DNA of 64,000 nucleotides, taken from IMG/VR virus record IMGVR_UViG_3300028840_001835. One strand, given 5' to 3'. The position numbers and the translations under genes are program-made. Below the pieces are notes generated by a model. That model worked only from the letters and a program-made list of their open reading frames with translations, was not told the origin of the DNA and ran no database searches. Source of the DNA: a virus (taxonomy: Duplodnaviria; Caudoviricetes). This document shows positions 1 through 64,000 of this stretch, piece after piece (position 1 is the stretch's first letter; each line of letters starts with the position of its first letter).

Positions 1-2
1 TG

Positions 3-878
3 CTCAGGGCGGTGAGATTTGCTTCTCGATTGGACCTCCAACTTGATCCAGAAGTAACAACAGCGATACAAAAGAGCTCCATTAAGATAAAGGACATAGC
101 ACCCGAGCGGGTGACCAAGGAGCTCCTTAAGATGGCGAAACAAAAGGGTGGTAAGTTCGCTGACGCAATCGTGAAACTGGATCAAGTTGGACTCCTTCAT
201 CATATACTTCCGGAAGTAGTAAAGATGAAAGAGTTTGAACATGATATAGAGAATCATCCCGAGGGCGGGGTGTATGCCCATACATTGGCAGCTCTTCGAG
301 CAAGCGATTCCAAGGATCCAATAGTTAATCTATCAATTCTGCTACATGATATTGGAAAGATCAAAACAAAGAAGATGGATGAGAAGGGACGGATCACCTA
401 TTTCCAACATCACAAAGAGGGTGCGGAGATGGTCGATCAGATAGCTCAGAGATTAAAATTGGACACCAAGACAAAAAACGCAATGAAGTTCGCCACTCTT
501 AACCATATGAAAATACACGACTTACTAAAGATGAGTAATAAGAAAATTATTCAATTAATGAATGATCCAAATTGGGCAACCCTTTTAGCGGTCGGGGAAA
601 TGGACGCACGTGCCCGCGGAAAGATGTTCAATAAGAAGGAGTGGGATGCCATCAAAGTCAAGATAGACGCCATTACACGGCAGTTCGCAGACAAGGGTAC
701 TGACGCCCTCACCAACATACGAAAAGTCGTTACAGGCTCTCTAATCATGCGCTTAAAGAGAATCAAGCCGGGACCAGCTGTTGGTCGATATATTCAAAAG
801 ACGGTCGATTGGATCGCGGACAATAACATAAATATTAAAGACGAGGCCAAGATAAAGAAATTTATCAAACAGCTATAG
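3..878 (+). CDS. cca: CCA-adding tRNA nucleotidyltransferase, C-terminal part with HD domain (5' truncated by window edge)
   Basis: LRAVRFASRL, ERVTKEL, HPEGGVYAHT, LLHDIGK motifs; frame open to window start; ends in TAG followed by the RBS of the next gene. Confidence 0.85.
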   Translation, partial: LRAVRFASRLDLQLDPEVTTAIQKSSIKIKDIAPERVTKELLKMAKQKGGKFADAIVKLDQVGLLHHILPEVVKMKEFEHDIENHPEGGVYAHTLAALRASDSKDPIVNLSILLHDIGKIKTKKMDEKGRITYFQHHKEGAEMVDQIAQRLKLDTKTKNAMKFATLNHMKIHDLLKMSNKKIIQLMNDPNWATLLAVGEMDARARGKMFNKKEWDAIKVKIDAITRQFADKGTDALTNIRKVVTGSLIMRLKRIKPGPAVGRYIQKTVDWIADNNINIKDEAKIKKFIKQL

Positions 879-886
879 GAGGAAAT

Positions 887-1129
887 ATGGACTTTAAGCA
901 AGTTGTAAATGAAAAAATGACACCAAATCAAAGGAAAGATATCGGTGATGCCCTAAAGGCATTTGTTAATGTCGATGAAATGGATGAGGATGATATTGAA
1001 TTAATCACCCATCATATGACAGGCAAGGATGTTCCTTCTCAGAATGATACAAAAAGAACATATAAGAAATTATTTGAATTAGAGAAACAGTGGTCTAAAC
1101 TGGTTGATACGTTTGTCAAAAAACTATAG
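887..1129 (+). CDS. small protein with capsid-targeting-like N-terminus (MDFKQVVNE)
   Basis: GGAGG RBS; N-terminus resembles T4 internal-protein CTS ending in E. Confidence 0.6.
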   Translation: MDFKQVVNEKMTPNQRKDIGDALKAFVNVDEMDEDDIELITHHMTGKDVPSQNDTKRTYKKLFELEKQWSKLVDTFVKKL

Positions 1130-1137
1130 GAGACACC

Positions 1138-1380
1138 ATGGGAAGATTCACTAAATTCATAATAGAAGATCAGAAGGCCGACATTAAGAAATTGATCAAT
1201 AATCCAAAGGAACTAAAGCTCATTATAAAAACAGGCGAGGTCGAAACTGACACCGATGCCTTTGATAAACTATACAAATACTTTACTGATAAGGGAATGA
1301 TGCCTTATGGTGTCGCCAAGGCAAGAACGGGCGATCCTGTCATTTGGTTAGGTCAACAGATTCAAAGGATATTCAAATAA
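1138..1380 (+). CDS. small protein with CTS-like N-terminus (MGRFTKFIIE)
   Basis: GGAG RBS; compact ORF in operon. Confidence 0.6.
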   Translation: MGRFTKFIIEDQKADIKKLINNPKELKLIIKTGEVETDTDAFDKLYKYFTDKGMMPYGVAKARTGDPVIWLGQQIQRIFK

Positions 1381-1381
1381 A

Positions 1382-1792
1382 ATGAAATTCAAACATCTTC
1401 TCAATGAAAAATACATGAAAACCACCAAAGTAGATGGCGATGTTGTTGAGATTTTTGTCAATCCAGATCCCGGCGAGATAAAGGCCATAAGTAAAGCGGG
1501 TCTCTTTAAGGATGTTCGATTTGGTGTCGAGGATAAGAAGAACGGAAAGATATATGCCTGGACGGGTGACAAGATACATGAAAAGTTATTGAAGCATATA
1601 GACTTTGATTGGGCGTTTCAATGGACCCCTGGACAACCTGCACTTGGAAGTACATGGGCGCCTCAGTGGGTATCATTTAAAAACAAGGATAGTTTCAAAA
1701 AGAAGATTAAGAAACTTATACCCCAAGTCAAATACATCGGAATAATTGGAATGGACAAAGGAAGGTTAAAAAGTTTAAAGGTTGATCTATGA
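1382..1792 (+). CDS. putative internal head protein, paralog family A
   Basis: MKFKHLLNE N-terminus; shares KY.KT..VE.F.NP, RF, KIYAW..H with 2427-2840 and 2842-3258. Confidence 0.7.
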   Translation: MKFKHLLNEKYMKTTKVDGDVVEIFVNPDPGEIKAISKAGLFKDVRFGVEDKKNGKIYAWTGDKIHEKLLKHIDFDWAFQWTPGQPALGSTWAPQWVSFKNKDSFKKKIKKLIPQVKYIGIIGMDKGRLKSLKVDL

Positions 1793-2430
1793 AATTTACC
1801 GATCTTCTCAATGAGGAACAGGCGACTCACACAGAGTTGCTCTCTCATTTAAAGAAAATGGGAAGCAGTCCTGTGATGTATAGAGGACACAATCTAAAAT
1901 TCTCACACGGGGCAAACAAAATAAAAAACGACAGAAAGGATTTGGCGTTCAAAGGTAAGATATTGGATACAACACATGGAAAAATGCAGGCAATTCTTAA
2001 AGGGATTGGAATTTTAAAACCTGTCTTTGTTACAACCGCTCCAGCAAAAGCGTCTGTGTTTGGTCAGGTGTATGTAGTCATTCCGAAGGGCAAATGGAAT
2101 GTAAAATATTCAGAAGAGGTCAAGGACTTGACGGATGTTACTAAAAATAAAAAGACAGCAGCCGCATTGATAGATACATATAAAGACGGAATAAAGAAGA
2201 AATATGATGAACTTGTATTGGATACAAAGGAATATTTTTTACTTTCTCCTTCATTCTTTTTGAATCTATCTCCAAAGTGGGTTCAAGAAAAATTCAATTT
2301 GGTGAAGGGTTTTAGAGAGGGATCTGACGCTTATAGGAAGAGAGTTTTCAAGGAGCTGGATACATATAAGAAAGTATATGAAATGATAAAGGCATATGAT
2401 TCATATTATAAATGGAGAAAGAGTCAGTGA
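1789..2430 (+). CDS. putative internal head protein
   Basis: MKFTDLLNEE N-terminus; ATGA overlap with previous gene. Confidence 0.65.
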   Translation: MKFTDLLNEEQATHTELLSHLKKMGSSPVMYRGHNLKFSHGANKIKNDRKDLAFKGKILDTTHGKMQAILKGIGILKPVFVTTAPAKASVFGQVYVVIPKGKWNVKYSEEVKDLTDVTKNKKTAAALIDTYKDGIKKKYDELVLDTKEYFLLSPSFFLNLSPKWVQEKFNLVKGFREGSDAYRKRVFKELDTYKKVYEMIKAYDSYYKWRKSQ

Positions 2431-2840
2431 AATTCAGAGATGTATTGGATGAAAAATATTTAAAGACTGTAAGGGCAAAAACATTTCCCGTTGGATATGA
2501 GACTGTGGAAGTATTTGAAAATCCAGCGCCAACCGAAATTCAATCAATAGCAAAACAATGGGGCGGCTCTGTTCGATTTGGTGTAATAGACAAACCAAAC
2601 GGAAAGATATATGCATGGGGAGGAGAAATACTTCACCCAAATATGAAAGAGAATCCAGATGGGGTTGACTTTGATTTTGGGTTTTACTATGAGTTTAGAA
2701 CACCTGAAATTATATATACAGATCAGAAGTATTCATTTGCAAGATTTAAAAACAAAAAGAAACTTATAGAAAGAATAAAGAAGATGTTACCAAAAGCAAA
2801 AACCTTTAGACCGTTTGGCGGAAAACCATTCAAGATTTAA
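2427..2840 (+). CDS. putative internal head protein, paralog family A
   Basis: GTG start in GTGA overlap gives MKFRDVLDEKYLKT. Confidence 0.7.
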   Translation: MKFRDVLDEKYLKTVRAKTFPVGYETVEVFENPAPTEIQSIAKQWGGSVRFGVIDKPNGKIYAWGGEILHPNMKENPDGVDFDFGFYYEFRTPEIIYTDQKYSFARFKNKKKLIERIKKMLPKAKTFRPFGGKPFKI

Positions 2841-2841
2841 A

Positions 2842-3258
2842 ATGAAATTTAGTGATCTTTTAAATGAAAAATATTTCAAGACTGTAAAGTTAAAGGGACG
2901 TGCTGTTGAGTTTTTTGTAAATCCTTCAAGTGATGAAGTAAGAAAAACGATTGATAAGGATGGATGGGGAGCCAGATTTTTCATTGAAGATAAAAAGAAA
3001 CCTAAGATATATGCATGGCCAGCGACATTTTTACATAGGGATGTTATCAAACATATACCAGGTAAAAAACTCTTTGGTTTTTACTATGAACCTGGAAGAG
3101 CACATTCTATTATGGGAGACAACTCCGTCGGATGGTTAAACTGGAAGGATGTCAAAAACAAAGAGGAAGTGATCGCTGCGATCAAGAAAATGTTACCCAA
3201 GGTCAAGTATAAAAGTTTTTGGCCAGAGTTAGGATTTAGTTATTTACATGAAATTTGA
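2842..3258 (+). CDS. putative internal head protein, paralog family A
   Basis: ATG at 2842 gives MKFSDLLNEKYFKT. Confidence 0.7.
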   Translation: MKFSDLLNEKYFKTVKLKGRAVEFFVNPSSDEVRKTIDKDGWGARFFIEDKKKPKIYAWPATFLHRDVIKHIPGKKLFGFYYEPGRAHSIMGDNSVGWLNWKDVKNKEEVIAAIKKMLPKVKYKSFWPELGFSYLHEI

Positions 3259-4435
3259 AACAATATTAAACGAAGGGCAACTTGGAACCAAGAAGGCGAA
3301 GGTCTTTGAGACCGCGGTTGCCATGATCACTCCGTTTTATATAGAGAAAAGATTTTCCAACGCTATCAAATGTATCGAATACATTAAGAAAACCAGTAAC
3401 GATGTATTGATCAAGGAGCTAAATTCCCTTTTTCAGCGGTTTTTCGGGACCGGGAGCCCGGCCCTGATACTTGAATCTTTATTGAGTAATGAAAAATGGC
3501 TGGTCGGTACATGCTATACAGCAGAGGCAATTAAGAAAGAACTTAAGGCCACAAAAAAAGATACATTCCATAAAGATAGTGATGTAGTCAAGCAGCTCGA
3601 GGCACACGTTAAGAAACTACTCAAGGACGCCAATGTATCGGGCATGGATATAAACAAATGGAACCCCGCAGATGTATGGATGTTTAAGAATCCCACAAAG
3701 ACATTACGCACGATATTAAAATTCAAGACGATTGAAGATATAAACGAATATATGATGAGGGAGGCTAAGGGCGGCCGAAACATCGTTGGTATATCATTGA
3801 AGAAAGCCACAAAAAATCCCCCCGTTAAGTGGTTCAATATTGCCGAGATGTCGAAGGAAGCGGATGTCGAGCTTGATCAGATAAAGCATAATATTATGAC
3901 CAAGTTGACAGCCATGACCAAGGACGCTCTCCTCATCGATCTTGATGATAATATAAAGTTCCAGATTCGGAGTACCCGGAAGATTGGAACTCGGGTCAAG
4001 GGTGAGATCAAACAAAAGGGAAAGAAGGGACTTGCCGGGGGAGTAGGTTTTACTGCCATGGTTGGTTGGTTAGAAAAAAACACCAAAGGTAAAGTGATAC
4101 AGTTCTCTCGAAATGAGATAATAATAGATGAACAAATTAGTGAAAAGTTTTTAGGTTTCTTTCTACATATAATATTGGAACTCAAGAAAAGGAAGGAGTT
4201 GGATGTTGGCTTCCTTCGTAACTTCAAAGACATGAAAGACCTTGAAAAGGTGATAGAGGAATTGACCATAGAGAAGAAAGGCGATATAAACCAGGTCGGT
4301 GACATACTATCATCCAAGGTTCAAGCACTCCAGATAGCACTACACGCCAATGATGACTTTTTTAAATTCGTATATAAGTATTCCACAAGTAGCATAGGTA
4401 ATACATCATCGGTCTTTTTAAAGATTGGCGCATAA
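3248..4435 (+). CDS. CTS-bearing protein with possible PD-(D/E)XK nuclease core
   Basis: MKFETILNE N-terminus; WNPADVW ... GISLKK motif pair. Confidence 0.5.
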   Translation: MKFETILNEGQLGTKKAKVFETAVAMITPFYIEKRFSNAIKCIEYIKKTSNDVLIKELNSLFQRFFGTGSPALILESLLSNEKWLVGTCYTAEAIKKELKATKKDTFHKDSDVVKQLEAHVKKLLKDANVSGMDINKWNPADVWMFKNPTKTLRTILKFKTIEDINEYMMREAKGGRNIVGISLKKATKNPPVKWFNIAEMSKEADVELDQIKHNIMTKLTAMTKDALLIDLDDNIKFQIRSTRKIGTRVKGEIKQKGKKGLAGGVGFTAMVGWLEKNTKGKVIQFSRNEIIIDEQISEKFLGFFLHIILELKKRKELDVGFLRNFKDMKDLEKVIEELTIEKKGDINQVGDILSSKVQALQIALHANDDFFKFVYKYSTSSIGNTSSVFLKIGA

Positions 4436-4437
4436 GG

Positions 4438-4465
4438 TTGACAACAAAATAAAATTTACTATATT
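4438..4465 (+). promoter_or_regulatory. phage early-type promoter TTGACA-N16-TATATT
   Basis: TTGACA 4438-4443, TTTAC-TATATT to 4465; one of nine copies. Confidence 0.7.
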
Positions 4466-4483
4466 TTATTAAATTGAAGAGGA

Positions 4484-5158
4484 GTGAAATCAATGAAAAA
4501 TGTTTTCCTTGTTTCGGGCAAACTACAGTCCGGTAAGAATCAGTTTGCTGAATACCTTGGTCAGGTGATCCAGCTTAATGAAGGAACAGTTACCTTTGAC
4601 CTTTTTGCAAAGGACGTGAAAGAAGGTTCTAGGGACGACTTTAAAAAACTATATGAGTATATAAATAGTAAGGTGAGGGCCATTCGACAAGATTTAATGT
4701 TATTGTCTTGCACCTGTCAATTCACCATAGAGCCACATCTCAATGATCTGGAGACTAAAGAAGATAATTTCTTTGAGGACAAGACAGACCTCACCAGAAT
4801 ACTTCTTCAGTTATATGGAACCGACATATTCCGCAAGAGAATTGACGATGATTATTGGGTCAAGAAATTAATATCAAGGGTTCAGAATTCAGAAGCCGAT
4901 AACATAATTGTTACCGATGTTCGTTTTCCGAATGAGATTGAATTGTTTAAGGGAACACCGGGTATAAATCCCATCTCAATTAGGATAGAGAGGAAGATGG
5001 TTCGTAAGGAAGATTTTCAGGAGCACGAATCAGAGACTTCGCTTGATGAATATAAATTTTGGGACTTTATTGTCGAGAATAATGGAACATTAGAGGATCT
5101 ATATGGGTCTGCAGAAACCATTAACAATGAGGTGATCAAAGATCGAATCCTATCATAA
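4484..5158 (+). CDS. deoxynucleoside monophosphate kinase (T4 gp1-like)
   Basis: SGKLQSGK P-loop, LQLYGTDIFR, IVTDVRFPNE. Confidence 0.85.
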   Translation: MKSMKNVFLVSGKLQSGKNQFAEYLGQVIQLNEGTVTFDLFAKDVKEGSRDDFKKLYEYINSKVRAIRQDLMLLSCTCQFTIEPHLNDLETKEDNFFEDKTDLTRILLQLYGTDIFRKRIDDDYWVKKLISRVQNSEADNIIVTDVRFPNEIELFKGTPGINPISIRIERKMVRKEDFQEHESETSLDEYKFWDFIVENNGTLEDLYGSAETINNEVIKDRILS

Positions 5159-5166
5159 ATATATAC

Positions 5167-5595
5167 ATGAAGTATAGATGCATAGGATCAGAGTTTAGTA
5201 TAAAGGAGTTGGAGTCAGTCCTAAGAATATCTGTACGTTTCTATCTTGACAAGAAGGTGCATAAGAAAATCAAGCAAGAGTATGCGACCAAAGGAAACGA
5301 TATTATAATAGACTTGTTGTTTATGGACAACAGGCATCATACCCAACCAAATTATCATATACAATGGGACTTGGATCTTTCCGAATCAATGAAGAAAAGG
5401 AAAGAGACCAAAGAGGAATTCATAGATTTCTATGCACGGCAGGTCAAAGGAATAATAAATAATAAGGCAATGGCCCTTCTTGATTTAAGGAGCGAGGATG
5501 AAGGGTTAAGATTACTTTCACTAATCAGATTAAAACTTATCAAGATGAAGTTATTGAAAGAAGGAAAAGATGAAAGGAAGAGTTCTGATAGTTAA
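5167..5595 (+). CDS. hypothetical protein
   Basis: 142-aa ORF in operon; CATAAATA late-like box just upstream. Confidence 0.6.
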   Translation: MKYRCIGSEFSIKELESVLRISVRFYLDKKVHKKIKQEYATKGNDIIIDLLFMDNRHHTQPNYHIQWDLDLSESMKKRKETKEEFIDFYARQVKGIINNKAMALLDLRSEDEGLRLLSLIRLKLIKMKLLKEGKDERKSSDS

Positions 5596-6106
5596 CCAAA
5601 ACGATATGCCTCTGTCGATACATGAGATGGACAGGGCTATGCTGCTGTGGGATAAAAACAAAGCAGGTATTGTGGAGGTATATGATGACCAGTTCTTCGA
5701 TGTATTTGGTGAGAAGATTGGTCTTCCCGCAGTGATGCGTATGAACTACTTTGTTAAGATCAACAAAAAGAGACCGCTCCGTGATTTCTATTCAAAGGTC
5801 AATATATGGAAACGAGATGGCGGCCGATGCCAATACTGCGGTCGAAAGGTATCGGTTCGGGAGTTCACAGTCGACCACATCATTCCAAGATGTAAGGGTG
5901 GACAATCAATCTGGACTAATATTGTTACGGCCTGTAAAAAATGTAACAATAAGAAGGACTGCAAGACCTTGAAAGAGGCAGGTATGAAACTAATAAAACG
6001 TCCGGTCGTTCCCGACATCGTGGAAACCGTTTGCGACAATATAAGGCACAAGTTCCTCAACCTGGATAGGGTGGATCACCCATCTTGGTACAATTACATC
6101 AAGTAA
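5570..6106 (+). CDS. HNH endonuclease (McrA-like)
   Basis: RDGGRCQYCG, TVDHIIPRCKGG, NIVTACKKCNNKK. Confidence 0.9.
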   Translation: MKGRVLIVNQNDMPLSIHEMDRAMLLWDKNKAGIVEVYDDQFFDVFGEKIGLPAVMRMNYFVKINKKRPLRDFYSKVNIWKRDGGRCQYCGRKVSVREFTVDHIIPRCKGGQSIWTNIVTACKKCNNKKDCKTLKEAGMKLIKRPVVPDIVETVCDNIRHKFLNLDRVDHPSWYNYIK

Positions 6107-6195
6107 AATGAGAGTAGCATATCCAGAGGCTCAACTGAACCTGTTCAATAAGAACAGGAAGGTTGAGCCTATTTTCTTTAAAGGAAAGGAAAACA

Positions 6196-7008
6196 ATGAT
6201 CCGAGACAATTTGAAAGGGCTAATAGGCAATATAAGAAAAGCCAAGGAAGAGAAAAGACCCTGGGTCGATACATTGATGTTTATATCTAAGTTCCGAGGA
6301 ATAATCAGCTTGGCGTTGATGCTTCTGCTGTTTATTTTCTTTGTGAACAAGATTGATATCATGACAGATAACATCGGTGATAGGATGAACCAGATCGATG
6401 ATAAGGTGAACAGGTTAATCCTTAAGATCAATAAAAGAGGATTGGATGTACAGGGTGTCAAGAACATAATTCTGAAATACTGTGATCATATTTCAGTTGA
6501 CACTGCATACATATATGCTGAGGAGATTGTTAGTCTGGCCAATACATATGAGGTCCTAACCCCATCATTACTAACAGCCCAGATATATCAAGAGAGTAAG
6601 TTTTTTAAGGACACTGTTTCAAAAGCAGGAGCTGAGGGTCTAATGCAGATAATGCCAGAGACCCAAGCAATGATCTGCGCAGAATGGAGTATGACTTGTA
6701 CGGATAAAACTGCGTTCAATCCGATAATAAATATGAGGATGGGAGCTTGGTATATGGACTGGTTGATCAAAAGAATCAAACTAATCGAGAACAATAGAAA
6801 CGGCGCATTGGCTTATTATAACGGAGGGGGAAGACAGGCTTTTAGATATATGTTACTTGAAAAGAGTTTGAAAGGTGTTGAACTGGACTCTCTTGAAACA
6901 CATTATATGGAGGCATTAGCAACCGAGACCAAGAACTATGTTTCAAAAATAAATCGGCGGGACTCACTATTCCATCGGATTATAGCAGACCAATTACCAA
7001 CTGGTTAA
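6196..7008 (+). CDS. lytic transglycosylase (SLT domain) with N-terminal membrane anchor
   Basis: QESKF, SKAGAEGLMQIMP, AYYNGG motifs; hydrophobic segment near N-terminus. Confidence 0.85.
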   Translation: MIRDNLKGLIGNIRKAKEEKRPWVDTLMFISKFRGIISLALMLLLFIFFVNKIDIMTDNIGDRMNQIDDKVNRLILKINKRGLDVQGVKNIILKYCDHISVDTAYIYAEEIVSLANTYEVLTPSLLTAQIYQESKFFKDTVSKAGAEGLMQIMPETQAMICAEWSMTCTDKTAFNPIINMRMGAWYMDWLIKRIKLIENNRNGALAYYNGGGRQAFRYMLLEKSLKGVELDSLETHYMEALATETKNYVSKINRRDSLFHRIIADQLPTG

Positions 7009-7171
7009 GGAGGTACAAGTGAGAAGGACAGATCGTGTTTCTAAGAAAGAACTGAATAGAAAAATAGGATCAAACAATAAGAAGAAAAAGAACACAACAC
7101 GAAAAGGTATGGAGCCTTACAAGAGAAAAAGGAAGGATTTTCTAAAGGATATTTAACGTATAGGAGATACA

Positions 7172-7456
7172 ATGGAAACTGCATTATTGATAGGATGGAT
7201 AGGTATAGGATTGTTGGCTATAATTGCAGTCTTACTATTCACCTTTGTGAAAGGCATAAACTCACTTCTCGATCAAGGTGTTATGGTATTCAAAGCACAG
7301 AGTGAATGGGCAAATCAGATTCTGGACAAGCTCTATGAGGAAAAGAATTCAGGCCAGATCGAGGAGGATAAAGATTCACAGGAGATATATAGAAAGGGCG
7401 AGGAGCTCCTGGACAAGATCAAAGATAATTCCAAAAAAGAAGTTGACGAAAAATAA
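7172..7456 (+). CDS. single-pass membrane protein
   Basis: hydrophobic N-terminal helix, GGAG RBS. Confidence 0.6.
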   Translation: METALLIGWIGIGLLAIIAVLLFTFVKGINSLLDQGVMVFKAQSEWANQILDKLYEEKNSGQIEEDKDSQEIYRKGEELLDKIKDNSKKEVDEK

Positions 7457-7532
7457 AAATTGACTAAATTTAAAACGATGAGTGATCAAACTAACTAACC
7501 TAAACCGATAACTAAACCAAGAAAGGATCATT

Positions 7533-8675
7533 ATGCCAGACATAAAAGAAACAATGGCAATCATAGAAGCCACTCCAGACGACCAGGCCATACTTCTGGA
7601 AGGAAAGCATGGTATTGGTAAAAGTGAGTGCGTCAGAACTTACTTTGAGGGAAAAGGTTACCGAGTCGTAACCAAATTCCTTGGACAGTTGGCTGACGCC
7701 GGTGACCTTATCGGGTTGCCGAGGCACACCGAGGACCCAGAGTCAGGAGTCGTTCACACGGACTTCGCACCTCCTACCTGGTGGCCCATGACAATGGAAG
7801 AGAATGTCATACTCTTCCTGGACGAGCTGAACAGGGGTAAGCCCGAGGTCATGCAGTGCATCATGGACATGGTGCTGAACCGCAGACTTAACGATAGAAA
7901 GCTGCCAACCAAGTGTAGGATAATCGCCGCTATGAACCCAGTCAGTGATGACGGGTACTACGAGGTTGAGGAGCTGGACCCGGCGTTACTTGATAGATTC
8001 AACCGTTACGACTTTCTGCCCTCGGTTAACGAGTGGCTGGATTGGGCGACCAAAGCAAAGTGCCATAAATTCGTGATTGGCTTCATCGCAAAACATCCGA
8101 ATCATCTTGATCCGGAGACAAGCGCAAAGGCGGGAGCCGAGAGGAACACAATTCAGGCTTCCAGGCGTTCATGGAAGAGGGTGTCTGACATCCTTAACAA
8201 GAACCCCAACCTGAATGTCCACACCATGAGGGACACGTTCCTTGGTATCCTTGGACCGAAGTCCACCTCCGTGTTCACCAAGTATGTGAAAGAGGAAGGT
8301 AAGGGACTTGACGCTGCGAAGGTCATACTCAAGTACAGCAAGACGATAGAAAATACTCTGAAGAGTCTGGACATTCAGACAGTGACACAGCTCAACAGAG
8401 AGATCGCAATCTGGTTCAAAGAACAGGAGAAGGACATTAAACTCTCCAAGCAGCTTGGCGCCAACACGACCAAGAACTTGCAGAAGTACCTTAACACTAT
8501 TCAGCCAGAGGCGATGGCAGAGTTCTTTGATCTTCTTTCTCGCTCCAACACGGACGGAGAGACTTGGCCTCAGACTCTCTTGAATCTGAATCCTAATCTG
8601 GCCGAGAAGTTCTTCAAGATCGTCCACGGCGAGAAGATCGAGGATAAGCAGACAGACGATGAGTGGGATGATTAA
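7533..8675 (+). CDS. MoxR-like AAA+ ATPase
   Basis: GKHGIGKS Walker A, LFLDELNR Walker B, AAMNP, DPALLDRF. Confidence 0.9.
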   Translation: MPDIKETMAIIEATPDDQAILLEGKHGIGKSECVRTYFEGKGYRVVTKFLGQLADAGDLIGLPRHTEDPESGVVHTDFAPPTWWPMTMEENVILFLDELNRGKPEVMQCIMDMVLNRRLNDRKLPTKCRIIAAMNPVSDDGYYEVEELDPALLDRFNRYDFLPSVNEWLDWATKAKCHKFVIGFIAKHPNHLDPETSAKAGAERNTIQASRRSWKRVSDILNKNPNLNVHTMRDTFLGILGPKSTSVFTKYVKEEGKGLDAAKVILKYSKTIENTLKSLDIQTVTQLNREIAIWFKEQEKDIKLSKQLGANTTKNLQKYLNTIQPEAMAEFFDLLSRSNTDGETWPQTLLNLNPNLAEKFFKIVHGEKIEDKQTDDEWDD

Positions 8676-8727
8676 TTCATCCTACTCGGGTAGCTGGAGT
8701 TGATAACAGTATAGGAGACTGATTGAA

Positions 8728-9003
8728 ATGATTAACGGAAAGATATATCCCTATATCTCTGCAGTCGAAAAGCCCTATGATTGGGAGTTTTACTTCACGG
8801 TGAAGCCTTCAAGAAGGGTATACCTGAAAGGGATCAGCAAGGCCAAGTTGGCTAAGTTGAGAAAGAGAACAGCAGAGACCGGATATTTGGAAAGACTTCG
8901 TGCCCTGAACAATGGGTTTGGAGCTTCCACCAGAGCCGAGTATGCCAGAACTTTTTACAAGAAGGTTTTTGGCCGCAAAGGCATCACTACGAGAATACCG
9001 TAG
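8728..9003 (+). CDS. hypothetical basic protein
   Basis: GGAG RBS, 91 aa, followed by hairpin. Confidence 0.55.
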   Translation: MINGKIYPYISAVEKPYDWEFYFTVKPSRRVYLKGISKAKLAKLRKRTAETGYLERLRALNNGFGASTRAEYARTFYKKVFGRKGITTRIP

Positions 9004-9010
9004 TTTCAAT

Positions 9011-9034
9011 ATGTGAGCCCTTCGGGGCTCACAT
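9011..9034 (+). terminator. stable hairpin with C(UUCG)G loop (terminator or processing site)
   Basis: ATGTGAGCCC TTCG GGGCTCACAT perfect 10-bp stem. Confidence 0.6.
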
Positions 9035-9085
9035 CAGTTGAGTTTTTATAGTACCGACACGAACCAACAACTAGAAAGGATAACA

Positions 9086-10528
9086 ATGTCAGAGGAACAG
9101 AACACACCCGGAAAAGACTTGGTGCCAGCCGAGCAGCAACAGGAAAACACCAAAGAGGTAGTCATCTCTGAGGAGGGTTACGATAACATCCGGACAGCTA
9201 AGGAAAAGATTGAGAAGGTCTTGGTGAACTGGTTCACTGATGATCCTGTCATGCTTGGTACTTACTGTCTGGTCGAAAAGGTCGCAAGTAAAGATCAGAA
9301 GACCCTTGGTATCGACACAAGGTCAAGTACACCAAGAATTAAATACAATCCAAATTTCATCAATACTCTTTCTGAGGAGAGGCTCGAATGCATCATGGCT
9401 CAGGAGGGTTTTAAATTATTGCTCAGGCATCCAACTACACGATTGGCGTTCCCTAGAAATATATCTGGTCTCGCTAGTTCTGTTACCGTTACACCAATGT
9501 CCCTCGGTCCGCTTCTGAATATGGAAGGTATGGAAGACTTCTTTCCTACTCCAAAGAACTTCGGACTTCCCGAGGGTAAATTCTTTGAGGAGTATTTTCG
9601 TCAGTTGATGGACAGAAAGTCTGAGACAGACAAACGAATCAAAGAGATTTGGGATTCCATGTCTGACGAGGAAAAACAACAGATGATCAATGACGCCATG
9701 AACAATCAAGGTCAGGGTCAGTCAGATCCCAATCAACAGCCACAAGATGGCCAGGGTCAGGGTCAAGATGATCAGAATGGTCAGGGTCAGGGTCAGGGAA
9801 ATCAGGACCAGGATGGGTTTGAAAAATACGACAATGAAAATGACGCAATGAAGGAATACTTCGATCCCAATAGTACCAACAATGTTGACTGGGGTACGAA
9901 TGATCTTCTGGACGCGGACATTAAAAGCATGGTGGATGAGAAGAAAGGCTCTAGTAAGCAGTGGGGCAAATACACCGGCGAAGCATTAGGTGATATAGTC
10001 GCAGCCAATACACCAAAGATTTCCTGGAAGGAAATTGTGAGGCGTTTTGGTCGCTCGGTTATGTCCCGTAGAACTGTACCCTCAAGGATGAGAGTAAACA
10101 GGCGTTACAAATTCGATCTTCCTGGAGCACGCAGAGAATATGACACTAAGATCATATTCGCAGTCGATGTATCTGGCTCAATGTCAGATGAAGATTTAAA
10201 GGAAGGTTTCGCAGTTATAAACTCGGTGTGCGGTCATGCCGAGATGACCTACATGCTGTTCGATACCAAAATCAAATCAGTTGAAAAGGATTTCAAAAAA
10301 GCCAAGAAGTCCTTTAAAGTGACTGGTCGGGGAGGTACCGATTTCCAGGAAGTGGTCGACTATGCAAACGAACATAAGGCAGACGGTCTCGTAATATTCA
10401 CAGACGGGTATGCTGATTCACCCTCGAAGCCTATAAAGACAAAGACTCTCTGGTTATTACATAGCAAAGGTCAGAGTCCTCCAGTGGAGTGGGGGTTTAG
10501 AGCCTACCTTGATAGGTACGAGAATTAA
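9086..10528 (+). CDS. DUF2201-type metallopeptidase-like domain + Q/G linker + vWA domain
   Basis: YNPNF motif, QG-rich linker, MIDAS DVSGS...GGT...FTDG; HExxH position reads QEGFK. Confidence 0.8.
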   Translation: MSEEQNTPGKDLVPAEQQQENTKEVVISEEGYDNIRTAKEKIEKVLVNWFTDDPVMLGTYCLVEKVASKDQKTLGIDTRSSTPRIKYNPNFINTLSEERLECIMAQEGFKLLLRHPTTRLAFPRNISGLASSVTVTPMSLGPLLNMEGMEDFFPTPKNFGLPEGKFFEEYFRQLMDRKSETDKRIKEIWDSMSDEEKQQMINDAMNNQGQGQSDPNQQPQDGQGQGQDDQNGQGQGQGNQDQDGFEKYDNENDAMKEYFDPNSTNNVDWGTNDLLDADIKSMVDEKKGSSKQWGKYTGEALGDIVAANTPKISWKEIVRRFGRSVMSRRTVPSRMRVNRRYKFDLPGARREYDTKIIFAVDVSGSMSDEDLKEGFAVINSVCGHAEMTYMLFDTKIKSVEKDFKKAKKSFKVTGRGGTDFQEVVDYANEHKADGLVIFTDGYADSPSKPIKTKTLWLLHSKGQSPPVEWGFRAYLDRYEN

Positions 10529-10554
10529 CCAACTAATATAGGAGAATAAGTTCC

Positions 10555-10767
10555 ATGACAATTAATCATTTGGAGGAGTTTGATAAGAGACTCACAAAAT
10601 ATGTGCAGGCCTTGAAGAAAAACATCCAAGACGCAAAACCTGTCAAGAAACTAAACCCGCATCAGTACAAACTGAGAGGACATATAGTTAAGGCACAGAC
10701 TGAGGTGTTGGATGAGGTTCTTAAAGGAATTCCAAAAGTAAAGGAGAAGGTGGAGTTTATGAGGTGA
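10555..10767 (+). CDS. hypothetical protein
   Basis: GGAG RBS, 70 aa. Confidence 0.55.
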   Translation: MTINHLEEFDKRLTKYVQALKKNIQDAKPVKKLNPHQYKLRGHIVKAQTEVLDEVLKGIPKVKEKVEFMR

Positions 10768-10839
10768 TATGCCGTTCGGTTGGTTCGGTTCATTCTTTCT
10801 TGGTACGCACGGACTAATCCTTATAGACAATCCACGCAA

Positions 10840-10869
10840 GGGGAGGGACTAGAGTTCCTCCCCTTTTTT
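10840..10869 (+). terminator. intrinsic terminator
   Basis: GGGAGGGAC...GTTCCTCCC followed by T-run. Confidence 0.7.
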
Positions 10870-10904
10870 TGTCACATAAAAAACTAAAACGGTTGGATTT
10901 AACA

Positions 10905-11423
10905 ATGAAAAGAGTATTCATCTGTGAAACTGATATAGTGCCTGTCAACTGGTACTACCAATATGATTCAGTAGAAAATTTCTATTGGTTTAAACTGGCA
11001 CTTACGAAAAACTATAACCTCCGACATGAGAATGAGGAAATTTCATTCTTTGGATTGAATGAAAACTGCACCTTTCGAACCAAGAGAACCGCCGATCCTC
11101 ATCGAATGGCTATTCGGGTATATAACAAAATACTTCAATGGCCCACGGGTGAAGTATCAAGATTTATTCGTAATCCATCATTAATCATACTAGGGTTAAA
11201 GTCTAATATTAGTTGGGAGAAAAACCTAAGTCAAAAGTTCATGAAACATAAGGTGTTCGATTGTGAGATAAGAGAAAATCTGGATTCAACATTAATAGAG
11301 CCAGATACATTAGAATATATGATAAGAAATCAGACTCCAAAACTACCACAAAGCGTTCCTGATAACAAAAAGATGGTGAGGGGTCGCCGGGCTCCCGGCA
11401 GCGGATTAAGGCTAAAACCGTAA
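10905..11423 (+). CDS. hypothetical protein
   Basis: ATG at 10905 in the 184-aa ORF. Confidence 0.55.
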   Translation: MKRVFICETDIVPVNWYYQYDSVENFYWFKLALTKNYNLRHENEEISFFGLNENCTFRTKRTADPHRMAIRVYNKILQWPTGEVSRFIRNPSLIILGLKSNISWEKNLSQKFMKHKVFDCEIRENLDSTLIEPDTLEYMIRNQTPKLPQSVPDNKKMVRGRRAPGSGLRLKP

Positions 11424-11435
11424 ATTTTAAAGCAC

Positions 11436-11471
11436 AAAAAGAGGGAGATAAAAATCTCCCTCTTTTAATTT
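11436..11471. terminator. bidirectional terminator between convergent genes
   Basis: AAAAAGAGGGAGAT AAAA ATCTCCCTCTTTT. Confidence 0.8.
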
Positions 11472-11487
11472 TAGTGCTGCAACAAGG

Positions 11488-11877
11488 TTACACTAAAATG
11501 GATCTCCGTGTCTTACCTTCGATCTGTTTATTAATTGCCTTGACCAATCTTCCAAATGAAAACAATCCATTGTAATCGTAGAACCGATTTCTCTTGATCC
11601 ATTTACAATGGACAAGTATCCTGAGTCCATCTGGATTGACATCAGTCTTCCTGGTGCTACGTTTCATAATGGTAACATCATTCGGAAACTCCCCAAAGAC
11701 CTTGATCATTTCGTTGGTTATTAGCTCCTTCTTCTCGGCAAAGGTCATACCAGATACATCAAACTTGATTAGTTTCTTTCGCATCTTTGTGGTGCCCGGA
11801 ACATCGACCACTTCATGTAACGCATCGGGTTGAACCTTTACATTGGTTACTTTTTTCTTCATACCTAAAATCCTCAT
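11488..11877 (-). CDS. hypothetical protein, paralog of the C-terminal domain of 12658-13206
   Basis: aligned motifs G.T..EKK, GE.P, PDG.R.LV, R.YD..G. Confidence 0.65.
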   Translation of the reverse strand: MRILGMKKKVTNVKVQPDALHEVVDVPGTTKMRKKLIKFDVSGMTFAEKKELITNEMIKVFGEFPNDVTIMKRSTRKTDVNPDGLRILVHCKWIKRNRFYDYNGLFSFGRLVKAINKQIEGKTRRSILV

Positions 11878-11900
11878 GGGTTAAAATAACACTTATTCCA

Positions 11901-11928
11901 AATATAGTAAATTATATTTGGATGTCAA
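11901..11928 (-). promoter_or_regulatory. early-type promoter TTGACA-N16-TATATT
   Basis: reverse complement match. Confidence 0.7.
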
Positions 11929-11944
11929 TGTAAATTATGGACTT

Positions 11945-12397
11945 TTATTTACCCGGAGGTTTTTGGTCTGGTGGAAGTTCGTCCTCGGTATATATTCCAA
12001 GTTCGTCACAGAAATCAGCCACGCCCTTCTCTATGTTCTCGTCTGTGAACTTTTCCTTGATCTCTTTCTGATGGGCGGTCGTCTGAATCGGAGGCTCGGA
12101 ACTTCCCTCTGAATGGGATAAGCCTGAACCATGATTCTCAAGAACGAAACAGTAAAGACAGAAGTCATTAAAAGAAGTGACCATGGCAGGGGGATAGTTA
12201 TTCTTAATGGCCTGTACATAACTATCATAGACCTCGGGACCTTCCTTCTCCATCCACGACTTAAAATTGACCATCTTGGGATCCTTGGAAAGAACTTCCG
12301 CAATCCTACGTTTGATAGCCAGGGGACTGACGCTGTTCAGCTTCTCCCAGTAATTCTTACCCGGTTTAGGTTCCAGGCTCCCTTCTATGTCTGACAT
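11945..12397 (-). CDS. hypothetical acidic protein
   Basis: GGGAG RBS, 150 aa. Confidence 0.6.
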   Translation of the reverse strand: MSDIEGSLEPKPGKNYWEKLNSVSPLAIKRRIAEVLSKDPKMVNFKSWMEKEGPEVYDSYVQAIKNNYPPAMVTSFNDFCLYCFVLENHGSGLSHSEGSSEPPIQTTAHQKEIKEKFTDENIEKGVADFCDELGIYTEDELPPDQKPPGK

Positions 12398-12409
12398 GAT
12401 TCTCCCTTC

Positions 12410-12676
12410 TTAAAAGTTAAGGTCACTATTATTTAGTTTGTTTATGTTCTTCAAACCGAAATGTTTTCGTGGGTCAACCTTTCTCTCAAGCATGACCTCA
12501 GCCTTATGTTCGGTAATATGCCTGCATTTTTTTCTCCACTTGTAACCGGGACAAGTGCAGTGCCACTCGCGGTCTTTATATCTTACAAAATAACTCTTAC
12601 CTGTCGAGCCCTCCACAATCCAAAGGCGATCATCCTCGCCATATATACTCTTTCCCATTATTGCTCCAGTAACCAA
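12410..12676 (-). CDS. SWIM-type zinc finger protein
   Basis: WHCTCPGYKWRKKCRH (CxC-x7-CxH). Confidence 0.75.
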   Translation of the reverse strand: MVTGAIMGKSIYGEDDRLWIVEGSTGKSYFVRYKDREWHCTCPGYKWRKKCRHITEHKAEVMLERKVDPRKHFGLKNINKLNNSDLNF

Positions 12677-13206
12677 TCTATCTTTGAGAATAATGCACTG
12701 ACTCGATACTTACCTTTCTTATCGTATGCTCGCTGTCTATGTAGACCTTCAATCCAAACCAAAAATCTATCACCGTCGGGAAACTCATCACAATTACCAG
12801 CACGGACGCCTATCTTTTTAAACTGAACCCCTTTTGGAACCTCACCATATTTCTCAATGATCATGTCTCTGACCATTTTCTTTTTCTCTTCCCAGGTCTT
12901 TCCGAATGTATCTAGATCAACGACCTTTGAAATCCGTTTACCAGTTACCTTTCTTTTCTTCTTGGGTTCCTCCACCACGGGTTCAATGGATACATCGTTA
13001 GAATCCTTTTTATATTTCTTACCATAGAGCCAACCATTTCCATCACCGAGATTGATTGCCTCGTCTGGGTGTTTCTTTAAATATCTCTGAGCCTCTTCGG
13101 GTGTATATCTTACATCGGGAGCGATCCATACAAACCCATAATCAGGTCCTCTATTCGCATCCTGTCCAATTAATACCTCTTCCTCTTCCTTGACTCGCTT
13201 TACCAT
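12658..13206 (-). CDS. hypothetical protein, C-terminal domain paralogous to 11488-11877
   Basis: GGAG RBS; shared motifs. Confidence 0.65.
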   Translation of the reverse strand: MVKRVKEEEEVLIGQDANRGPDYGFVWIAPDVRYTPEEAQRYLKKHPDEAINLGDGNGWLYGKKYKKDSNDVSIEPVVEEPKKKRKVTGKRISKVVDLDTFGKTWEEKKKMVRDMIIEKYGEVPKGVQFKKIGVRAGNCDEFPDGDRFLVWIEGLHRQRAYDKKGKYRVSALFSKIDWLLEQ

Positions 13207-13230
13207 TCAGTTCTCCTTTGCTATAAACTA

Positions 13231-13299
13231 AATATAGTAAACTCCACAAAAATGTCAAGTTCCAAAAACAGTTGACAAAGAGATAAACATTACTATATT
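13231..13299. promoter_or_regulatory. divergent pair of early-type promoters TTGACA-N16-TATATT
   Basis: minus copy 13231-13258, plus copy 13272-13299. Confidence 0.75.
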
Positions 13300-13337
13300 T
13301 AACTAGAAGGTTACATTAAAAGGAAAGAGGTTCTGCA

Positions 13338-13598
13338 ATGGACATGATGGATTATAAAATGGAGATGAAGAGGCAGAAGGAGCCAAAGAGGTATGTTCTG
13401 TTCTGTCCCGAAGTAGGTGATCGATCAGGTCTCGGGTTCAACTCCTTCGATGAGAGATATCGTAAAGGCGAAGGCAACTATATGCCCCATCTGATCAGGT
13501 ATGGAGCCATGTTAAAGTGGTATCAGATCGTTGACACCCAGAATGATAACAAGGTTGTGGAAGAGAATTTTCAGGACGAGGATGATGAATTATTATGA
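13338..13598 (+). CDS. hypothetical protein
   Basis: GAGG RBS, 86 aa. Confidence 0.55.
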   Translation: MDMMDYKMEMKRQKEPKRYVLFCPEVGDRSGLGFNSFDERYRKGEGNYMPHLIRYGAMLKWYQIVDTQNDNKVVEENFQDEDDELL

Positions 13599-14623
13599 AA
13601 GAGTTTAAGAAGTTTTCAAGTATAGAGAATAGTTACAGAGTCAAGTATCTGGAACTATTAAAACAGTATACTCTTGATGATGGTACATTTGTCGTATCAG
13701 AGAAGATACATGGTGCCAATTTTTCCATTTGGTACGATGGAACTGATCTCAAATGCGCCAAGAGAAGCGCCTTTCTAAAGGAGGATGATAATTTTTCCAA
13801 CTTTCAGGAAGTTCGTGATCGGCTACGTCCGAACATACAGAATCTTCACACCTTTCTTCGTGTGTCCCAGCAGAATATTGAGGACCCGCTCGAGGTCGCA
13901 GTGTATGGAGAACTGTTTGGTGGTTCGTATCCTCACAAGGATGTATCGGTAGATCCGGGGGCCAAGAAAATACAGAAGGGTATACATTATTGCCCTCACA
14001 ATGATTTCTACGCCTTCGATATAAGGGTAAACGGTGTGTACCTATCCGTACCAGAAGCCAATGATCTATTTAACAGGTTTGGGTTTCTTCATGCGGAGAC
14101 TTTATTTGAAGGTTCATTAAAGAACTGCCTGGAATATAAAAATGAATTCCAGACCACCGTCCCTGGTAAGTTTCAACTTCCACAGATTGATGATAACTTC
14201 TGCGAGGGTGTTGTTATAAGACCCGTAGAGCCAAGGTTTTTTCCTAACGGGTCCAGGGTCATTCTCAAGAACAAGAACGCCAAGTGGGAGGAAAAGAGTA
14301 AGGCAAGTGATAGAAAGCCAAAGATAGAGGTTCAACTGACTGACGAGGAACAAAGACTTTACCATGAATTTCATTCTCTCGTTACGGAGAACAGATTAGT
14401 GAATGTGTTATCCAAGTTCGGACCAGTTGGGCAAAAGGACTTTGGAAAGTTACTTGGGGAGTTCTCCAGGGATATATCGGAGGAGTTTAACAAGGATTTC
14501 AATGAGGCCTTCGGTGAGCTGAATAAGTCCGTTCAAAAAATTATCAAAGGTAAGGTCCAAAAGGCAGCAAGTAAGATAATAAGAGATCATTATGTGAACA
14601 TAATTGATGGAACATGGCCTTGA
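13595..14623 (+). CDS. rnlB: RNA ligase 2 family (T4 Rnl2-like)
   Basis: motif I EKIHGANF, YGELFG, FYAFDI, EGVVIRP, ILKNKN. Confidence 0.9.
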   Translation: MKEFKKFSSIENSYRVKYLELLKQYTLDDGTFVVSEKIHGANFSIWYDGTDLKCAKRSAFLKEDDNFSNFQEVRDRLRPNIQNLHTFLRVSQQNIEDPLEVAVYGELFGGSYPHKDVSVDPGAKKIQKGIHYCPHNDFYAFDIRVNGVYLSVPEANDLFNRFGFLHAETLFEGSLKNCLEYKNEFQTTVPGKFQLPQIDDNFCEGVVIRPVEPRFFPNGSRVILKNKNAKWEEKSKASDRKPKIEVQLTDEEQRLYHEFHSLVTENRLVNVLSKFGPVGQKDFGKLLGEFSRDISEEFNKDFNEAFGELNKSVQKIIKGKVQKAASKIIRDHYVNIIDGTWP

Positions 14624-14645
14624 TTGGATCGACCTTGATATGCAG

Positions 14646-14674
14646 AAAGGGGAGGTTTAACACCTCCCCTTTTT
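14646..14674. terminator. bidirectional terminator
   Basis: AAAGGGGAGGT TTAAC ACCTCCCCTTTTT. Confidence 0.8.
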
Positions 14675-14689
14675 ATTTGCCTAAAATTT

Positions 14690-15313
14690 TTATCTACATT
14701 GTGGCCATGCACTACAACCTAAAAACTTCTTTCCAGCCCCTGGACCTCGCTTGGCTTTTCGTTCAACCAAGAATTCCCCGCACTTCTCACAGGTCTGTAA
14801 CTTGTATAGGGCATGATATTGTTCATTGACCTTCTTCTTTAACCTCTCAGCCCAACCAACAAGCCGGTTGATCCGTACCGACTTCCCGATCATCTTGTCT
14901 AACCGATTGTTATATAGAAACACTCGGATAGCGTCCTTTCCCTTTCTTCGGGAGATGCCCGCCTCATCAATGGAGGAGAGTATTCGAATGTATATATCTG
15001 GGTGTGATTTGAACGGGCGTTCATAAACCAGCTCCCTGGTGAAGCCATCTGATTCCGCAATCTGGAAACCGGCGGGTCGGACTATGTCCTCAAACTCCTT
15101 TCTCTCTATATAGACAAAGGCGTCCTTTTTTACCGCCTCTCCCTTTATAATCGCCACCGAGAGCCCGGCCACCCGCTTGTCATTCACCTTTGTGTTGATC
15201 AGGGCGAGGGCCTTATTCTCTTTGATCTCAGAGCACTTCTTCAATGACCGATGATCATCCTGCCTGGCCTTTTTCCAGTCCCGATTTCTCCAACGCATGA
15301 TGTATCCTTTCAA
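14690..15313 (-). CDS. hypothetical protein with C-terminal topoisomerase-type C4 zinc ribbon
   Basis: CEKCG...FLGCSAWPQC. Confidence 0.65.
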   Translation of the reverse strand: MKGYIMRWRNRDWKKARQDDHRSLKKCSEIKENKALALINTKVNDKRVAGLSVAIIKGEAVKKDAFVYIERKEFEDIVRPAGFQIAESDGFTRELVYERPFKSHPDIYIRILSSIDEAGISRRKGKDAIRVFLYNNRLDKMIGKSVRINRLVGWAERLKKKVNEQYHALYKLQTCEKCGEFLVERKAKRGPGAGKKFLGCSAWPQCR

Positions 15314-16026
15314 TTCGATAACTTTGCGAATCTGTTTATATAGTCTGGGTCCTGTGAAAAGATCGGTATCTCCTTATCAATGAACCACTTTCCATCCTCC
15401 CCCTTCACAATACAGGTTCCGCGTTTCTCGATAGTTGGAAGATCATTGAAGTTGATCTTCTTCAAAAGAAAAAGCATGTCCTGGATCTGGTCACAGGATT
15501 TCTTATGTAGCTCTTTGTGAGAGAATTGAGAACGGCCTACCATCTGAATGGCATTACGTGTTGCGTCCTGCTGCCTCCAGAGGAATATGTTATATATCTC
15601 ATTCTCTGGAAGAACAAATCCCCGGCAATCAAAAAACGCACAAGGCATATTAATGTCCACATTATGAAATGCTCTAAATGCCTCATTAAATAACGCTGTC
15701 GCCATGGACGCAGTGACAGACGTGATCTTGTTTATCTTCTTACCAAACCATGGCTCGGTCTCAAAGGTCTGGTCGTCCCTTATAAGAATCGTTATCTCGT
15801 CAGATTGCGTGTATGCGATCTGTGCACCTGGTATCGTTTTGCAAAGGTCAAAAGATGTTCTTATCATAGAATCGATCAACCTATAGTCGAACGGCTTCCT
15901 ACATTTCCATTTCTTTACATTGGTGTGGAAGTGGACACCGTCCAGACGGAGAACGAGAGGCATCCGTATCGGATACTTGCCAGAGAAGGCTCGCTCGTAT
16001 TCTTTCATCCTATCGCCTAAGTTCAT
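15310..16026 (-). CDS. thg1: Thg1-family 3'-5' nucleotidyltransferase (tRNA-His guanylyltransferase-like)
   Basis: RMKEYE, RLDGVHFH, YTQSDEI, FDCR, WRQQDATRNAI. Confidence 0.9.
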   Translation of the reverse strand: MNLGDRMKEYERAFSGKYPIRMPLVLRLDGVHFHTNVKKWKCRKPFDYRLIDSMIRTSFDLCKTIPGAQIAYTQSDEITILIRDDQTFETEPWFGKKINKITSVTASMATALFNEAFRAFHNVDINMPCAFFDCRGFVLPENEIYNIFLWRQQDATRNAIQMVGRSQFSHKELHKKSCDQIQDMLFLLKKINFNDLPTIEKRGTCIVKGEDGKWFIDKEIPIFSQDPDYINRFAKLSN

Positions 16027-16235
16027 TCTCCCTCCCATCCATCATGATATAACCGACGGCACTCTATACAACCGTGTGAGGAATCCATGTCTTTCGCAGT
16101 ACAACCATTGCAGTCATAAGAAGGATGTTCCACCTTTCCGTCGATACGAATCGCACCAGTTATCGTACACCAATCTACATTGGCAACCTCGATACTACTA
16201 TCCGATATCTTAACCCAGTTATGTTTAGCCATCAT
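16023..16235 (-). CDS. small Cys-containing hypothetical protein
   Basis: 70 aa, overlaps neighbours in operon. Confidence 0.5.
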   Translation of the reverse strand: MMAKHNWVKISDSSIEVANVDWCTITGAIRIDGKVEHPSYDCNGCTAKDMDSSHGCIECRRLYHDGWEGE

Positions 16236-17256
16236 CGTCCTCCTTGGTAATTGGTTTCAATATCTTCCAGATATACTCATCGTACCCCTTACCGTCAAGC
16301 ATCTTGAACACGACAGCCCACAGCTTATTGCTAATACTGTTCTTTATTGTGATTGCCTGCTCTTTCCTAGTAGAAAGATTCTTAACCCTCTCAAAGACAC
16401 CAAGGGCCAGAGCCTTGTTTGTATCGAACTCCTTCTCAAAGTTATCCTTGACCTCCTTGATCCACTTCTCAAACTCCTCAGGAAGATTCACCAGTATAGA
16501 ATCAAAGTCTGCACCATCCTTGAGCATCTCCCAAACAGCCTTCTCATTTAGACCGGTGACGATTCTGTGAAGTCTTACATACTCCTCAAACTTCATCTTT
16601 AGTCTAAACCCATTGTCAAACTTCACAACAAAGCCCTCAGAATTATTCTTATCATTCTTAGTTAGAACCCTAAAGTCCTTTACACCGTCATACTTCTTGA
16701 CGGTTGGCAAGGAAATATCATTAATTGAAAAATCAAACCCGGTCTCGTTATCTATGATGGCGAGAAGAAACAGATCTGTTACATCACCATAGTTTACCAC
16801 GATCCTGTTATCTGGATATATGATCTCAAACAGATAGGTGAATCCATCCTTGAAATGAAAATCCTTGTATCTATTTTCAAGTATCCTGTTGGCTACCCGA
16901 GCCTGCTCAGAGTCAAACGAACCGCGAGTTGCAATTCTGGGAGTACCATCGGGCATCTTGTATAAGATACCAAGAGAACCATCCAGCTTGTCATACACCT
17001 CAAAGGTCTCATTAGGTATCTGGATACCTAATCCAGGGAGCTCCTCATAGTTGAAAAACTTCGGGAAAGGCCGTGCAATTATCTCACCATACTCATTGAG
17101 TATCAACCCGCGACACATCATGTTGGTGCCGTTCCAACGCCTTTTGAACTGACAGTCCGGAGTGTAATTATATATGTAATAATCTACCTCTGGATGTTTC
17201 TTGACCATGACATTTCCAGCCTCAATCTCAGTCTGTATCTTATCTAGTAGAGTCAT
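16225..17256 (-). CDS. rnlA: RNA ligase 1 family (T4 Rnl1-like)
   Basis: CRGLI, PFPKFFN, KLDGSL, ATRGSF, FEIIYP, EGFVV, KMK. Confidence 0.9.
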   Translation of the reverse strand: MTLLDKIQTEIEAGNVMVKKHPEVDYYIYNYTPDCQFKRRWNGTNMMCRGLILNEYGEIIARPFPKFFNYEELPGLGIQIPNETFEVYDKLDGSLGILYKMPDGTPRIATRGSFDSEQARVANRILENRYKDFHFKDGFTYLFEIIYPDNRIVVNYGDVTDLFLLAIIDNETGFDFSINDISLPTVKKYDGVKDFRVLTKNDKNNSEGFVVKFDNGFRLKMKFEEYVRLHRIVTGLNEKAVWEMLKDGADFDSILVNLPEEFEKWIKEVKDNFEKEFDTNKALALGVFERVKNLSTRKEQAITIKNSISNKLWAVVFKMLDGKGYDEYIWKILKPITKEDDDG

Positions 17257-17431
17257 ACATTGCTCCTTTAACTATTGATAAACCAAATACATACATCGCA
17301 TTGAAAATCGGAACCAGAGTCCAGAGTCCGACTTCAAATGATAAAACTGGATATCCCTGCGCCAACAGGCAGGCAAGAAAATGCCACCAGGGACCATTAT
17401 ATACAACTGATGCCTCTATCCTATTTTTCAT
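17240..17431 (-). CDS. small hydrophobic hypothetical protein
   Basis: 63 aa in operon. Confidence 0.45.
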   Translation of the reverse strand: MKNRIEASVVYNGPWWHFLACLLAQGYPVLSFEVGLWTLVPIFNAMYVFGLSIVKGAMYDSTR

Positions 17432-18132
17432 TATTCCTCCTCAGGGTTGAATGATTCACAAGCCTTGCCTAAATCCAATCTCTTTCGTGCTATGTTACGC
17501 ACCACTATGTTCTCCTCATCGTCCTGCCTATAATATGATAGATCGCAATTCGATAGTATGTTACCTTTACAGTTGAGATATAGTTCACCATCTATACGTT
17601 CATCCTCAACAGTGAAACCGTGTATGGGATTCTCCCGTCCTTTTCCCAACTTTAGATATGCGTTTCCCTCCTGAATTAAAGAGAAGTCTTTTGTACCATC
17701 TTGCTCGAACTTCATTCGGGCAAAACCAAAGGCCAGGATCTTATCATCAACTTTTCGCCAGTTATGATATCCATCGTTACTTATTTCGACTGCAGTCACT
17801 TCGTTATCGTCACAATATGTCCAAAGTCTAAGAATCGCAAACAAAAACCTATCAGGAACCTTGATGCCATTGGTGGCGATATAGAAGTTCCCAATCCCCA
17901 CCTTGTACTTTTTGGCTAAGCGGATGATGGTTCTGATTTTATCAGGTACCAGGGACGGCTCACCACCAGTTATGGTCAGGAACGATATATACTCCAGTTT
18001 CTGAAAAAGGCCCTCGATGTATTTATCATCAATGTCCTTGTCCTGGGCATCACCCCTCAGGCAGTGCAGACATTTAAGGTTACACCTGCGGGTCACCTCG
18101 ATGATCAAATTATCTATAGAATATTTCTTCAT
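17431..18132 (-). CDS. radical SAM protein
   Basis: CNLKCLHC, TGGEP, IATNG. Confidence 0.9.
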   Translation of the reverse strand: MKKYSIDNLIIEVTRRCNLKCLHCLRGDAQDKDIDDKYIEGLFQKLEYISFLTITGGEPSLVPDKIRTIIRLAKKYKVGIGNFYIATNGIKVPDRFLFAILRLWTYCDDNEVTAVEISNDGYHNWRKVDDKILAFGFARMKFEQDGTKDFSLIQEGNAYLKLGKGRENPIHGFTVEDERIDGELYLNCKGNILSNCDLSYYRQDDEENIVVRNIARKRLDLGKACESFNPEEE

Positions 18133-18261
18133 TTCTTTCTCCTATACCAATATATGACTTTTTCGATCTCGGCCTTCTTCATGGATCTTAATTCTGTATC
18201 ACTAATTCTATTATATACTCCGTTCACAAAGTTATCCCTTAGTTCTTTCTCAAAGAAGATC

Positions 18262-18606
18262 CTATCGGATAGATCGTGTTTTTTTTATCGTCAGTTTTTT
18301 GGCCCAATCATGTTTCAACCTACAATGTATAACTGACAGACAATCCCAAAAGTCTCCAATGATCTCGGGCTTGACCTTGTTTAAATATCTCTGAAGTTCG
18401 TCAAAGTTTTTGACCGTATCAATATTATTCCGAAGATATCTAAAGATCATAGAGTTCATCCACTTGCCCTGTTCGATAGTCAGATTCTCACAACCACGGG
18501 AGATTTTATAGAAGTTAAACCTCCAACCTCTAACAGGCCATCCAGCAGCGACCGCCGGAATGGCGGTCATCGCGGTTAACGTCTTTAGAAATGTTCTTCT
18601 ATCCAT
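18262..18606 (-). CDS. hypothetical protein with twin-arginine-like signal (MDRRTFLK)
   Basis: ATG at 18606 overlapping upstream stop; RRTFLK then hydrophobic stretch ending AVAAG. Confidence 0.5.
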   Translation of the reverse strand: MDRRTFLKTLTAMTAIPAVAAGWPVRGWRFNFYKISRGCENLTIEQGKWMNSMIFRYLRNNIDTVKNFDELQRYLNKVKPEIIGDFWDCLSVIHCRLKHDWAKKLTIKKTRSIR

Positions 18607-18991
18607 ATATGACCTCACCAAAAATGGCACACTGAGCTGCGGCGTCAACAACCCATGCGTCCCAGTTACCAAGCTCCAACAAATCCTCGAGTCCGTCAAT
18701 ACCATCAAAGTGGTAATCCTTGGCGAGAATTTTCTCCATGAGAATCTGAATACCCTTTTCGGCCATCTCAAGATCGACCTTGTAAAGTTTGGAATTTCCT
18801 TCATCATCCTCGTCCTCCAGATCCTCAAACACGAACATGAAAGGTTTCCCTGGGGTATCGCCATAACGCCAATTGATACACGACAGGCACATTCCGGCCT
18901 CAGGAAAGTTCTGATAAACTTCCTTGGCAATCGTTGTGACATTAATTGGAACCTTAAGTTCCACAATTTTGTCATTGGTCGATTCGGTCAT
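18599..18991 (-). CDS. hypothetical acidic protein
   Basis: 130 aa, overlaps with neighbours. Confidence 0.6.
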   Translation of the reverse strand: MTESTNDKIVELKVPINVTTIAKEVYQNFPEAGMCLSCINWRYGDTPGKPFMFVFEDLEDEDDEGNSKLYKVDLEMAEKGIQILMEKILAKDYHFDGIDGLEDLLELGNWDAWVVDAAAQCAIFGEVIYG

Positions 18992-19521
18992 ATATACCTC
19001 CTTAGTAAGGTTTTGATTTCTGGTTCATTCATATCTCCTAAATCTTTTCCCTCAGGCATGACCACATGCTCATGACCCATCTTGGCCAACTTCAACCCTG
19101 CGGCGTCTCCGTCGCAGACCGCCACCCTTCGATGGGGAAGTATTCGAAGCCAAGACCTGTGCCTCTTCGGATCATTAGAGAGAAGGGCAAATGCGTTCAA
19201 CCCAAGGTTGTGTAACTTGACCGCGTCAAATATACCTTCCGTGAGAAATAGATATTTCTTTCCAGGATCATATGTATCCAATCCAAAGAAACCTATTGCC
19301 TTCTTATAACCCTCACTTGTAAAGTAAGTAAAGTACCTCTGGAGTCTAGGGTCATGGTTATTCCGTATCTTGGGGCCGTTCGGATTATAGGTCTGATATC
19401 CGACCAGTTTGCCTGAAAAGTTATACAACATAAAAGTTGCTATACCATCAGCCTCAGATAAGTGAACAGAATACCGTTCGACTTTAAGATCCCTACTTCT
19501 AAGATGTTCTATTAAATCCAT
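18988..19521 (-). CDS. small TOPRIM (primase-like) protein
   Basis: FLTEGIFDA, VCDGDAAG, KDLGDM. Confidence 0.75.
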   Translation of the reverse strand: MDLIEHLRSRDLKVERYSVHLSEADGIATFMLYNFSGKLVGYQTYNPNGPKIRNNHDPRLQRYFTYFTSEGYKKAIGFFGLDTYDPGKKYLFLTEGIFDAVKLHNLGLNAFALLSNDPKRHRSWLRILPHRRVAVCDGDAAGLKLAKMGHEHVVMPEGKDLGDMNEPEIKTLLRRYI

Positions 19522-19727
19522 TATTTGTACCCCACCAGTTTTATTACCAATGTCTGTTCATTAGAATAAGGTATATCATCCATATCTAAATCTATGGTCA
19601 ATGTATCATGCTCACACCCCTGGCTGGTGAGAGTCCTAACACCACGATTTATCTTATGTCTAAAATCTTTGAGATCCATAAATTCCACACCACGAACCAA
19701 TTCATATTCCACAGACTTTTTATTCAT
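19521..19727 (-). CDS. hypothetical protein
   Basis: 68 aa in operon; weakly similar to 19724-19948 (GC.....I.L). Confidence 0.5.
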   Translation of the reverse strand: MNKKSVEYELVRGVEFMDLKDFRHKINRGVRTLTSQGCEHDTLTIDLDMDDIPYSNEQTLVIKLVGYK

Positions 19728-19948
19728 TTTCCAACCTCCTCTAATATATGTGAACCAGTCATAATAGACTGAACCTGATCCTCATCAAACTCCTCAACAT
19801 ATACCGAACCAACCTCTAGGTGAATAGATTGTTCATCGCAACCTCGTTTGACCAATATATCTTTAGCCATATTGATTGATCTTATAGCCTCTTCAGGACT
19901 ACAGTAATTAAGCTCCAGATAAATATTTTCATGAACCAATGTTCTCAT
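19724..19948 (-). CDS. hypothetical protein
   Basis: 74 aa in operon. Confidence 0.5.
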   Translation of the reverse strand: MRTLVHENIYLELNYCSPEEAIRSINMAKDILVKRGCDEQSIHLEVGSVYVEEFDEDQVQSIMTGSHILEEVGK

Positions 19949-20643
19949 TATCCATTCACCTTGCTAAAAACTCTTTTCTTGACTATACCGTGAGGATATA
20001 TACATAAGTCCTTTGCCTGACCTTTACCATAACACATTCCACACTTTTTACATTTAATTCCATGGGTCAGATTGAGGCATAACATCTCACCAACACCAAG
20101 ATCCGAAATATCATTGATCATCCTAAAAGTTCTCCAGCCTTTATTAGCGGCCCGAACCCGACCAACATAAGTCTCCACCGATGCCATCAGGATATCTCTA
20201 TATTCCTGATTATTTTCATTATCCCAATGATGGGTGTAACCAGTATGTTTTTTAGAATTCCGAAGTACCGTTCTCCACACCTCCACAGGAACGGCGGTGG
20301 GATCACCATAAGATCCGATCCGAATTGACTCGCCATTAAAAACATCAGAATTCCAGACCCGAGAATACTTCCCAGCCTTGTATGCTTTATAGATACTATC
20401 GGGCCCGAAGAAAGTCCTAACATAACAACCACCACCGAGACCAAACCTTTGTGGACAATCCCCGCAGATCGATTTATCGTCCAAAGACTTAATTGCATCA
20501 GTCGGACGAATATCCGACCTGATAATAAAAGTCTGGATCATGTCACCAGTCTTTGAATTTTTCGATCCGAATGTAGCAATCGCCACTATCGGTTCACCAT
20601 CAATCCTGGACGGGCCTTCATATAAGATATATCCCTTAGTCAT
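19948..20643 (-). CDS. conserved phage Cys-motif protein (radical-SAM-like fold suspected)
   Basis: ICGDCPQR..GGGCY, RIGSYGDP, TGYTHHW, C-terminal CKKCGMC. Confidence 0.55.
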   Translation of the reverse strand: MTKGYILYEGPSRIDGEPIVAIATFGSKNSKTGDMIQTFIIRSDIRPTDAIKSLDDKSICGDCPQRFGLGGGCYVRTFFGPDSIYKAYKAGKYSRVWNSDVFNGESIRIGSYGDPTAVPVEVWRTVLRNSKKHTGYTHHWDNENNQEYRDILMASVETYVGRVRAANKGWRTFRMINDISDLGVGEMLCLNLTHGIKCKKCGMCYGKGQAKDLCIYPHGIVKKRVFSKVNG

Positions 20644-20645
20644 AA

Positions 20646-21074
20646 TTACATCCTTCTTTCACATTCCGGGCCAATGCCTAATTCTATGGACTTGGGGGTT
20701 GTCAACCGACGTCCACACCTGCAACATTTGCCTTCGTGTTTTATCCCATATCCTTCTGGGACAACCTTGCCTTGTAAAATCATCCCGATACCCCATTCCA
20801 GAACCTTCCAGGCTTTTTGGTCCCGTACTTTGGTCCCTTTGGTAGGATGCACATAGTATGTTTTGGTATTGAAAATTCCCATATAAGAATAGGATCGTTC
20901 ATTATCCGATCCTGTCATTAATGAAACAAAGAATGGGCCATTATCCACCTTGTTTCCTTCCCTGTCATATTGGCACTGCCTAATCTTAAAAGTAAAGTGA
21001 TCACCCTTATCATTATGAATAGTGAACACCGCATTGCCACCTCTGAAAAAGTCCTTGTTTTTGATTTCATTCAT
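20646..21074 (-). CDS. phage protein with C-terminal zinc motif (DUF6011-like)
   Basis: CCRCGRRLTTPKSIELGIGPEC. Confidence 0.65.
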   Translation of the reverse strand: MNEIKNKDFFRGGNAVFTIHNDKGDHFTFKIRQCQYDREGNKVDNGPFFVSLMTGSDNERSYSYMGIFNTKTYYVHPTKGTKVRDQKAWKVLEWGIGMILQGKVVPEGYGIKHEGKCCRCGRRLTTPKSIELGIGPECERRM

Positions 21075-21095
21075 GATACCTCCAGTTTCATTATA

Positions 21096-21290
21096 ATTAT
21101 ACTAGGTTTTCAGGCCGCATTCAAGATAAAAACCAACCCGAAATTACGGTATTTTGACGAAAAACCGGGGTTCGATTCCTGTTTTTAGCCGAAAAACCGG
21201 GGCGGGCTCCCGGCCGGGGTTTTGACTGAATTTCGGGACCCTGGTTTTGTTCAGAAAACCCTTGAATTTTATCCCGTTCTATGATATAAT
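21096..21290. promoter_or_regulatory. divergent sigma70 promoters with GC-rich spacer
   Basis: minus TTGAAT-17-TATAAT (21096-21124), plus TTGAAT-17-TATAAT (21262-21290). Confidence 0.7.
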
Positions 21291-21424
21291 TGAATAATAG
21301 AAATCCCAGCCAGTTGGTCCGCTTTTGCCCCAGGGCGATTAAATGGGTTAAGAGAAACACAGGGAACTGCAGATAACCCTGAGGAGTATCACTGGGGCAG
21401 AATTTTAGGTGAAAGGAAATTCAA

Positions 21425-22102
21425 GTGAGCAAGTACGAACAGAAGGTCAGTCGAGAGGTTATAGAATCCCACTACAAGAATCTGAAATTATTTCTGGGTA
21501 GGATCGCCAAGAGGATCGAGCTGATGGGTTCTTACCGCAGGGGTAAGAGCCTTATTGGTGATCTGGACGTGGCGGTTGAATTAAGGGCGTGCGTCAAGGA
21601 AGACGATGTTAAGCAGGCCGTTGAACAGGTGTTCAAATATAGCAAGGATTTCGAGGTCACCTCTGGTGGCAACAAGCACATTACATTACACACGGCACTG
21701 GCCGGGATCAGGACCCAGCTCGATCTTTACTTTTTTAAACGGGCGCATTGGGGACCTGCCTCTTTGTTTTTGACTGGTAGCGGTCAGCACAACCAGCAGA
21801 TGAGATCGTATGCAAAATCCAAAGGTTGGAAGCTGAACCAGTATGGTCTTTTTGATGAGGATGGAAACCGGTTGGACAAGAACACCGAGCGGAGCATCTA
21901 TAAGGAGCTGGGTCTTCCATATGTCAAACCCGAAGATCGTAAGGGGGAGGATGAACTGGGTCTTGGTAAAAAGGTGAACAAGTCCATAGTCCGGAGGGTC
22001 AGGTCCAGCGATGGGAAAAGGTACTACACCGTAAAAAACGGAACGTGCACCTGCCCCGGATACAAGCATAGAAAGTTTTGCAGACATCTAAACCTAAAAT
22101 GA
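21425..22102 (+). CDS. minimal family X DNA polymerase with C-terminal SWIM-type zinc finger
   Basis: GSYRRGK..GDLD, LDLY, LFLTGS, LNQYGL, YVKPEDR; tail CTCPGYKHRKFCRH. Confidence 0.85.
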   Translation: MSKYEQKVSREVIESHYKNLKLFLGRIAKRIELMGSYRRGKSLIGDLDVAVELRACVKEDDVKQAVEQVFKYSKDFEVTSGGNKHITLHTALAGIRTQLDLYFFKRAHWGPASLFLTGSGQHNQQMRSYAKSKGWKLNQYGLFDEDGNRLDKNTERSIYKELGLPYVKPEDRKGEDELGLGKKVNKSIVRRVRSSDGKRYYTVKNGTCTCPGYKHRKFCRHLNLK

Positions 22103-22317
22103 AAGGAAATAAAATGAAAGGTCTTATAGATACATCCGATATCCAGCATTCCTACTGGAAGCTAAACGGGCTTATGAAAAGACTGAATAATTTTTTCACA
22201 TATCTTTTTGCTGCGTTGGCATCAATATTGATTCCAGTCGCGGTTGACAATTCCATGTATCTCGTTCTATATAAACAGTTCGATGGTAAGAATCCAATTA
22301 AGGAGATGGATTTATGA
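22078..22317 (+). CDS. small hypothetical protein (true start probably downstream ATG)
   Basis: ORF between polX and HD gene. Confidence 0.4.
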   Translation: MQTSKPKMKGNKMKGLIDTSDIQHSYWKLNGLMKRLNNFFTYLFAALASILIPVAVDNSMYLVLYKQFDGKNPIKEMDL

Positions 22318-22931
22318 ATTCACCCAAACAGTATCTAATTGAATATTTTTACAAGGAACTCAAAGAGGGTATGAGAATGGCCAAACATCAATTCTCCCTG
22401 GGACCGTCTAAAAACTCCCAAAAGTTTGATAGGGACATTGAAGAGGTCGTTCAGTTCGCCGCCCATGTTCATCATGGACAGAAATATGGAAGTCTACCAT
22501 ACACTGTCCACCTCAAACAGGTTCATGATGTATTGGCTGAGTTTGGAATCACAAATCCAGAACTACTTGCGGCTGCCTGGCTACACGATACCCTTGAGGA
22601 CACGGAAAGTAATTATCACGATCTTCTAAAGGAGTTTGGTAGGGTGGTTGCAGATGTGGTCTATGATATGACTGACGAACTTGGTCATAACAGGAAAGAG
22701 AGAAAAATCAAGACGTGGCCGAAGATGGCCTCCAACTACAGGTCTGTCATAGTGAAACAGGCAGACATGATCGCAAATGGTCGGCGTGGTAAGAAAATGG
22801 GCAACGACAAGTACCAGATGTATAAGAAGGAGTATCCAGCATTCCGTGAGTATTTCGAGTCTAGGACTCTCGGTGCAATATGTCTCTGGGAAGAACTGGA
22901 TAAACTTTTTGAGTACAGGACGGCGGCATGA
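22314..22931 (+). CDS. RelA/SpoT-type HD hydrolase (small alarmone hydrolase / MESH1-like)
   Basis: AAHVHHGQKY, PYTVHL, AAWLHDTLEDT, VKQADMIAN. Confidence 0.85.
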   Translation: MNSPKQYLIEYFYKELKEGMRMAKHQFSLGPSKNSQKFDRDIEEVVQFAAHVHHGQKYGSLPYTVHLKQVHDVLAEFGITNPELLAAAWLHDTLEDTESNYHDLLKEFGRVVADVVYDMTDELGHNRKERKIKTWPKMASNYRSVIVKQADMIANGRRGKKMGNDKYQMYKKEYPAFREYFESRTLGAICLWEELDKLFEYRTAA

Positions 22932-23100
22932 ATAGACAAAAGATAGACTACACAGAAAGGTTTTTTCTCTGGCTGATAGGCTGGTGTAAAATACTGGACG
23001 GTATCATCATGGTGCTGTCCCTCACCCAACATCAAACTAATCTAACACAGAAGGCAGGTTCAACATTCACACAATGGAGACGTAAATCAGGGAGGTGCAG

Positions 23101-23961
23101 ATGAAACAGGTTATAATGACAAAAGGTTTACCGGCGTCCGGGAAGTCCACATGGGCAAAGGACCTGATAACAAAACACCCCGGTGTATATAAGAGGGTGA
23201 ACAAGGACGATCTTCGTGCCATGCTGGACGTGAGTAAATGGTCTGGCTCCAATGAGAAGTTTGTACTAAAGATCAGGGATGAGATAATTCTGAAATCTCT
23301 GGATGAGGGCAAGCATGTCATAGTGGACGACACCAACCTTCATGAGAAACATGAGACACACATACATGATCTCATTAAGGGCAAGGCGGAGCTGCGGATT
23401 AAGGATTTCACCGATGTGGATCTGGACACCTGTCTCAAGAGGGACGCCAAACGTGAAGCCAGTGTTGGTAAGAAGGTCATTATGAGAATGTACAATCAGT
23501 ATCTTAGACCCGAGCCTGTAAAATACAAATTTACTCCTGGACGTTCAATATGTATTATCTGTGACATTGACGGAACGCTTGCAAAGATGGTTTCCAGAGG
23601 ACCATTCGAGTGGGACAAGGTTGATCAGGACGAAGTGAATGAACCCGTGAGGCATATCATAGAGAGATATACCATGTTTGACTCTGCATATAAGATCATC
23701 ATGCTCTCTGGTCGGGATGGTTCCTCAAGAGAACTGACCGAGAAGTGGCTGGAAGAGAATGGGATATTATACCATCATCTCTATATGAGAACTGCTGGCG
23801 ATTGTAGGAAGGACTCCATAGTCAAACGAGAGCTGTATGACAAATACATCGCCAAAACTTATAATGTACTTTTTGTTCTGGACGACAGGAATCAGGTTGT
23901 TGATATGTGGAGAAATGAGTTAGGTCTCACCTGTCTCCAGGTTGCTGAGGGTGATTTTTAA
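23101..23961 (+). CDS. pseT: polynucleotide 5'-kinase / 3'-phosphatase (T4 Pnkp-like)
   Basis: GLPASGKST, VDDTNL, DIDGTLA, SGRD, LDDRNQVV. Confidence 0.92.
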   Translation: MKQVIMTKGLPASGKSTWAKDLITKHPGVYKRVNKDDLRAMLDVSKWSGSNEKFVLKIRDEIILKSLDEGKHVIVDDTNLHEKHETHIHDLIKGKAELRIKDFTDVDLDTCLKRDAKREASVGKKVIMRMYNQYLRPEPVKYKFTPGRSICIICDIDGTLAKMVSRGPFEWDKVDQDEVNEPVRHIIERYTMFDSAYKIIMLSGRDGSSRELTEKWLEENGILYHHLYMRTAGDCRKDSIVKRELYDKYIAKTYNVLFVLDDRNQVVDMWRNELGLTCLQVAEGDF

Positions 23962-23976
23962 GGCGCAAGAAAACCC

Positions 23977-24005
23977 TTGACATTCAATTTGAATTATGAT
24001 ATAAT
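23977..24005 (+). promoter_or_regulatory. consensus sigma70 promoter
   Basis: TTGACA-17-TATAAT upstream of the sigma gene. Confidence 0.85.
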
Positions 24006-24031
24006 GAACTAAAACCAAGAAAGGAAAATCC

Positions 24032-24829
24032 ATGAACATACAAGGACTATATATAAAGGACATCAGAAACACCGCACCAATCTCCAGAAAGGAAGAGGAT
24101 GCACTTCTGAAACTCGCCCAGGAAGGAAATCAAAAGGCGAGAGAGAAACTGGTTAAGGCAAACATGAGATTCGTTCTCAAGATAGCCCTCCAGTACAGGT
24201 TCTGCTCTGTACCTCTTCCCGATCTCATAACGGAAGGTGCCATGGGACTTGATCATGCCGCTAAACGATTTGATCGTGAGAGAGGTCTAAAGTTTATCAC
24301 CTATGCGGTGTACTGGATCAGAGCATTCATCACAAGGGCTCTTAATGAACAGAGCTCCCTTATTCGAATTCCTGCCAATCAGCATCTTAGGATTCGACAG
24401 TCGCTAAAAGAATTCACGACCACTGCCGATCTTCCTGACGATGTTCAGGAGTTCATGCAGCTTAGTAGTTCCGGGACATCCATCCATCAGACCGTGGGAA
24501 CAGGTCGTACCACATTTGGCGATACCATTCCCGATGCGTCCGCGGCAAATCCAGAACATGGGTTGAACCCATATATGGCCGATGAACTGGCTATGGATGT
24601 TCTAAAGATTCTTCCAGAGAAGGAGCTTTACATAATGAAGTCTCTCGCTGGAATAGGTATCGAGGAACCCAAAACACTTAGGGAGATCGGTAAAGAAATG
24701 GATCTCTCCCATGAACGAGTTCGCCAGCTTCAGAAGCAAGCAATCCGCAGAATTCTGAAGTCAGACGATGGTGAACTTTTCATAGAAAGGTTCAAACAGA
24801 TACTGGCGTCTAGGGAGGAGAACGTATGA
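24032..24829 (+). CDS. sigma70-family RNA polymerase sigma factor (regions 1.2-4)
   Basis: LVKANMRFV, DLITEG, FDRERG.KFITYAVYWIR, TLREIG..SHERVRQLQ. Confidence 0.9.
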   Translation: MNIQGLYIKDIRNTAPISRKEEDALLKLAQEGNQKAREKLVKANMRFVLKIALQYRFCSVPLPDLITEGAMGLDHAAKRFDRERGLKFITYAVYWIRAFITRALNEQSSLIRIPANQHLRIRQSLKEFTTTADLPDDVQEFMQLSSSGTSIHQTVGTGRTTFGDTIPDASAANPEHGLNPYMADELAMDVLKILPEKELYIMKSLAGIGIEEPKTLREIGKEMDLSHERVRQLQKQAIRRILKSDDGELFIERFKQILASREENV

Positions 24830-25086
24830 TCATTAGAACCGTATATATTGCATATCATTATTCAGAAGATGATTTTCATGGGTTTGGTTGGGTCACTGCG
24901 ATTACCGACGAGCCAGACTTTTTAACCGAGGATGGTGTTAAACGATTATCTAAATTAATAATGTCTGCAAACTATTCAAAGGAACATATCACAGACCCAA
25001 GTAATATCGTTGTGATAAACTGGAAGTCTCGAATTATGTTCTGGAGGTCTATTTGGGAGACATTGAAAGGAGTGTTGCCAACATGA
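24826..25086 (+). CDS. hypothetical protein
   Basis: GGAGG RBS, ATGA overlap. Confidence 0.55.
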   Translation: MIIRTVYIAYHYSEDDFHGFGWVTAITDEPDFLTEDGVKRLSKLIMSANYSKEHITDPSNIVVINWKSRIMFWRSIWETLKGVLPT

Positions 25087-25583
25087 TCGCTTACATGATC
25101 AGACTTAAAAAAGACTCCAGGTTTAACAAGACCAAATCTACCCTTTATTCCAAGGGTGGTATCAACTGTGTACACATATCCAGATGCCTGGCGGAGCCAT
25201 TAGACAAAGCCAACACCGCTCTTAACATGAGGAAGTTTGGAACAAGGGGTAAAATGTTTGTGTCCGCCAAGGACATATATAACCATCTCAGATATTATAG
25301 AGAAGATGGCAAACAGCTGTACCTTCAGGAGACCGAGGTCGTTACCTTTAAGCTGAAAGACATCCACACGACCGATCCCAGGCTAGTAGCACATGACTTC
25401 TTCAGGCTTTGGCCAAAGATCGTGAAGTGGGGTAAGGAGAAGGCACTTTTCAATATGCGTTCAAAGAACAGCAATATCCGATATCTCACCAACGAATTCA
25501 CCAAGAGGATTATCAAGAATGGAGAAAGCGAGGAAAGCAGGCTTAATTTGGACAATTCTAAGACTGCGAGAAACCGCCCTTAG
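25053..25583 (+). CDS. hypothetical protein (start probably near 25083)
   Basis: 176-aa ORF in operon. Confidence 0.5.
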   Translation: MGDIERSVANMIAYMIRLKKDSRFNKTKSTLYSKGGINCVHISRCLAEPLDKANTALNMRKFGTRGKMFVSAKDIYNHLRYYREDGKQLYLQETEVVTFKLKDIHTTDPRLVAHDFFRLWPKIVKWGKEKALFNMRSKNSNIRYLTNEFTKRIIKNGESEESRLNLDNSKTARNRP

Positions 25584-25730
25584 AGGCTCGAAAATTTGAC
25601 CCACATCTTGACACTTTTTCGATCTCAAACCGCTTGAAAACAGCCAACGCCCCGGATAGAAATCGACACAACAGAAAAGCCCTGGGAGATACATTCCCAG
25701 GGCTTCTTTGCGTCTATTTTGGACTTGAAT

Positions 25731-26432
25731 TTAAACCAATCTCAATATATCCTCATAAAGAATGGTATACTTTTCTACGGTTCTATTCTGATGAAAATGT
25801 CCACAGAACCCTTTCTCAAAATCCACTGTCCCATATATATGCTGTAGATAATCGCAGGTCGGATCATGTAACGGATGTCCGGCATGAAACTGAAAATCCG
25901 CAACTACATTAACCAGACTCTGTGGTAACGTGTGGGTCAATATGTAATCGACTTTGTTTTTATGAGACTCTAGGATATTAAGTCCCGCCTCCATCTCAAT
26001 TGAATTCGGAAGCTCCTGTCTCCACCAGTCCAGTCCTTCGGTGCGCCACAGTTTGTCTATACTTAACGCCCCTCCGAAAGTGAAGATGGACTTTCCATCA
26101 AAGTCATAAATCTCCGCACGTCTTAAATGAAAGATACTATCGGATACTTTACCGACGCTCCCACCAAACATTGAAATCTTTTTCAATCGTCCCAATCTAT
26201 AATGATTGTCGTGATTTCCGTCAATGAACAAAGTGGTCCATGGTTTTTCATCGAGCCAGGATGTCCAGTTCCGCTCCACGTGATTTGGACTGTTTCTCCA
26301 GAGCAGACCAAAATCCCCAAGAACGATAACGTAATCCTTCTTGGTCAAGGTGTTGCCTAAAACAAAATTGTCTGACCCTAGTTTCTCTATATCTAGCGGG
26401 ATATGAGTATCACCTGTAAGAAAGATTTTCAT
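25731..26432 (-). CDS. calcineurin-like metallophosphoesterase
   Basis: GDTH, LGDFG, DGNHD, THT, GHFH. Confidence 0.9.
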   Translation of the reverse strand: MKIFLTGDTHIPLDIEKLGSDNFVLGNTLTKKDYVIVLGDFGLLWRNSPNHVERNWTSWLDEKPWTTLFIDGNHDNHYRLGRLKKISMFGGSVGKVSDSIFHLRRAEIYDFDGKSIFTFGGALSIDKLWRTEGLDWWRQELPNSIEMEAGLNILESHKNKVDYILTHTLPQSLVNVVADFQFHAGHPLHDPTCDYLQHIYGTVDFEKGFCGHFHQNRTVEKYTILYEDILRLV

Positions 26433-26446
26433 ATTGAATGTCCCGT

Positions 26447-26809
26447 TTAAGCGCCGGAACCCCGGCCGGGAGCCCGGCGGTCTCCTTTCTTTCGCCTTCG
26501 TTTGATATATGCAATAAATTCCTGAATCTGATTAGCATGTTTCATACTCCAGGTCGCACTTGACGAATATGTATTTGGCTGTCCTTTGATTGCGTACCAT
26601 ATATTGAAAAAATAAAACTTGATCTTTCTCCAGCGATTTCCATTCACCCATTTTCCTGGCAACGGTTTGAACTCAAGATAAAATTCATCCATGTCTGGAT
26701 CTTCATTATCCTCCCAAAACACCAACCTTGACACGTGGTCAAAGTCCGGACAGTAACAGTCTATATATGTCTCATACCCGTTGTCTGTCTTTATGAATTT
26801 ATACGCCAT
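26447..26809 (-). CDS. hypothetical protein
   Basis: 120 aa in operon. Confidence 0.55.
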   Translation of the reverse strand: MAYKFIKTDNGYETYIDCYCPDFDHVSRLVFWEDNEDPDMDEFYLEFKPLPGKWVNGNRWRKIKFYFFNIWYAIKGQPNTYSSSATWSMKHANQIQEFIAYIKRRRKKGDRRAPGRGSGA

Positions 26810-27758
26810 TGATCTCCCTCTCTATCCATTTATATGTTAATCGCATCCCTCTCTCAAGATCGGTGCTTGGTACCCAACCAAGCTCCTTATGTATCAATCT
26901 ATTATCCGAATTTCGTCCCTGAACACCAACGGGTCCGGGTGTATTCTTTATTGTTAAATCCTTTCCAGAGATTGCTATGACCAGCCTAGCGAGGTCGTTG
27001 ATCGATATACATCTATCAGAGCCAATATTGATCGGCTCAGAAACATTAGACTCCATGAGCCTTCGTATTCCCTCTATACATTCATCTATATAGAGAAAAG
27101 ACCTCGTCTGTTTACCATCACCCCAAATCTCGATCTCTTCCCCATCCTTCGCCTCTGCCACTTTTCGACATATTGCCGCGGGAACCTTTTCCTTTCCTCC
27201 ATCAAATTCACAACGAGGACCATATACATTGTGCAATCTTGCAATCCTTACATCAATTCCATAGACCTTAGAGAACGATTCGTATAGCTTCTCTGAATAT
27301 AACTTCTCCCATCCATATGGGCTATCGGGTTCTGCGGGTATCGCAAGGTGTTCGGACAATCCTCCATGATTCCTCTTTAGTTGCATACGTTTTGGATATA
27401 CACATGCGGAGCTTGGAAAGAATATCTTCTTGACTCCATATTTTATACAGGAGTTTAATACATTGATGTTTATCTTTGCTGACATCCACATCACCCTTGC
27501 ATCGTTCTCACCCGTGAATAGAAAACCAGCGCCTCCCATCTCGGCCGCGAATTGATAAACCTCATCAATTCCCTCCATGGCCTTATCACAATACTTACTA
27601 ACTTTTAGATCATTTAATATCCATTCATCCATTTGGGGGTTTGACTTTGATAAAGACCAGTAGTCAATACCACGAACCCAATGACCTTCATCTTTCAATC
27701 GGTTCGCCATATAACTACCGATGAATCCATTCACACCACAGACCAATATTCGTTTCAT
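26799..27758 (-). CDS. NAD-dependent nucleotide-sugar epimerase (GDP-mannose 3,5-epimerase-like)
   Basis: GVNGFIG, FAAEMGGAGF, SSACVYP, YGWEK, KVPAAICRKV, IEIWGDG.QTRSF. Confidence 0.9.
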   Translation of the reverse strand: MKRILVCGVNGFIGSYMANRLKDEGHWVRGIDYWSLSKSNPQMDEWILNDLKVSKYCDKAMEGIDEVYQFAAEMGGAGFLFTGENDARVMWMSAKININVLNSCIKYGVKKIFFPSSACVYPKRMQLKRNHGGLSEHLAIPAEPDSPYGWEKLYSEKLYESFSKVYGIDVRIARLHNVYGPRCEFDGGKEKVPAAICRKVAEAKDGEEIEIWGDGKQTRSFLYIDECIEGIRRLMESNVSEPINIGSDRCISINDLARLVIAISGKDLTIKNTPGPVGVQGRNSDNRLIHKELGWVPSTDLERGMRLTYKWIEREINGV

Positions 27759-28183
27759 TATGTCATCTCCGCCTGTGCCCACTCTACGTAGGCCTTCAAC
27801 CTTTTGTCCGTCACATCGACTATGATATTGCCACGAACAAAAATCTCATAGCTATCACGACCATACTTGCCGATGCCATATAGCTCGTCCACATCTTTCC
27901 ATTGTTTGTAAAGCCAATCAAATGAAAACAATTTCAATCTCTGTGTTCTCTGGCGACCAAAACCAAGTGGACTTATAAAATCAAACATCTCATTCTCATC
28001 CGCATTAATAACATCCTGTGGCGTTGGGTATCGTTTGAAGAAATCTTTAATCATTGGTTTGACCTGTGTCTTACCTTGCGTCTGATTGAGGAATATGCAA
28101 CCAACAAGCAGCTTCCAGGGTTCTTTCCTGTACCACTCCTGAAGCAGGTTTAATGGTGATGTATATACAGGGGTAACCATCAC
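27758..28183 (-). CDS. MBD4-like HhH DNA glycosylase domain
   Basis: WKLLVGCIFLNQT, PLG, LYGIGKYGRDSYEIF, D..L..Y.EW. Confidence 0.8.
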   Translation of the reverse strand: MMVTPVYTSPLNLLQEWYRKEPWKLLVGCIFLNQTQGKTQVKPMIKDFFKRYPTPQDVINADENEMFDFISPLGFGRQRTQRLKLFSFDWLYKQWKDVDELYGIGKYGRDSYEIFVRGNIIVDVTDKRLKAYVEWAQAEMT

Positions 28184-28383
28184 ATATCTTCCCAGCCGAT
28201 GTTATCAAGAAACTCCTCAGCATCACTATATGCGATCTTCAGAATCTTCTCTCCATCACTATGACCTTTTGAACGACGGCCCCGTTCAAAATCTATTGCG
28301 GTGAGTAATTTGTCCAACCTTGAACAAGCCATCTTGGCGATTGTCCTATCACTTTTCTTTCGTGGAAGTTTTGTTTTACTCAT
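28180..28383 (-). CDS. hypothetical protein
   Basis: 67 aa in operon. Confidence 0.5.
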   Translation of the reverse strand: MSKTKLPRKKSDRTIAKMACSRLDKLLTAIDFERGRRSKGHSDGEKILKIAYSDAEEFLDNIGWEDM

Positions 28384-28401
28384 TCAATATCCTTTCAATT
28401 G

Positions 28402-28480
28402 TGGTAGTCAGGGTGGGACTCGAACCCACACATTAATGCTTTTTGAAAGCACCGCCTCTACCAGATTGGGCTACCTGACC
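28402..28480 (-). tRNA. tRNA-Leu(CAA), short variable loop
   Basis: GTGCT TTCAAAA AGCAT anticodon arm, GGTTCGAGTCC, ACCA. Confidence 0.8.
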
Positions 28481-28693
28481 TTGCTCTTTACATTCTTTTG
28501 CCTTGTCACACCAGGACATACATATCTTCTCTAAATTAGGATTTACCATCACTCTCTTACACTTGGGGCACTCCCTCTTTATATCATCCTTCCAGAACTC
28601 GATCTGTTCCTTACAGACCTTACACTGTATCTCAGTGATATCTTCTGGCTTCCAGAAGTTGGGATTCATCCCAGGACATCTATGTATCGGCAT
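28433..28693 (-). CDS. small Cys-rich protein (CPG...CxxC...CxxC...WC); ORF runs into tRNA-Leu
   Basis: MPIHRCPG, CKVC, CPKC, CMSWCDKAKEC. Confidence 0.6.
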   Translation of the reverse strand: MPIHRCPGMNPNFWKPEDITEIQCKVCKEQIEFWKDDIKRECPKCKRVMVNPNLEKICMSWCDKAKECKEQGQVAQSGRGGAFKKH

Positions 28694-28699
28694 ATTAAT

Positions 28700-28774
28700 T
28701 GGTGGGTCCGCCCGGAGTCGAACCGGATTCCCAAGGGTAAGAGCCTAGTGCATCGCCGTCAATGCTTCGGACCC
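28700..28774 (-). tRNA. tRNA-Lys(CTT)
   Basis: CTAGG CTCTTAC CCTTG; cloverleaf; ACCA. Confidence 0.9.
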
Positions 28775-29424
28775 ATATATCTATTGTAAACTTGTCTATA
28801 TTTAGTTCTAATCTTTCTTATCTTTGCTTTGGGAACACCCTTACATATATTATATATATCTGAGGTCTGATCCCCAATTATATAAGCCTGAATCTCATCG
28901 TTAAAAACATCCTCACAATACTCCATTGTTGATAACCACTTTGTGATTGCTACCTTAACCTCCGTTGGAAGTTCAAATCTGGTCATCTTGTCAATTTCGT
29001 TTTTAAAATTCTCATTCAAATAATATAGGGCATGACACTTCTCATGTTTAAGCGCCGCCAAATCGCCAGCAGTCGCTATTAGATAAAAATGATCATCCAA
29101 TTCAAGATTAACACAGGCCTCCACAAGATGCTTTAGTATGACCTCCCTCTCTCTAAGATCGGTAAACCACTTGAAGAATTTTACAAGTGAGTTTCCGGGT
29201 ATGTTAAACCCCTCAACCTCATCAAAGTAATTAAACGAACCATGCTTCCTGGAATATAAATCCATGTATGTATCCAAGGTGAAATGCTTGCCCTTTATTT
29301 CTTCGAATGAGGACTCATAAAACTCCTGTGGTCTTAACATGGTTGAACATAAATCGAACTGTGTTGGAAACTTTAGATGGATTAACCCATCTTTAAAATT
29401 AACATGAACATCAACCTCTTTCAT
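28759..29424 (-). CDS. hypothetical protein, possible HEK/HExxH-like metal motif
   Basis: ATG at 29424; LKHEKCHALY; stop lies inside tRNA-Lys. Confidence 0.55.
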   Translation of the reverse strand: MKEVDVHVNFKDGLIHLKFPTQFDLCSTMLRPQEFYESSFEEIKGKHFTLDTYMDLYSRKHGSFNYFDEVEGFNIPGNSLVKFFKWFTDLREREVILKHLVEACVNLELDDHFYLIATAGDLAALKHEKCHALYYLNENFKNEIDKMTRFELPTEVKVAITKWLSTMEYCEDVFNDEIQAYIIGDQTSDIYNICKGVPKAKIRKIRTKYRQVYNRYMGPKH

Positions 29425-29439
29425 AGAACCTCTCAAATT

Positions 29440-29513
29440 TGGCAGGCCGCCTAGGAATCGAACCCAGAGCTGATGGTTTGGAGCCATCCATGTTACCACT
29501 ACACCAACGACCT
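29440..29513 (-). tRNA. tRNA-Trp(CCA)
   Basis: GATGG CTCCAAA CCATC; GCCA end. Confidence 0.92.
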
Positions 29514-29521
29514 ATGATTAT

Positions 29522-30139
29522 TTATGATTCTTTCAAAATCCTTTTTGCGTGTTCTCTCACTATATAGTTATCATCCTTAGAATAAAGAAGGGCCTTGTTC
29601 TTTTTCTCTATGGAATCCATTATCCCGTCCATCTCGTTTATCTTCCAAACATAATCCATCTTCTTGACGATCTTCTCCTTCTGTGTCTGTTTGACCAACG
29701 CCTCATGCCTTTTCCGGACAGAGTCTCTCCACCATATTGGTAAAAGGTTCAACATCAGCTTCTTTAGTGTCCATGGTATCTCTGAATAGAACGGGTCAAT
29801 GATCGTACCGTTCTTCATAAAATCTTTTTTGTTAAACCCTATCCGTATCACGATATCCTTTGTTGGTTCACGTTTCTCACTAAGGAGCGCAAGGAATTCT
29901 CGCTCATCCTTGCCAGGGGTTTCACCATCCATTATATTGGTAAACCTTTCTGGATGCTCATACATGAAAAAGATGGTGTGCTTCATGAATGTGTAATACT
30001 CATGTTTCATATCCCGCCACTTTCGGAATCTGTAGTAAGGATTGATCACTTGAGAGAGAAAAACCCAGGCCATTCTTCTACGAAGTCTCCATCCCGTTAG
30101 TTTGGTAAGTATTTTTCTATCGCCCCATTCCTCTCTCAT
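29522..30139 (-). CDS. hypothetical protein
   Basis: 205 aa in operon. Confidence 0.6.
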   Translation of the reverse strand: MREEWGDRKILTKLTGWRLRRRMAWVFLSQVINPYYRFRKWRDMKHEYYTFMKHTIFFMYEHPERFTNIMDGETPGKDEREFLALLSEKREPTKDIVIRIGFNKKDFMKNGTIIDPFYSEIPWTLKKLMLNLLPIWWRDSVRKRHEALVKQTQKEKIVKKMDYVWKINEMDGIMDSIEKKNKALLYSKDDNYIVREHAKRILKES

Positions 30140-30435
30140 CTATAAGTCCTCCCGGAGTATATAGAACGCTCCTCCAGATCCTTAACCCTTTTTTCTAACT
30201 TCTCAATCATCTTTTCAATTTTCCCAAATGGGTTGTCTGTCCATTTGACTTCATATACTTGCTTTGGAATAACTAATTGTATATGAAAGCATGTTGGACA
30301 CCGAAGAACTACCTTATCATTTTCTATCACTGGCTCTGGCAATTTATGCAACGAATCCCTTATACAAGTAAGAGGATGTAAATATTTACTTGTTTGCCAT
30401 TTCTTTATCTGTTCAATTTTCTTTGCATTATTCAA
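30136..30435 (-). CDS. hypothetical protein with Cys/His motif
   Basis: HPLTC, CPTC. Confidence 0.55.
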   Translation of the reverse strand: MNNAKKIEQIKKWQTSKYLHPLTCIRDSLHKLPEPVIENDKVVLRCPTCFHIQLVIPKQVYEVKWTDNPFGKIEKMIEKLEKRVKDLEERSIYSGRTYR

Positions 30436-30980
30436 AATTCAAATCTCCGTGATTCTACATCGTCCGATTTACCAGTTTCCTCTTCGGGTTCATCTCCGAT
30501 TAATATCTTTCTGCTCATCTTTCTAACATATGTATCGGTATCATCCTTGAACACTATCGCCGATTGAGAGTTGTTCTTCATAGATTCGACTTTAATAAGC
30601 TGAGCCTTAAACGTTTCCAGTCTCTGTTTCTCCTCAGTCATATCAGCATACTCCTTGGTAAATTTATAGCATGCCTCATAGAATAAATCCTTCAACGATT
30701 CCGGCACGTTTGATTTGATCGGTTGTAAGAATCCTCCTTCATCTTTTAACAACGCCATGGAATAGGTAATTTTAAGAGCAATATTCTGAACAAATCCTGT
30801 GGCATCCTCGTTGGCGTAAATGGTATAAGTATAATTTTCCGTGTAATTATCATTAAATGACATCTGAAACACATTTGGATGATCCTTAACGATATTAAGG
30901 ATACCCTTCAATACATCATATTCGGGATACTTCTCCCGATCTTTCTCTATCTGTGTTTTGAACTTTAAAAATTTAAACAT
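30432..30980 (-). CDS. hypothetical protein
   Basis: 182 aa. Confidence 0.6.
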   Translation of the reverse strand: MFKFLKFKTQIEKDREKYPEYDVLKGILNIVKDHPNVFQMSFNDNYTENYTYTIYANEDATGFVQNIALKITYSMALLKDEGGFLQPIKSNVPESLKDLFYEACYKFTKEYADMTEEKQRLETFKAQLIKVESMKNNSQSAIVFKDDTDTYVRKMSRKILIGDEPEEETGKSDDVESRRFEF

Positions 30981-30993
30981 AATTTCAATGTAG

Positions 30994-31071
30994 TGGAGCG
31001 GCCTACGGGAGTCGAACCCGTACTTATAGGTTGGAAGCCTACCGTGCTAATCCATTGAACACTAAGGCCGC
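30994..31071 (-). tRNA. tRNA-Gly(TCC)
   Basis: GTAGG CTTCCAA CCTAT; TCCA end. Confidence 0.92.
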
Positions 31072-31086
31072 TTTATCCTATTTATA

Positions 31087-31329
31087 TCACATACGCCTTT
31101 TGACGATCTTCATAAAGTCCTCGGGTATCGTACCCTGGACCCCCATTAGCCAGTAGTCGAACTTCATCTGAAGCTCCTTTGCTCCAAAATCTGTTGGGCC
31201 GCGATCTTGGATCTGACCGAATGCCTTTTTATCTTCGATGTCTTGGAGAACGCTCTCCTCGACCTGCTCCACCTGACCATCACTTATCTCTGTCCGGGGA
31301 AATTCTTTAACTGCGAATCCGAATCCCAT
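31087..31329 (-). CDS. hypothetical protein
   Basis: AGGA RBS, 80 aa. Confidence 0.55.
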   Translation of the reverse strand: MGFGFAVKEFPRTEISDGQVEQVEESVLQDIEDKKAFGQIQDRGPTDFGAKELQMKFDYWLMGVQGTIPEDFMKIVKRRM

Positions 31330-31602
31330 TTTTAGTCCTTTCTCTTGATGTTAATGGTTTTGTTTTGGTGCCTGGGAACAGAGAAAAATAATACCAAGGA
31401 TGATAACAACTAATAAGAATGAACAACAAAAAGACCCAGCGAGCTGATTAACCACAACAACAAATTAGTGTAGGAATCGAACCTTTGCATGCCCGCTATA
31501 CGTTCATCCATTACGAGTGTAATATATTTGGTCTATCCTTCCTTTTCAGAATCCAGGACCGAAGTCCGTTCATCCTAGTTCCACAGGACTTGAATTGAAA
31601 AA

Positions 31603-31896
31603 TTATTCTAGTGGTGAGACTAGGCTATCATAGTCGATATCAATATCGACCTTGACTTTTGCGTTACTCTCTTTGATGGTCTGGTCGATGTTGAACAGGG
31701 CCTTGTTCAGTTCAACGATCTTTCTATCGACATCCTTCACATCATAGGTAGGCTCCTCGACACGTTTCTCTTCCTGTTCCATGCCGTAGTACCTCGTCCT
31801 TGATGTACTCTGATTCTTCAGCTCGTTAAGCTGATGTACTCTCTGCTTCAATGACTTCTCCATTGAGAGCAGAGCATTGATTGATAAGTTAGCCAT
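31603..31896 (-). CDS. coiled-coil protein (DIP1984-like, tentative)
   Basis: GGAGG RBS; own promoter at 31934-31961. Confidence 0.6.
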   Translation of the reverse strand: MANLSINALLSMEKSLKQRVHQLNELKNQSTSRTRYYGMEQEEKRVEEPTYDVKDVDRKIVELNKALFNIDQTIKESNAKVKVDIDIDYDSLVSPLE

Positions 31897-31933
31897 TTGT
31901 TCCTCCTTTTTTGGCTATGATAATTCTATTGAA

Positions 31934-31961
31934 AATATAGTAAAGTTTTTAAGTCTGTCAA
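31934..31961 (-). promoter_or_regulatory. early-type promoter TTGACA-N16-TATATT
   Basis: reverse complement match. Confidence 0.75.
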
Positions 31962-32100
31962 CCTTCATGGTCATACGGAAGGTCTGGTATTGGTAAAACG
32001 TCCTTCGGTACACAAGTCGAATTAAACGCCTCGACACAGGCTGGACATTCTCTCCAGTTCTCACCGTATTCGCAATCTTTAATATGGTTATCCATCTTTG

Positions 32101-32176
32101 TGGTCGGGCACCCGGGAATTGAACCCGGCACCGCTAGCTTATAAGACTAAAGGGATCGACCAGACCTCCGTGCCCA
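32101..32176 (-). tRNA. tRNA-Ile(TAT), atypical D-arm
   Basis: TTAGT CTTATAA GCTAG; CCGGG TTCAATT CCCGG; ACCA. Confidence 0.7.
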
Positions 32177-32183
32177 ATGTGTA

Positions 32184-32384
32184 TTAAGGTTCTTCTATTC
32201 GTTTACTAAACATCATACCTTCTGTCACATAGTTAGGATCATCTAATGTTTGATGAAAAAAGTGAATCCAGACCCTTGAAGAATTGTCCTCTTTTCCTAA
32301 CATGGCAAGCCTGGGCGCATAGACACGTTTCTTCTTGACCCAATAGTATCCAGTCCTCTTCGGAATTCGTTTAGTAAATCTCAT
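32184..32384 (-). CDS. hypothetical protein
   Basis: 66 aa between tRNAs. Confidence 0.5.
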   Translation of the reverse strand: MRFTKRIPKRTGYYWVKKKRVYAPRLAMLGKEDNSSRVWIHFFHQTLDDPNYVTEGMMFSKRIEEP

Positions 32385-32402
32385 TTCAATTTCCTTTCAA
32401 AT

Positions 32403-32477
32403 TGGTGCAAGGAGTGGGAGTTGAACCCACTACAAGTGGTTTATCAGACCGCTCCGCATTACCGATGCGCTCCTTGC
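32403..32477 (-). tRNA. tRNA-Ile(GAT)
   Basis: GCGGT CTGATAA ACCAC; ACCA. Confidence 0.85.
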
Positions 32478-32479
32478 AA

Positions 32480-33205
32480 TTATTCTTCCTCTTCCAAACT
32501 ATTTAGAAGATCATCTGCGTCTTTAAACTTTACCAGGGGCTCCGTTCCGTTTCGTATTCTCTCAGACGTGTCTCTAAGATCCTGAGCCGCTTTATTTCTA
32601 TCCGCGGGTGAACCCATAAAAGATAGTTCCCAGATTATACCGTAAAGAATATGGGCAAAGGAAAACTCTCCCTTATCGTAACTAAACTCCTTAAATCCCG
32701 ACTTCTCTTTATGAAGCGATATATCGACCCTATCACGCAATCTGATCTCTATATTGATAAGCTCGTTACAAGGGGTGAACTCTATCGCCCAATGTATTCT
32801 ATCGCCCTTCTTACATTCTATTATATCGGTACCTTCAGCATACTTGTCTTTTGGCTGTTCAAAACCAACGCCATGAAAGTCTGGAAACATCATACCTTCC
32901 AGAGTCCTTTCACCATCAAACTTCCAAGATTCAAGACACCAGTAAAGTTCTAAGTATTCAATCTCATGATCCCGTCCACCTGGCGAGCCCTTGAGACCTT
33001 CAGCAACCAGTTCATCAACCCAGTTGCCAAATAATACATTGTAAAAAGTTATATCCCGCTGAAGTAGAAGAAACACATCCTTGAGAGTAACTCCTTTTTC
33101 AATCTCACAAGCATAAAATAGAAATCTGGTGGCGAATGGGGTCACATCGTTTTTGCGTTCCGTGTCCCAGAGCAGACCTCCTTTTTTAATCATCACTTTT
33201 GTCAT
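32480..33205 (-). CDS. hypothetical acidic protein
   Basis: 241 aa. Confidence 0.65.
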   Translation of the reverse strand: MTKVMIKKGGLLWDTERKNDVTPFATRFLFYACEIEKGVTLKDVFLLLQRDITFYNVLFGNWVDELVAEGLKGSPGGRDHEIEYLELYWCLESWKFDGERTLEGMMFPDFHGVGFEQPKDKYAEGTDIIECKKGDRIHWAIEFTPCNELINIEIRLRDRVDISLHKEKSGFKEFSYDKGEFSFAHILYGIIWELSFMGSPADRNKAAQDLRDTSERIRNGTEPLVKFKDADDLLNSLEEEE

Positions 33206-33371
33206 TGTGCTCCTCTAATATCTTCTTCATTGGCATTCCACATTTTCTACAGACCATATTTTTATAATCTACCACATGAATACAGAATGATTTTCTTTCC
33301 TTTGTTTTGTTCACTGATGGAATATATATCGACCAATCGATCATATCCATCGCAATCTTTCCAAGATCCAT
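33186..33371 (-). CDS. small Cys/His protein
   Basis: CIH...CRKCG. Confidence 0.5.
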   Translation of the reverse strand: MDLGKIAMDMIDWSIYIPSVNKTKERKSFCIHVVDYKNMVCRKCGMPMKKILEEHNDKSDD

Positions 33372-33374
33372 TTC

Positions 33375-33518
33375 TTATCCTTTCTTCTTTTTCTTTTTCT
33401 TCTTTCTGACTTCGCCTTTTCTTAGACACCCACAGGGCGAGTATCTGGAACAACCACAGTTATCACATTGATAACTTGGTCTCTTGGCGGTTGACCTTCT
33501 AAATGAGATTCTACCCAT
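33375..33518 (-). CDS. 47-aa very basic Cys-rich protein (not in ORF track)
   Basis: MGRISFRRSTAKRPSYQCDNCGCSRYSPCGCLRKGEVRKKKKKKKKG; GGTGGA RBS. Confidence 0.6.
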   Translation of the reverse strand: MGRISFRRSTAKRPSYQCDNCGCSRYSPCGCLRKGEVRKKKKKKKKG

Positions 33519-33531
33519 ATATGTTCCACCT

Positions 33532-33819
33532 TTATTTAATTGACAATCGTTCCTTGACCATTGAATATAATGTTCCTACAATCCATCCTCTTTTTGTTGC
33601 ATAATATTTAATTCTTACAGTAGTTGCTTTCTTATTGATATCAAAGTAACCATCCAACTGACTGGGGTCCAGCTCAAATACATTAAACGCACAAACATCC
33701 TGGGTCCACTGTCGTTCTAAAATCTTTCTAATGTCTTTATTAAATATTATGATGGGATCTTGACCAGAACCAATTGACTCAAGGATGCCCACGGCCTCGC
33801 CAATATTTAAACTAATCAT
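33532..33819 (-). CDS. hypothetical protein
   Basis: 95 aa. Confidence 0.5.
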   Translation of the reverse strand: MISLNIGEAVGILESIGSGQDPIIIFNKDIRKILERQWTQDVCAFNVFELDPSQLDGYFDINKKATTVRIKYYATKRGWIVGTLYSMVKERLSIK

Positions 33820-33885
33820 TTCAAAATCCTTTCAAGAGATTGATGCCCTACCTCATTTATAGGGCATCCATATATTTGTTATCTT

Positions 33886-34173
33886 CTATATTAATTTTTG
33901 CAAGTCATCTAAATGTGGTTTTATTTTCTTCTCAAAATCCTTTACGATATTACTATCGCCACCAGGGGTCCAGATTTTAAAATTCTTAGGATCATTAATA
34001 TTAGCAAGTTGTCCATTGCTAATTTTACTTGATGCAAATTCAACCCAAGGACCACCTTTCATTTTCTGTACACCTGTTACTCTAAAACTTGCATCTCCTA
34101 AAACAGTAGATAATAGTTTTTCAATTTTCTTCTTTTGAACCTTTTCGGTCATTAAATAAGATTTCCAGTTCAT
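33886..34173 (-). CDS. CTS-like protein (MNWKSYLMTE)
   Basis: TATAAATA at 34192-34199 and GGAGG RBS upstream. Confidence 0.7.
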   Translation of the reverse strand: MNWKSYLMTEKVQKKKIEKLLSTVLGDASFRVTGVQKMKGGPWVEFASSKISNGQLANINDPKNFKIWTPGGDSNIVKDFEKKIKPHLDDLQKLI

Positions 34174-34201
34174 ACAATCCTCCTTTGATTGTATTTATAT
34201 T

Positions 34202-34276
34202 TGGTACCCAGTGAGGGACTCGAACCCCCGTCTGCTGGATGTAAGCCAGATATTCTAGCCGCTGAACTAACCGGGC
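34202..34276 (-). tRNA. tRNA-Val(TAC)
   Basis: TCTGG CTTACAT CCAGC; ACCA. Confidence 0.9.
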
Positions 34277-34284
34277 ACAATTAT

Positions 34285-34611
34285 TTATATTCCGTATACC
34301 TTATTTTTAATTTCCTGGATCACCTTTTCATCGACAGGCATGGTCTCGGGTCCAGGTCTCTCAATCTGTCTCCGGGTCCGTCCCTTCATCTCGCAGTAAG
34401 CAATATGATAATGACGGAAGTCCCTTCTCATGCCAAAGAGCTGTCCCTGCTCTCTCCAGACAGCTTCACCTTTTCTCTGCTTATCCCGAAGGTCTCTCTT
34501 AAATCTTCCAAGTCCCTTTGCCTTTAGTTTGATAACCTGCTTTAGTGCCCGAAATCTTTCTTTGGTGCCAATGATTGCGTCCAATCCTTTTTCGTCTATC
34601 ATAAGTTCCAT
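34285..34611 (-). CDS. basic hypothetical protein (RHYHIAYCEMKGR motif)
   Basis: GGAG RBS; directly downstream of the Pth2-like gene. Confidence 0.7.
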   Translation of the reverse strand: MELMIDEKGLDAIIGTKERFRALKQVIKLKAKGLGRFKRDLRDKQRKGEAVWREQGQLFGMRRDFRHYHIAYCEMKGRTRRQIERPGPETMPVDEKVIQEIKNKVYGI

Positions 34612-34693
34612 AATATATCTCCTTTTAAGTTAGTGTTTAATTGTATCCGTGTTCAATCAATATATTATGGTGGTTTGAATACATGGTTCTAAG

Positions 34694-35026
34694 TCATGCT
34701 CCCTCCCTCATTAGTTTAAGGTTTGAGAACACCTTCCTCTTATCACCCTTAATGGGTGTCGTGGAGAAGGCCGTGATTATGTTACCAATATCCGGTTCCC
34801 TAAATATGTATGTCTTTATCTCTTTCTGTTTCGCCTTATATAATAATTTTTCAATCGTTTGTTCATCGGTGTTACAGAGTACCAAATGTGGATGTGTCTC
34901 TGTACCATTCATATACATTCTTGCCATCTCTATCGCTGCATGACAAGACTGAACACATTGTTGAGGGATAGAAAGATCGTCCCTCACAACAACATAAACG
35001 TATTCGGTTTCCTAGGTATGATTCAT
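34694..35026 (-). CDS. Pth2-like (peptidyl-tRNA hydrolase 2 fold) gene with in-frame TAG at codon 5
   Basis: ATG AAT CAT ACC TAG GAA ACC GAA TAC GTT TAT GTT GTT GTG AGG GAC GAT; YVYVVVRDDLS..QQCVQSCHAA, FREPDIGNIITA. Confidence 0.7.
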
Positions 35027-35027
35027 T

Positions 35028-35285
35028 TTATTTCACCTTCTTTTTAATCAATCGTATACTTGCTTCAATTTGTTTTAACTGCTTTTTCATTACCTGTACA
35101 TTCTCTGTGCCAAGTGCCTGTTCAAAAACTTCAATATTTTGTTTTAAAACATTAACCCTATCTTTCACATAAGCCGCGTATTCTAATCCACCTTCTTTTC
35201 TAGGCTTATATACGCCTCTCTGTTTCATCACTTTCATTACGCCAGCAAAATCGTCACCATCTTTCAAATAGTTTTTATAGTCCAT
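35028..35285 (-). CDS. CTS-like protein (MDYKNYLKD)
   Basis: TATAAATA at 35314-35321 and GGAG RBS upstream. Confidence 0.65.
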   Translation of the reverse strand: MDYKNYLKDGDDFAGVMKVMKQRGVYKPRKEGGLEYAAYVKDRVNVLKQNIEVFEQALGTENVQVMKKQLKQIEASIRLIKKKVK

Positions 35286-35323
35286 ATTGTCGCTCCTAAT
35301 GTTGATACATTAGTATTTATATT

Positions 35324-35399
35324 TGGTGCGTCCGGGTGGACTTGAACCACCAACCAGAGTGTTTAGAATACTCTGCTCTACGAGTTGAGCTACGGACGC
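35324..35399 (-). tRNA. amber suppressor tRNA (anticodon CTA)
   Basis: GCGTCCG/CGGACGC acceptor, GAGTA TTCTAAA CACTC anticodon arm, GGTGG TTCAAGT CCACC, ACCA. Confidence 0.8.
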
Positions 35400-35400
35400 A

Positions 35401-35478
35401 TGGTGCCCAGAGTGGGATTCGAACCCACACATTAATTGGCTCTCGACCAACCTCCTCTACCAATTGGGATACCTGGAC
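35401..35478 (-). tRNA. tRNA-Leu(GAG), short variable loop, C at position 33
   Basis: GTTGG TCGAGAG CCAAT; ACCA. Confidence 0.75.
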
Positions 35479-35492
35479 ATGATTAAAAGTTC

Positions 35493-35567
35493 TGGTGGAG
35501 TCGAGGGGAATCGAACCCCTATCTCCTGGGTGCAAGCCAAGCATGTTTCCGTTGTCACCACGACCCC
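35493..35567 (-). tRNA. tRNA-Ala(TGC)
   Basis: CTTGG CTTGCAC CCAGG; G3-U70. Confidence 0.92.
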
Positions 35568-35611
35568 TTTAATTTTATTTATATCTAACATGAATGGATT
35601 GGTTTACTGTT

Positions 35612-36028
35612 CTATTTGATTTTCACTTTTCTAGTCTGCGCGGATTCCTTTATAGGAATCTTTATAGTTAGCAGACCATTCTCCAGCTTGGCTTCAAGAT
35701 TGTCAAGTTCAAACTTGGCTCCTATCTTCCAGGCATGGTTGAATGATTTTCTTGTGATATGTCTGGCGATATAGTCTGACTCGGGAATATCCCGGGCCTT
35801 TTTATCGTACTTCACACCAAGGATATCCCCCTCAATGGAAATTTCTATATCGTCCTTCTTCAGACCAAGAGCTGCGATCTGTAGCTCCAATCCATCTGTT
35901 CTTTTGAGTATATCAACCGGGTAACCAATCTTCACAGAACCATCTTGTATCGGACCAAAACCCGTGTGTGATTCAAAAATGTTGCTGAATAGGATGTCGA
36001 ACTCATCCCAGTTAAATAGTGTAGTCAT
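35612..36028 (-). CDS. small heat shock protein (Hsp20)
   Basis: YPVDI, IAALG..KDDIEI, GI.RKSF-like HITRKSF, AKLENGLLTI. Confidence 0.9.
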   Translation of the reverse strand: MTTLFNWDEFDILFSNIFESHTGFGPIQDGSVKIGYPVDILKRTDGLELQIAALGLKKDDIEISIEGDILGVKYDKKARDIPESDYIARHITRKSFNHAWKIGAKFELDNLEAKLENGLLTIKIPIKESAQTRKVKIK

Positions 36029-36146
36029 ACTTTCCTCCTTGTGCCCTTAGGTCACATTTCAATAATTGTTGAATGGTTATCCAATCCATCCATTCTCTTA
36101 ATGTAGAAATATTTATATCCTTTCGGTAGTATATTTTGGACTTAAT

Positions 36147-36764
36147 TTATCTCAATTTGTCAAACATTCCGATGTTACCTTTACAGTATTCCTTCAACTG
36201 TTTCAACCAGGCGTCTGACTTGATCTTGAACATCATGGGATAGGAGAACTTCTTAGGCCTCTCGGCACCCTTACACACCACACCTTCAAATGTCATCCCC
36301 TCAAGTGTCGAATCCTTCACGCTGTCAACAAAGTCCTTGGTGACCTCTCCTCTATATAGAAGGCGGGCCTCGAACCCAGAGTCCCCAAATAATTTAAGGA
36401 ACTCCTGCGGTGTCATTAACCCCTGCTTATATACACTAACATCAATCAACTTGACCTCATGTATCTCTTTGGTATGCTGACCAAACATTGAATGTTCGCC
36501 TAAGTATTCAAAGAAACAGATAACCTTCTGATATCTCTGTCGTTTGAATATATGATTGAAGTACGGCTCCGTGTTCTTTATCAGCTGCTTTGCCTCACCA
36601 AGAAGCGGATCATTCTCATCTAGTAATCTCCTCCGGGAACCAAACTTCCAGAATCCTTTTCTATGATCCCACTCCGCACGAACATTAGAACCATCGAGTT
36701 TATCAAACGCATAGACCTTGCCTGAATGATTTTTATAATGTGCTATGGTCATATACTCTTTCAT
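36147..36764 (-). CDS. RNA-ligase-like nucleotidyltransferase (minimal catalytic domain)
   Basis: DKLDGSN motif I, FFEYLG, LIDV, EGVVCK, MFKIKS. Confidence 0.7.
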   Translation of the reverse strand: MKEYMTIAHYKNHSGKVYAFDKLDGSNVRAEWDHRKGFWKFGSRRRLLDENDPLLGEAKQLIKNTEPYFNHIFKRQRYQKVICFFEYLGEHSMFGQHTKEIHEVKLIDVSVYKQGLMTPQEFLKLFGDSGFEARLLYRGEVTKDFVDSVKDSTLEGMTFEGVVCKGAERPKKFSYPMMFKIKSDAWLKQLKEYCKGNIGMFDKLR

Positions 36765-36767
36765 GAT

Positions 36768-37040
36768 TCACCTTTTTGATTTCTTTATCTTCATGCAGGT
36801 TCCGAATGTTTTCTTCTTACGAATAAACCTAATCCACTTCTGAACTCTCTCATTCTTCAACAATCTTTCCGATGTATTGTAATAATCACGAAGTTCATTA
36901 TTGGTAAATAGTAGATGAACCTGACCATGACAATCTATACATAAAGAGATCGTTTCCTTGCCCTTCTTACAAGCAGGAATGAGATGATGCTCCGTGATGT
37001 AATCATTCGGGGTCTCCCTTTGGCAAATTGGGCACCTCAT
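36768..37040 (-). CDS. small HNH endonuclease
   Basis: MRCPICQR, EHHLIP, CIDCHGQVH. Confidence 0.75.
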   Translation of the reverse strand: MRCPICQRETPNDYITEHHLIPACKKGKETISLCIDCHGQVHLLFTNNELRDYYNTSERLLKNERVQKWIRFIRKKKTFGTCMKIKKSKR

Positions 37041-37206
37041 TTGGATCCTCCTTAAATAGACACGTTCCTTTTGTGTGGTCGACCCTATTCTCGCAACCAA
37101 GTCCGCAGAATGCAAATACAGGTTGGCCATGCCAGAACTTTTGTCCCTCTATCCATTCCGAATATCCACAACCTGCACATATTTCTTCATGTGAAAATAA
37201 ACTCAT
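37003..37206 (-). CDS. small Cys-rich hypothetical protein
   Basis: 67 aa with several Cys. Confidence 0.45.
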   Translation of the reverse strand: MSLFSHEEICAGCGYSEWIEGQKFWHGQPVFAFCGLGCENRVDHTKGTCLFKEDPNEVPNLPKGDPE

Positions 37207-37514
37207 CTTAGATTTTCTATTCTTTTGAATATATCTATTAGATAAAACTCTGGATCCAGATCTGTTACATTTATACCATATATCTTTTCTATCTTTTCAA
37301 TGGCGTTATCAATATCCTTATCTCTCTGATCCTGTTCGTCCTCATTAAAGGCTATGAAGAAATCCGTAAGCGAGGATTCATCTGTAATCAATACATCACA
37401 ATAGTTCATTCCAATTATCTCTGGAAAGAATCTCTCGGCAACATCGTGATACGAATCAACATCGATCTGAGGAGCAATTTCAATGTCTTTTTTATTGAAT
37501 TTCTTTTTATCCAT
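37203..37514 (-). CDS. hypothetical acidic protein
   Basis: 103 aa; ITDESSLTDF. Confidence 0.6.
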   Translation of the reverse strand: MDKKKFNKKDIEIAPQIDVDSYHDVAERFFPEIIGMNYCDVLITDESSLTDFFIAFNEDEQDQRDKDIDNAIEKIEKIYGINVTDLDPEFYLIDIFKRIENLR

Positions 37515-37849
37515 TATTTTACCTTTAACTTATATTTGTCTACAAAATATTGTATGTCCGATTCGTGGCATTTAATCCATAAGAAATAATCTGGCGCACC
37601 ACTTAGTGTACAAAATCCAATTTCCAAATGCCTTTCAATAAACTTTCGATGTATTATGGTGAAAAGACAGTCATTTGTTAATTTTTTCAATATATCTTCA
37701 AATTCCATTTGAGTTTTCTGTCTCGAAAAACTTATACTACAGTCCAGAGTATCTACCCACCATTCATAACATCGATCTTTGGAATCCCGAAGTAATGTAT
37801 CTTTTTCTTCAATAGATAAATGATCCGTATCAAAAAATGTATTTGTCAT
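37514..37849 (-). CDS. hypothetical protein
   Basis: 111 aa. Confidence 0.6.
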   Translation of the reverse strand: MTNTFFDTDHLSIEEKDTLLRDSKDRCYEWWVDTLDCSISFSRQKTQMEFEDILKKLTNDCLFTIIHRKFIERHLEIGFCTLSGAPDYFLWIKCHESDIQYFVDKYKLKVK

Positions 37850-37854
37850 TAATT

Positions 37855-37934
37855 TGGAAGCGGGGGCCGGAATCGAACCTGACCATAAGTCCGGGCTTAT
37901 GAAACCCAGTAGCCCACCAGGGCTTGTCCCCGCA
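37855..37934 (-). tRNA. tRNA-Met(CAT), initiator-like
   Basis: unpaired 1:72, GCGGGG acceptor, TGGGT TTCATAA GCCCG, CCGGCCCCCGC 3' side as in tRNA-fMet. Confidence 0.7.
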
Positions 37935-37939
37935 ATTCT

Positions 37940-38248
37940 TTATTTGTATAATCGAAAATATTTAAAAGCCTTTGGCCATTCCTTTCGTGGAGCAAATACC
38001 AATCCAATCTCGGCTCCATCAAAAGCCATTTCTGTAATGGTAATGTAATTGTTGAATTCTTTAGCTTGCTGAAATTCTACCTCTGATACTTTGCAAGTTA
38101 CTTTTCTAAAGTGATTATTTAACCAATCCTGATATATGGGGTCGTTCTTAAATTTCTTGTGTAACATAAGTACACCATGACCGACTCCATTTATCGCATG
38201 GCCGAGGTCAATGTCCTCTTTCATTAGTATATATATTTTCAATGCCAT
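37940..38248 (-). CDS. Pth2-like protein
   Basis: KIYILMKED, GHAINGVGHG, W..NHFRKVTCKV, GLVFAPR. Confidence 0.7.
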   Translation of the reverse strand: MALKIYILMKEDIDLGHAINGVGHGVLMLHKKFKNDPIYQDWLNNHFRKVTCKVSEVEFQQAKEFNNYITITEMAFDGAEIGLVFAPRKEWPKAFKYFRLYK

Positions 38249-38260
38249 TTCAATCCTTTA

Positions 38261-38332
38261 TGGTACCGATGGAGAGACTCGAACTCTCTTGCTAAGGCAT
38301 ATGAGACCTTGCCCTGTCCCACAGTCATCGGC
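38261..38332 (-). tRNA. tRNA-Met/Ile2(CAT), reduced D-arm
   Basis: AAGGT CTCATAT GCCTT; GAGAG TTCGAGT CTCTC; ACCA. Confidence 0.7.
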
Positions 38333-38335
38333 TTG

Positions 38336-38665
38336 TTATTTTTTATTATATGTTATCATTACATGAATTTCTTTGTTTCCACCATCAACCGGAAATATTT
38401 GAACATCAGTATTAGTAATCTCAAAGTCCTGATGTAAAAACTTATCATGAATCTTTTTTTGAACTGCCCTACTAACTCTTTGAAAATCAGAATTAGTTGG
38501 GTTTACCTTCTTATATTTAACAATAACATGATTACCATGAGGAACCCACATAGAAAATCTTTTGGGTGTCATAATGGATTTAGTAAAGGTTTTGCCTAGA
38601 AATTTTATAATATCATTTTTAATGTTTATGGAATTACCTTCCCGTAAATACTCTTTCCAACTCAT
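38336..38665 (-). CDS. CTS-like protein (MSWKEYLRE)
   Basis: CTAAATA box and GGAG RBS upstream. Confidence 0.65.
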   Translation of the reverse strand: MSWKEYLREGNSINIKNDIIKFLGKTFTKSIMTPKRFSMWVPHGNHVIVKYKKVNPTNSDFQRVSRAVQKKIHDKFLHQDFEITNTDVQIFPVDGGNKEIHVMITYNKK

Positions 38666-38701
38666 AATGACTCCTATAGTTAATAAAATCCTTTTAACTA
38701 T

Positions 38702-39313
38702 TTAGAATTTGAAATCCTCTCTTATCTGTTTCACGCAATCATCTATGGTATAAAAACTTTTCACTTGACCGTTATTTGAAATCTGACTTGCAAACAACAG
38801 GGTCGAGTTTGCGTTAGTGTTTTTATCATCCGGAAGTATAAGATATATTGGAATTCGAAATAGGAACGCAAATGTGACCTCTATAATCGTTCCGACCATC
38901 TTTGACTCCTTTGGAACATGAGCCACAATGAAGTCAGACCTTACCACGGCCTCACTGTCTCCCCAGTATTGTATCTTCTCAGCATAGTTACCGTCCACGT
39001 ATTTTCTCATCCTGAGATTTCCAAGGAGCTGAATTAGATCCGTGTTCTGTGAGATGGTACCGAACCAAATTCTCCACATCTCATTGAAAAAGATATCCCA
39101 CTGTCCAGCTCGTTTAAGATTCTTTATTCTCTCAATCTGCTCAGTGACCTCCAGACCTCCTTTTTCAGATTCCTGTACAACAGGATTGTATATCATGAGG
39201 TCTGGGTGTTTTAGTTTCTCAGTTATCTCATCTCGCCATCCAGTCATGTCCTCGGTTGTGGAGAACTCCATCGATCCTGCAAGATATGTGGTATACTTGA
39301 ATCTCTTTTTCAT
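38702..39313 (-). CDS. nucleoside 2-deoxyribosyltransferase-like protein
   Basis: YLAGSM, GWRDEI, YNP, SDFIVA, GTIIEV. Confidence 0.75.
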   Translation of the reverse strand: MKKRFKYTTYLAGSMEFSTTEDMTGWRDEITEKLKHPDLMIYNPVVQESEKGGLEVTEQIERIKNLKRAGQWDIFFNEMWRIWFGTISQNTDLIQLLGNLRMRKYVDGNYAEKIQYWGDSEAVVRSDFIVAHVPKESKMVGTIIEVTFAFLFRIPIYLILPDDKNTNANSTLLFASQISNNGQVKSFYTIDDCVKQIREDFKF

Positions 39314-39564
39314 TATACATCTCCGTTCATTAATCTGGCTTCATTCTCTCTGGCGTCTAGCCTTCGTCTACGAAACTCGTCCGCACAATGTGCCGCGGCG
39401 TATACCGTGTCATGTAAATCGGAGTACCTCTCCTCACGGTCGGCCATATATAACTGCATCAATCTATATATGCAAAATTCAAGCTCACCTTTACTTTTCA
39501 TTCTTGGGAGCTTGTCAAGAACAGATTGAAATTTTGATCTATCATTCTGATCAATATAAGGCAT
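39313..39564 (-). CDS. conserved phage protein (MPYI...GELxF...NGDV)
   Basis: motif pattern; coupled to previous gene. Confidence 0.65.
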   Translation of the reverse strand: MPYIDQNDRSKFQSVLDKLPRMKSKGELEFCIYRLMQLYMADREERYSDLHDTVYAAAHCADEFRRRRLDARENEARLMNGDV

Positions 39565-39577
39565 ACAATCTCCTTAG

Positions 39578-39751
39578 TTAAACCTTGACTCCCCTCTTAT
39601 CGAAGGTACCACACTTACACTCAGCGACCATCTTCCTATTACCAATGGTCACCTTCAAGATCCATTTCTTGAATTCGCCGCAAGCGGGGCAGAGATTTTT
39701 TCTCTCCGCCCCTCTAGCTGCAGGGTTGTTTTTACTTCCTCTTGTTCCCAT
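39578..39751 (-). CDS. 57-aa basic zinc-ribbon protein (not in ORF track)
   Basis: MGTRGSKNNPAARGAERKNLCPACGEFKKW...ECKCGTFDKRGVKV. Confidence 0.6.
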   Translation of the reverse strand: MGTRGSKNNPAARGAERKNLCPACGEFKKWILKVTIGNRKMVAECKCGTFDKRGVKV

Positions 39752-39765
39752 ATTACCCTTTTAAG

Positions 39766-40212
39766 TTAAAATTCGATCTTTGGTTTGTCCTCTTCCTTGA
39801 AGTCCTTTAAGCACTTGCCACTATTCACCACCTTCCCTATTGCTGTCTTTGTCCGATACATGAATCGCATCATACGGAGCAAGATGATGTACATAGAAAC
39901 TAACAAGACCCCTGGCCATGCGCCCATCATGACTATTGCCCCCACGCTATATGCAAGAAATACAAACTCCATGTCAACTGTCTGACAGAAATTCGGTCTC
40001 TGGAACTCCTCCAATGTTGCTATCATATTCGGAGTGAACACCTTCTGAAAGAACTTGTGAAATGGATATATCACCGTTGGTCTCTTGTATGGCTTGTCCT
40101 TGATGAAGGACAGATTCCATGCCACGAATAGAGAAAGAAGGATAAAGATCACAACGGCCACCAACGGAGCGGCGCATAATGCACCTATCGTGTAATACAA
40201 TGCTTCAGTCAT
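39766..40212 (-). CDS. two-TM membrane protein, paralog 3 of 3
   Basis: shared WP..RMMRF.YR.K..IGK.V..GKCL.D...DKPKI. Confidence 0.75.
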   Translation of the reverse strand: MTEALYYTIGALCAAPLVAVVIFILLSLFVAWNLSFIKDKPYKRPTVIYPFHKFFQKVFTPNMIATLEEFQRPNFCQTVDMEFVFLAYSVGAIVMMGAWPGVLLVSMYIILLRMMRFMYRTKTAIGKVVNSGKCLKDFKEEDKPKIEF

Positions 40213-40226
40213 ACCTTTCCTTTCAT

Positions 40227-40652
40227 TTAGAAATTAAGTTTAGGTTTGTCCGCCTCGGTGTATTCAGCAAGGCACTTCTTACCATTGACCAGCTTCATCA
40301 GACCTTTCTTCAAGCGGAAGGAGAACCTGAGCATTCTGAGCATTGTGTAATACACACATCCTATTCCTGTCACGGGCCAGAACAATCCTCCAAAGATCGA
40401 TGGCATCAGAATCATGGCGCTGAAGTTACCGTAATCATTATCCTCGAACAGCTCATATTTGATCTCACTGTCGCCGAACGACTTCGCCAGGCTGTTGTAC
40501 ATGGCCACTATGATCTTGGGCCACCTGAACCTTCTCTCGTCAATGTAAGTCATGTTCCATTCAACAAACAGAAGCAGTAATGATAATAACCAGAGTGCCA
40601 CCCCTGGGGCGGCGCAGATGGCAGCGATGATAAAATAGAATCCAAGAGTCAT
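40227..40652 (-). CDS. two-TM membrane protein, paralog 2 of 3
   Basis: same motif. Confidence 0.75.
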   Translation of the reverse strand: MTLGFYFIIAAICAAPGVALWLLSLLLLFVEWNMTYIDERRFRWPKIIVAMYNSLAKSFGDSEIKYELFEDNDYGNFSAMILMPSIFGGLFWPVTGIGCVYYTMLRMLRFSFRLKKGLMKLVNGKKCLAEYTEADKPKLNF

Positions 40653-40669
40653 CCTTCACCACCTTTCAA

Positions 40670-41104
40670 TTAAAGTTCAATCTTGGGCTTGTCCGCGTCC
40701 TCATAGTCCTTCAGACACTTCTTACCGCTAACCAGCTTACCGATGGCACTTTTGATCCTATATGCGAATCTGAGAGTTCTCATCATGCCGTATATTAGAC
40801 CGCCGATAATAAATATGGGCCATATCAACATCACTAAAAAACCAAGTGTAATATATAACATTCCCATCAATCCAACAAGTACATCATCATTGTCAAGGTC
40901 TGCTGCATTCATTTCAACGTCGGGTTGAAATACGTTATAAAAAAATACGGCAAGGTTGACTACAAACCTGGGGTATTTAATCTCTGTTTCTACTATATAG
41001 GACTTGATGAAAGTCCATATTGTTCCAACAAACATCAGGAGACCTAATGACATTATCATGCCTCCAAGTATAAGACCTATTATTCCGTACAAATCCATTT
41101 TCAA
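40670..41104 (-). CDS. two-TM membrane protein, paralog 1 of 3
   Basis: same motif. Confidence 0.75.
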   Translation of the reverse strand: MKMDLYGIIGLILGGMIMSLGLLMFVGTIWTFIKSYIVETEIKYPRFVVNLAVFFYNVFQPDVEMNAADLDNDDVLVGLMGMLYITLGFLVMLIWPIFIIGGLIYGMMRTLRFAYRIKSAIGKLVSGKKCLKDYEDADKPKIEL

Positions 41105-41129
41105 TCCCTTTCAATTTTATGTTAATTTT

Positions 41130-41206
41130 TGGTGACCAGGGTGGGGGTCGAACCCACACTGAACAGGGTTTAAGCCTGATCCCTCTTCCAGTTGGGGTAC
41201 CTGGCC
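41130..41206 (-). tRNA. tRNA-Leu(TAA), short variable loop
   Basis: TCAGG CTTAAAC CCTGT; ACCA. Confidence 0.85.
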
Positions 41207-41216
41207 TTCTAATGAA

Positions 41217-41244
41217 AATATAGTAAAGAAATTCGTTTTGTCAA
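41217..41244 (-). promoter_or_regulatory. early-type promoter TTGACA-N16-TATATT
   Basis: reverse complement match. Confidence 0.75.
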
Positions 41245-42141
41245 CTATCGAATTTTTAGTATTTGGTAACTGAAGTCCTTAACGCCTATGCGTAAACCTT
41301 TCACTTGAAAAATTATATCATTGTAATCCATATCGCTTGTCTCTGGATTGGAGTCCTCCTCAAATCCAAACTCACAGATCGAGTTTGTTGATAGTCCAGC
41401 AACACTAAACGGGCCGCCTGTGTATTTCATCCACCAGCTTGCTGGGTTACCATTCGATGGATGCTCATCCATTCCATCCTCGCACATTTCCGGATCCTTG
41501 ACTTTGTATGTGAAATGTATCGGCTTGTTTTTCGGAATGTCAAAAATACGACTAAGATTCACCTCTGCGCCAGGCTCCACTTCACTTGAAAAGATTCTAT
41601 AAAATCCTATCTTTCCAGATTCGCAATCCTTTAAACATTCGACATAAAAACATCTCTCTGGGTCATCCTCCTTACATTCGTTTCCGCACGTAACCTCATC
41701 ATCATAAGCATATACACATTCCTCGACTGGTTCAAAATCTCTCCATAATTCTGGGTCTAACCAAGGTCCATATATTGCTGGAGGTTCTGGTTCCTCAAAA
41801 GAACATCCGTCCTTCGCAAATATATTGAGTCCCTCCGACGATGCCTTGTCCCAGTAATTATCACAACCCATTCTGCAGTACATCTTATCTTCATTTGAGA
41901 GCTCAGTTCTTCTCTCACAATCGAGGCACATTAGATATAGATCGCCTTGCCACTTTGCCGTCTTATTCTGAAGCCAGACGACCACACTGTCATCGGTCTC
42001 CCTTATGAACTCTGCCCCCTTATATAACTTCTGTGCAGTCCAGAGTCCCTTGTCCTTATCTTCTGGTTGAAACAATCTTGGTTCTTCTGTTGTTCCTATA
42101 CATAGAATGAAGGCAAGTATTAGAAATATTTTCTTAATCAT
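41245..42141 (-). CDS. secreted Cys-rich acidic protein
   Basis: AGGAG RBS, MIKKIFLILAFILCIG signal peptide, many Cys, C-terminal GFEED..SDMDYNDIIF. Confidence 0.7.
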   Translation of the reverse strand: MIKKIFLILAFILCIGTTEEPRLFQPEDKDKGLWTAQKLYKGAEFIRETDDSVVVWLQNKTAKWQGDLYLMCLDCERRTELSNEDKMYCRMGCDNYWDKASSEGLNIFAKDGCSFEEPEPPAIYGPWLDPELWRDFEPVEECVYAYDDEVTCGNECKEDDPERCFYVECLKDCESGKIGFYRIFSSEVEPGAEVNLSRIFDIPKNKPIHFTYKVKDPEMCEDGMDEHPSNGNPASWWMKYTGGPFSVAGLSTNSICEFGFEEDSNPETSDMDYNDIIFQVKGLRIGVKDFSYQILKIR

Positions 42142-42152
42142 ATTGATTCTCC

Positions 42153-42227
42153 TGGCAGGTCCGCCCGGACTTGAACCGGAACTAACAGCTTCAAAGGCTG
42201 GTGTGCTGCCAATTACACCACAGACCT
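42153..42227 (-). tRNA. tRNA-Gln(TTG)
   Basis: CCAGC CTTTGAA GCTGT; GCCA. Confidence 0.9.
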
Positions 42228-42237
42228 TCGTATGTAT

Positions 42238-42311
42238 TGGCTGGGGTAAAAGGAATCGAACCTCTATCTCTGCGTTCAGAGCGCAGTGCGCTACCATTGC
42301 ACCATACCCCA
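42238..42311 (-). tRNA. tRNA-Gln(CTG)
   Basis: CTGCG CTCTGAA CGCAG; GCCA. Confidence 0.92.
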
Positions 42312-42318
42312 ATATATC

Positions 42319-42392
42319 TGGTAGCGGTACGGGGAATCGAACCCCGGTCTACCGGTAGAAAGCCGGCTGATCTGCCACTGAACTATACCGCC
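42319..42392 (-). tRNA. tRNA-Glu(TTC)
   Basis: GCCGG CTTTCTA CCGGT; ACCA. Confidence 0.88.
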
Positions 42393-42401
42393 TAGTAAAC
42401 T

Positions 42402-42813
42402 TGGTGGAGATGGCGGGAGTCGAACCCGCGTCCAAGAATCCTTCCTTATACACTTCTCCATGCTGAGTCCCCAGAACTTAATCGGTCGGACACCCCTGTG
42501 GACACAAATGCCCTGACCTATTCCTTGATATCCTCTACCACCTGTGTCTAAGGAAACCCTTCAGATGGTGTATCCTCCTTTATAACACCACTCCCCGGGC
42601 GGAGATAACTCCGGGGTAGGCGCCTATGCCCTCAAGCGTAGGTAGGGACTTGTGCCAGCCCGGTGAGAGCAGCGAACTGCATCACGAACTGAAGTCCTGT
42701 ATGATCTACGGTGTTGCCGTCTATCGTGTCTCTGGTTTTTTAAGAGGCCACCAGCACCTCTGCATGCTATGTATAGTTCTGCACCCCTGTCGAAGCCAGT
42801 TGTAAGCATCCCC
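42402..42813 (-). ncRNA. ssrA: tmRNA
   Basis: 5' GGGGATG, TTCGAC; 3' GACGCGGGTTCGACTCCCGCCATCTCCACCA with G3-U70; tag frame 42718-42632 after ATAGAC. Confidence 0.92.
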
Positions 42814-42816
42814 ATA

Positions 42817-43929
42817 TTATTTATAAATCAAAGAAGGAGTTTCCTCAGACCTAAATCGTATCACCTTATATGCCCCCAATTTAGTCTGAATAGCCTCCAC
42901 AAACTCATCCTCACTTCCAAATTCCTTCAATTCACCATTCTCCGTGAATCTCCATTCTCCCTCGACATGATCCAGGCAGGTGATCACCAGCTTGGAGAAA
43001 ACATTCGTCCTTAGACAATCATCGGACTCGATTGCATATCTCAACAGATCAAGATCAAGAACTGTCTTACGAAACTCACCCTGATACTCATGCATCTGGT
43101 TGGTCTCGTTTGGGTTGTCCTTTATATCATGATCTATGTGCTCATTTGTCATCGGGCCATTTCCATGCCGTGTCTGATATGCCCGGGTCACCATGTATAT
43201 ATCACGGCCTTCAAGTATCCTATCTGCGTCCTCGATCATCTTTAGAATATTCTTTGTACCCGTGTTTGATCTCGTCACGTGCGGGAAGAACCCTATATCC
43301 TTGTCGAGCAGCAACCCCTGCGAACCCTCAAAGACCTTCTCTCCGTCTGGCATCTCTGCGTTCATCGTTATCCACATTGGCATTAAATCTTCCAATGTAT
43401 CGACCGCTTTATAAAACTCACCAAGGTCCAGATCCTCGAATCCATAATACTTCTGAATCAGGTTCATCTTAATCTTAAGGACCGATGTATTAAACAGGTC
43501 CTTGAACCGTAGAGAGTAAAAGTTCTCCTCCCTCTCTATAGTCGCACCAAACCCGACCCCACAGGTTCCATGTTCCTTAGTCAATGCGCTGTGTTGATTA
43601 AAATGCCTATCAAAAGGTGTCGTTATAGGGCAGTCGGGGTGTATGGTCATATATGGGTCAGCCCCTTTAGCCTTCAGCACATGAAACTCGGTTATTAATG
43701 CCTCGGGATCGACTGTGCAGAATCTCGACCAGTAAGTGGGAATCCCACTCAATGTACCAGAACCGAAATTCGAGAACACATGGCGAACACCATCACGCAC
43801 GACGGTATGCCCTGCCTGGCTCCCTCCCGAGAACCTTACAACAACTGGGCTCTGGGCCTCAGAGCAAAGGTAGTCCGTGAGGATACCCTTGCCCGAGTCA
43901 CCAAAACCTAAGTCTATGACAGCCTTCAT
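42817..43929 (-). CDS. adenylosuccinate synthetase-fold protein (divergent PurA-like)
   Basis: GFGDSGKG, RFSGGSQAGHT, FEGSQGLLLD, PHVTRSNT, RAYQTRHGNGP, ITCLDH. Confidence 0.85.
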   Translation of the reverse strand: MKAVIDLGFGDSGKGILTDYLCSEAQSPVVVRFSGGSQAGHTVVRDGVRHVFSNFGSGTLSGIPTYWSRFCTVDPEALITEFHVLKAKGADPYMTIHPDCPITTPFDRHFNQHSALTKEHGTCGVGFGATIEREENFYSLRFKDLFNTSVLKIKMNLIQKYYGFEDLDLGEFYKAVDTLEDLMPMWITMNAEMPDGEKVFEGSQGLLLDKDIGFFPHVTRSNTGTKNILKMIEDADRILEGRDIYMVTRAYQTRHGNGPMTNEHIDHDIKDNPNETNQMHEYQGEFRKTVLDLDLLRYAIESDDCLRTNVFSKLVITCLDHVEGEWRFTENGELKEFGSEDEFVEAIQTKLGAYKVIRFRSEETPSLIYK

Positions 43930-44792
43930 AACATGACTTCTTCCGAGGGCTCCTCGGTCGAACTTTCTTTCTTCCCTGTTACTTTCTGCTGTCCGTTTTC
44001 GTTCTTTGTTACTATGTCAGCGATTATGTCTGAAACCTCTGCATGGTGTTTGACCTCAATCAGGTTCTTACCCATGAGCTGTCTCCAACCTGCGACTGTC
44101 GTAGGATCACTTCCTGCACCAGTTTCCGAGATATGGAGATGATATACATTGTATGTCTCCCTCGCCTTGTCAAGAAGCTGTGCCGCCGTGTACTTTTGAT
44201 ACTGGCCAGGACCCATGATCTTCTGAACCGCTGCCTTCGGAACATCCTTCAATGTAGGCTCATCGCCTATCGTGAAGAGGTATCCCTTTCTCTGGCGTTT
44301 CTCCCAGCAGTCGATGGACGTGTGGTATCCGGCAAAGTACCATGCAAGCAGGTAACTCTCACCGTAGTTCCCCCCACCTCCACCTTCCAGGTATATATCG
44401 GTCAGCCATTTGTCCAACAGCTCATCGCTGGACTCAAACTGTCCCACCTGAAGGGGCGAGTCATCGCACTCATGGTCGCCCACGCCAACGAATAACAGCT
44501 GAGGGTCTTTCACGCCCTTCTGAATGATCCCATCCATGATGTTGGGCAACCCGTCCTTCACAAGGTGATGAGGAACGGAACCCATTGACCCTGTCAGGTC
44601 GAGAGCCAACATGATTGCGACTGAGTTTGGGTGCTCCTTGGAGTCCCTAGCCTCCCTTAGCTTGACGCCATGGGGGTTCATCGCATTGTTGATCTGTCTC
44701 TGGCTAAAAGTCTCATGAACAGACTTTGTGTGATAGCCCAGGTCTTCGGCCCGGGCCATCCGTGTCGTTGTGCAATATGATCCACCTCCCAT
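43926..44792 (-). CDS. vWA-domain protein
   Basis: LDLTGSM, VGDH, LQVGQFES, EGGGGGN.GESY, FTIGDE. Confidence 0.85.
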   Translation of the reverse strand: MGGGSYCTTTRMARAEDLGYHTKSVHETFSQRQINNAMNPHGVKLREARDSKEHPNSVAIMLALDLTGSMGSVPHHLVKDGLPNIMDGIIQKGVKDPQLLFVGVGDHECDDSPLQVGQFESSDELLDKWLTDIYLEGGGGGNYGESYLLAWYFAGYHTSIDCWEKRQRKGYLFTIGDEPTLKDVPKAAVQKIMGPGQYQKYTAAQLLDKARETYNVYHLHISETGAGSDPTTVAGWRQLMGKNLIEVKHHAEVSDIIADIVTKNENGQQKVTGKKESSTEEPSEEVML

Positions 44793-45166
44793 TATATTGC
44801 CTCCCCGAACAATCTGAGATACTGCGCCTTTGCAATATCAAGTTCGATGGTCTTGTTGCGGATCTTCACACCGAGATCCAGATCGGTCGCCACGAAGGCA
44901 TCTGGATCAAAATCCGCTGCAACCTTAAGATTCATCGCATTGTCGGGCGACAGGTCGAGCATATTCTCACGCTGTCGATTCAGACGTTTGATGGAAACCT
45001 CAAGATCCTCGATCTTGCGTTTGTATATCAACTGAGCATCCTCAGCGATGGCCTGCGCACGATCTTCACGGATCTTTTTGTTGTTCCGTATAAGGCTATC
45101 AAGAAACGCCCCTGTGGGTTTCGCATCCGCGGCGGGTGCTTCTTGAACCTGTGTATCTTCAGCCAT
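44792..45166 (-). CDS. coiled-coil protein
   Basis: GGAG RBS; first gene after promoter 45205-45232. Confidence 0.7.
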   Translation of the reverse strand: MAEDTQVQEAPAADAKPTGAFLDSLIRNNKKIREDRAQAIAEDAQLIYKRKIEDLEVSIKRLNRQRENMLDLSPDNAMNLKVAADFDPDAFVATDLDLGVKIRNKTIELDIAKAQYLRLFGEAI

Positions 45167-45204
45167 TCTATCTCCTTTTGTTAAAAATGAAAATGGTTAA
45201 ATAC

Positions 45205-45232
45205 AATATAGTAAAATATTTTCAATTGTCAA
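45205..45232 (-). promoter_or_regulatory. early-type promoter TTGACA-N16-TATATT
   Basis: reverse complement match; heads coiled-coil/vWA/PurA-like operon. Confidence 0.75.
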
Positions 45233-45233
45233 C

Positions 45234-45515
45234 CTACTCTCCATGATACTGCCAAAGGACCGCATTACATTTCGCATGGACCGCGCCAATCGTCATTCCT
45301 GTATTATGATCGTGATGTAAATGTATAGGGTTCTTGAAAAAGCCCCTTGGAAACAAAGTTAAAAGAATCGGCAATTCCCTTATCTGTCTATCAGGCTTCC
45401 CGCTAAGTGACGCACCGCAGTGGCAACATATGTTATTCTGACGCCTTACATATTCCTCTCTAACGAGCCTGCGTTTTGAATAATGTAACCTGTCATAATT
45501 AACCGGAAGCTCCAT
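45234..45515 (-). CDS. endonuclease VII-like small HNH protein
   Basis: CCHCG, HLHHDHNTG...AVHAKCN. Confidence 0.7.
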   Translation of the reverse strand: MELPVNYDRLHYSKRRLVREEYVRRQNNICCHCGASLSGKPDRQIRELPILLTLFPRGFFKNPIHLHHDHNTGMTIGAVHAKCNAVLWQYHGE

Positions 45516-45532
45516 TCAATTTCCTTTCAAGT

Positions 45533-45617
45533 TGAGGAGGACGGAGGAGTCGAACCCCTAGCCTCTCGGCCACCCCAGGGTTCAAACCTGGTTGCGGACC
45601 ATCCCGCGGCGCCCTCC
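45533..45617 (-). tRNA. tRNA-Ser(TGA), CCA not encoded (ends TCAA)
   Basis: CCAGG TTTGAAC CCTGG; long variable arm. Confidence 0.8.
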
Positions 45618-45658
45618 TATTCGTTTTCTTCAATCAATTTCTTCAATGTCGATACAAT

Positions 45659-45934
45659 CTATTGACATAAAACAGGTTCCTCAACAAAAAGAACAGTCAC
45701 CTCCGACTCTGGATCGATATATACAGGACCAAGGTCGTTTCCCGTCTTGGAATTAAACTCGTTTCGATACTCACCCATACCTATTCCTAATGGATGTATC
45801 TTTAGGTATGTGGTGTTCTGCTCCTTTCGTGTTACAACCTTCCCATAGTTATAATGCTTCACAACACCCTCATAGGAGAAGATGGTACCAACTGTCAGCT
45901 GTTTTAGTTTTCCTTTCCAGACAGTCATAATCAA
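45659..45934 (-). CDS. hypothetical protein
   Basis: 91 aa between tRNAs. Confidence 0.5.
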   Translation of the reverse strand: MIMTVWKGKLKQLTVGTIFSYEGVVKHYNYGKVVTRKEQNTTYLKIHPLGIGMGEYRNEFNSKTGNDLGPVYIDPESEVTVLFVEEPVLCQ

Positions 45935-45936
45935 GT

Positions 45937-46024
45937 TGGCGGAGGGTAGGCGAATCGAACACCTGCTGGGTTCCCCCAGGCCACCCGGTAGCAGCGGGGC
46001 ACATTACCTCTCTGTCAACCCTCC
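45937..46024 (-). tRNA. tRNA-Ser(GCT)
   Basis: CCCG CTGCTAC CGGG; long variable arm; GCCA. Confidence 0.85.
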
Positions 46025-46031
46025 ATATATA

Positions 46032-46397
46032 CTAATCCCTTCTTTCTATGGGACAGCGTTTCTCATCCTTTATTGATAATTTCCTTCCGTAACCTTTAAT
46101 CTTTTTTGGTACACCTTTTCCACTTGTTTTCTTCACCTTTATCACTTTGTCATCGTCTGGTACATCAAAACAATTTACATATCTCCAGTCCACCTTTCCA
46201 CACTTCTTACAGACTCTCTGCCACTTGATGTTGGTGAACCAGTAACCACTGGGTCCCGGCGGGTTCGCGGCCTTCCTCTGCCGCTCCTTGATCTCGTCCT
46301 CGGTCATTACCCGTTCTCTAAGACCTGTCGTTTTATTAACCTCAAAAGTCAATGGTTGAAATTTTTCAAAATCGTGTTTCTTTCTACATCTAGCCAT
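46032..46397 (-). CDS. basic hypothetical protein
   Basis: ATG at 46397 (MARCRKKH); CKKCG. Confidence 0.55.
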   Translation of the reverse strand: MARCRKKHDFEKFQPLTFEVNKTTGLRERVMTEDEIKERQRKAANPPGPSGYWFTNIKWQRVCKKCGKVDWRYVNCFDVPDDDKVIKVKKTSGKGVPKKIKGYGRKLSIKDEKRCPIERRD

Positions 46398-46546
46398 CGG
46401 ATTTTCCTTTAATTTCTTTAAGCGCCAACCACACTCCAAGTACCGCACCAACCGCCGCGCCAGGCCAACCAAAGATACAACATGCGCCCGCTCCGATTAT
46501 TGTTAGTCTTACTATCGTATCTATCTTCTCAAAGGTCATAATTAGT

Positions 46547-46621
46547 TGGTAGCCCCGGGAGGAGTCGAACCCCCATCGAGCGGTTCGTAGCCGCTAATTC
46601 TATCCATTGAACTACAGGGCC
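46547..46621 (-). tRNA. tRNA-Arg(ACG)
   Basis: AGCGG CTACGAA CCGCT; ACCA. Confidence 0.92.
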
Positions 46622-46633
46622 ATATGTATTTAG

Positions 46634-46718
46634 TGGTGGAGGATGCGCGGACTTGGACCGCGGTCTTCTGCCTGCGATTACACCAGCAAGCAGACGTTCT
46701 CCATTGAACTACACCCCC
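46634..46718 (-). tRNA. Ala-type tRNA-like RNA with 11-nt insertion in the anticodon loop
   Basis: GGGGGTG...CCTCCACCA, normal D-arm, TCTGC[18 nt]GCAGA, CGCGG TCCAAGT CCGCG. Confidence 0.65.
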
Positions 46719-46721
46719 ATA

Positions 46722-47171
46722 TCATTGTAAACCGTTCTTGAATAAAGTGTCCTTGATCGTCTTGACCGTTATATACTTTAGATGAGTACCTATCTCTATT
46801 CTATTTATCTTATTGTTACAAAAAACATAGGCCGCCCAATGAACATCCTTATTCCATCTACCAGCCCTTGCTTCCTTACGAATAAGAGCATGACCTTCGG
46901 GGAAAAAAGATTTTATATATGTCTCAATCAGTTCAAAACTCTTGAACGGTATGAAATCCTTTATCCGTTCCAACTTATATTTGTTCTCTTTATCAACCTC
47001 TATGATAAATTTAATATGATATGGCTCGGGTTTATATCCTCCATATCTTGCATAGTATTCTGGCCCGTACCTACCATAGTAAGGTTCTTTATCAAATTCA
47101 AGCCCACTTATAAAAAGATATTGACTTACATGCTCCTCGTGGTATGGAGGTATATTAAACACCCGTTTCAT
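46722..47171 (-). CDS. hypothetical protein, tandem paralog of 47155-47580 (LFISG motif)
   Basis: MKRVF.IP.Y, YLFISG, KLERIKDFIPFKS, INRIE. Confidence 0.7.
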   Translation of the reverse strand: MKRVFNIPPYHEEHVSQYLFISGLEFDKEPYYGRYGPEYYARYGGYKPEPYHIKFIIEVDKENKYKLERIKDFIPFKSFELIETYIKSFFPEGHALIRKEARAGRWNKDVHWAAYVFCNNKINRIEIGTHLKYITVKTIKDTLFKNGLQ

Positions 47172-47580
47172 CTACGCCTCCTAAGATTATCCCAACGGTT
47201 TCCAATCTCTCTCTCAATCTCTCAAGGGTTAGGTACTTCAGAGCGTCACTGACCTCTATCCTGTTGATCCTCTTGTTGTGATATATGTACATCACTATCC
47301 CACATCCTCTCTCCCGGTTGACCAATATATCACCGGGTGGGAACTGTTCCTGCAAAAACTTTTCAAGCGAACGGGAGGACTTGAATGGTATGAAATCCTT
47401 TATCCGCTCCAGCTTGGGCCTGTCCTCCTTCTTCACATCAAGCTCGAAGATGGCCTCTATAATTCTTTCGCCCCAGTATTCCTTTCTTATTTTCTTATTG
47501 ACAATCTTTATGCCACTAATGAACAGATACTTCTCTGCCTTCTCTGCATTGTACCCAGGGATACTAAACACACGTTTCAT
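47155..47580 (-). CDS. hypothetical protein, tandem paralog of 46722-47171
   Basis: same motifs. Confidence 0.7.
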   Translation of the reverse strand: MKRVFSIPGYNAEKAEKYLFISGIKIVNKKIRKEYWGERIIEAIFELDVKKEDRPKLERIKDFIPFKSSRSLEKFLQEQFPPGDILVNRERGCGIVMYIYHNKRINRIEVSDALKYLTLERLRERLETVGIILGGVDETGV

Positions 47581-47602
47581 TTAAACGTCCTTTCAATTGA
47601 AA

Positions 47603-47677
47603 TGGTAGGTCTGCAGGGAGTCGAACCCCGATCTGAACCTTAGGAGGGTACTATTCTATCCATTGAACTACAGACCC
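47603..47677 (-). tRNA. tRNA-Arg(CCT)
   Basis: GTACC CTCCTAA GGTTC; ACCA. Confidence 0.9.
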
Positions 47678-47684
47678 ATATATT

Positions 47685-47760
47685 TGGTACCCCTGGAAGG
47701 AATCGAACCCTCATCCTGGCGTTAGAAGCGCCGTATTCTAATCCGTTGAACTACAGGGGC
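47685..47760 (-). tRNA. tRNA-Arg(TCT)
   Basis: CGGCG CTTCTAA CGCCA; ACCA. Confidence 0.92.
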
Positions 47761-47766
47761 TAGTTC

Positions 47767-47843
47767 TGGGGTGACCGGCCGGAATCGAACCGGCATTGCT
47801 AGAGTCACAGTCTAGTATCTTAACCAATTAGATGACAGTCACC
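47767..47843 (-). tRNA. tRNA-His(GTG) with genomically encoded G-1
   Basis: GGTGACTG/CGGTCACC 8-bp acceptor, CTAGA CTGTGAC TCTAG. Confidence 0.92.
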
Positions 47844-47960
47844 ATGCACAACGTCCGTGATAAAGAACCCTAACACAAGATGCCATTTCCCGCATCCGAG
47901 GTTTGACCGCCGGGACCATTCATCCTCGACCTTTTGGTGCCTTATCAAAGAGAAACTTTT

Positions 47961-48037
47961 TGGTGACCAGGGTGGGGGTCGAACCCACACTGAACAGGGT
48001 CTAAGCCTGCTCCCTCTTCCAGTTGGGGTACCTGGCC
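47961..48037 (-). tRNA. tRNA-Leu(TAG), short variable loop
   Basis: GCAGG CTTAGAC CCTGT; near-identical to 41130-41206. Confidence 0.85.
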
Positions 48038-48038
48038 A

Positions 48039-48242
48039 TTAAATCTCGTTTAATTCAAATTCAACTATCTTTATGTCAGAAGGATTAATACTTCCAAATC
48101 TTATACCAATATTTATCTTTCCCTGGGTCACCTGAAAGTTGGCAGCTCCTCTCGTCTTGTATAGGTTACCAAACTCCTTCCTGAACCCACCGTTGGTGAA
48201 GAAGGTATTATCCTTCGTGTTCTTGATTGAATAAACAATCAT
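48039..48242 (-). CDS. hypothetical protein
   Basis: 67 aa. Confidence 0.5.
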   Translation of the reverse strand: MIVYSIKNTKDNTFFTNGGFRKEFGNLYKTRGAANFQVTQGKINIGIRFGSINPSDIKIVEFELNEI

Positions 48243-48256
48243 ACCAATCCTTTCGG

Positions 48257-48442
48257 TTACAATCTCTCCACCAAGGTCCAGTTCTTATACTCATCAGGGT
48301 TTGCCCATGTGCTTGTGCCATCGGCATGCTGGACCTTAAAATACTCTTTGGAGGGCGAGGTCTCTATCACCTTCACCTCTTCCATGTTCCAGTTCGGATA
48401 CCTCTTGATTAACATCCGACCTTTTATATCCGTTGCTTTCAT
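48257..48442 (-). CDS. hypothetical protein
   Basis: 61 aa, GAGG RBS. Confidence 0.5.
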   Translation of the reverse strand: MKATDIKGRMLIKRYPNWNMEEVKVIETSPSKEYFKVQHADGTSTWANPDEYKNWTLVERL

Positions 48443-48461
48443 TCAATCCTCATTCAAAAGT

Positions 48462-48536
48462 TGGTACCCCCGCTAGGTAACGATCCCAGTTCCCCGAGTT
48501 AAAAGCCCGGTGCATCACCATTAATGCTTCGGAGGC
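48462..48536 (-). tRNA. tRNA-Lys(TTT)
   Basis: CCGGG CTTTTAA CTCGG; atypical T-loop ATCGTTA. Confidence 0.85.
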
Positions 48537-48542
48537 ATAAAT

Positions 48543-48755
48543 CTATCTTAATGTATCTCCCACATTGTACAGGCTACACGGCGCAACGAAATAAACATAA
48601 TTAATCGGATCGCCAACGGCCCATATATCAAATGAACAAAGGTCCCTTTTAAGATCCTCAATTTCCTTGTTGTTTATGATAAGAGGATGTACTAATTGAT
48701 CACCACATCCCAATAACATCACGCCTAACATAAGTAGGTAAATAAACTTTTTCAT
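48543..48755 (-). CDS. putative lipoprotein
   Basis: MKKFIYLLMLGVMLLGC lipobox. Confidence 0.6.
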   Translation of the reverse strand: MKKFIYLLMLGVMLLGCGDQLVHPLIINNKEIEDLKRDLCSFDIWAVGDPINYVYFVAPCSLYNVGDTLR

Positions 48756-48797
48756 GTTCGTTCCTTTCTTGTTTAGTTTTCTTGTTTAGTATATATC

Positions 48798-48873
48798 TGG
48801 TGCCAGCGCCCAGAATCGAACTGGAATCTTCCGGGCTTCAACCGGACGAGTTGACCACGTTTTCCACACTGGC
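48798..48873 (-). tRNA. tRNA-Phe(GAA)
   Basis: TCCGG TTGAAGC CCGGA; ACCA. Confidence 0.85.
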
Positions 48874-48884
48874 ATAAAACTCTT

Positions 48885-48962
48885 TGGAGGCTCCGGTGGG
48901 AATCGAACCCACTACCAACTGGTTAACAACCAGACGCTCTACTCCGGTGAGCTACAGGAGCC
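48885..48962 (-). tRNA. tRNA-Asn(GTT)
   Basis: TCTGG TTGTTAA CCAGT; acceptor with one bulge; TCCA end. Confidence 0.8.
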
Positions 48963-48973
48963 TTATTGAATGA

Positions 48974-49246
48974 TTAATATAATATATCTGCGGTCCTTGC
49001 TTCTTTCTTATCAATAAGATGTTGCCCAAGTTTATCAAGTTCACCTTTTCTTTTTGATCTTGTTTCTATTCCTGTTTTTCTATCAAAGGATTGTTCCTTT
49101 GTAATTATTTCCTTTGGGGTTAATTTAATTATCTTAACCCAGCCCATCTGTTCATCATCTGATGAAAAAATCTCAACGTATTTTCCAACTTGTAATTTTT
49201 CATCAGTAAAATCTTTACTCTCATTTAGATATTCTTTAAAATCCAT
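48974..49246 (-). CDS. CTS-like protein (MDFKEYLNE)
   Basis: TATAAATA at 49265-49272 and GGAGG RBS upstream. Confidence 0.7.
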   Translation of the reverse strand: MDFKEYLNESKDFTDEKLQVGKYVEIFSSDDEQMGWVKIIKLTPKEIITKEQSFDRKTGIETRSKRKGELDKLGQHLIDKKEARTADILY

Positions 49247-49272
49247 ACAACCTCCGTTTAAGAATATTTATA

Positions 49273-49347
49273 TGAAGCCCCAGGGCAGGAGTCGAACCGC
49301 CGTCGCCTGAGTACGAAACAGGCATTCTACCGTTGAACTACAAGGGC
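49273..49347 (-). tRNA. tRNA-Thr(CGT), CCA imperfect (TTCA)
   Basis: CCTGT TTCGTAC TCAGG. Confidence 0.8.
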
Positions 49348-49355
49348 ATAACATC

Positions 49356-49429
49356 TGGAGCTGGAGGACAGAATCGAACTGTCGTCCCCTGCATACCACG
49401 CAGGTGTTCTACCATTTAACTACACCAGC
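49356..49429 (-). tRNA. tRNA-Thr(GGT)
   Basis: CCTGC GTGGTAT GCAGG; TCCA. Confidence 0.88.
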
Positions 49430-49436
49430 AAACATC

Positions 49437-49512
49437 TGGTGGAGAGTATCAGAATCGAACTGATCACACAAACCTTGCAAAAGTTCGTCGCCGCCTTGGC
49501 ACATGACCCCCC
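49437..49512 (-). tRNA. tRNA-Ala(TGC), atypical D-arm
   Basis: GAACT TTTGCAA GGTTT; G3-U70; ACCA. Confidence 0.75.
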
Positions 49513-49519
49513 AAACTCT

Positions 49520-49595
49520 TGGAGCCGGTGAGAGGATTCGAACCCCCAATCTTCTCCTTACAAGGGAGCTGCATCGCCAATTATGCTACACCGGC
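49520..49595 (-). tRNA. tRNA-Thr(TGT)
   Basis: GCTCC CTTGTAA GGAGA; TCCA. Confidence 0.92.
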
Positions 49596-49602
49596 ATATA
49601 TC

Positions 49603-49676
49603 TGGTAGCGGTATGGGGAATCGAACCCCAGTCTGAAGGTTGAGGGCCTCCCGATCTACCACTGAACTATACCGCC
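49603..49676 (-). tRNA. tRNA-Glu(CTC)
   Basis: GGAGG CCCTCAA CCTTC; same body as 42319-42392. Confidence 0.82.
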
Positions 49677-49874
49677 TCAAACTTGTCCTGTTTTATGAAG
49701 TTCAAGAACTACATAATCTTCAAATGTCTTTATATAGGGCAACTCTTTCGCCTCTTGACTTTTCTTAAACAGATTATAAGAATACTTTAGTTCTTTTTTC
49801 GATTTTAAATAAGACTGTTTGAATCTTTTATAAAAATCCTTATCATCCTCATTTACATATGTTCTCCAATCCAT
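49677..49874 (-). CDS. CTS-like protein (MDWRTYVNE)
   Basis: AAGGAG RBS right after tRNA-Gly CCA. Confidence 0.65.
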   Translation of the reverse strand: MDWRTYVNEDDKDFYKRFKQSYLKSKKELKYSYNLFKKSQEAKELPYIKTFEDYVVLELHKTGQV

Positions 49875-49890
49875 ATGTTCTCCTTATATT

Positions 49891-49964
49891 TGGAGCGGGC
49901 GAGGGGAATCGAACCCCTGTCTACTGGACGGCAGCCAATCGTAATACCATTATACTACGCCCGC
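49891..49964 (-). tRNA. tRNA-Gly(GCC)
   Basis: ATTGG CTGCCGT CCAGT; TCCA. Confidence 0.92.
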
Positions 49965-49972
49965 TTGAAACT

Positions 49973-50047
49973 TGGCCAGGCCACGGGGAATCGAACCCCG
50001 ATCTGCAGGTCGACAGCCTACTGTTCTAACCGTTGAACTATGACCCG
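49973..50047 (-). tRNA. tRNA-Asp(GTC)
   Basis: GTAGG CTGTCGA CCTGC; GCCA. Confidence 0.9.
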
Positions 50048-50054
50048 AAAACTT

Positions 50055-50129
50055 TGGAGTACCGACTCGGAATCGAACCGAGGATCACTGGGTTGCAGCC
50101 AGCCGCCTTAACCACTTGGCCACCGGTAC
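50055..50129 (-). tRNA. tRNA-Cys(GCA)
   Basis: GCTGG CTGCAAC CCAGT; U73. Confidence 0.92.
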
Positions 50130-50153
50130 TTGAATTCTCTTTTAATATTTATA

Positions 50154-50247
50154 TGGTGGGCAGGGAGGGAGTCGAACCCCCGATGTTCACCGCAAAGGGA
50201 AGTGGGTTACAGCCACTCACAGCACAACCGACAGCTGCCTCCTACCC
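50154..50247 (-). tRNA. tRNA-Tyr(GTA)
   Basis: AGTGG CTGTAAC CCACT; long variable arm; ACCA. Confidence 0.85.
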
Positions 50248-50583
50248 AAATAAAAAACACCAAATCCTTCTTACAGTTCCTACAATAAATGTTATCTTCT
50301 TAAAATATTTACATTTAAAATTCTTATTTAATTGTCCTTGTCCTTGAATTCTTTTCTTTGTTTTTATTATGCCACTTATTTTATCTATCCGACTTCCAAA
50401 CTCCCAACATACTGGATGTTGACACATGGGAATCGTTCCTACATCAGAAACCAGATCAAAACTTAAATCTCTAATTCCTGTTGTATATGTAAAGCCGTTA
50501 ATAAATTCATCCGCTACACTCGATTCAGTACCGTAATAATACCAACAGTCTTTACAAAATTTCAATTTCTTTTCAATATTCAT
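50242..50583 (-). CDS. Cys-containing hypothetical protein
   Basis: CKDC, C.HPVC, CKYF; 113 aa. Confidence 0.55.
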   Translation of the reverse strand: MNIEKKLKFCKDCWYYYGTESSVADEFINGFTYTTGIRDLSFDLVSDVGTIPMCQHPVCWEFGSRIDKISGIIKTKKRIQGQGQLNKNFKCKYFKKITFIVGTVRRIWCFLFG

Positions 50584-50595
50584 TTTTAAATAACT

Positions 50596-50672
50596 TGGTC
50601 AGGGAGGTGGGATTTGAACCCACGACCTTTTGGTTCCAAACCAAACGACCTACCAGACTGGCCTACACCCTG
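50596..50672 (-). tRNA. tRNA-Pro(TGG)
   Basis: TTTGG TTTGGAA CCAAA; C1-G72; ACCA. Confidence 0.9.
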
Positions 50673-50681
50673 TTTCAATTC

Positions 50682-50760
50682 TGGTCTGGGTTGAGGGATT
50701 CGAACCCCCACGATATTCTTGGCCCCAAACCAAGTGGCCTTCCTAATGGCCCTAACCCAG
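50682..50760 (-). tRNA. tRNA-Pro(TGG), second copy
   Basis: CTTGG TTTGGGG CCAAG; ACCA. Confidence 0.85.
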
Positions 50761-50773
50761 AAAAACTTTATAG

Positions 50774-50885
50774 ATGTGAATGCAGGACTTGAGCCTGCAT
50801 CTCCCATGTTCTCAGATTCCTGTCATCTCGAAGTGACCACCTCCCAGTTGTTCAACTGGGTATGCTACCATTTACACCACAATCT
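50774..50885 (-). ncRNA. tRNA-like RNA with D-arm, 8-nt anticodon-position loop, inserted hairpin and T-arm; no CCA
   Basis: TGGTGTAAATGGTAGCATA, CCCAG TTGAACAA CTGGG, GTCACTTCGAGATGAC, GCAGG CTCAAGT CCTGC. Confidence 0.55.
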
Positions 50886-50930
50886 TCTAGCGAACATTTG
50901 CCCCGAAGGCGGGGTGTTCTCCCTATTAAA

Positions 50931-51332
50931 CTAATTCACATCTAAAATTCTATGCACCTCATCCTCATGTATTGGTGAGGTTAAAAACTCGTCCAGCTCC
51001 TTATTATTTATGTTATCACTAGAGTACCCAACTATGAACTCGTCCCCAGTGACCTTAAAGGAGTGCATCTGCTTGTACGTTCGGATCATTCCTGACAGGT
51101 CTATCTTTAATTCTCTCTCCAGATCCAGGGAGAGGAATATGTAATCGTAACCATCGTACCCATTGACCTGCAGGTACATCAAATGTTTAAAGTAACTCAA
51201 CCAATCCTGCGCCTCTTCGATGTTCACCTCGTGATCAGCCCAATCGTATCTTTCCAAGGCCGACCTTAGAACCGCCTTATTTTCAGGATTGCTATCAACC
51301 AACAATACGTTGATGATATCCCCGGTTTGCAT
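50931..51332 (-). CDS. receiver (REC)-fold protein, probably pseudo-receiver
   Basis: VLLVDSNPEN..VLRSALE, YDYIFLSLDL, IVGYSS, DEFLTSPI. Confidence 0.65.
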   Translation of the reverse strand: MQTGDIINVLLVDSNPENKAVLRSALERYDWADHEVNIEEAQDWLSYFKHLMYLQVNGYDGYDYIFLSLDLERELKIDLSGMIRTYKQMHSFKVTGDEFIVGYSSDNINNKELDEFLTSPIHEDEVHRILDVN

Positions 51333-51351
51333 GATTCCCCCATGTTATGAT

Positions 51352-51427
51352 TGGCTGGCAGGGAGGGCTTCGAACCCCCATCTTCCCGGTTAACAGCCGA
51401 GCGCATTACCAGTTATACTACCTGCCA
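51352..51427 (-). tRNA. tRNA-Asn(GTT)
   Basis: CTCGG CTGTTAA CCGGG; GCCA. Confidence 0.9.
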
Positions 51428-51445
51428 TTTATTATATATATAATT

Positions 51446-51541
51446 CTAGGAGGTTTTATGTTTGAACACGCTAATGAGATAACCCCTCAGCTTCCAACCC
51501 AGAAAAAAACCAACCAGAAGAGCTATCAGTAATGGTAGCAT
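51446..51541 (-). CDS. 31-aa single-pass membrane peptide (not in ORF track)
   Basis: MLPLLIALLVGFFLGWKLRGYLISVFKHKTS; AAAGGA RBS; directly after promoter. Confidence 0.55.
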   Translation of the reverse strand: MLPLLIALLVGFFLGWKLRGYLISVFKHKTS

Positions 51542-51577
51542 TTTTATCCTTTCTGTTTAGTCAAGCATATTTGATTA

Positions 51578-51606
51578 ATTGTACTATACTTTTAAACCGC
51601 TGTCAA
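51578..51606 (-). promoter_or_regulatory. sigma70 promoter at head of tRNA array
   Basis: TTGACA-17-TACAAT. Confidence 0.8.
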
Positions 51607-51642
51607 GTATTTTTTTAAATTTATTGGACTTTTATTTTAGAA

Positions 51643-51678
51643 AACAAAAGAAAAGTCCGGGAATTACCTCCCCGGACT
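51643..51678 (-). terminator. intrinsic terminator
   Basis: GTCCGGGGAG GTAA TTCCCGGAC followed by TTTTCTTTT on minus strand. Confidence 0.75.
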
Positions 51679-51999
51679 CATCTCCCAATAAAGATTATTC
51701 TTATACAATGGCACCTTAAACCTAGGAGAACAACTTGGTGAAGGGTGTTTTTAAACCTTTGGTTTATAGCGCCCGTCCTTCTATATCGTATTATTAATTC
51801 CCTACCTCCCTGATGCTATCCATCTATAATTTAGTTCTCAGAGCCCCGACCAACTACATGGCACCGGGGTTGTTCTGAAAGACAGTAAAAAGGATTATCC
51901 GGAACCCCTAGATACTATCTACTTGTTGGGACTGGTGGGAAACCAACACCGTTGTTGACTCCTATTTCACATACGTTAATATATGAAACTCTATTTTAT

Positions 52000-52422
52000 T
52001 TATAAATCAAATATATGAGGCAGATCAGTTCTCATGTAACGCCACCTCTTATATTTCTTTTCGTATTCCTGAAACGTCATCTCCCTAAAGGGTATGGACT
52101 TTTCATCGAAAAACCTTTTCTTTAATTTTATGAGTGATTCATACTGATACCCAAAATATACCTGAGGAAGTTCATCAGACTCGTTTCTACAATATCTTTT
52201 AAACCGATCAAATTCATTTTGATTTGCCATTGTCCTTGTCCAGAATATGAATGGGTTCTCGGTCGTCCCACCAAAATCCAAAACAAAGAAACAGCGCCAT
52301 TTTTCCTCGGGCGTATTCCATGTGTGTTTGTCTGCCTCATCCTTGGTCAGATAGAAATAATTATTACCAGCCATCCAGGCCTTGAGATATGCGACACCGA
52401 AAAATCTAACATCTATAATCAT
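52000..52422 (-). CDS. hypothetical protein, family B paralog
   Basis: MIIDVRFFG, CFFVLDFG..T.NP..FW. Confidence 0.7.
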   Translation of the reverse strand: MIIDVRFFGVAYLKAWMAGNNYFYLTKDEADKHTWNTPEEKWRCFFVLDFGGTTENPFIFWTRTMANQNEFDRFKRYCRNESDELPQVYFGYQYESLIKLKKRFFDEKSIPFREMTFQEYEKKYKRWRYMRTDLPHIFDL

Positions 52423-52437
52423 TCAAAATCCTTTCAC

Positions 52438-52869
52438 TCAAACATGCGGAACCGTGTTTTGACAGAAATCCAATTTCTTATATCTCCTCTCCCATTCTTT
52501 AATGGTGAGATTCCTAATCGGTACATCTTTTGTGCCAAACAATTTGAGTTTTAGTTCCATTATCATTTTCTCTACGTTACTAAATTTGCTATAACATTTA
52601 TGTATCTTATCACGATTGATCAATGCAACGCCCGCATTCTTACAGATGTTTCTCATCTTCTTTATAGTACCTGGCGTTCTATATCTCATCGACCAGAACA
52701 GATGTGGTTGTGTTGTTCCGGCACCAAAATCCATAACAAAATAACAGTACCAATACTTCTTAAAAGCAGGACCTTCTTGCTTGTCAGATACATCCTTGCC
52801 AGCCCAGGCATTCTGCGATGCCCAACACTCTAGGATTGCCAGACCAAAAAACTCAACATCTATCTTCAT
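52438..52869 (-). CDS. hypothetical protein, family B paralog
   Basis: MKIDVEFFG, CYFVMDFG..T..P..FW. Confidence 0.7.
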   Translation of the reverse strand: MKIDVEFFGLAILECWASQNAWAGKDVSDKQEGPAFKKYWYCYFVMDFGAGTTQPHLFWSMRYRTPGTIKKMRNICKNAGVALINRDKIHKCYSKFSNVEKMIMELKLKLFGTKDVPIRNLTIKEWERRYKKLDFCQNTVPHV

Positions 52870-52885
52870 TTGAAAAACCTTTCAC

Positions 52886-53332
52886 TTAAATTTCATTTGG
52901 TATTTTCTGCATTGTATCTCTTAAATTTCTATACCTATTTAACCATTCATCCTTGGTCAGATATTTTATAGGTATTGGTTCGTTTCCAAATTTCATCTTT
53001 AAGGTCGTCACCATTTTCTCTGCGATGGAAAGCTTGCCTTGTGTATTCAATGATCTCTGATTCATTAATGCCAACCCCGGGTTCTCACATATGGCGATTA
53101 ATTTCCTTACCGGATCTTGATTGGCGTACTTCTTTGACCAGAACAATATAGGGCTCTTGGTATTCCTTCCAAGATCCAGAACAAAATAACAACGACTAAT
53201 CACCTGAATCGGACCATAGTAATTATGTTTATGCTGTTCAGCACTCTCCTCTGTATCATAAACCTCATAATTACCAAACTGACCATATCCTTTATATATG
53301 GCAAACCCAAAAAACTCAACGTCTAAATTCAT
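52886..53332 (-). CDS. hypothetical protein, family B paralog
   Basis: MNLDVEFFG, CYFVLDLG..T..P..FW. Confidence 0.7.
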   Translation of the reverse strand: MNLDVEFFGFAIYKGYGQFGNYEVYDTEESAEQHKHNYYGPIQVISRCYFVLDLGRNTKSPILFWSKKYANQDPVRKLIAICENPGLALMNQRSLNTQGKLSIAEKMVTTLKMKFGNEPIPIKYLTKDEWLNRYRNLRDTMQKIPNEI

Positions 53333-53589
53333 GTCTTATCCGCTTTCCTTCTTAACACGATATAATGTCTATGTTTTGAACACCAGAACACCAGATCCCC
53401 AATACCCATATATATGATATTGGTCGAGACCACATATCCATTATCCAACACCAATATTGATAGATCCTTCTCCGTTGGAACAATATGAAACGTGGAAATC
53501 CTGCCAATATATTCCTTGCCACATTCCTTTTTGATACATCCCATGAACAATAGGGCGGACAACAAAAACATATACATCATTCCTCGCAT
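53329..53589 (-). CDS. putative lipoprotein
   Basis: LLSALLFMGC lipobox. Confidence 0.55.
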   Translation of the reverse strand: MRGMMYMFLLSALLFMGCIKKECGKEYIGRISTFHIVPTEKDLSILVLDNGYVVSTNIIYMGIGDLVFWCSKHRHYIVLRRKADKT

Positions 53590-53942
53590 TCAAACACCTT
53601 CTTTATCTTGTAATAATCAAATGTAATCTCTTTAAATTCAAAAGCATCCTGAAGTATCCTCATCACCTGCAACCATTGTTTGAATGTATATATGTGATAC
53701 CTATAAACATCATTGACTATTATGAAATCCAGGTTCTTCAGTAAAAACAACTTCCTTGCCTTAATGATCCCCTCAGCCAGTTCCAGAGTTCTATACTCAA
53801 ACGGGTTCTTCTCAAAGAATGAAAATATAATAAAACCCTTATCCTCCCTGGTCTTGGCTATGTCATAACCCCAAGACGAAAAATTTGATTTAGTATCCGC
53901 CATGAGCCTATTCTCAATCAACATCAGAAATGACTTACTCAT
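53577..53942 (-). CDS. hypothetical protein, family C (LFLLKNL)
   Basis: shared h-F-L-x-[GNK]-h motif. Confidence 0.6.
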   Translation of the reverse strand: MSKSFLMLIENRLMADTKSNFSSWGYDIAKTREDKGFIIFSFFEKNPFEYRTLELAEGIIKARKLFLLKNLDFIIVNDVYRYHIYTFKQWLQVMRILQDAFEFKEITFDYYKIKKVFECEE

Positions 53943-54166
53943 AATCCGGCATTTTTATTGACTTTCCAATCCTCGGTGATACTCTTGACATTAAACGGAG
54001 AGAAATATTCATCTATAAACTGTTGCTCCCCATAATGTTTATCCCCATGTTCATTGATGAAGGTTGTCTTATCCATGAACTGATATATCTTTCCCTCTTT
54101 GGCCTCGATTGTACCATCTGACATAACTAGGGTCCTTTTACACATCTTTTTAAACTCTGACGACAT
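53939..54166 (-). CDS. hypothetical protein
   Basis: 75 aa. Confidence 0.5.
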   Translation of the reverse strand: MSSEFKKMCKRTLVMSDGTIEAKEGKIYQFMDKTTFINEHGDKHYGEQQFIDEYFSPFNVKSITEDWKVNKNAGL

Positions 54167-54343
54167 CCACTCTCCTCCATCGACCGCCGTTAATCTTTGG
54201 ATTGGATCTTATCTCCGACGCATGCTTGTCGCAGTAGTAGAATGTCTTATATCTTCCACTAACTTGTCGAACCTTGTAGTTCTCCCACATGACCCTTGCC
54301 ACACATCTGCGAGTATGACCAATATTACTACACGATCTCCGTC

Positions 54344-54649
54344 TCATCTATTCCTTATATCACTAAGTGCGTGTTTTATATCCTTCTCCCTAAACTTTTC
54401 CCCAATCTGATCTTCCACGATCTTGACAAACCGCTTGAATGTCTTTTTCGATCTGAACTCAATCCTTACATACTGTTTAGTCACCCTATATTTCATGCCC
54501 GAGATAAGAATCATCCTTTCAACCAATTCAAAGAAACTAAGGTTCATATCTATATGTGGAATAATTCTTTTTCCATACAATATATGAAATTGATTCTTTC
54601 CAGAATCTGTGTTCACACAGGTTATTAACTTTCTATTTTTTAAAAACAT
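54344..54649 (-). CDS. hypothetical protein, family C (ILISGM)
   Basis: shared motif. Confidence 0.6.
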   Translation of the reverse strand: MFLKNRKLITCVNTDSGKNQFHILYGKRIIPHIDMNLSFFELVERMILISGMKYRVTKQYVRIEFRSKKTFKRFVKIVEDQIGEKFREKDIKHALSDIRNR

Positions 54650-54659
54650 AATCTATCTC

Positions 54660-55157
54660 TTAATTCTCATCTCGAAACCATGGATGATCAAGACTTTTAG
54701 GCCTACTATTTTTCCTAGCCTCATAATCCTCCGAGACAAACTTTTTGTATCCATCGGGATATATTATAATTATCCTCTTTCCTTTCTTAACCGCATATCT
54801 TATGGTTGCCCATGTTCCCGATCTCAATCTATTGGCAATACCATCGGGAGTTGCGATCAGAAGTGATGAACCATCCACTATATCACGATTACGATCAAGA
54901 TATGGTTTTTCATCAAGTGTTACAACCCTTTCATTCTTGGGTTCCTTGAATCTCTTTCTTGCGACAACAGGTGGATGTAATATCACTCTATTGTTCTCAT
55001 TGATGGCAAGGGTTATTAGATACGCCTCATGGTCAGCACCAATACATTGACCATTTCTCAAGGTTATATCCTGATTAGCTATCATATCGGAAAAGACCTT
55101 TAGTTGCTTTTTAGTCATACCCTTCTGGGTTCCTGTGAAACCAATAGTAACCATCAC
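54660..55157 (-). CDS. SLOG/DprA-superfamily protein
   Basis: IGFTGT, G.CIGAD, RNRDIVD, SGTWATIRYA. Confidence 0.75.
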   Translation of the reverse strand: MMVTIGFTGTQKGMTKKQLKVFSDMIANQDITLRNGQCIGADHEAYLITLAINENNRVILHPPVVARKRFKEPKNERVVTLDEKPYLDRNRDIVDGSSLLIATPDGIANRLRSGTWATIRYAVKKGKRIIIIYPDGYKKFVSEDYEARKNSRPKSLDHPWFRDEN

Positions 55158-55501
55158 ATATTCTCAAATATTTCCTCGCCGGTATCCTTTCTCCAGACCC
55201 GACCAGAGCCATTCATCTTCATGGTGATTCTATTCTTGGGAAACAAGTTTTCAAGAAAAACGATTCCATGAAGTAGATGACCAAGTATCGGAACCTCACC
55301 TGCACGGTCGAGGGTATCCTTTATCTTATTCACCTTAAGATAGTCCTCCATGGTGAGAAGGTTGGAGCCACACTTAGGACATTCCATGTTGACCCATTTA
55401 TAATATTCATCGAGAGGAACCTCCATGTTCTCCCAATTACATCCTTTGGCATCACATTGAATACCAGCGACCTTCATAACCTTTTCAGATAACGGTCTCA
55501 T
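55154..55501 (-). CDS. zinc-ribbon protein
   Basis: CDAKGC, CPKCG. Confidence 0.6.
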   Translation of the reverse strand: MRPLSEKVMKVAGIQCDAKGCNWENMEVPLDEYYKWVNMECPKCGSNLLTMEDYLKVNKIKDTLDRAGEVPILGHLLHGIVFLENLFPKNRITMKMNGSGRVWRKDTGEEIFENM

Positions 55502-55536
55502 GATTCATCCTTTCTTTTTTATTTCCGTTCAACACA

Positions 55537-55565
55537 AATATAGTAAAAAGTTTTCTATCTGTCAA
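55537..55565 (-). promoter_or_regulatory. early-type promoter TTGACA-N17-TATATT
   Basis: reverse complement match. Confidence 0.7.
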
Positions 55566-55884
55566 CCATTTCATCTAACCTCTCCTTCACCAAACTAATA
55601 TCATTTTTGTCAAGAGTACATCTATAACCAGGCTCAAAACAATAGATAAATTCATCAAAAGCCTCTGTTGTTGGGAATTGAAAAATATATGTTCCTGGCT
55701 CTTTAATATATTTTAAACCTTTAAGAAATACCAATTTAGAAAAACCAAATTCAGGATCTTCATACCAACTTCTGGCGATTGTAATATAAGGAATCTCCCT
55801 ATCAAAAGATACATCGAAACAAGGTCCTGTTGAACCGACCGTTATGTCAGAACGATTCTTCATGTCACCAATCCATAATTTCAA
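55555..55884 (-). CDS. hypothetical protein, family C (LVFLKGL)
   Basis: shared motif. Confidence 0.6.
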   Translation of the reverse strand: MKLWIGDMKNRSDITVGSTGPCFDVSFDREIPYITIARSWYEDPEFGFSKLVFLKGLKYIKEPGTYIFQFPTTEAFDEFIYCFEPGYRCTLDKNDISLVKERLDEMVDR

Positions 55885-56149
55885 TTATTTCATTTTGTGA
55901 ATCTATTTCAAATTCAATATCCCAGACCTTTTCCAGTAAATCAACCACAATGACAAACTCTTCCGGAGTCTTGATGAATATACTACAATCTTTACCAAAT
56001 CGTTTTTCCTCTATCTTTGATAGAAATATTAGATTATAAAATTTAATATTTCTTCCAATCGACCATTGAAAATTCAAAAGAAGATATCCATCCTCTTTAC
56101 GAAAAGCAATATGATAATCACCATCCGTGGTATGTAACTTTAAATTCAT
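55865..56149 (-). CDS. hypothetical protein, family C (LIFLSKI)
   Basis: shared motif. Confidence 0.6.
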   Translation of the reverse strand: MNLKLHTTDGDYHIAFRKEDGYLLLNFQWSIGRNIKFYNLIFLSKIEEKRFGKDCSIFIKTPEEFVIVVDLLEKVWDIEFEIDSQNEIIEIMDW

Positions 56150-56152
56150 TTA

Positions 56153-56371
56153 TTAGAATGTAAAAGATATACCCTCGGACTGGTCCACCTTACCACGTTC
56201 CACGGGTGCGAAACTGGCACCGTTCCACGTCATCTGCTCATATGTGCCATTCGGTGAGAGTCTTATTATATCGAGCAGTCCATTCTTGACGGCTTTAATA
56301 TCTCCCTCAGGTATCGCTTGATGTGAGACCTGTTTAATCGTTCCATCGTCAAAAACATAAATGTATAACAT
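56153..56371 (-). CDS. hypothetical protein
   Basis: GGAGG RBS, 72 aa. Confidence 0.55.
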   Translation of the reverse strand: MLYIYVFDDGTIKQVSHQAIPEGDIKAVKNGLLDIIRLSPNGTYEQMTWNGASFAPVERGKVDQSEGISFTF

Positions 56372-56383
56372 ACCTTCCTCCTT

Positions 56384-56677
56384 TTACCATGCCATCTCTG
56401 TTATCACCTTTTGGATATCTTCCACTCTACTTTTATCATTTAGATGTTTGTCTGAGAATTGAATAAACTTTAAAAACTCCTCACGGTTGAAAATGCTAAC
56501 ATACGTCCAACCTTTACGTTTAAATAATTTATAATTCGCAAGAAATAACCACTTTATTATTCTATCGTGTGTACCTTGATTCCGTGAAGCAATCCTAATT
56601 CTTAATCGTTTACTATTCACCTTTCGAAATAGTGTACGATTAGTTTTGCCGTGTACATGAAATGTTTTCATCGCCAC
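56384..56677 (-). CDS. hypothetical protein, family C (WLFLANY)
   Basis: shared motif. Confidence 0.6.
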   Translation of the reverse strand: MAMKTFHVHGKTNRTLFRKVNSKRLRIRIASRNQGTHDRIIKWLFLANYKLFKRKGWTYVSIFNREEFLKFIQFSDKHLNDKSRVEDIQKVITEMAW

Positions 56678-56964
56678 CCCATCGCCTGTGACAAGGCCAC
56701 CACATCATTGGCCATTGTGTTAGTCTTGAATTCATGATGAAATGAAAATATCTTAAAGAACTTTCTAAGCTCGTTTTCGTTATAGACAAAAAACCTAGTC
56801 AACCCCTCCTGCCTGAATGATTCAATACCAGATAGAAACAACAACCTCAATAACTGGACATGGATGTTACTTATATCAATGTATATGTAACCCTCCAGAT
56901 GTCCAGTATAAGAGAAGTCCGTTAGATGAGGATCTCTTGCATAGAATTTACAAGCGTCCCTCAT
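56668..56964 (-). CDS. hypothetical protein, family C (LLFLSGI)
   Basis: shared motif. Confidence 0.6.
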   Translation of the reverse strand: MRDACKFYARDPHLTDFSYTGHLEGYIYIDISNIHVQLLRLLFLSGIESFRQEGLTRFFVYNENELRKFFKIFSFHHEFKTNTMANDVVALSQAMGWR

Positions 56965-57377
56965 CCGTTCTGTTCTTTCAATGTTGGTTGTAAACCTTGA
57001 CTATATGCCACATTCAAGAGATACATATACTCTGTCCATATTGTCTTGGGTTTCCATGCATCTGCAGACAACCACGGCGTTCTATTACAACCAACTCTAC
57101 CAGTGTCCAAACGAATAGGACAACCAATACAATGATCTTTATTGGATATATTCTGGTCATGCACAAACACGTTACAATAAGCACAATCCTCACCGCGTTT
57201 TGAGAATCCACCATTAACGGTTGACCAGAGCTTAACCTCGCAACCCGTCTCCTTCGCCTCTTCGGAGAGAATCACATTTCTTCTCCAATGTTTGAGAACC
57301 CTACGGGTAAGAGAACGCATTCTGCGTTCCCCTACCTTTCGCGGCTTTTTTGTTTTATCCTTCATTCCCATCCCCAT
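56961..57377 (-). CDS. Cys-rich hypothetical protein
   Basis: CAYC, CIGCPI, CNRTPW. Confidence 0.6.
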   Translation of the reverse strand: MGMGMKDKTKKPRKVGERRMRSLTRRVLKHWRRNVILSEEAKETGCEVKLWSTVNGGFSKRGEDCAYCNVFVHDQNISNKDHCIGCPIRLDTGRVGCNRTPWLSADAWKPKTIWTEYMYLLNVAYSQGLQPTLKEQNG

Positions 57378-57658
57378 GCTCTTTGAGCACGCCAGGCGCT
57401 ATCATTACAATTCGGTTTCAACCTAATCGGCTCCATGGTCTCAAACCCGAATATGATTACCGGGGCCACTATGGTCTCGACCAGGATGACGCCCCAGACG
57501 ATGTTACCAATAGATGCCGAATAATCGACACAGTCCGATCTGTACTCTCCAGAATCGAACAGGCCATAGGTCTCATACTTGAAACCATCAAGCACCTTTG
57601 GATCGGCGCATGCTGTAAGCAGGACCACGGCAACCAGAATGGTTAAAATCTTTTTCAT
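57362..57658 (-). CDS. putative lipoprotein
   Basis: MKKILTILVAVVLLTAC lipobox; second hydrophobic segment. Confidence 0.7.
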   Translation of the reverse strand: MKKILTILVAVVLLTACADPKVLDGFKYETYGLFDSGEYRSDCVDYSASIGNIVWGVILVETIVAPVIIFGFETMEPIRLKPNCNDSAWRAQRAWGWE

Positions 57659-57682
57659 TTCTTTCTCCTTTGTTAAGTGTGG

Positions 57683-58051
57683 TTACCAGTTAATCTTTTT
57701 TATGAATGTTTCAATGAGTTTCTTATCATATTTTATTTTTTCATTATTAAATCCTACATGGCAAGCGTAACAATATTTCCTAAGATCATCTGCAGTCTTA
57801 ATGTATACGATTGTCATATCCTCCGCTTCTTCATGTTCAAGATTTGATAAAAAGAACATTCTTGAAAATGTACAATCCGACTTTACCCATGAACTATTAA
57901 CATAGGTTTCCCAATGATCCCGCTTGGGATCAAACCTAAGATCAATAGTGACAGATAGACCGATTGATACCTCCACTGAGAAATCTGGATCAGATCGTTC
58001 CTCCGATCTAAGTGCTTCAAAGAAACCGTTGGACATTAAACTCCCACTCAA
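57683..58051 (-). CDS. hypothetical protein, family C (MFFLSNL)
   Basis: shared motif. Confidence 0.6.
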   Translation of the reverse strand: MSGSLMSNGFFEALRSEERSDPDFSVEVSIGLSVTIDLRFDPKRDHWETYVNSSWVKSDCTFSRMFFLSNLEHEEAEDMTIVYIKTADDLRKYCYACHVGFNNEKIKYDKKLIETFIKKINW

Positions 58052-58292
58052 AAGGTCCTGTCAAGACCATACCATTATCGGCCATCACATCATATAAGGT
58101 CTTTACAATCTTCATATCAAATTCAAAACAATGTTCATACCAAGACTTTGTAAATTTGTTTGTCGGTCTAATACCAAGAAGAAATAATTGTCGAAACAAT
58201 CTTGCTCTCATATCAAGATATGTCATATGTGCCATAATTCCACCTGGCTGTGGATATGAACATTTACCCAACAGTTTAGACATACCTCTCAT
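58017..58292 (-). CDS. hypothetical protein, family C (LFLLGI)
   Basis: shared motif. Confidence 0.55.
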   Translation of the reverse strand: MRGMSKLLGKCSYPQPGGIMAHMTYLDMRARLFRQLFLLGIRPTNKFTKSWYEHCFEFDMKIVKTLYDVMADNGMVLTGPFEWEFNVQRFL

Positions 58293-58552
58293 TCTCCTTC
58301 ATCGTAATACTGGTCACTCTCTGGAACAAAGCAAAGTTCATCCAACCTTCGTATCATCTTCTTATCTCTTTCGGACTCTTTGTTGTATAGGACGACATAT
58401 GTGGTGGCCGTTCCCACCCATCCATGAAGACCAGTCAGCAAAACAAGACTGACAAATCTCTCCATGTTATATGTTCTATATCTTTTCATCCATCGTTCCA
58501 TATATCTATCCCAGTTTCGGAGCCTCACGATCTGAAAAATATATGACATCAA
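58289..58552 (-). CDS. hypothetical protein, family C (LVLLTGLHGW)
   Basis: shares ERD.KMI.RL with next two genes. Confidence 0.6.
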   Translation of the reverse strand: MMSYIFQIVRLRNWDRYMERWMKRYRTYNMERFVSLVLLTGLHGWVGTATTYVVLYNKESERDKKMIRRLDELCFVPESDQYYDEGE

Positions 58553-58754
58553 TCACTGGATATGCATTCTTATTCCACTCCTGAATAGCCAGGTCGTTCA
58601 ATCTTTTCAACATCCACTTTTCCCTCTCGGACCTTGAATCATATCTCACAGAGAAAGAGACAGAGTTCTCTTCCCACCCCTTCAATCCGGATAACCAGAC
58701 CAATCTTCTGAAGGCGGTTATATCATAAACTCTAAATGTCCTAATCCTCTTCAT
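58506..58754 (-). CDS. hypothetical protein, family C (FRRLVWLSGLKGW)
   Basis: 13-aa identity with 58757-58972. Confidence 0.65.
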   Translation of the reverse strand: MKRIRTFRVYDITAFRRLVWLSGLKGWEENSVSFSVRYDSRSEREKWMLKRLNDLAIQEWNKNAYPVIDVIYFSDREAPKLG

Positions 58755-58756
58755 AT

Positions 58757-58972
58757 CTAGGGTAACCCGGAGTCCTCATCAACAAAAATGGCAAGGGTAT
58801 CTAATCTCTCTATCATCTTCGTATCCCTTTTAGAATCCTTATCATAACGAACAGCAAATGTATAGTAACTTTCCCTCCATCCCTTCAGCCCAGACAACCA
58901 GACCAATCTTCTAAAATTTTCCATGTCCGCCGCCAGATCGCCGGTCCTATAGACCCTCACCCGCTTGTTCAT
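58757..58972 (-). CDS. hypothetical protein, family C (FRRLVWLSGLKGW)
   Basis: ATG at 58972. Confidence 0.65.
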   Translation of the reverse strand: MNKRVRVYRTGDLAADMENFRRLVWLSGLKGWRESYYTFAVRYDKDSKRDTKMIERLDTLAIFVDEDSGLP

Positions 58973-58979
58973 GATCCCC

Positions 58980-59276
58980 CTAGGGCACCCAGATATGATC
59001 ATCCCGTGCCCTCATCTCTTCCTTAAATGATCTCAATCTTCTTAGGGCCCCCAGACAGTTTCGATGTTCGATCTTCCCGTGAACATATCGGATCATAAAC
59101 CTTCCCTTCCATCCACTCTCCAGATGCCGCATACCCGAAAGAAACATATATGCCTTCGCCCTCTTTGAATCAGGACCCATGTTGACTGTGAAAATCATAT
59201 CCATATCATTTCCTTCTATACAAATTTTTGAACCAAAGCCTAGTATCGGGGTGATAACTAAATCTTCTCCTTCCAA
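58980..59276 (-). CDS. hypothetical protein, family C (YMFLSGM); true start probably near 59205
   Basis: shared motif. Confidence 0.55.
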   Translation of the reverse strand: MEGEDLVITPILGFGSKICIEGNDMDMIFTVNMGPDSKRAKAYMFLSGMRHLESGWKGRFMIRYVHGKIEHRNCLGALRRLRSFKEEMRARDDHIWVP

Positions 59277-59583
59277 TTATCCTTATCTTGATCGTCTTTA
59301 AAATAAACTCCAGCTGTTTCCTATCAACAAGATAACATGGATCGTCATCCTTATCAATCGCAACCTGTTCAATATTCTTTAGAAAAAGCAAAGTATTCAT
59401 AGGGCTATCCTGCGGTAGACAGACCAAGAACTTATGATGGCTCTTATAGAACGTCAGAATTATAAACCCTCGATGCATTGTCCCTTTCCTTTTCATAAAA
59501 TGAAGTGCACCAACAAGATTCGCTGAATCATGCGTATTAAAACTTTCCAAAATTCGTTCTCCTGTTTCTAAGAAGATATCCAA
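59206..59583 (-). CDS. hypothetical protein, family C (LLFLKNI)
   Basis: shared motif. Confidence 0.55.
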   Translation of the reverse strand: MDIFLETGERILESFNTHDSANLVGALHFMKRKGTMHRGFIILTFYKSHHKFLVCLPQDSPMNTLLFLKNIEQVAIDKDDDPCYLVDRKQLEFILKTIKIRIIGRRRFSYHPDTRLWFKNLYRRK

Positions 59584-59780
59584 TGTACCAGGCTATGCCT
59601 TCGCAGGGCATGATGCTTCGCTCGGTCCTTCTTATCATCAAGATCCAGACCCTCCACCACAAAGACTGAGGGAAGTGTTTCTGGTACCACGAACCATGCT
59701 TTCAATTGTGAGAGAAAAAGAACCTTCTCAAATGCCTCCCGTCGGTCTGGCATGACCCTATAACGAACATCATATTTCAT
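59568..59780 (-). CDS. hypothetical protein, family C (VLFLSQL)
   Basis: shared motif. Confidence 0.6.
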   Translation of the reverse strand: MKYDVRYRVMPDRREAFEKVLFLSQLKAWFVVPETLPSVFVVEGLDLDDKKDRAKHHALRRHSLVHWISS

Positions 59781-59788
59781 TTTTCTTG

Positions 59789-60110
59789 TTCCAGAATCCT
59801 AAGTTATCATACCCGTTCCAAGATTCTCTCAAAAAACAGGCCATTAAGGCATACCCGTATAAGAATAACAATCCTTGATCAATGACTTTAATAATCTGGT
59901 ATGGGTTCTATTCCCTGGATCATAAATGACATGATAAGACCCTCCTCCAGATGCCCGAAACTCTATACCAGAGATGAATAACATCTTTCTCATACCTTCG
60001 CCTTTCAGAATATCAATAAATATACTAATGTGGAAGGTGGCCTCCTTATATCCGGGTCTTACCTTAATCATTTATTTTTGTTCCATATTCCAGAATCCTA
60101 AGTTATCATA
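59789..60110. repeat. 23-bp direct repeat TTCCAGAATCCTAAGTTATCATA (59789-59811, 60088-60110)
   Basis: exact match; each copy lies just upstream of a minus-strand family C gene and contains TATGAT on that strand. Confidence 0.75.
59844..60071 (-). CDS. hypothetical protein, family C (MLFISGI)
   Basis: shared motif. Confidence 0.6.
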   Translation of the reverse strand: MIKVRPGYKEATFHISIFIDILKGEGMRKMLFISGIEFRASGGGSYHVIYDPGNRTHTRLLKSLIKDCYSYTGMP

Positions 60111-60157
60111 TGGACCGGGGTCTGTCCAGAAAAAAGAGGGTATTAAGACGATGAGGG

Positions 60158-60242
60158 GGTCTGGGTTTTGGGTCTGGGTCCCTCCTGCAAGGCAAGACGT
60201 TTCTGGGTCCGGGTCTGGGTCCCTCGCAAAGCAAGACCATTT
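60158..60242. repeat. two imperfect ~40-bp tandem units rich in GGGTCTGGGTCC
   Basis: CTGGGT....GGGTCTGGGTCCCTC..GCAA.GCAAGAC twice. Confidence 0.6.
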
Positions 60243-60292
60243 CACGACCGCCGAAGAGAACTCTAAACGGTCCCTCCTTTTTCAAAAACGGC

Positions 60293-60482
60293 TTAATTCA
60301 GGGTATCTCTCACGACCACCCCGCTGTCAGGTTCATAGCATGGACCTATGGACCTCTCAATCCTCATCCGTTCTGTATGCTGTTCGGTGTCGTGTTTTAT
60401 ACATTCGGCGATCACGATCAAACAGACCACCCCCCAGGACGCCAGCAATCACATAAGACATTACCTCCTCCCAGTCCATCAT
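60293..60482 (-). pseudogene. membrane protein gene apparently frameshifted at a G6 tract (60430-60435)
   Basis: removing one G restores TM helix and ECxx...C pattern seen in 60479-60637. Confidence 0.4.
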
Positions 60483-60637
60483 GGCCCTCCTGTGGTGTCG
60501 ATGGGGAATGTGCAGTGGCGGAGCCGCTCCTCGAGCACTTTTATTTGAATCTCGCGGTTGTTACACTCGCTTACGAATATCATCACCACGGCGAACAGGA
60601 TTACAATCCATGCTATGATTAAATCAGATTTAGTCAT
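60479..60637 (-). CDS. 52-aa single-pass membrane protein (not in ORF track)
   Basis: MTKSDLIIAWIVILFAVVMIFVSECNNRE...; GGAAGGA RBS; promoter upstream. Confidence 0.6.
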   Translation of the reverse strand: MTKSDLIIAWIVILFAVVMIFVSECNNREIQIKVLEERLRHCTFPIDTTGGP

Positions 60638-60668
60638 TCCTTCCTTTCATGTTTTGTTCTCAATTGAA

Positions 60669-60696
60669 AATATACTAAAGTTTTGGACTTTGTCAA
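60669..60696 (-). promoter_or_regulatory. early-type promoter TTGACA-N16-TATATT
   Basis: reverse complement match. Confidence 0.7.
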
Positions 60697-60911
60697 CCAC
60701 CGGATGCTGGGGCCTTGGCGGGGTGGTGGCCGGGCTCTGGGTTGTGTTTTTGATTAAAAAGAAAGGGACCGGGGTGCCTGAATGTAGGGGGTTGGAGGTG
60801 GCAGCCCGGTCCCGGTGGGTGCGGGTGTCGTTCAGTATATCTCCTAGAACGCTTTCATGCCACCCTTTGGCGGGCACCCGCTGATGTGAGATAGGATCTT
60901 CCTCGACCTTC

Positions 60912-61109
60912 TCACCATCCTATCTTCTTTGAAATTACGGCTTTCATGCCGGGGGGTAATCTGGACCCTTTTTCTTCCATCACTTGGATGAAGTATTCGC
61001 CCGTGTCCCCGATGAACATAGAATCTCCAGACGGGGCGAAGCGGACGAGCCTAAGCATGACCTCATAGTCCATGTTGTCTATTGCCTTTTTTGTGTCTGG
61101 CGCTATCAT
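60912..61109 (-). CDS. hypothetical protein
   Basis: GGAG RBS; RFAPSG, G.TGEYF, SK.IGW. Confidence 0.65.
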   Translation of the reverse strand: MIAPDTKKAIDNMDYEVMLRLVRFAPSGDSMFIGDTGEYFIQVMEEKGSRLPPGMKAVISKKIGW

Positions 61110-61391
61110 GTGATCTCCTTTTTAAAAGAAAAGATAAGGGATGAGGGAGCGACCCTCATCCCTGAACCATGTTACGTTGGTGGGAGGGACGGATCAATTG
61201 ACTGCACAGTGCTTAACGATTATCGAGAGTCTAATGTTACAACGTGTGCACCACCCAGAGTAATCATGGTCACCGCTTTGTGAGCGGCTACTTGGTCGCC
61301 TCATCATGAACCCGCGAAAGCGGGCAGATAATAGGAAGTTTAATTATACCCCCAACTAACGACCAAGATTCCTTAAACAGAGAAAGGCCCC

Positions 61392-61571
61392 CTAGTGGAG
61401 GGAGCCATCTCGTCTTTGATACTTTCCATTACGCCGCAGAACCTCATGATAGGTCCTGGACAGCTTTTTGCCATTCTTGATAGTGGCGGTCTCCAAAACC
61501 ATCCGCTTGACGGCTACGGGAAACCCCTTCTTCATTGTCTTGGAAATAACCTTTGTCTCTATTGTTGCCAT
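61392..61571 (-). CDS. 59-aa basic protein (not in ORF track)
   Basis: MATIETKVISKTMKKG...; GGAGG RBS. Confidence 0.6.
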   Translation of the reverse strand: MATIETKVISKTMKKGFPVAVKRMVLETATIKNGKKLSRTYHEVLRRNGKYQRRDGSLH

Positions 61572-61829
61572 TCACTTAACCTCCGTTGATGTTTAATACC
61601 CCTAAAAAGACCGTTCTATATTTAGCCCACCGAACGGCAGGCGGGCCCTATTTGTCAACCGCGGGGCCGCGGCGTCCCGATTTGTTTTGTCTGGTCAGGG
61701 TGCCCAGAATTCTTTTAAATAATTAACGGCCCCCGTTAAGGTGGGGGCGAAACCTTGTCCACATTCAGGGCGGGACACACCTCTTATAAAGGGCCGTTGC
61801 CCCTTCGATGCTCTATCTACCACCAGTGC

Positions 61830-61859
61830 CCCGCCGACAAGAGCGATGTCGGCGGGGCG
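61830..61859 (-). terminator. GC-rich hairpin after 61883-62290
   Basis: GCCCCGCCGACA ... TGTCGGCGGGGC 12-bp stem; no long T-run. Confidence 0.5.
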
Positions 61860-61882
61860 ATTTGACTGGGCAGTGGCGTCCG

Positions 61883-62290
61883 CTATTTCAGGTCAGCGGT
61901 GCCCAGGTAGTTCAGGTGCTCCTCGCAGAACCTGATATTCTCACCAGAGAGGCTGGAGGCACGAACCTTGGGAACGTGGGTGAGAACCTTGTAGGCACGC
62001 CGGGCCTGGGCGCCAGAAAACTTCTGGGTCACGCCGTTGGCCGTCAGGCTAATAGTGTAACGAGGATGCTTCAGAGCCTTGGACTCTTCCTGCCGCACCT
62101 CGATCACGGCGCCAGTTTTGGTTTTCTGGGAAACGAACCGCAGTCCGCTAAGGGCATTCCCGTCCTTGTCCTTGCCCGTGACTTTCTGGGCCTTGCCCAT
62201 CACGATGGTCTTGGCCTTGATGCCGTCCACGATCATCTTGGCATACTTCTGAGCGGCGGACAGGGGTTTGGGGGTTGACTTGTTGGCCAT
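61883..62290 (-). CDS. highly basic protein with GC-rich codon usage
   Basis: AAAGGAGG RBS; consensus promoter upstream; mostly G/C third positions. Confidence 0.75.
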   Translation of the reverse strand: MANKSTPKPLSAAQKYAKMIVDGIKAKTIVMGKAQKVTGKDKDGNALSGLRFVSQKTKTGAVIEVRQEESKALKHPRYTISLTANGVTQKFSGAQARRAYKVLTHVPKVRASSLSGENIRFCEEHLNYLGTADLK

Positions 62291-62352
62291 GTTGGCCTCC
62301 TTTCGGATAAAGGGTGGTTGATGAAAAAACTAATTAACTAACTGTTACTATA

Positions 62353-62608
62353 ATTATAACACGAAAAACCCTTTCCGTCAAGAAAAAAATGGACTTTCTC
62401 CAAAAATAATTAACCCTTATTCTAGACCGTAAACCGGGGACCTGTTTCATTCATCATAACCCGTTGATCTATAAGGGCTTAGAAGGATCGGGCTCGGGCC
62501 CCGGAAATTAGCGGAATTTCGGGACCTTCTAGATTCCTGTTTTTGATTCAAATACCGTGATCTGGGGCAGGTTTTTCCCTTGAGGTTTATTCAGAAGGTT
62601 GTTATAAT
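62353..62608. promoter_or_regulatory. divergent sigma70 promoters with GC-rich spacer
   Basis: minus TTGACG-17-TATAAT (62353-62381), plus TTGAGG-17-TATAAT (62580-62608). Confidence 0.75.
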
Positions 62609-62645
62609 TATAGTATAAACAACAGGTTAACAAAGGAAGGAAATA

Positions 62646-63008
62646 ATGAAACTTGAACTTAACAGCATCCTCGAATGGACCACCGACTCAGGCGATAGCC
62701 AGGGAATCGTTGCCAGCCCCTTGTTTGAATATGATTTCAATAATTACCCCGATGACGCCTTTATCCCCTGCTACAAACTCAAGAGCCTGCGCAGCACCCG
62801 GACCCGTCACTGGATTGAGGTCAAGGTGATGAAGAAAAATCTCAAATGGGCGGGGTTCTACTCGAAACTTGAAAAGATACTCAATGATAGAATGGAGTAT
62901 AATCGCCAGCGGGCCGCCCAACGGAGACAGGCACGGAGACGGGATTTCGACCCCGCTGCTTTCACAAGGGCTCTGAACAACACCATCAAGAAATTCAATC
63001 TGGACTAA
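62646..63008 (+). CDS. hypothetical protein
   Basis: GGAAGG RBS, 120 aa. Confidence 0.65.
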   Translation: MKLELNSILEWTTDSGDSQGIVASPLFEYDFNNYPDDAFIPCYKLKSLRSTRTRHWIEVKVMKKNLKWAGFYSKLEKILNDRMEYNRQRAAQRRQARRRDFDPAAFTRALNNTIKKFNLD

Positions 63009-63161
63009 TCAAATGAAAGATTTTTCAATAACTATGATCGGGTTCGGGGTTGCCGCTTCTATAGGTCTCGCCGTGCCCTTCATGGTTATGTACCACGATG
63101 TTTATTTCTGTAAAATGATTTTAACTTTAATTCAAATTAAACTCAAAACAAGGAGAGCGTA

Positions 63162-63431
63162 ATGAAAGAACTGGCTAAAATAGTTTCCAAGAATCTGATC
63201 GAGATGGGGGCGGACGGGTTCACCATCGTGATCGAAAATGACTCGATTCATGTGACCAAGACCGTGGGGTTGGTGGCTTGGATTCTTATAGTCGTGCCCC
63301 AGGCTTATTCGTTAGTCAGGCGATATGACATGAATGTGATTCCCCTTGAACCCGAGACCGTCAAGTGCACTGGTTGTATCAAAGAGGCCATTGCCTACTA
63401 CACCGGGGCCGTAATGATAGGGGGTAAATAA
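63162..63431 (+). CDS. hypothetical protein
   Basis: GGAG RBS, 89 aa. Confidence 0.6.
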   Translation: MKELAKIVSKNLIEMGADGFTIVIENDSIHVTKTVGLVAWILIVVPQAYSLVRRYDMNVIPLEPETVKCTGCIKEAIAYYTGAVMIGGK

Positions 63432-63697
63432 TGGACTTTGAACTTGAGGAAAGAAAAGAGAAGGTCAGGAACGCCCAGCGTAACCCCAACACCCTGGGGC
63501 CCAACGGGGGCTTCAAGTTAATCTGGGGCTGGGTCAAACAGGGGGCCATTGACTTCAAACAGTATTTGGAGCTGATCGATGCGGCAACCCCTACCACGGA
63601 GCTTTACGAATACAACTGCCCCGCCTGTAAATGTACGACCACTTTAAAATGTGACCACTGCGGGGACATTATCTTAATTAAAGGGAGGCAGATATGA
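63431..63697 (+). CDS. hypothetical protein with C-terminal zinc ribbon
   Basis: CPAC...CDHCG. Confidence 0.6.
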   Translation: MDFELEERKEKVRNAQRNPNTLGPNGGFKLIWGWVKQGAIDFKQYLELIDAATPTTELYEYNCPACKCTTTLKCDHCGDIILIKGRQI

Positions 63698-63933
63698 GAA
63701 AACCAACAATCTATGACATAGCCAGGGCGACCGAGGAGAAGCAGCCCCATTTCTTCACCCGAAAAACTCTCAAGTTCTTCAACCAGACTATGAGGGATTT
63801 CTCAGTCTGGAAGCAGGACGGTCGGGTGTTCATCACCGCCCCAATGAAAGATGGCCGCGGGCACATAATCGGTTATACTCACCGCGAGTTCACCGGGGAT
63901 GATCTTATTCATTTTAACCCAGAGGAGGTATAA
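63694..63933 (+). CDS. conserved phage hypothetical protein
   Basis: PHFFTRKTLKFF, FITA; GGAGG RBS. Confidence 0.65.
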   Translation: MRKPTIYDIARATEEKQPHFFTRKTLKFFNQTMRDFSVWKQDGRVFITAPMKDGRGHIIGYTHREFTGDDLIHFNPEEV

Positions 63934-63934
63934 C

Positions 63935-64000
63935 ATGAACCTGAAAGTTAAAGCAAAGGTGGGGATCGGTTATGATTACAAAAAGAATGAATATGTGGAG
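63935..64000 (+). CDS. start of a gene truncated by window edge
   Basis: GGAGG RBS then ATG AAC CTG AAA GTT. Confidence 0.55.
   Translation, partial: MNLKVKAKVGIGYDYKKNEYVE

What the first reader, a model, noticed from the sequence alone, without database searches (positions are those of the whole stretch)
34694..35399. Amber-suppressor tRNA next to a Pth2-like gene interrupted by TAG at codon 5: a candidate readthrough-gated translation-rescue switch
Seen: a full cloverleaf with anticodon CUA at 35324-35399. About 300 bp downstream, one base after the previous stop and behind a GAAGGTG SD, is ATG AAT CAT ACC TAG GAA ACC GAA TAC GTT TAT GTT GTT GTG (MNHT*ETEYVYVVVRDDLS...). The hydrophobic first strand of the Pth2-like domain (YVYVVVR) lies upstream of the GTG chosen by the ORF caller, so the intact domain needs the amber to be read. 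TAG is otherwise a normal stop here (878, 1129, 9003), so this is not genome-wide recoding. Established: very short minigenes cause peptidyl-tRNA drop-off (lambda bar minigenes) and Pth recycles peptidyl-tRNA. Inference: the phage makes this hydrolase only when its suppressor tRNA is expressed or RF1 is limiting, which is a translational feedback or timing switch. Both the tRNA and the gene sit behind TATAAATA late boxes.
Basis: partly seen in the sequence, partly recalled or inferred. Interest (0 to 1): 0.9.

Follow-up and report, generated by a model that had tools for sequence, protein, structure and literature searches.

The report
Stop-codon-gated tRNA-hydrolase gene with suppressor tRNA
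A giant T4-like phage carries a tRNA that reads the stop codon UAG next to a small peptidyl-tRNA-hydrolase-like gene whose fifth codon is UAG, and the same pairing recurs in dozens of distant phages, including cultured ones, so it looks like a real, apparently undescribed translational gate that gives "orphan" phage suppressor tRNAs a natural target.

Summary
A clean tRNA with anticodon CUA lies at 35324-35399(-). 298 nt downstream, an SD-led ATG-AAT-CAT-ACC-TAG opens a 110-codon frame. Read through, that frame is a confident Pth2 fold whose first strand (residues 9-15) lies upstream of the only later start (GTG, codon 14).

The TAG is neither an error nor a pseudogene mark.
- 39 of 66 non-identical homologous loci have SD-ATG, 0-7 further sense codons, TAG, then no start codon before the domain.
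- Two loci have TGA instead, and exactly those carry a tRNA-UCA.
- Every early-TAG genome I checked beyond 3 kb (9 of 9) encodes a tRNA-CUA.
- The base after the TAG is a purine in 38 of 39 loci.
- dN/dS downstream of the TAG is 0.03-0.14.
- TAG otherwise ends about 18% of the window's genes, so this is not code 15.

Best reading (0.7): the full-length protein is made only when the phage's own suppressor tRNA decodes the early UAG.

Its purpose (feedback, dosage or timing) and its hydrolase activity are unproven, and the canonical Pth2 Lys position is Gln. In relatives a neighbouring or fused HD-like gene, related to the HD domain of CCA-adding enzymes, is also TAG-interrupted.

This scan has noted the same motif before, in at least 38 other genomes. 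I found no paper describing it.

The parts
35576..35583 (-). TATAAATA box (T4 late-promoter consensus), 8 nt upstream of the tRNA-Ala/tRNA-Leu/tRNA-CUA cluster
   Evidence: 11 matches against 3.7 expected, 10 on the minus strand. That it is a late promoter is inferred from T4.
35493..35567 (-). tRNA-Ala (UGC), first gene of the three-tRNA cluster
35401..35478 (-). tRNA with a Leu anticodon (GAG), second gene of the cluster
35324..35399 (-). Amber-suppressor-type tRNA. Anticodon CUA with U33 and A37. Class I (5-nt variable loop). G1-C72, C2-G71, G3-C70, A73. CCA is encoded. A31-C39 is a mismatch at the bottom of the anticodon stem.
   Evidence: ARAGORN; Rfam 59.3 bits; cloverleaf fold z -3.6; at most 71% identical to any other tRNA of the window
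35314..35321 (-). TATAAATA box between the tRNA-CUA and the 85-aa ORF / Pth2-like gene pair
   Evidence: sequence
35028..35285 (-). 85-aa ORF of unknown function. Its TAA stop lies one base before the ATG of the gated gene.
   Evidence: no Pfam or PHROG family; not similar to the ORF at the same place in phage BF
35034..35040 (-). Shine-Dalgarno GAAGGTG, serving the ATG at 35026
   Evidence: An SD before the leader ATG is also seen in the homologs.
35015..35026 (-). Four-codon leader ATG AAT CAT ACC (MNHT)
   Evidence: Homologs have leaders of 1-8 codons, mostly 2-3.
35012..35014 (-). In-frame TAG (codon 5), followed by G
   Evidence: An early TAG is conserved in 39 of 66 distinct homologous loci; the next base is a purine in 38 of 39.
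34694..35026 (-). Pth2-fold gene, 110 codons when the TAG is read; ends with TGA
   Evidence: Pfam PF01981, E 1.2e-7; PDB profile hits to Pth2 chains, 2e-7; AF2 pLDDT 92.2; Foldseek TM 0.70-0.76 to archaeal Pth2 and Bit1
34285..34611 (-). 108-aa conserved neighbour (motif FRHxHIAYCxLRGRTxxQIE), beside the Pth2-like gene in 12 loci
   Evidence: no Pfam or PHROG family

Best explanation
This is a suppressor-tRNA-gated gene. Ribosomes start at the SD-led ATG (35026), make Met-Asn-His-Thr and meet UAG. If release factor 1 wins, only a tetrapeptide results. If the phage's own tRNA-CUA, encoded 298 nt upstream, decodes the UAG, translation runs on in frame and yields the complete 110-residue Pth2-fold protein. 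The amount of protein therefore reports how much functional suppressor tRNA is present, meaning tRNA that is expressed, processed, carries CCA and is charged.

Shown here:
- the sequence anatomy;
- the fold needs residues upstream of any later start codon;
- the early stop is deeply conserved;
- the stop type matches the linked anticodon;
- the frame downstream of the stop is under purifying selection.

Inferred: that the tRNA is charged and decodes this codon, and which residue it inserts. The tRNA has A73 and U35 and is class I. Other phages use class II tRNA-CUA, so the identity of the residue probably does not matter in this variable N-terminal tail.

More weakly inferred: the protein works on tRNA 3' ends as part of a tRNA-Sup + Pth2-like (+ HD-like) module. 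The gate would then tie production of that enzyme to suppressor activity, either as a feedback or dosage control on read-through or as a coupling to the phage tRNA programme.
For: 1. Anatomy.
2. The domain starts at residue 10, and strand 1 is residues 9-15 in a pLDDT 92 model. No ATG, GTG or TTG lies between the TAG and the GTG at codon 14, and that GTG has no SD.
3. Among 66 distinct homologous loci from IMG/VR, 39 have SD-ATG, 0-7 further sense codons, TAG and no start codon before the domain. Where no downstream ATG start exists, the stop after an SD-led leader is TAG 39 times, TGA twice and TAA never. The same holds in cultured phages BF, GAP32, Kaldavass, XbC2, ME3, RsoM2USA and Arash, and in the uncultured LR756511; CBB and fHe-Yen9-04 are represented among the IMG/VR loci (L048, L040).
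4. A tRNA-CUA lies within 3 kb in 20 of the 39 early-TAG loci, often as the only tRNA. It is present in 9 of 9 genomes checked further out: BF, GAP32, LR756511, G001-G006.
5. The two early-TGA loci (L009, L067) carry tRNA-UCA and no CUA. They sit separately inside early-TAG clades (96/91 and 98/85 support). Their tRNA-UCA are 79-81% identical to tRNA-CUA of other loci.
6. The base after the early TAG is A 24, G 14, C 1. After ordinary TAG stops in the same loci it is A 54, T 50, C 44, G 41. From my own knowledge, a 3' purine favours amber suppression in E. coli.
7. dN/dS is 0.03-0.14, with dS 0.23-0.83, downstream of the TAG in the GAP32 group.
8. In two lineages the neighbouring HD-like gene also has an in-frame TAG, placed between invariant catalytic-type His residues.
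9. The XacN1 authors found two tRNA-CUA and no target for them (PMC5852040).
Against: - Nothing is experimental. Expression, charging and decoding by this tRNA are unproven, and no RNA or proteome data were available.
- TAG ends about 18% of the window's genes, and there is no enrichment of back-up stops after TAG. A strong suppressor should therefore be costly, which argues for weak or brief suppression.
- 13 of 18 homologs with an ordinary ATG start are also linked to a tRNA-CUA. Gating is therefore not the only reason for the linkage.
- A gate read only by a tRNA whose only known clients are the gated genes is circular unless the gate itself is useful, and that use is unknown.
- The window tRNA has an A31-C39 mismatch in the anticodon stem, which may lower its efficiency.
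Confidence: 0.7

Rival explanations
1. Read-through without the phage tRNA. The early UAG is leaky through near-cognate host tRNAs or poor RF1 action on very short peptidyl-tRNAs. The gene would then sense RF1 capacity or termination stress, and the tRNA-CUA linkage would reflect a shared function only.
For: Leaders are extremely short, mostly 2-3 codons and twice ATG-TAG directly. Ungated homologs are also linked to tRNA-CUA, so linkage alone does not prove decoding.
Against: The stop type switches to TGA exactly where the linked tRNA is UCA, twice independently. A tRNA-CUA is present in all 9 early-TAG genomes checked more widely. No stimulatory mRNA structure is evident (z -0.52).
Confidence: 0.12
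2. The real protein starts downstream of the TAG, at GTG 34987 or by re-initiation after the mini-ORF. The ATG...TAG would be a separate upstream mini-ORF that merely tunes initiation.
For: ORF callers and GenBank records annotate such truncated starts (GAP32_397; Arash gp84c at 50 aa).
Against: The GTG removes most of strand 1 of a confident fold. Homologs have no ATG, GTG or TTG between the TAG and the domain. The SD precedes the leader ATG, not the GTG. The leader, the stop and the domain are in one frame in all 39 loci.
Confidence: 0.05
3. Genome-wide or late-gene TAG reassignment (code 15, as in Lak and crAss-like phages). This gene would be just one of many recoded genes.
For: The phage encodes a tRNA-CUA, and only 64 kb of a genome that is clearly larger (earlier notes reach about 57 kb before the window) was examined.
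Against: Under code 11 the window is 87% coding. TAG ends 22 of 132 ORFs. TAG is not over-represented among upstream in-frame stops or same-frame ORF junctions. This is the only SD + mini-ORF + TAG case. Cultured relatives are annotated normally under code 11.
Confidence: 0.04
4. Assembly error or decaying pseudogene.
For: It is a single stop codon in a metagenomic contig.
Against: Contigs from two runs show 0 differences (not independent). The TAG is conserved in 39 distinct loci and in several cultured-phage genomes. dN/dS is about 0.1 downstream.
Confidence: 0.01
5. The tRNA inserts pyrrolysine (ARAGORN labels it 'Pyl') or another special residue.
For: The ARAGORN label rests on the anticodon alone.
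Against: The tRNA is an ordinary cloverleaf with an 8-nt D loop and a 5-nt variable loop, unlike tRNA-Pyl (my own knowledge). The motif occurs in phages of Enterobacteria, Acinetobacter and Xanthomonas, which have no Pyl system. The linked tRNAs are of both class I and class II.
Confidence: 0.01

Closest known systems
Stop-codon-recoded phages with phage-encoded suppressor tRNAs (TAG read as Gln, code 15; Lak megaphages, crAss-like phages; for example PMC6784885 and PMC13037316; Borges et al. 2022, from my own knowledge)
   Same: A phage-encoded tRNA-CUA reads in-frame TAG codons in phage genes, and it has been proposed that this times gene expression.
   Different: Here the genome keeps the standard code, and TAG ends about 18% of genes. 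Only one gene in the window is interrupted (two in some relatives). The stop sits in the first 1-8 codons. The gated gene is physically linked to the tRNA and is itself a tRNA-ester-hydrolase-like protein.
prfB (release factor 2) autoregulation through an early in-frame UGA
   Same: An early in-frame stop codon in a translation-related gene makes the yield depend on the competition at that stop.
   Different: prfB is rescued by a +1 frameshift and senses its own product. Here the frame is unchanged, and a dedicated suppressor tRNA with a covarying anticodon is the likely reader. Whether the product feeds back on the tRNA is unknown.
Archaeal/eukaryotic peptidyl-tRNA hydrolase 2 (Pfam PF01981; PDB 3erj, 2zv3, 1wn2, 1xty, 1q7s Bit1)
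   Same: Same fold (TM 0.70-0.76). Shared motifs are R-x-D-L, Q-x-x-H-A and the T-A strand.
   Different: This is a shorter variant. It lacks the 8-residue and 4-residue insertions of canonical Pth2. It has Gln where canonical enzymes have the GK lysine, and E-P-D in place of D-A-G. Activity and substrate are untested.
Orphan suppressor tRNAs of standard-code jumbo phages (XacN1, PMC5852040)
   Same: tRNA-CUA genes in jumbo phages that otherwise use TAG as a stop. XacN1 also has a homolog of this protein.
   Different: That paper looked past annotated TAG stops and found no target. The XacN1 and Xoo-sp13 homologs are ungated and fused to an HD-like domain. The early-TAG client described here is not in that paper.
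ArfA control by tmRNA and lambda bar minigenes (own knowledge; review PMC8012679 for rescue pathways)
   Same: Rescue and recycling factors whose synthesis depends on a translation defect. Very short SD-led ORFs end in a stop.
   Different: There is no evidence here for a non-stop mRNA, for drop-off or for toxicity. The short leader is in frame with the enzyme, not a separate minigene.

Membership tests
Pth2 (PF01981) peptidyl-tRNA hydrolase | Sequence match to the family model above the curated cut-off | tested here: met
   32.4 bits against a cut-off of 23, residues 10-105 on profile 3-114 of 115. A profile of 47 homologs hits the Pth2 chains 24bt_A at 2e-7 and 2zv3_A at 7e-7.
Pth2 (PF01981) peptidyl-tRNA hydrolase | Pth2 alpha/beta fold | tested here: met
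   AF2 pLDDT 92.2. The 15 best Foldseek matches are all Pth2-family chains (plus 2gax), TM 0.6-0.76, probability 1.00.
Pth2 (PF01981) peptidyl-tRNA hydrolase | Active-site residues proposed for canonical Pth2: the Lys of the GK loop and the Asp of D-A-G (Lys18 and Asp86 in S. solfataricus, recalled from memory and not verified here) | tested here: not met
   In the HMM alignment to 24bt_A and 2zv3_A, the GK(K) position aligns with Q22/Q23, and D-A-G aligns with E77-P-D79. E77 is invariant in 47 homologs, as are R15, D17, Q26, H29 and T85. It is therefore a conserved but altered site.
Pth2 (PF01981) peptidyl-tRNA hydrolase | Hydrolysis of peptidyl-tRNA or N-blocked aminoacyl-tRNA | not testable with these tools
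   Needs an enzyme assay.
Amber suppressor tRNA | Canonical cloverleaf with anticodon CUA, U33 and a purine at 37 | tested here: met
Amber suppressor tRNA | Aminoacylated, and decodes UAG on the ribosome | not testable with these tools
   Only indirect support: the linked gene's stop type covaries with the anticodon.
tRNA-Pyl | Short D loop, 3-nt variable loop, long anticodon stem (own knowledge) | tested here: not met
   The D loop is 8 nt and the variable loop is 5 nt; the cloverleaf is standard.
Stop-codon-recoded phage (code 15) | TAG inside many genes and rarely used as a terminator | tested here: not met
prfB-type autoregulatory recoding | Early in-frame stop bypassed by a +1 frameshift at a slippery site with an internal SD | tested here: not met
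   The domain continues in the zero frame directly after the TAG, in the window and in all 39 homologous loci.

The most novel reading that the evidence does not exclude
The tRNA-Sup, the Pth2-like enzyme and (in relatives) the HD-like enzyme form a self-contained homeostat. The enzymes act on the 3' end of the suppressor tRNA itself, deacylating it or otherwise resetting it, and they can only be made when that tRNA is active. Stop-codon read-through during infection is thereby held at a set level by negative feedback. This would be a portable, self-referential controller of genetic-code leakiness.
Probability: 0.2. Interest if true: 0.9.

Novelty: new variant of a known kind. Interest (0 to 1): 0.8.

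Why it matters
Many large phages that use the standard code carry suppressor tRNAs with no known purpose. The XacN1 paper says explicitly that no target gene could be found.

A conserved early stop codon that matches the anticodon, in a linked tRNA-hydrolase-like gene, gives these tRNAs a concrete natural client. In some lineages a linked HD-like gene carries such a stop as well.

The motif also has practical consequences:
- It explains a recurrent annotation gap: the gene is missing or truncated in BF, GAP32, Arash, ME3 and RsoM2USA.
- It offers a natural single-gene example of suppressor-gated expression, the logic used in synthetic biocontainment.
- It is directly testable, because several cultured phages of laboratory hosts carry it.

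If the enzyme acts back on the tRNA, it would be a new kind of translational feedback circuit.

Tried and rejected
- Megablast of the region against 50,697 phage records found nothing. The phage has no close cultured relative, and even a 496-aa protein finds only matches under 30% identity.
- BLAST of the 76-nt tRNA against relatives' genomes gave only noise. I switched to Rfam, pattern scans and ARAGORN.
- A pattern scan for suppressor anticodon loops missed the class II tRNA-CUA of G001 and G003. They were found only after fetching the tRNA regions.
- Back-up stops after TAG-terminated genes are not enriched: Mann-Whitney p 0.86 in the window, 0.89 in BF, 0.65 in G001. So there is no trace of selection against read-through.
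- There is no unusual mRNA structure around the TAG (z -0.52).
- There are no further amber-interrupted genes in the window, neither early nor internal. TAG is not over-represented among upstream in-frame stops.
- The amino-acid identity of the tRNA could not be assigned. Its best match among the window's other 37 tRNAs is 71%.
- The 85-aa ORF between the tRNA and the gene is not homologous to the equally long ORF at that place in BF. It and both conserved neighbour families have no Pfam or PHROG match.
- Five literature searches on suppressor tRNAs, recoding and Pth2 in phages found no description of the motif.
- A sixth search, for the catalytic residues of Pth2, did not yield them, so that point rests on memory.
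- I did not run complex prediction, because I claim no protein-protein binding. I did not search for RNA runs, because they cannot show read-through.
Full report
**1. What is in the window**

On the minus strand a cluster of three tRNA genes (Ala-UGC 35493-35567, Leu-GAG 35401-35478, CUA 35324-35399) follows a TATAAATA box at 35576-35583.
- The CUA tRNA scores 59.3 bits against Rfam tRNA and folds as a cloverleaf (-28.8 kcal/mol, z -3.6).
- It has U33, A37, a 5-nt variable loop, G1-C72, C2-G71, G3-C70, A73 and an encoded CCA.
- Its anticodon stem has four Watson-Crick pairs plus an A31-C39 mismatch.
- It is not a recent copy of any of the other 37 tRNAs of the window (at most 71% identity).

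Two bases after its CCA comes a second TATAAATA box (35314-35321). An 85-aa ORF follows (35028-35285). One base after that ORF's TAA, and behind GAAGGTG, comes ATG AAT CAT ACC TAG GAA ACC GAA TAC GTT TAT GTT GTT GTG....

**2. The interrupted frame is a real Pth2-fold gene that needs the TAG to be read**

- With TAG read through, the 110-residue product matches Pfam PTH2 above the curated cut-off over residues 10-105.
- A 47-sequence profile hits solved Pth2 chains at 2e-7.
- The AlphaFold2 model has pLDDT 92.2 with strand 1 at residues 9-15.
- Its 15 best PDB matches are archaeal Pth2, human Bit1 and the related 2gax, with TM 0.6-0.76.
- The only start codon after the TAG is the GTG at codon 14. 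It lies inside strand 1 and has no SD.

**3. The TAG is not an error and not part of general recoding**

- Contigs of two public runs carry the identical stretch at word depth about 23. They are possibly the source data and are not independent.
- Under code 11 the window is 87% coding, and TAG ends 22 of 132 greedily chosen ORFs.
- TAG is not over-represented among in-frame upstream stops (24 of 131) or among same-frame ORF junctions (22 against 47 TAA and 43 TGA).
- A scan for SD + ATG + 0-8 codons + stop + at least 70 open codons finds only this gene for TAG.

**4. Relatives: a deeply conserved early amber codon**

tblastn against GenBank phages finds homologs only in large phages. The gene is unannotated or truncated in several records.
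- In Serratia phage BF the frame reads MTH-TAG-NDKTWIYVFVR.
- In Cronobacter phage GAP32 it reads MAQ-TAG.
- In Erwinia phage Kaldavass and Xanthomonas phage XbC2 it reads MAH-TAG.
- In the 595-kb uncultured phage LR756511 it reads MTH-TAG.
- Acinetobacter phage ME3 (MT-TAG), Ralstonia phage RsoM2USA (ML-TAG) and Salmonella phage Arash (ML-TAG) show the same.

A pattern-plus-tblastn scan of IMG/VR gave 77 loci, of which 66 are distinct. They fall into these classes:

| Class | Distinct loci |
|---|---|
| SD-ATG, 0-7 further sense codons (mostly 1-2, twice none), TAG, 3-11 codons (30 in one locus) with no ATG start, then the conserved YVxVRxDL strand | 39 |
| Same layout with TGA | 2 |
| Ordinary ATG start | 18 |
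| Longer fusions | 3 |
| Unclear | 4 |

Where no downstream ATG start exists, the stop after an SD-led leader is TAG 39 times, TGA twice and TAA never. Downstream of the TAG, dN/dS among the GAP32-group genes is 0.03-0.14 at dS 0.23-0.83. The frame is therefore translated.

**5. The stop is matched to a phage-encoded suppressor tRNA**

- ARAGORN finds a tRNA-CUA within 3 kb of the gene in 20 of the 39 early-TAG loci, often as the only tRNA there.
- Where none lay within 3 kb, I looked further in nine genomes. All have one: BF (3.2 kb, annotated tRNA-Sup), GAP32 (3.1 kb), G005 (3 kb), G006 (7 kb), G002 (7.7 kb), LR756511 (8 kb), G004 (10 kb), G003 (about 30 kb) and G001 (about 158 kb).
- The two early-TGA loci (L009, L067) carry a tRNA-UCA instead and no CUA.
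- On a maximum-likelihood tree these two loci lie separately inside early-TAG clades (support 98/85 and 96/91). The alignment is short, so many other forks are open.
- Their tRNA-UCA are 79-81% identical to tRNA-CUA of other loci. This is two independent joint switches of stop codon and anticodon.
- The base after the early TAG is A in 24, G in 14 and C in 1 locus. After ordinary TAG stops of the same loci it is A 54, T 50, C 44, G 41. A 3' purine is the context that favours amber suppression in E. coli (Bossi 1983; Miller and Albertini 1983, from my own knowledge). Part of the bias may come from the purine-rich first position of sense codons.
- The linked tRNAs are of both class I and class II (86 and 93 nt in G001 and G003). 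The inserted residue probably differs between phages. That fits the stop lying in the unconserved N-terminal tail.

**6. The linkage goes beyond gating**

- 13 of the 18 homologs with an ordinary ATG start also have a tRNA-CUA 160-2500 nt away.
- The Pth2-like domain is fused to an N-terminal HD-like domain in Xoo-sp13, XacN1 and L011.
- The same HD-like protein is a separate neighbouring gene in 18 further loci.
- That domain has the HD-type invariant residues H...HD...H...D and weak Pfam HD hits.
- It aligns with the HD region of the window's own CCA-adding enzyme at E 3e-6.
- Its AF2 model (pLDDT 94.1) finds only 'tRNA processing enzyme' chains 3wfo-3wfs at probability 1.00, although the E-values are only about 0.03.
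- In the GAP32/BF/CBB/fHe-Yen9 lineage this HD-like gene has an in-frame TAG at codon 47, and in L044/L045/L047 at about codon 55. In both cases the TAG lies between the invariant N-terminal His and the HD motif, is followed by a purine, and sits at different alignment columns. GenBank annotates only the 46-aa N-terminal piece.

The suppressor tRNA therefore has up to two clients, both plausibly enzymes of tRNA 3' ends. The window itself has no stand-alone HD-like gene. Its module is tRNA-CUA, the 85-aa ORF, the Pth2-like gene, and a 108-aa protein of a family (FRHxHIAYCxLRGRTxxQIE) that neighbours the Pth2-like gene in 12 loci.

**7. How it most likely works**

- Shown: the anatomy, the need for read-through, the conservation, the covariation with the anticodon, and purifying selection.
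- Inferred: the phage tRNA-CUA competes with RF1 at codon 5, and the yield of the full-length protein is proportional to its activity.
- Why the stop sits at the very start (inference): non-suppressed ribosomes waste only a few codons and make no truncated fragment, and the tail tolerates any residue.
- What the gate is for is open. I consider three options.
  - (a) Negative feedback: the enzyme acts on the suppressor tRNA and limits read-through. This would explain why TAG can stay a common terminator.
  - (b) Proportional supply of a clean-up enzyme for by-products of suppression.
  - (c) Coupling of tRNA-end enzymes to the phage tRNA programme or to the late phase. The gene and the tRNA cluster each sit behind TATAAATA, and earlier first-reader notes on the same genome (unchecked) mention T4-type structural genes (neck 13/14, gp25).
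- I cannot separate these options with sequence alone.
- The protein should be called Pth2-like, not Pth2. It is a trimmed variant, with Gln at the canonical lysine position and E-P-D instead of D-A-G.

**8. Known or new**

- Five literature searches found no description.
- The XacN1 paper states that targets of its two tRNA-CUA could not be identified.
- A 2026 jumbo-phage survey discusses suppressor tRNAs only for recoded genomes.
- This scan has noted the same motif before on other DNA, at least 50 notes in at least 38 genomes. One of those was later priced at 85/100 for the observation and 20/100 for the bold 'self-contained switch' reading.
- I re-derived the key claims independently here.

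**9. Verdict**

I class it as a new variant of a known kind, namely suppressor-read in-frame stops in phages, here confined to a linked tRNA-enzyme module in standard-code genomes. Interest 0.8.

Noticed in passing
L038:3336-3899, L039:3336-3899 (phage BF), L050 (GAP32), L044:3327-3893: The HD-like gene next to the Pth2-like gene has its own in-frame TAG, at codon 47 in the GAP32/BF/CBB/fHe-Yen9 lineage and at about codon 55 in L044/45/47. The TAG lies between invariant His residues and is followed by a purine. GenBank annotates only the 46-aa N-terminal piece (BF_0405, GAP32_398). The same domain is fused to the Pth2-like domain in Xoo-sp13, XacN1 and L011.
   Followed up: yes
window 42402-42813 (-): The phage encodes a tmRNA (Rfam RF00023, 139.6 bits, E 5e-55). 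A TATAAATA box at 42818-42825 ends 4 nt before its 5' end.
   Followed up: partly
window 31079-31086, 34282-34289, 35576-35583, 42818-42825, 50146-50153 (-): TATAAATA boxes sit 4-16 nt upstream of the 5' ends of tRNA-Gly, tRNA-Val, tRNA-Ala, the tmRNA and tRNA-Cys. If they work like T4 late promoters (start about 6 nt downstream), four of these transcripts would begin at or within about 2 nt of the mature 5' ends, and the tRNA-Cys transcript about 10 nt upstream of it.
   Followed up: no
window 34285-34611 (-); L007:3418-3729, L064, L068, L071, L073, L076, L077, L079, L082, L083: An unknown family of about 100-125 aa, with an N-terminal coiled-coil-like part and an invariant core FRHxHIAYCxLRGRTxxQIE, lies directly beside the Pth2-like gene in 12 loci. 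It is downstream in the window and L007 and upstream in the ungated clade. It has no Pfam or PHROG match.
   Followed up: partly
L008:3409-3909, L012, L013, L014, L021, L026-L029, L031-L034, L036, L054: A second unknown neighbour family (about 150 aa, motif SRWGYHPC...W.RW.RK.P.NR) lies just downstream of the early-TAG Pth2-like gene in 16 loci. It is absent from the window.
   Followed up: no
window 28402-28480, 35401-35478, 41130-41206, 47961-48037 (-): The four tRNAs with Leu anticodons are only 77-79 nt long. They lack the long variable arm of bacterial class II tRNA-Leu.
   Followed up: no
window 1-880 (+), 13595-14623 (+), 16225-17256 (-), 36147-36764 (-): The window holds a dense tRNA-repair set: a CCA-adding enzyme with an HD domain (ends in TAG at 878-880), a T4 Rnl2-like ligase, a T4 Rnl1-like ligase, and a third RNA_ligase-domain protein two genes from the tRNA-CUA. 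There is also an Hsp20 at 35612-36028.
   Followed up: partly
L161 (Salmonella phage Arash OQ632216) 5301-5375; L159 (ME3); L001 (BF); L160 (RsoM2USA): Several annotation slips appear in public records. The Arash tRNA annotated as tRNA-Phe has anticodon CTA by ARAGORN. The Pth2-like gene is unannotated in BF and RsoM2USA and truncated in GAP32, Arash (50 aa) and ME3.
   Followed up: partly
L123:7265-7425 (G001, 527-kb phage contig); L007:5610-5681: G001 has an 86-nt class II tRNA-CUA directly next to a tRNA-UUA (ochre type). L007, the window's closest relative, has a tRNA-UCA 2.3 kb downstream of the gene as well as a tRNA-CUA just upstream of it.
   Followed up: no
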